Below, piece after piece: positions 1 through 18,887 of a DNA stretch of 18,887 nt. The DNA lies in NCBI GenBank assembly GCA_000388065.2, contig KB932204.1; one strand, written 5' to 3'. Numbering within the stretch: the stretch's first letter is position 1; every line of letters starts with the position of its first letter. The DNA is from Fonticula alba ATCC 38817. Lineage: Eukaryota; Protista; Nucleariida. A program made the translations under genes and the position numbers. The notes below the pieces were generated by a model. The model did no database searches. It saw only the letters and a program-made list of their open reading frames with translations, and was not told the DNA's origin.

Positions 1-402
1 CCCCCGCCGGTCCCCCCTCCCCCACATCTCCCAGCCACGTACGTCCCATCCCTCTCCGCGGTCGCCCATTCGTTCGCCCTGTCATGTGGCGCCTCTGCCA
101 TGAGCCTCGCCACCCTGGCCACGCGCGGCCGGTCGAAGCCGGCATGCTTGCCGCTGCTGCTGCTGACATCTTCCACCGATCCCCCTGCTGCCCTGTCTGC
201 CGGCATCGCCAGATCGACGCGCCGGCTCCATTGTTGTGCGGTCGCCCCCCCCCTTCTCCCTTCCCCCTTCCCCCCCTCTCCCCTCCCTGTGCTCGCGCCT
301 TCCGCCGCTCGGTTGCTCGCAGCCGCCACATACGAGTCTTCGGTGTAGTCCGCCGATTCCCCGCCCGTCGGTCCCCCCTGCCCCTCCTCCTCTGCGTGCG
401 CC

Positions 403-3338
403 ATGCCCGTCTCCACCCCGGCGGCGCCCAGCACCCTGCTGACCCCCGCCATTAGCCCCGAGGGGCGCGCCTCGTCCGGGGATGGCGGTGGCGGTGGCGG
501 CGGTGGCGGCGGCGGCGGCAACGGCAGCGGCGGCGGCGGCGGCAACCTGGTCACCACCCTCTCCACGGCCATGATGGTCCCCACGTCGCCGGTGGAGGGG
601 GCCGACTCGACCAGTGGCAGTCCAACCAGCGGCGATGCCGATCACTCGCCTTCCACGGCGCCGAGTTCCTCCCCGCCGGCCAGCAATTCCCCCTCCTCCT
701 CTTCTTCTTCGTCCAGCAGCACCGGGACCGGGGCCAGCGGTGCCAATAGCCGTGCATTGATGGAGCGCACCGACCCTCGGTTCGGGGTAACCCGCGAGCG
801 TCGCGCGCGTATCCCCTGGTCGGATGAGGAGGCCGAGTGCGTTCGGACGTTGCCCCTCCCGCCGCCATGGCCCCTCCCGCCTTCCTGGAATCACCTTCGC
901 CCGGCTTCTGACCCTGCATTTCACTTGCGTTCCCCCCCCCCACAGCGTCGGGTCACCCCGCACCCGGAGACCCTGGGTGTTTCGGTCTGCCCTTCTGTGG
1001 GCTCCCATGGCGCGCGCCCGCGCGTGCGCGGGGCCCGGCCGGATGCCCCTCCCCCCCCCCCCCCCCCCCCCCGCCAGCCCCGGGGAGAGGTTCGGCGAGG
1101 GGTCTGGCGAGGGCCATGCCGCCAACCGCTCCTCCCCAGTCACTGCCACCGGGCCAAGGTGTGCCGACACCACCACCGTCGCTGCCGCCTCTTGCTGCCG
1201 CTCCCGGCCCCCCCCCTCCCCCCTGGACCCCGTTGTGCCCCCCTGANNNNNNNNNNNNNNNNNNNNNNNNNNNNNNNNNNNNNNNNNNNNNNNNNNNNNN
1301 NNNNNNNNNNNNNNNNNNNNNNNNNNNNNNNNNNNNNNNNNNNNNNNNNNNNNNNNNNNNNNNNNNNNNNNNNNNNNNNNNNNNNNNNNNNNNNNNNNNN
1401 NNNNNNNNNNNNNNNNNNNNNNNNNNNNNNNNNNNNNNNNNNNNNNNNNNNNNNNNNNNNNNNNNNNNNNNNNNNNNNNNNNNNNNNNNNNNNNNNNNNN
1501 NNNNNNNNNNNNNNNNNNNNNNNNNNNNNNNNNNNNNNNNNNNNNNNNNNNNNNNNCCCTGCATTTCACTTGCGTTCCCCCCCCCCCCCCCCTTTCGCCC
1601 TACCTGGCACGCAAATAGGCTGCTTACTCGCCTGGTCAAGGAGGTCGGCATTGGTCGGTGGTCGGCCATCCTGCGGAAGGGGCGCCGTGCCACCGACGGC
1701 GAGGAGGGCTCCACCGCATCGCGAGCTTCCTCCGCTCCGCCCGGGGCGGAGGCCACTGCCACGGGCAGCTCCTCCACCACCGGTGCTGCCACCGATGCCA
1801 ACGCCAACCCGGATGATCGGTCGGTCTACTTCCACCCTCGGCGGACATCGGCCGATCTCAAGGACAAGTGGCGCATCATCAACCGCACCGCCAAGTCCTA
1901 CTCCGAGCGCGGTGCGTGCCCGTGGGGGGGGGGGGGGGGGGATCTCCCCCGGCGTTGCTCTTCTCTCCCTGCCTATTTGCTTCCACCTCGCCCCCCATAT
2001 ATCTTGGCTGCGCTGACATCTTTTGCCGTTCGTCCTCCCGTATGCACGCTCTGCCCCTCACCACCTGCACGCATGTGTGTGTAGAGATGCGCCAATTCAT
2101 GCTGCTCGACGAGAACCACCTCCCGCTGTCCACCCCTCGTGGCCACCGCCATGTCTTCCGCAACCGCTTCCCTCGCGATGCGGCCCTCAAGGCGGCCACT
2201 CGAAGCTACTTTTACAACGAGGACTCCGGTATGTTGTTTGTGGTCTTTGTCACGCCCTGCCGGCCCCCCGATCCTGACTTCCCGCCTGCCTTTGCTCCCC
2301 CCCCCCCTCCCCATGCTCACTATCCGTGTTTGTGTTCCTCCCACTTCCGATCGCGGATCACGCATGCAGACTACACCATCATCTATGTTCGGGAGATCTC
2401 GGTCGTCCAGAAGCCGAAGTCCTTTGCTGGTGGCGCCGACGGCGCCGGAAGCGAGGGGGCCACCGGCGACGAGCTGGTTGCCGTGGCTTCCAACAGCCAG
2501 GCCGATATTGTGGCGCAGGAGCGCGACCGCCGCCGCCGGTCGTATGTGCATGTCTTCCGTGGGACACGCACGCGTGAGCGCGTGGCCGACATTGTCCGCT
2601 TCCGTCGCAGTGCCGACCGGGTGCGCCTCTCGCTCGCTCCTTCTCCACCGACTCTCGTTCTTCCTCTTGCGTGCCTGGCTTTTTTCCAGGGCCCGAGAGA
2701 AGCGATTGTCCTTTGTCTCCTGTGACAGCCGCCCTGTCTGACACCGAGGTTTACACCCCCCCCCTCCCCCCCTCCCCCTCTTTCTCTCCCTCGTCACTCG
2801 CGGCACAGATGATGTGGGTCGGCCATGTCACCAAGCTCCGCGAGGAAAAGTACCTCCACTGCACGGATTCGCGCACGGCGACGCCGCCACTTAGCGACAA
2901 GCGTCTGCCGGCTCCGCCGCCGGCCGCCCCGCCGGCCAGCGATCGGTCCATCGAGCAGCTCAACCCCTCGGCGCCGAATGGTGTGCTCGGCGGCCCGGGC
3001 GCCAGTGGCAGCCAGCTGCCGGTCCCGATGCTGGCCAGTGATGTGGTTCGGCTGATGTCGTCCATCGATGCTGGCGGGGCCGGCGGCGCTGGCAATGGCC
3101 CGGGCGGCGTGGTTGTCGGCCCGCCTTCGCACTTGGTGGCCCAGCTGCAGCAGCTCCACCATCATCACCACCCGCATACACACACCGGGGCCCTTCAGGG
3201 GCAGCTGGTCACGGCCAACGGCCAGCAGCTCCATCTGCCGGCCATGCAGCAGCAGGCATCACAGCAGCAGCTCCAGGGAGCTGGGCTGATGGCCACCAGT
3301 CATCCGCACCTGGTCGGCGGCCATGCCCTGCACACCAT

Positions 3339-3374
<36 letters not shown>

Positions 3375-3528
3375 GCAGCAGACCAGTGCCGGGGGCCAGG
3401 GGCACCATTTCCCCTTGCAGGCACAGGCGTCCTTGTCCGGGCACTTGGTGGCCGGTGACAACTCGGCGGCCATGATGGCCAATGCTGCCATGATGGCCGC
3501 TGACATGTCGCGCTTTGGCAACAGTGCT

Positions 3529-3566
<38 letters not shown>

Positions 3567-3854
3567 CCCCTCCACCGGTGGTGGTGGCAGTGGCCTGCTG
3601 GACATGGGTGGCTCGCCGGCCGGTGGTGCCGGTCACGGCGGCCATCCCAATCTCTCTCTCTTCAACGGGCCGAACTGGCTGTCGACCATCTCGCAGCATG
3701 GCAACACGTCGGCCGAGGCACTGTCTCTCCTGTCGCCAAATGGTGGACAGGCGGCCAATGGGAATCTTCTGTCCTCGCATCTGGCCGCGGTGGCGGCGGC
3801 GGCGTCATCCAACGGCACGGCCGGTGATGGGTCCGTTGTGATGGGGCGCCACAT

Positions 3855-3887
<33 letters not shown>

Positions 3888-4014
3888 CCACGGCCCGCAG
3901 CACATCGCGCCCCGGCATGGTGGCCCTCCCGGGCAGCAGCAGCTCCAGCAGCCTGGCCACGGGGGGCAGGTGCACATCCAGCAGCTTGGCGATCAGCAGG
4001 CCCTGTCTTCGCCA

Positions 4015-4053
<39 letters not shown>

Positions 4054-4956
4054 GATGACTACCACCTGACGCCGCTGCATGTGCAGCGCCTGCAAAGCCA
4101 GCAGCAGCAGCAACAGCAGCGCCAGCTCCAGCAGCAGCGCCAGTTGCAGGCCCAGCAGCAGGCCCAGCTCCAGCTCCAGCAGCAGCAGCAGCTTCAGCTT
4201 CAGCAGCAGCAACTTCAGCAGCAGCAGCAGCTCCAGCAGCAGCAGCTCCAGCAGCAGCAGCTCCAGCAGTTCCAGCGCCAGCAGCAGGCCCAGGCCCAGC
4301 AGATCCCGCTGTATCATGGCGGTGGCCATTATGGCGGCGGCGGGAGTCAGCAGCAGCAGCCGCCGCCACCGCAACAGGGCGGGCTCTATGAGCAGGCCCA
4401 GCAGTCGCAACATTCACAGCAACAGCAGCAGCAGCATCACCAGCAGCAGCAGCAGCAGCAGCACCACCACCAGCAGGGCGCCTATGGCAGCCAGGCCGGG
4501 CTTGCTCTGCACCAGGGCGGTGCAACCCCCCAGCAGCAACAGCACGGTGGCTTTTCCCTGATCAACACCTCCAGCCCCTCGGTCAATGCCATCGAGGCCA
4601 CCCTTGCCGGTGGCGGCGGCGGCGGCGGCGGCGGGGCCAGCCACTCGGACGCGGCCAGCCTGATGTCCGTGCGCTATGGCGGCCTGACGCAGCAGTCGCT
4701 CATGGGCTTGTCGGGTGGTGCTGGCGGTGGCGGCGGCGGCGGTGATCCGGCCGGGGTGCTTTTGCGCCTCCCTCAAACTGGCGGCGCCACCGGGGGCGGG
4801 GACATGCCTCCCTCGGCCATCCCCAACTCGGCGGTCTTTGCGGCGGTCTTCCAGAACAACAACAACATGCCCACCGGGGCTGGCGCCGGGTCGGTGGCCG
4901 TGCAGCCTCAGTCGCTGGCTGGTGCGATGGCCACCACGGCCTCCTCCTCCTCGTGA
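403..4956 (+). CDS. Telobox (TRF-like) Myb domain + MC1-like DNA-bending domain + polyQ/His/Gly-rich tail, about 1089 aa. Exons 403-836, 1619-1911, 2085-2228, 2370-2620, 2809-4956
   Basis: Exons joined by hand at GT..AG introns: 837-1618 (phase 2), 1912-2084 (phase 1), 2229-2369 (phase 1), 2621-2808 (phase 0). The CDS totals 3270 nt, open to TGA at 4954-4956. Splicing restores RIPWSDEEAE|LLTRLVKEVGIGRWSAIL...RTSADLKDKWRII and RQFMLLD...VFRNRFPRDAALKAATR...IIYVRE...VHVF. The start at ATG 403 is less certain (upstream ATGs at 84 and 100), and intron 1 spans a gap. Confidence 0.85.
805..1880 (+). other. Single Myb/SANT domain of telobox type, split by intron 1, with an insertion of about 45 aa between helix 2 and helix 3
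   Basis: W-x-x-EE...GxGxWxxI...RTxxDLKDKWR pattern. LKDKWR is the hallmark helix-3 motif of TRF1/TRF2/plant TRB-TRFL telobox domains. Confidence 0.9.
1247..1556. other. Assembly gap (N run) inside intron 1 of gene 1
   Basis: Run of N. The right flank 1557-1586 duplicates 912-941. Confidence 0.98.
2087..2860 (+). other. MC1-like (methanogen chromosomal protein 1) domain spread over exons 3-5
   Basis: Ordered motifs RQFMLLD / HVFRNRFPRDAALKAATR / IIYVRE / VHVFRG / WVGHVTKLREEK. These parallel Methanosarcina MC1 as I recall it: RNFVLRD / GVFTGKQPRQAALKAANR / IIRLRE / KVHVFK / KPFVKKE. Recognised by eye; no HMM was run. Confidence 0.75.
3241..4545 (+). repeat. Coding CAG-dominated polyglutamine tracts interspersed with His/Gly-rich low-complexity sequence
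   Basis: Many (CAG)n runs, for example 3529-3564, 3856-3885, 4015-4050 and 4099-4290, all in the exon 5 frame. Confidence 0.95.
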
Positions 4957-4993
4957 TGGGCGCGCGCGCGCGCGTGAGTGTGCATGCGTGTGT

Positions 4994-5036
4994 CAGTGTG
5001 GGGCAGTGTGGGGCAGTGTGGGGCAGTGTGGGGCAG
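4994..5036 (+). repeat. (GGGCAGTGTG)n 10-mer tandem repeat, about 4 units, forming a G4-N6-G4-N6-G4-N6-G4 motif
   Basis: GGGG runs at 5000-5003, 5010-5013, 5020-5023 and 5030-5033, just 3' of the gene 1 stop codon. Confidence 0.9.
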
Positions 5037-5844
5037 TTGGGTGACGTGCCTGCCTGTGCCTCTTGCTCCGCGCCCCCTGCCCCTTTCCCGCGCCGCCTCT
5101 CTGTCTCTTCTCCCTCGTTCCTTCTGTGCACGCGAGTGTCGGCGGATTCTCCCTCCCTCCCTCCCTCTCTCTCTCTCTCCCTCCCTGCGCGTATGTGGTG
5201 CTCCTCTTCTTCCTTGTTTGGCGGCCTCATGTGAACCGCCTGTCGTGTCACTGTGTCGTCCCCTCCCCCTGCCTCTTCCCCTCTGCCTGCGCCCCCTTAG
5301 ACCTCCCATCCATCCCCCTGCGTACAGGGGATGTTGGTGAGGGGGAGCGTTTGCGCGCGCAGTGCATACACACACACACGACGCAAGACGGGTGGGCCCG
5401 CACGCATCCACGGAGAGAAGCAAGCATCCCGGCTGCCAAGGGCCGGTGAGATTGGCGGGCTAGAAGGCGAGAGACTGCCGTGGTTGGCAGCCTGTCTCCT
5501 CTTTCCCTCCCTCTCCCCTACTTTTGCCACACATGCACCTCGCGGCTCTGTGCCGTGTGCCCTGTTCCTTGTCCTTTGTCTCCTCCCCACTCGTCTGGCT
5601 CCCTCTCTCCCCCCTCCTCCTCCTCTTCTTCTTCTTCTTCTTCTCTCTCTCTCTCTTGCCCCCAAATCACCTCTGGGCACATCTCCTCCCCCCCCCTCCT
5701 CTCTCCCCTGCCTAGTGCCCCCTTATAGATCTCGCACCTTGGCGGGGGTCCTCTGGCCCGGCCTTCTTCCCTTGATACATGCCGTGCTGTGACTTGCCGG
5801 TCGCCAAAAGATGAAACAAGAAAAAGGGCGAGGGAGGTGCTTTG

Positions 5845-5876
5845 CTCTCCCTCCCTCCCTCCCTCCCTCCCTCCCT

Positions 5877-5919
<43 letters not shown>

Positions 5920-5920
5920 C
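5845..5920. repeat. (CCCT)n followed by (CT)n microsatellite
   Basis: Direct inspection. Similar pyrimidine tracts occur at about 5150-5185 and 5610-5655. Confidence 0.9.
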
Positions 5921-6332
5921 CCCTTGCCTGTGGCTTTCCCCGATGAGAAAGCCCCAAACAGGGGCCCACCTGGCCGGCAAGTTGGCAGGCTTCGCGCACA
6001 TCGTGCGCTGCCTTCTCCTTTCCCCTGTTGGTGATGAGCGCATCCCCCCCCCCTCTTTTGTCGGGGGGAACGTGTAGAGAAAAAGCACATCGCCAACCTC
6101 TACCATAAGAGCAAGGAAGGATGTACGCGCATGTGTTGTTTTTCCCTCTCTCTCTCTCTCTCTCCCTCCCTCTGTTCCTCTCTCTCCCCCTCTTCTATAG
6201 ACATTTTCGAAGCCTGCATTGCCCCTCCCTGGTGTACTTGCGTTGGTGTGTGGATGTTTGTTTCCCTCGTCTCCTTTTGCGGGAGGGGGCGGCGGGGCGG
6301 ATGAGCTCTCCCCTTCCGTGGCTCTTTTTTTT

Positions 6333-6472
6333 NNNNNNNNNNNNNNNNNNNNNNNNNNNNNNNNNNNNNNNNNNNNNNNNNNNNNNNNNNNNNNNNNNNN
6401 NNNNNNNNNNNNNNNNNNNNNNNNNNNNNNNNNNNNNNNNNNNNNNNNNNNNNNNNNNNNNNNNNNNNNNNN
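6333..6472. other. Assembly gap
   Basis: N run flanked by T and G homopolymers. Confidence 0.98.
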
Positions 6473-6623
6473 GGGGGGGGGGGTGTGAAGATGCGGGAGA
6501 TCAGAGCCGCGGAGCGAGAGAGAGAGAGAGAGGATCACAGCGAGAAATCGCTTGCGGCGGGGTTCGCGCGCCGATGCAGAGGCCACCGGGGAAAGCGCCA
6601 GGGCAAGGGGGTGGCAGGGGGTT

Positions 6624-6657
<34 letters not shown>

Positions 6658-6904
6658 GGTGAAAATGGGTGATTAATGTCTAGCCCGGTGATGAGTCACT
6701 GTGTGGCCCGCACGGGGCACAGGCGTGGTCGGCACCATTCGCTTTCGCGCGTGAGGGGGAGTATTTTTTTTTCTAATGCACGGATCGGCGAAGGCCACCT
6801 GGATGTGGGAATATGTGTGTGCATTGGGAGTTTCTGGTGCCGAGGCCGGCAGCCGCTGGATGGGGGTAAGGGGGGACGCCCGGTGGCGAACAAACTGGAT
6901 GATG

Positions 6905-6933
6905 GCGTGCGTGCGCGCGCGCGCGCGCGCGCG
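6905..6933. repeat. Alternating (GT/GC)n tract, mostly (CG)n
   Basis: gcgtgcgtgcgcgcgc... read directly. Confidence 0.9.
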
Positions 6934-7177
6934 GGCCCTGCGCGCCAGAAAGGTCGTTCTAACCCTGCACCTAGGGACGCTCGGGTGCCCGTTGCTGCAT
7001 GCGCGCTAGTCGGGCAAACGTTGGGACGGGCTGGTGGGGTGTGTGTAGCGGGAAGCGGGCCGGGCGCCGGGGGGAGGGTACGGCGTGGCGGTGCGGGCTG
7101 GCCCGCGCCCGGACACACGCTCCTCGCTGGGCCGAACCGCGAGGTCGCCGGTGCATCGCGCGATCGACGCGTCGCCG

Positions 7178-7203
7178 GCGCGCGCGCGCGCGCGCGCGCG
7201 CGC
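7178..7203. repeat. (GC)13 dinucleotide tract
   Basis: Direct inspection. Confidence 0.9.
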
Positions 7204-7759
7204 AGGGGGGACCCCGGGGCCCTCTTGCCAAGGGCCTGCCCCAGGGGGTGGGGTGTCCCCCCTCCGGTGGCATCCGTCGCGGGCCTGTGTGCCACCGCGA
7301 GCCCCTTGCGCCAGGCCGGTTAGATGACACCCCGACTTTGGCGGCGGCGGGGGGCCGGGTGGTGGGTGCATGTGCATGCGAGTGGGTGTAAGTGTGTGCG
7401 TGTGCGGGAGCGTGAGCGCGTGCTTGTGCGTGTGCGTGTGCGTGTGCGTGTGAGGGCGGGCTGGCAGGCGGAGTGTGTGTGTGTGTGTGTGTGTGTATCG
7501 GGGGGGGGGGGGGGGGGGGGCCCGGCGCTCCGGGGGGGCCCCCCGGCAAATAGTGCCCAAGGCCCCCGGGGGGGGTCCCCCCCGACCGGCCCTCCGTGTG
7601 TGTGTGTGTGTGTGGCTCCGTTCTGGGTGCGCCGCAACGGTGCCTCGTGCAGTCGGCAATGGCACCTCCCGGGGAATGGTGAGACCGGCGGGTGTTCCAG
7701 CCAATTTTTTCGCCCCCCTCGCGGCCGGCTTGGAAGATGCCGCGCCGGGGCACACGCAC

Positions 7760-7761
<2 letters not shown>

Positions 7762-7808
<47 letters not shown>

Positions 7809-7821
7809 CTCTCTCTCTCTC
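7762..7821. repeat. Compound microsatellite (AC)22 + (TC)n
   Basis: Direct inspection. (TG)n tracts also occur at about 7474-7496 and 7586-7612. Confidence 0.9.
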
Positions 7822-7865
7822 ACATACACACACACCAGCCGCCAGCCTCACGTTGTCCCTCTGTC

Positions 7866-7879
7866 GGATTGGCCAATCC
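7866..7879. promoter_or_regulatory. Palindromic double CCAAT box (GGATTGGCCAATCC), putative promoter element of the KDM4-like gene
   Basis: Perfect 14-bp palindrome about 230 nt upstream of ATG 8111. The function is inferred. Confidence 0.4.
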
Positions 7880-8110
7880 CTCCCTCCCCCTCCCTCTTTC
7901 CCTTCCCCATCCACACCTCCCTCGAAGCCCACCCACCGTAGGCGTGTGCTTTGCATCCGTGCCCTACTCGCTGCGTATCCGGGATCTTCCCTCGTTTACG
8001 TTTGGTCCGGACGATCTAAGCCTCACGTGCACCGGCATCGCCACCGTCACCACTCCTTCGTGCTGTTGCTGGGACCTCCCTCCCAAAACACGCTTCTGTC
8101 CCTCCTCACC

Positions 8111-11407
<3,297 letters not shown>

Positions 11408-11858
11408 TCGGGCCACATGATCAATATATATATCCGATTTTTGTTCTCCCGTTTGGCGCCATTGTCCTGGGCACGCACGGGCCCTCCCCCCGGGCGGCCG
11501 GCCGGACCCACGCACGGGCATACGCACATAGACTCCCGCGCCGGCGCACATACATACATACATACACAGATACATACACACATACATACACACATACATA
11601 CATACACGCGCTTGCGCGCACACACGCACACACGCACATACACGCCCAAGCGCACACAGCGCACATTTGTGCGCCCCTCCCCGTGCAGTCGTTTGGGGGT
11701 CCTTTATCGGGGTCTGCTTTCCCGCAACCCGGTGGCCCGGCCCCCACCCGGGTGTGTAGCCATCGGTGTCCGCCTCGTCCGTCCCTCCTCCCACCTTTGA
11801 TCTTGCCTCCCTGCCTCCGGTCATCGGCCGGCGTCCCCATTGCGTCGATCTTGCCATC

Positions 11859-12371
11859 ATGAATCCCCTGAACGCCTCGTCCTCGGTGCCCGACTCTGCT
11901 CCAGGTGCTGCCCCGGTCAGCACGCCCACGCCCCTGACCGACTCGCGGCTGGATTTCTTCGACACGATGAAGAAGTTCTACCTGGTTGGCAGCGGGTCGT
12001 TGCTCATCACCTTCGGTGTGCTGATCTACGCGGCGCGCAAGAATCGCCAGAGCGCTCAGTCGATCCTGAAGAACGCCACAAACAACAGTGCGCCCTCCTC
12101 CCCACAAAGGACCACTCCCGCCGGCCACTTTCCCCGTGGCGGGGCTCCTCTCGCTTCCCCTGCTCTCCTCCTTCCTCGGCCTCCCGAGTGTAGTTGCCCC
12201 TAACAACACGCCGTTCTTCTTTCGGGCTTTGGCCTGTGCACGCTCTCATCCCCCCCTCCCCCCTGATCCCGCTCCTTGGGGCTCTTCTCCTCCGAAATAG
12301 GCTTCACCCACTCGAAGAAGGCGCCAGCCGGGCAGCGCTTTGTTGCTTCGTCTCCCAGCCAGAAGAAGTAG
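11859..12371 (+). CDS. Small single-pass membrane protein of unknown family, 99 aa. Exons 11859-12087, 12301-12371
   Basis: ATG in gccatcATG context. Hydrophobic segment FYLVGSGSLLITFGVLIYAA followed by basic RKNRQ. Donor GTGCGC at 12088 and acceptor ...ctcctccgaaatag at 12300 (phase 1) lead to FTHSKKAPAGQRFVASSPSQKK-stop. No family recognised. Confidence 0.7.
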
Positions 12372-12780
12372 ACCCCCCTGTCTCCTCCGAGCCCGGTGGA
12401 GGAGCCGCCGCCCACACGGTACGGCCCATTGCCCGGGAAATAGACAACAAATGACGAGCCTGTCCTGATCTGACGTCCTGCTTGGATCACATGCAGGCGT
12501 AGACATCAAGATATGTAACACACACACACACATATACACACACAATTACGGAAGCCAACCTGGAACCGGAGGGGAAGCACAACAACACCTGGGAGGCGGA
12601 GAGGGGCAGGGGGGGGGGGGGGGGTTGTTATTTGCCGGTCTGGGCCAGCGTTCACCCAGGGGCGGCGGACACGGGCAGAGGGGCGGGCATCGGTGACAGC
12701 GGCCTCGACATCAACTGAATCGGGCGGCGCTCTGCCACCGGACACAGGGGATGATGTACAGCGGAGGAAGACGTGTGCAC

Positions 12781-13183
12781 TTAAAGGCGGAGGAACTCCG
12801 AGAGGATCTCGCACTCGACGGCGTTCTCGAAGGCATCGTAGTCCTGTTGTGCCGGGCGATGGGCGATGGGCGATGGGCGATGGGCGTGCGAGTGTGCGGG
12901 TGTGTGAGCGAGAGGGCGAGGGGGCGGATGATGGGGCGCGGGAGGGCAGATGGCGGGATCGGCGGGCACGCACACCGAGGTACTCCTCGCCCTTGAAGAT
13001 CTGAGGGGGGATGGTGTTGCCACCGCTGCCACGGCGCATCTGCTTCTTGTAGTCCTCGTTGGAGGCGATGTCGCGGGTCTCGAAGGGGATCTTCTTGCTG
13101 GAGAGGATGCTCTCGATGTGGCTCTGCTTCTTCTTGATGTCGAGCGAGGCGCTGATGGAGGAAACGTAGATGATGATGGTCAT
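12781..13183 (-). CDS. SH3BGRL: SH3BGR/SH3BGRL-family thioredoxin-fold protein, 90 aa. Exons 13183-12974, 12843-12781
   Basis: MTIIIYVSSISASLDIKKKQSHIESILSSKKIPFETRDIASNEDYKKQMR...IPPQIFKGEEYLG|DYDAFENAVECEILSEFLRL matches the family pattern (IKKKQ, DIA, PPQIF, Y.GDY.AF, FL.L). The phase-0 intron is 12973-12844 (GTGCGT..CAG). There is no CxxC. Confidence 0.92.
12854..12886. repeat. (GGGCGAT)4+ heptamer repeat next to the SH3BGR 3' splice site
   Basis: Direct inspection. It reads (ATCGCCC)n on the sense strand. Confidence 0.9.
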
Positions 13184-13822
13184 GGTGGTGGACTGGGGCG
13201 GGGCCGGGGAGAGGGAAGGAGGTGCTCTACAGGGGGAGGGCGAGGGGGGGGGGGGGGGGGGGGGGCGGGGGCGGGGGCGGGGGAGGAGACGGCAGGAGGG
13301 TAAGTGCCGGGTGACGGGCGCAAGGAGGAGAGCAGCGATGGCCGCAGCAACTTGGGCATCAAAGGGCAGGAGAACGGACAGAACTGAGTGGAAGGGGAAC
13401 TAGTCTGGAGGTCAGGCACGGGCGGAGGCGGCTTGGCCTCCTGGCTGAAATACTTGCCCGGGCGTTGTCTGCGGGAAGCGGTGTCTCCCTGTGCGGGATG
13501 TCGGCTCGTCGGACCGGGGGCCCATACTACCGCACCCCCTCCCCCCCCCCCCCGTGGGGAGGGACCGGAGCACATCCCTCCGCGCCCACCTCGAGCCCCG
13601 TTCGCAGAGGGACAGCATTCTTCCCGACGCTGGGATGCGGGAACAACACCGTAGGCATCAGGAGTGGCTGGACAAAGGCGTCTTCTGAACGCCCGGGCGT
13701 CCTCCCGAAGTGGGACCATATTTCCGGTGTCAAGAATGGAGTCCTGCCGGAAAACGCGAGCTGGAGATATGCGCCTCCCTCTGCACTGGCAGGGACGGAA
13801 CGAGGGGGCGGCTGGGGGGGGG

Positions 13823-13921
13823 NNNNNNNNNNNNNNNNNNNNNNNNNNNNNNNNNNNNNNNNNNNNNNNNNNNNNNNNNNNNNNNNNNNNNNNNNNNNNN
13901 NNNNNNNNNNNNNNNNNNNNN
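13823..13921. other. Assembly gap
   Basis: N run after a G homopolymer. Confidence 0.98.
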
Positions 13922-13959
13922 GGAGGGGAAGATGATGGGGGGGGGCATTCCAGGGTGCA

Positions 13960-14073
13960 CTAAAGGCGACACATGATCAGACGGCGGCTCCAGATCGGTC
14001 TTTAGGTTTGCCGTCAGATCACATATCCCGCGAGATGGTCAGCCGGCACGCCGGGGTATCGCGTCTGGAGCCG
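13960..14073. other. Candidate structured (pseudoknot-capable) element; no known ncRNA family recognised
   Basis: Interleaved complementary segments: 13974-13985/14010-14021, 13985-13994/14064-14073 and 13960-13967/13998-14005. Confidence 0.3.
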
Positions 14074-14522
14074 GGCGCCTCGGCATCCCAGCCGGGAGGC
14101 CTGCGAGGGCGCGCAGGATGCGCGGAAAAAACAACACGAAAAAAACAACCAACTGTGTTTCGCGCGCGCGCGCGTGTGTGTGTGCATGAGGAGGGGGAAC
14201 ATATTTTCAAGCATGTATTTCGGTGGGGCATGAGGCTGAGACGGCGCACACATGCGTGCACACGCCAAGGAGACAAAGGGGGACCGGGAGCGAGGCGAGA
14301 AAAGGAGGCAGAAGGGAAGCAAGGACAGTCATCTATCGCCCCTCTCCGCGGTCCCCCTGCATGGGTTGTGTAAATATATATATATATGTAAATATATATG
14401 TGTGGCTGGGTGGGTGGAGAAGGGGGGAAGGGCGAGGTGCGCGCCAGGCGCCCACCAGCTTCAGCCGGCTACTACACGCCCCCCAATCTCCGCTGGGTGT
14501 GCGAGCCGCCTCTCTCTCTCTC

Positions 14523-15477
14523 TCAGAGAGCCAGCTCGCTGGCTTCCGGATCCCGGACCAGCAGAGGCAGGTGTACCGACGGGGGCACCATGTCGCCCGG
14601 CCGACAGGAGCAGTGGTTTCTAATGTCCTGCCGGGCACCCTTGGAGAGGAGGTAGGCGATCAGGTGGTCGTCTCGCAGCAGGGCCGCATAGTGGAGGGCC
14701 GTATTACCGAAGGCGTCCTGGGCATCGACATTGGCGCCATTCTGAAGGAGGAGCTCGGCCAGGGGAAGGTTCAATGTGGAGATGGCCGTATGCAGGGCCC
14801 CCATGCCGAGACGCACGCGACTCAAGTACACCGGGGCCGCTTCCAGTGAGAGGGGGAAGAAGAAGGCGCCGCCCGGTCGCGAGGAGGAGGAGGAGGACGA
14901 CGAGGAGGAGGACATGCCGCCGGTGGGAGAAGTGGTGGCGGCGGGTGGCGGCGTAGGGCCCGGGGCCGGAGCCAAAGACAGGGCACTGCCCTGGCTGCGG
15001 GTTGGGCTGTCATGCGGCCGTTCCAGCGCCAGGCCGGTGGGAGTCACGGCCGACGGCGTGCGCGGACTCAGGCCAGCCCCCCCGGGCATGGTGCCGGATT
15101 GGGTGGTGACCGGCGAGAGGGCAGCCAGGTCCTTGGCCGACGGGGCCGCGGCCCCACCGACCGCGCGTCGGACACGCTGCGGGGTGATGATCGGGTCGTC
15201 GTCCGACTCATCATCAGACACATCGTCATCGTCGGACACATCATCATCGTCATCGGACCAGGACAGCAATGAGCAGGCCGAGTCCAGGGTTTCGGAGGAT
15301 TCCGAAGAGAAGAGCCCCCCGGCAGGCCGGTGGTGGATGGGCAAGCCGGCGTCCTTGGCGGAGGCGCCTACGGTGGGGGCGGCGGCGGCGGCGGTAGTGG
15401 CGGCGGGAGCCGCCGCGACCAGCTCATTCTGATGGTGAGGGGAGATGGTGGTGGTGGTGGTGGTGGAGGTGGGGGTG

Positions 15478-15511
<34 letters not shown>

Positions 15512-18500
15512 GCTGCTCTCTGTTGGGGTGGAGGAGGAGCTGGTGCGAGTCCGGCCGCAAGAGGTGGTGATGGAGGTGGAGATCCTCACCGGGGCCGGAC
15601 TCGATGTCGGAGGAGGTGATGTCCGACTCGTCGCTCGAGGAGGACGAGTCGTACGAGTGAATGGATGCATGGGACCCGGAGGTGGGGATGCCGCCGGGGA
15701 TGTCGCCGGCGCCGGTGCCACCGCTGGCCGAGCTGCTCCCACCCGGGGTCAGGCGCTTGGATCGGGTGACCGCGGCCGAGCGCTTGCGCTCGGCGGCCAG
15801 CTCCTCCACGGCACAGAGGGCCGTCACCTCGTCCAGGAACTCGAGCCCATTCACATCGGCCCCGAGAGGCAGCGTGTGCAGGGTGCCGAGCGGGTCGCCA
15901 AAGCGCACATACGCCAGCATCTTGCGAACGAGCAGGCGCGCCTGCTCCGCCGCCGGGAGGGCCAGCTCAGCCGGCAGGAGCAGCGGCCGGACAAACAACT
16001 TTTGCGAGTACTTGGCGATGATATAGCGCTGACGCTCGTCCCGGGGGGCGCCCTGGGGGGGCTTGCTGATGAGGGCCCCTTCGGTGGAGGGGTCGCCGCC
16101 GGAGGCCGGCCCCCCCGGTGGGGGGGTCGCCCCAAGCAGGGCCTCTAGGATGGAATTCGACCGGTCATTGCCGAGGGACACCTGCATGGCCACCAGCTCC
16201 GGGGTCCAGCTCTGGACGTCCAGGGTGGAAGAGCGGATCTTGGTGATGTGAGTGCCGAGGGATCGGTGTACACCGGAGCAGCCTGAGCCGCGCGAAGCCG
16301 CCAACGCAGAGGGGGGGGGGGGGAGAAAAGGGCAGGGACATGGTCAGCATCGGGAACATAGCGACCCGCCACCGGGAGGGAGCAAAGCCGGGAAAGGAAC
16401 AGAGGACCGGCACGCACCAAGGCAAATGCACACGCCAAGGTTGATGGAGCACCAGTCGGGATTGGCAGCGCCACAGTCGGCGCACTGGAGGTTGGAGGGG
16501 ACCTGCGTGGTGATTTGGTCGTGGATCTATGGGCAAAATGCGCGCGCACACACATGCAAGCGAGGCGGTCAAAGGGGGGAGGCAAGCAGACAGCAGAAGG
16601 GCCATGTCAAAGTGCGGAAGTTAGAACACGGGCCAAGGGGAGTCGCATGAAGAAGAGGGGACGGGGGGGGGGGGACAAAGCACGGAGGAAATGCACAAGG
16701 CCATGCCCCACTTGCTGGGCCAGGGCGCCGGCCGACGCACACTCATTTCCCCAGCACGGACGTCGGATGTGTGAAGCGGCCCGTGCAGCGAAGACTCGAT
16801 GGACTTCTGGATGACCTGGATCCAGGTGGAAAGCTCCTCCTCGGACATGGCCTGGTAGAGGCGCCGCGAGGAGGGGGAAATGAGCTCGAAGCAGAATCGG
16901 CGCTCGGCCTTGGGGGCCGAGCGGACCGAGCAGGTCCGAAGATCGGTGCTGGTGCCGCCCCGAGGCCCGGGCTTCCAGTGGGCATACTCATGCAGAGCCC
17001 CCTCACTCACCACGCACCAGACCTTGCGCCATTCGCGAGTGGCGGTCTTCTGGTGCATGGTATAGAGGAACCCCTGGCGGCCGCGGGCCAAGGCGCGCGG
17101 GTCATTCCCGTCATTCATCGGGTCCAGGTCGCGGATGCCATGGTACTTGGAGGCCGCCCCGGCAGACAGGCCCCCGCCAGGCCGGCCGACCAGGATATTC
17201 CTCCCGAAGAGGGACACCACACGCTGCTCGTGCTGGCGGATGCGCAGACGGTCGGCCGCCTCGCGGCTGCCATCCTGGATGCTTTGGCGCACGGTGTCGC
17301 GCTCGTTGCGCCACGTGTGGGCATTGGTCCAGCCCTGGGAAATGTGGTCCACCAGGGAGGCCTGCTTGGTGGCCATGCGCGAGGATAGCTGGCCCAGCTT
17401 CGAGTGCCAGGTGGCATGCTTCTCCACCAGGGAGCTGGCGTAGTGCTGGATTTCCTGCTCCTTCAAAACAAAGAGGCTCTCCATGTTGGTCAGGTAGTCG
17501 TAGCGAATCAAATTGTAGGACCCCTGCCGGTGGATGTACTTCTTGTCGATTTGGATCAGCTTTTCCGGGCGCTTGTGCGCATAGGTGCTGAGGTACTTTT
17601 CCAGGAAGGCATGGTACGAGGCGGAGGTCTTGTCGAAGTCCGTCTTCATGTCTTCCAGCCGGCGGAAGTCCGTTTCGCACATTTGAACCAGCGGATCGAT
17701 GAGAATGCACCGGATGTGGTACCGGTAGGACTCGTGCGCCTCGCCCTCCTGCGAGAAGATGGATGACAGGTAGTCCGTGGCCGAGGTGACGCCGCGGAAG
17801 GCCGAGAAGCTGGCCAGGAGTTGGGTCTGTGCGTTCTGGATGGCCTCGATGCTGGCCTCGTAGGCCTGCAGGGCGGCCAGCAATCCCCGGACCTTCTGCG
17901 TGAATTGGTGAGCATCGCGCTCCAGCTCGTCCACCGTGGCCCGGAAGAGGGGGCCCTCCTCGGTGGATGTGGCCTCGGCCAGGATGGTGGCACTGCCGGC
18001 CGGGGCGGAGCCGCCGGGCCCGGTGCCGGTGGCGCTGGCCGAGGACGATGCCCCGGCGGGGCCGGTCACGCCGGGCCCCGGGGTGGCGGCCGACCCGGTC
18101 CCGGTGGCGGGGAAGTTATAGGAGGACAGCGATTGGGTCGAGCTGCTGAAGGGGATTTTGCCCGATCGCACGGACGCCGTGTCGCTGGATGCGTGCCTAT
18201 TTGACGAGGCATCTGGCAGGGCTGCACCCAGGGGACCGGGATGGCGGAAGCGCATGCGGGCATGGTAAGAAGTCGAAAGGTGAAGCCCATGGACGAGAGA
18301 GCAGCCAATCAAAACCCCGGGAAGCCTGGTGTCCGGCTCTGCCGCCTGCCTGCTACCCCCCCGCCCCCCACCCCACCCCACCCCACCCCGGGAGTGGCAG
18401 CACTGGCAACCGGCCACAAGGCACGACGGACAACAACGCACAGAGAGAGGCAGAAGAAATGGACGAGGCAGAGGAGGCCGGGGCCGGGGGCGAGGCGATG

Positions 18501-18787
18501 CCCCCGCCGGGAGCTGTTGATCCTGATGAAAACCCGGCCCCGGTGCTCGATTGTGAGGCCATCCCGAGGGCCGAGGTAGAGGGGGCCAGCGAGCTGGATG
18601 ACCCGAGGGGGCCGGTGTTGGCATTGCCGGATCCCGGGGCGCCGGGCCCGGACCCGCTCGCAGAGGATGAACCTGACCCCGGGCCTGAGGAGGAAGAGCT
18701 GGAAGAGCTTGAGGCGAAGATGTTGACACTCCGGGCGATGCGGAAGATGTTACCCGGCGAGGAGGGGTGGCTGTTGGAGGAAGTCAT
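14523..18787 (-). CDS. ACAP: BAR-PH-ArfGAP-ankyrin protein (ACAP/centaurin-beta-like), about 1231 aa. Exons 18787-18442, 18221-16741, 16526-16418, 16282-14523
   Basis: BAR start EEGPLFRATVDELE. PH: RQGFLY...WRKVWCVV...DLRTCSVR...ERRFCFELISP...YQAMSEEELSTWIQVIQ. ArfGAP zinc finger NLQCADCGAANPDWCSINLGVCICL|GCSGVHRSLG with the Arg finger. Ankyrin repeats LHTAI...LLLQNGANVDAQDAFGNTALHYAA. All three donors are GTGCGT and the CDS is 3696 nt in frame. The exon 1 to exon 2 junction is the least certain. Confidence 0.92.
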
Positions 18788-18887
18788 CGTGCGAAGTGGC
18801 CGACCGGGGGCGCAGGGCCGGAGGGATGCGGGGAAGGAAGGAAGGAAGGGGGGGGGGGGGCCCACAGGGGACACACTGCTCCGCTGG

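Follow-up and report, generated by a model that had tools for sequence, protein, structure and literature searches.

A telobox-type Myb domain joined to an MC1-like domain in a five-exon gene of Fonticula alba and in a family of eukaryotic relatives

The window analyzed here, an 18,887-nucleotide stretch from Fonticula alba ATCC 38817, carries a gene of five exons that are joined in frame into a spliced coding sequence of 3270 nt (1089 codons and a stop), encoding a protein of 1089 residues (Table 1). All of its introns have GT...AG borders, and the donors of introns 1 to 4 read GTGCGT, GTGCGT, GTATGT, and GTGCGC. The source of the gene is a GC-rich eukaryote; the neighboring genes are ordinary cellular ones (JmjC, SH3BGR, and ArfGAP) with the same base composition as this gene, and the best named matches of the ArfGAP neighbor are from Mucorales, at just 29% identity. 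In the predicted protein, a TRF-type telobox Myb domain (residues 131–234) is followed by an MC1 homologue (residues 244–390), with about 10–12 residues between the end of Myb helix 3 and the first MC1-like strand. The initial annotation, which had read the locus as a telobox Myb domain fused to an MC1-like DNA-bending domain, placed the second domain within about 10 residues of the telobox helix, in agreement with this measurement, and all of the peptide motifs that it quoted are present in the claimed order and frames. Two low-complexity inserts are lineage-specific, one in the Myb domain (residues 166–209) and one in the loop between MC1-like strands 3 and 4 (residues about 301–347), and the protein ends in a C-terminal tail of about 700 residues, rich in Gln, Gly, and His, that is found in no relative.

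Table 1. Features of the Myb-MC1 gene, in positions of the window.
Feature	Position	Strand	Description
Exon 1	403..836	+	First ATG in frame (start codon); low-complexity N-terminus (Gly/Ser/Pro runs), basic arm, onset of Myb helix 1; donor GTGCGT at 837
Myb part in exon 1	from about 793	+	Residues 114–145, which reach the junction, match the family profile
Intron 1	837..1618	+	GT...AG ends; C-rich as the other introns
Exon 2	1619..1911	+	Myb helices 1–3 (to 1886), telobox helix 3 ADLKDKWRI, start of linker
Exon 2 insert	1680–1811	+	44 low-complexity residues in the Myb helix 2–3 loop; coding-like third positions
Intron 2	1912..2084	+	173 nt; GTGCGT...TAG; inside the conserved Myb-MC1 linker
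Exon 3	2085..2228	+	End of linker, MC1-like strand 1, strand 2, helix (NRFPRDAALKAATR)
Intron 3	2229..2369	+	141 nt, in frame, stop-free; GTATGT...CAG; T/C-rich as the other introns
Exon 4	2370..2620	+	MC1-like strand 3 (IIYVRE), loop insert, strand 4 (YVHVFRG), arm (IVRF)
Exon 4 insert	2399–2539	+	About 47 low-complexity residues between strands 3 and 4
Intron 4	2621..2808	+	188 nt; GTGCGC...CAG; junction restores strand 5 in register
Exon 5	2809..4956	+	Strand 5, then long tail; uninterrupted ORF; stop 4954–4956
MC1-like strand 5	2809 to about 2856	+	MMWVGHVTKLREEK; aligns with both the family and MC1 Lys81–Lys91

The same architecture recurs well beyond this gene. Searches at E ≤ 1e-3 returned 39 clusters of relatives, nearly all with a Myb domain followed by an MC1-like domain, and 17 further proteins were found in addition. 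The caution in the initial annotation that uncharacterized entries might exist was well placed: there are at least 65 such proteins, none of which has an informative product name. For every relative the Myb domain is the only one recorded and for none is MC1 annotated, so current annotation misses the second domain. The MC1 helix motif occurs in 63 of 66 sequences, and the telobox and MC1 helix motifs occur together in 51 of the 66; the spacing from telobox to MC1 is 44 residues in 43 of these 51, and 45 in the Fonticula protein. Most relatives encode Myb domain, linker, and MC1-like domain within one uninterrupted ORF, and the fusion is therefore not an artifact of the gene model. Relatives end no more than about 140 residues from the MC1 helix, and inserts in the strand 3–4 loop are present in other relatives as well. 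No close relative was found by sequence scan in viral contigs, by scan of bacterial and archaeal genomes, or in metagenome contigs scanned with the Fonticula peptide, and a metagenome scan with the family alignment yielded only six extra loci. A word-index protein search with residues 1–130 of exon 5 gave no match in its collection, which therefore contains no relatives of 393–1251 residues for the Fonticula protein with its tail. Among the 30 clusters looked up, one is labeled as a Sphagnum compactum assembly contig, possibly from a guest organism. These sequences show that the Myb-MC1 pairing forms a family that is conserved among eukaryotes lacking culture or annotation.

The family also serves to assess the splicing of the Fonticula gene. 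The family profile matches the spliced protein at 176–206 bits over residues 114–165 and 210–395, running through all four junctions, and in the C-terminal domain 23 of the 24 family columns with at least 80% conservation are retained. Intron 1 contains an assembly gap (1247–1556) that lies wholly within it and breaks no coding sequence. Joining exons 1 and 2 yields an unbroken Myb helix 1 with a gapless match to the family profile across the junction, the donor hexamer of intron 1 is identical to that of intron 2, and the gene of the relative P0004 (in L005) is interrupted at the same residue by an intron of identical phase; for these reasons no exon appears to be missing in the gap, and an exon hidden there was rejected, the Myb alignment being unbroken over the junction. 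A 30-nt stretch at 912–941 is repeated exactly at 1557–1586, directly after the gap, and if both copies were one, intron 1 would be 137 nt long, near the lengths of introns 2–4 (173, 141, and 188 nt). Further downstream, the family profile alignment shows that the exon 2/3 junction puts the linker back in register with the family and that the relatives have no residues at the place of intron 3. Exon 3 is the best-matching stretch in all 39 relatives and aligns with MC1 residues 4–35, while exon 4, through which the family profile continues to align, maps onto MC1 His56 and Arg71–Trp74. The two low-complexity inserts were considered as missed introns and provisionally rejected, given their coding-like third positions and a lower T content than that of the introns.

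For the Myb domain, the family profile matches PDB chains of TRF1, TRF2, and plant TBP1 at 1e-15 to 1e-9, and a two-domain AF2 model of a relative (pTM 0.73) is matched in Foldseek to TRF1/TRF2-DNA complexes at TM 0.84–0.91 and 42–48% identity; TRF Myb domains are the only PDB matches of this model. In the Fonticula protein, the telobox helix 3 has the Lys-Asp-x-Trp-Arg core, the family Myb profile aligns to residues 114–165 and 210–236 of the spliced protein, and the sole matches of exon 2 in the PDB are plant telomere-binding proteins. Comparison with the Pfam Myb profile (PF00249) recovers 29 of the 39 relatives at E ≤ 0.01 (best 8e-10) but gives only E 0.014 for Fonticula exon 2 alone, a weak score because the domain is split by the junction and by the loop insert. 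Profile and model comparisons together support a Myb domain of the telomere (TRF/telobox) type, as had been proposed from the helix 3 motif.

MC1, known from Methanosarcinales, haloarchaea, and giant viruses, bends DNA as a monomer. Against the Pfam MC1 profile (PF05854, gathering cut-off 23 bits), exon 3 by itself reaches 17.6 bits (E 0.0048, profile positions 14–37), and exon 3 read through the in-frame intron 3 into exon 4 scores 18.1 bits (E 0.0034); both values are below the cut-off and come from exon pieces rather than from the spliced domain, strands 3–5 having contributed nothing. Three of ten relatives tested do pass it (P0005 at 23.6, P0008 at 24.8, and P0011 at 25.5 bits), with matches covering positions 12–92 of 96 in the profile, the other seven score 15.9–22.3 bits, and 21 of the 39 family members match at E ≤ 0.01. 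When the family domain, including the spliced Fonticula domain, was aligned by hhalign with 102 archaeal MC1 sequences (from genes fetched by a DNA pattern back-translated from a segment of 1t23), the probability was 97.8% over 98 columns (E 1.2e-12) and 98.4% over 90 columns (E 8.2e-15), and a separate run with the family alignment gave 97.2%; overall, the runs gave 97–98%, with E from 4e-11 to 8e-15 over 90–99 columns, and the alignment spans all six secondary-structure elements. Controls (reversed and 20 shuffled) reached at most 1.8%. An HMM built from archaeal MC1 alone matches the same region in every family member, and the family profile matches the solved MC1 chain 1t23 (E 6.8e-4, residues 11–92 of 93). 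Searches of PDB sequences by phmmer with the exon 3–4 read-through and with P0011 returned no MC1 match, since single sequences are too distant from MC1. These profile comparisons support the MC1 assignment, with homology over the whole domain.

Structural models were made by AF2 from proteins of the relatives. In the MC1 fold, antiparallel strands (two plus three) are combined with a single helix, and a long arm links strand 4 to strand 5 (PMC6776556); the model of P0002 (pLDDT 92.5) has this element order, strand-strand-helix-strand-strand-strand. In a fold search of BFVD, giant-virus MC1-domain proteins came out on top (probability 0.97–1.0, TM 0.45–0.65, with E only 0.014–0.1), whereas no solved MC1 structure was among the Foldseek PDB matches of either model. 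AF2 also predicts an extra conserved N-terminal strand ahead of the Myb domain (residues 8–15 of P0008).

Contacts of MC1 with DNA are made by Arg4, Lys22, Gln23, Pro24, Arg25, Gln26, Lys54, His56, Arg71, Pro72, Trp74, Met75, Lys81, Lys86, Ile89, and Lys91, of which Arg25 and Lys86 have been singled out as essential for groove compression/bending (PMC6776556). Taking residue correspondences from counts of alignment columns, not from the consensus lines of alignment tools, the family counterpart of Arg4 is Arg in 100%, of Lys22 Arg in 97%, of Pro24 Pro in 100%, of Arg25 Arg in 84% (R273 in the Fonticula protein), of His56 His in 89%, and of Lys86 Lys in 92% (K383); the wedge residue Trp74 is replaced by Phe in 86% (F368), which is still aromatic. 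The Fonticula protein keeps the kind of residue at 8 of the 16 contacts (R245, R270, P272, R273, H351, F368, K383, and K388). The other eight are changed, for example Gln26 to Asp/Glu, Ile89 to Glu, and both Arg71 and Lys81 to hydrophobic residues. The domain is basic in the Fonticula protein (pI 9.9, net charge +7), and its median pI is 9.6 in the family versus 10.4 in archaeal MC1.

Both the MC1 homology and the reality of the fusion have rival explanations. A C-terminal domain that resembles MC1 by convergence, being small, basic, and rich in strands and sharing a single helix motif with it, might be suspected from the Fonticula match to the Pfam profile, which spans only about 23 residues, and from the PDB fold search, negative for MC1; the 90–99 aligned columns over six elements at 97–98% against archaeal MC1, the clean controls, and the match of the archaeal-only HMM in every member make this very unlikely. 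We give still less credence, next to none, to an artifact in which two genes were misjoined across the gap or intron 2, or in which a contaminant or an inserted giant-virus fragment was read as part of the gene. Intron 1 does contain an assembly gap and a duplicated 30-mer, the Fonticula protein itself is missing from both protein collections searched, and giant viruses are known to have MC1 domains (bioRxiv 10.1101/2024.02.22.580433). Against this stand relatives with Myb domain, linker, and MC1-like domain in single ORFs, the linker in register across the exon 2/3 junction, the intron position in common with the P0004 gene, four spliceosomal introns, a base composition like that of the JmjC, SH3BGR, and ArfGAP neighbors, and sequence scans that found no viral relative.

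From this architecture we infer that the protein is probably a nuclear, sequence-specific DNA-binding protein, a reader of telomeric repeats with a built-in DNA-bending module. Myb helix 3 would contact the major groove of double-stranded repeats of telomere type (TTAGGG-like) and read them there, and the MC1-like domain would act on the adjoining DNA, kinking or wrapping the duplex. The equivalents of Arg25 and Lys86 may neutralize phosphates, with the Phe at the position of Trp74 serving as an aromatic wedge on the arm, such that one polypeptide would both recognize and deform telomeric or telobox DNA; the glutamine-rich tail would be suited to protein-protein contacts or transcriptional activation. 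A comparable job is done elsewhere by TRF1, which bends DNA, by TRF2, which wraps it, or in plants by the histone-H1 domain of TRB proteins. Weighing against this reading are the eight altered MC1 contacts, the absence of MC1 from the Foldseek PDB matches, the modest BFVD E-values, the Pfam scores of the Fonticula pieces below the cut-off, the activity of telobox Myb proteins away from telomeres, and possibly the large inserts in both domains of the Fonticula protein. It is also conceivable, although we would not favor it, that this is the first cellular eukaryotic MC1-fold family and the main double-strand telomere-repeat binder of poorly sampled lineages, replacing the TRFH-based shelterin architecture and recording a transfer in which a chromatin protein passed between eukaryotic nuclei and archaea or giant viruses; one chain would then recognize repeats in the manner of TRF and sharply bend or loop DNA in the manner of MC1.

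Other functions can be set against the telomeric bending reader. Telobox Myb proteins also work away from telomeres, plant TRBs and yeast Tbf1 binding promoter sites, and the Fonticula protein might likewise be a promoter-binding transcription factor at interstitial telobox motifs, with the MC1-like domain in the part of an architectural cofactor and activation or condensate formation left to the Gln-rich tail. The tail of about 700 Gln/His-rich residues and the ordinary cellular genes next door would suit such a role. The tail is, however, confined to the Fonticula protein, and most relatives end right past the MC1-like domain, so the conserved core function needs no tail; the Myb domain is nearest to bona fide telomere proteins, and a promoter role and a telomere role are mutually compatible. 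We regard a promoter role in place of a telomeric one as possible but doubtful. Less probable again is a true MC1 homologue that no longer binds DNA and serves as a protein-protein, dimerization, or RNA-binding module, as might be suggested by the alteration of half of the MC1 contact positions (some to acidic residues), the lower pI of the family domain, and the extra strand predicted by AF2 before the Myb domain. Arg25, Lys86, and an aromatic residue at Trp74 are nevertheless retained, the domain is still strongly basic, and its rigid 44-residue spacing to Myb helix 3 is as expected if both modules share one DNA.

With MC1 (PF05854; PDB 1t23/2khl/2nbj), the Fonticula domain shares the predicted order strand 1, strand 2, helix, strand 3, strand 4, arm, strand 5, together with a Pro-Arg pair opening the helix, a His in strand 4, a Lys in strand 5, an aromatic residue on the arm, and basic character. 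MC1 itself is a free-standing monomer of 93 residues, with a pI of about 10.3 and little sequence preference, whereas the domain here comprises about 150 residues of a 1089-residue protein and is joined to a sequence-specific Myb domain; it is also encoded in an intron-bearing eukaryotic gene, differs at half of the contacts, has Phe for Trp74, and carries inserts in the strand 3–4 loop. The giant-virus MC1-like proteins, of which Mimivirus gp275/R252 is one (bioRxiv 10.1101/2024.02.22.580433), likewise have an MC1-type fold outside the archaea, with disordered flanks, and they rank first among the structural matches of the model. However, these proteins serve in packaging or condensation in viruses and contain no Myb domain, and scans of viral contigs found no sequence-level relative of the family. 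The Myb domain is of the same type as that of TRF1/TRF2 in vertebrates and TBP1/RTBP1/TRP1 in plants, but here it lies inside the protein, ahead of MC1, rather than at its end, with a loop insert of 44 residues in Fonticula, and no TRFH dimerization domain was found by Pfam in the family. Closest in design are the plant TRB/SMH proteins, in which a telobox Myb domain likewise precedes an architectural domain that binds DNA and derives from a chromatin protein. In these the second domain is a winged-helix GH1 rather than MC1-like, no linker-histone family appeared in Pfam scans of the Fonticula pieces or the relatives, and the likeness is probably one of analogy rather than of common ancestry of the second domain.

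MC1 has been stated to occur in viruses of eukaryotes “but not in eukaryotic proteomes” (PMC5671483), and the study of Mimivirus gp275 reported no algal homologue (bioRxiv 10.1101/2024.02.22.580433). Our literature searches turned up no publication on an MC1 or Myb-MC1 protein of eukaryotes, and to our knowledge the pairing of a telobox Myb domain with MC1 has not been described previously. A conserved, intron-bearing eukaryotic family with an MC1-like domain alters the usual view, which assigns MC1 to archaea and giant viruses. Rigid coupling of this domain to a Myb domain of the telomere type also makes two questions directly testable: how telomeric DNA might be shaped in eukaryotes whose telobox proteins show no TRFH domain, and where the MC1 genes of giant viruses came from, for which a eukaryotic host donor is now a candidate.

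The window is eukaryotic and GC-rich (about 50–71% per kb), and the five joined exons of the Myb–MC1 gene, listed in the table together with the neighboring features, form a frame of 1089 codons plus a stop. All introns are bounded by GT...AG (donors GTGCGT, GTGCGT, GTATGT, and GTGCGC for introns 1–4) and are C/T-rich (A about 9–10%, T 17–29%), in contrast to the exons. The peptides quoted in the initial annotation were all located in the sequence, in the order claimed. Intron 3 (2229–2369; 141 nt) is in frame and stop-free, and, if retained, would separate strand 3 from the MC1 helix by a further 47 residues.

Features annotated in the window
Feature	Position (nt)	Strand	Remark
Myb–MC1 gene, five exons	403–836, 1619–1911, 2085–2228, 2370–2620, 2809–4956	+	Reading of 1–3600, candidate exons joined
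Assembly gap	6333–6472		Upstream of the JmjN/JmjC gene
JmjN/JmjC histone-demethylase-like gene, several exons	8150–10470	+	Assembly gap 9644–9815 inside span
SH3BGR/glutaredoxin-like exon	12974–13183	-	
BAR-PH-ArfGAP-ankyrin (ACAP-like) gene	14526–16304, 16624–18729	-	

A run of N (1247–1556) lies wholly within intron 1 (837–1618), and three findings demonstrate that coding sequence is not missing there: a Glu codon is interrupted at the exon 1/2 junction, which restores Myb helix 1 and aligns without a gap to the relatives' profile; introns 1 and 2 share one donor hexamer; and in the gene of one relative, P0004 (contig L005, 8380–8660), an intron matches window 836/1619 in residue and phase, falling within a Glu codon six residues downstream of the first Myb tryptophan. 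This shared intron spans two very different genomes (45% GC in L005, about 65% in the window). A 30-nt stretch (912–941), ending in a poly-C run, recurs exactly at 1557–1586, directly after the gap, and intron 1 would measure 137 nt, in line with introns 2–4, if the two copies are one. The repeat and this length suggest that the 300 nt before the gap (946–1246, beside the poly-C tract) may be misplaced through assembly duplication or a misjoin.

The fusion protein was absent from both protein collections searched. With the exon 3–intron 3–exon 4 read-through as query against 1.84 billion representatives, 39 clusters (lengths 69–518 residues) were recovered at E ≤ 1e-3; 17 further proteins came from a second search and a few from cluster look-ups. 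In these relatives, the telobox Myb immediately precedes the same second domain, with which the protein usually ends. The MC1 helix motif occurs in 63 of 66 sequences (window included) and both motifs in 51 of 66, the remainder being mostly N-terminal fragments or carrying a variant helix 3. The telobox motif is separated from the MC1 helix motif by 44 residues in 43 of the 51, and by 45 in the window. The spliced window protein scores 176–206 bits against the relatives' profile, through all four junctions, and retains 23 of the 24 second-domain columns with conservation of 80% or more (the sole change being Trp to Phe at residue 271). The proposed fusion of a Myb with a second domain is therefore genuine and conserved, with homology in support of the splice model. 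Product names are uninformative or absent in all 30 clusters looked up, and precomputed Pfam annotation of the relatives records the Myb only. A short conserved strand also precedes the Myb in the family (residues 8–15 in a two-domain model of the relative P0008), and may dock onto the MC1-like sheet; its window counterpart (residues about 114–127, nt 742–783) aligns weakly.

The first DNA-binding domain is a telobox Myb, as initially annotated. The family profile matches human TRF1 and TRF2, zebrafish TRF, plant TBP1/RTBP1/TRP1, and yeast Tbf1 (1e-15 to 1e-7), the P0008 model (pLDDT 88.6, pTM 0.73) superposes on TRF1– and TRF2–DNA complexes (Foldseek against the PDB; TM 0.84–0.91, 42–48% identity), and helix 3 in the window reads ADLKDKWRI. 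Window exon 2 alone matches only plant telomere-binding proteins among PDB sequences, and weakly, owing to a 44-residue low-complexity insert between Myb helices 2 and 3.

The window peptide taken alone is only suggestive of MC1: its unspliced pieces match Pfam MC1 at 17.6–18.1 bits (E 0.003–0.005; cut-off 23) in a stretch of about 23 residues around the helix. At the family level, sequence comparison establishes the homology that had been proposed. Pfam MC1 is matched at E ≤ 0.01 by 21 of 39 members, and of ten relatives tested, three exceed the cut-off and cover nearly the whole profile. The family profile matches a solved MC1 structure, chain 1t23 (as well as 2khl and 2nbj), with E 6.8e-4 across residues 11–92 of 93. 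For an archaeal set, 102 distinct MC1 ORFs were extracted from 120 loci retrieved with a DNA pattern back-translated from a 1t23 segment. Profile–profile comparison of the family domain (including the window's spliced domain) with these ORFs gave 97.8% (E 1.2e-12, 98 columns), a second such comparison 98.4% (E 8.2e-15, 90 columns), and hhalign on independent alignments 97.2%; controls with the template reversed or, in 20 cases, column-shuffled reached at most 1.8%. An HMM built from archaeal MC1 alone matched the same region in every member, window included. The DNA pattern also matched one contig of a Bacteroidales MAG (L068), and archaeal-type MC1 genes, 33–62% identical to Methanosarcinales MC1, were observed on eight IMG/VR viral contigs (L126–L133; 25–85 kb).

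For P0002, a member that consists of the domain alone, an AlphaFold2 model built on the family alignment (pLDDT 92.5, pTM 0.82) is ordered strand, strand, helix, strand, long strand, long strand, as reported for MC1 (PMC6776556). Foldseek against predicted viral structures returned giant-virus proteins almost exclusively (probability 0.97–1.0, TM 0.45–0.65, E only 0.014–0.1), several of them named "Chromosomal protein MC1 domain-containing protein". MC1 was not among the PDB matches of the P0002 and P0008 models, possibly because the solved MC1 structures were determined by NMR and have a mobile arm. In these models from relatives, the anticipated MC1 fold appears mostly, not fully, recovered: the element order and giant-virus matches agree with it, and the PDB search did not return MC1.

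The design had been likened to that of plant TRB-type proteins. These carry a linker-histone domain, whereas Pfam detects none in the window pieces or the relatives, and a TRB-type identity is rejected on this basis. The family likewise differs from TRF1 and TRF2, which have a TRFH dimerisation domain, in that Pfam detects no TRFH. Viral insertion is unsupported, given four spliceosomal introns, host-like composition, and ordinary cellular neighbors, and no sequence relatives of the family were found in viral contigs. Among these neighbors, the ArfGAP protein has its best named relatives in Mucorales (29% identity), with 38% identity to one unnamed protein. Intergenic and intronic DNA at about 5000–8000 and 10100–10400 is densely populated by (CA)n, (GA)n, and (CT)n microsatellites and by poly-C and poly-G tracts, which give rise to numerous long spurious ORFs on either strand; no Rfam families were found across the whole window.

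The sole organism-labelled relative found comes from a Sphagnum compactum assembly (contig of 33 kb), and as such the contig possibly derives from a guest organism. Environmental contigs with members are eukaryotic and compact (39–45% GC in the three measured), and common neighbors, namely patatin (patatin/DUF3336), LRR_9, TCTP, TFIIA-gamma, Sec2p, glutaredoxin, and CENP-C (contigs L002, L005, L140, L141, L142, L143, and that of the relative P0033), indicate that most members probably belong to a single clade of compact eukaryotic genomes. The window has none of these neighbors and is far more GC-rich, and thus represents a second lineage, distant from the environmental clade. Each component domain belongs to a known family; what appears undescribed is their combination in one protein and the occurrence of MC1 in cellular eukaryotes. 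Literature searches found no paper on a eukaryotic MC1-domain protein, a survey places the superfamily in viruses of eukaryotes and explicitly not in eukaryotic proteomes (PMC5671483), and a preprint on Mimivirus gp275 did not find an algal homolog (bioRxiv 10.1101/2024.02.22.580433). Some domain database may already list eukaryotic MC1 entries without comment.

In MC1, Arg25 and Lys86 are essential for groove compression, Pro72 inserts into the minor groove, and Trp74 intercalates (PMC6776556). Mapped onto the family through profile alignment, MC1 Arg4 and Pro24 are each kept in 100% of members, Lys86 in 92% (window K383), His56 in 89%, and Arg25 in 84% (window R273); Arg replaces Lys22 in 97% and Phe replaces Trp74 in 86% (window F368), and the Lys91 position holds Arg or Lys in 56% (window K388). 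The eight remaining contact positions are altered, two of them to acidic residues. The MC1-like domain is basic (median pI 9.6; window pI 9.9, net charge +7). The window protein also has a tail of about 700 Gln/His/Gly-rich residues, present in no relative, which could add a transcriptional or scaffolding role. The kept contact residues, the basic charge, and the invariant spacing to Myb helix 3 fit a predicted two-module DNA reader, in which the Myb would recognize telomere-type repeats and the MC1-like domain would bind and kink the neighboring duplex.
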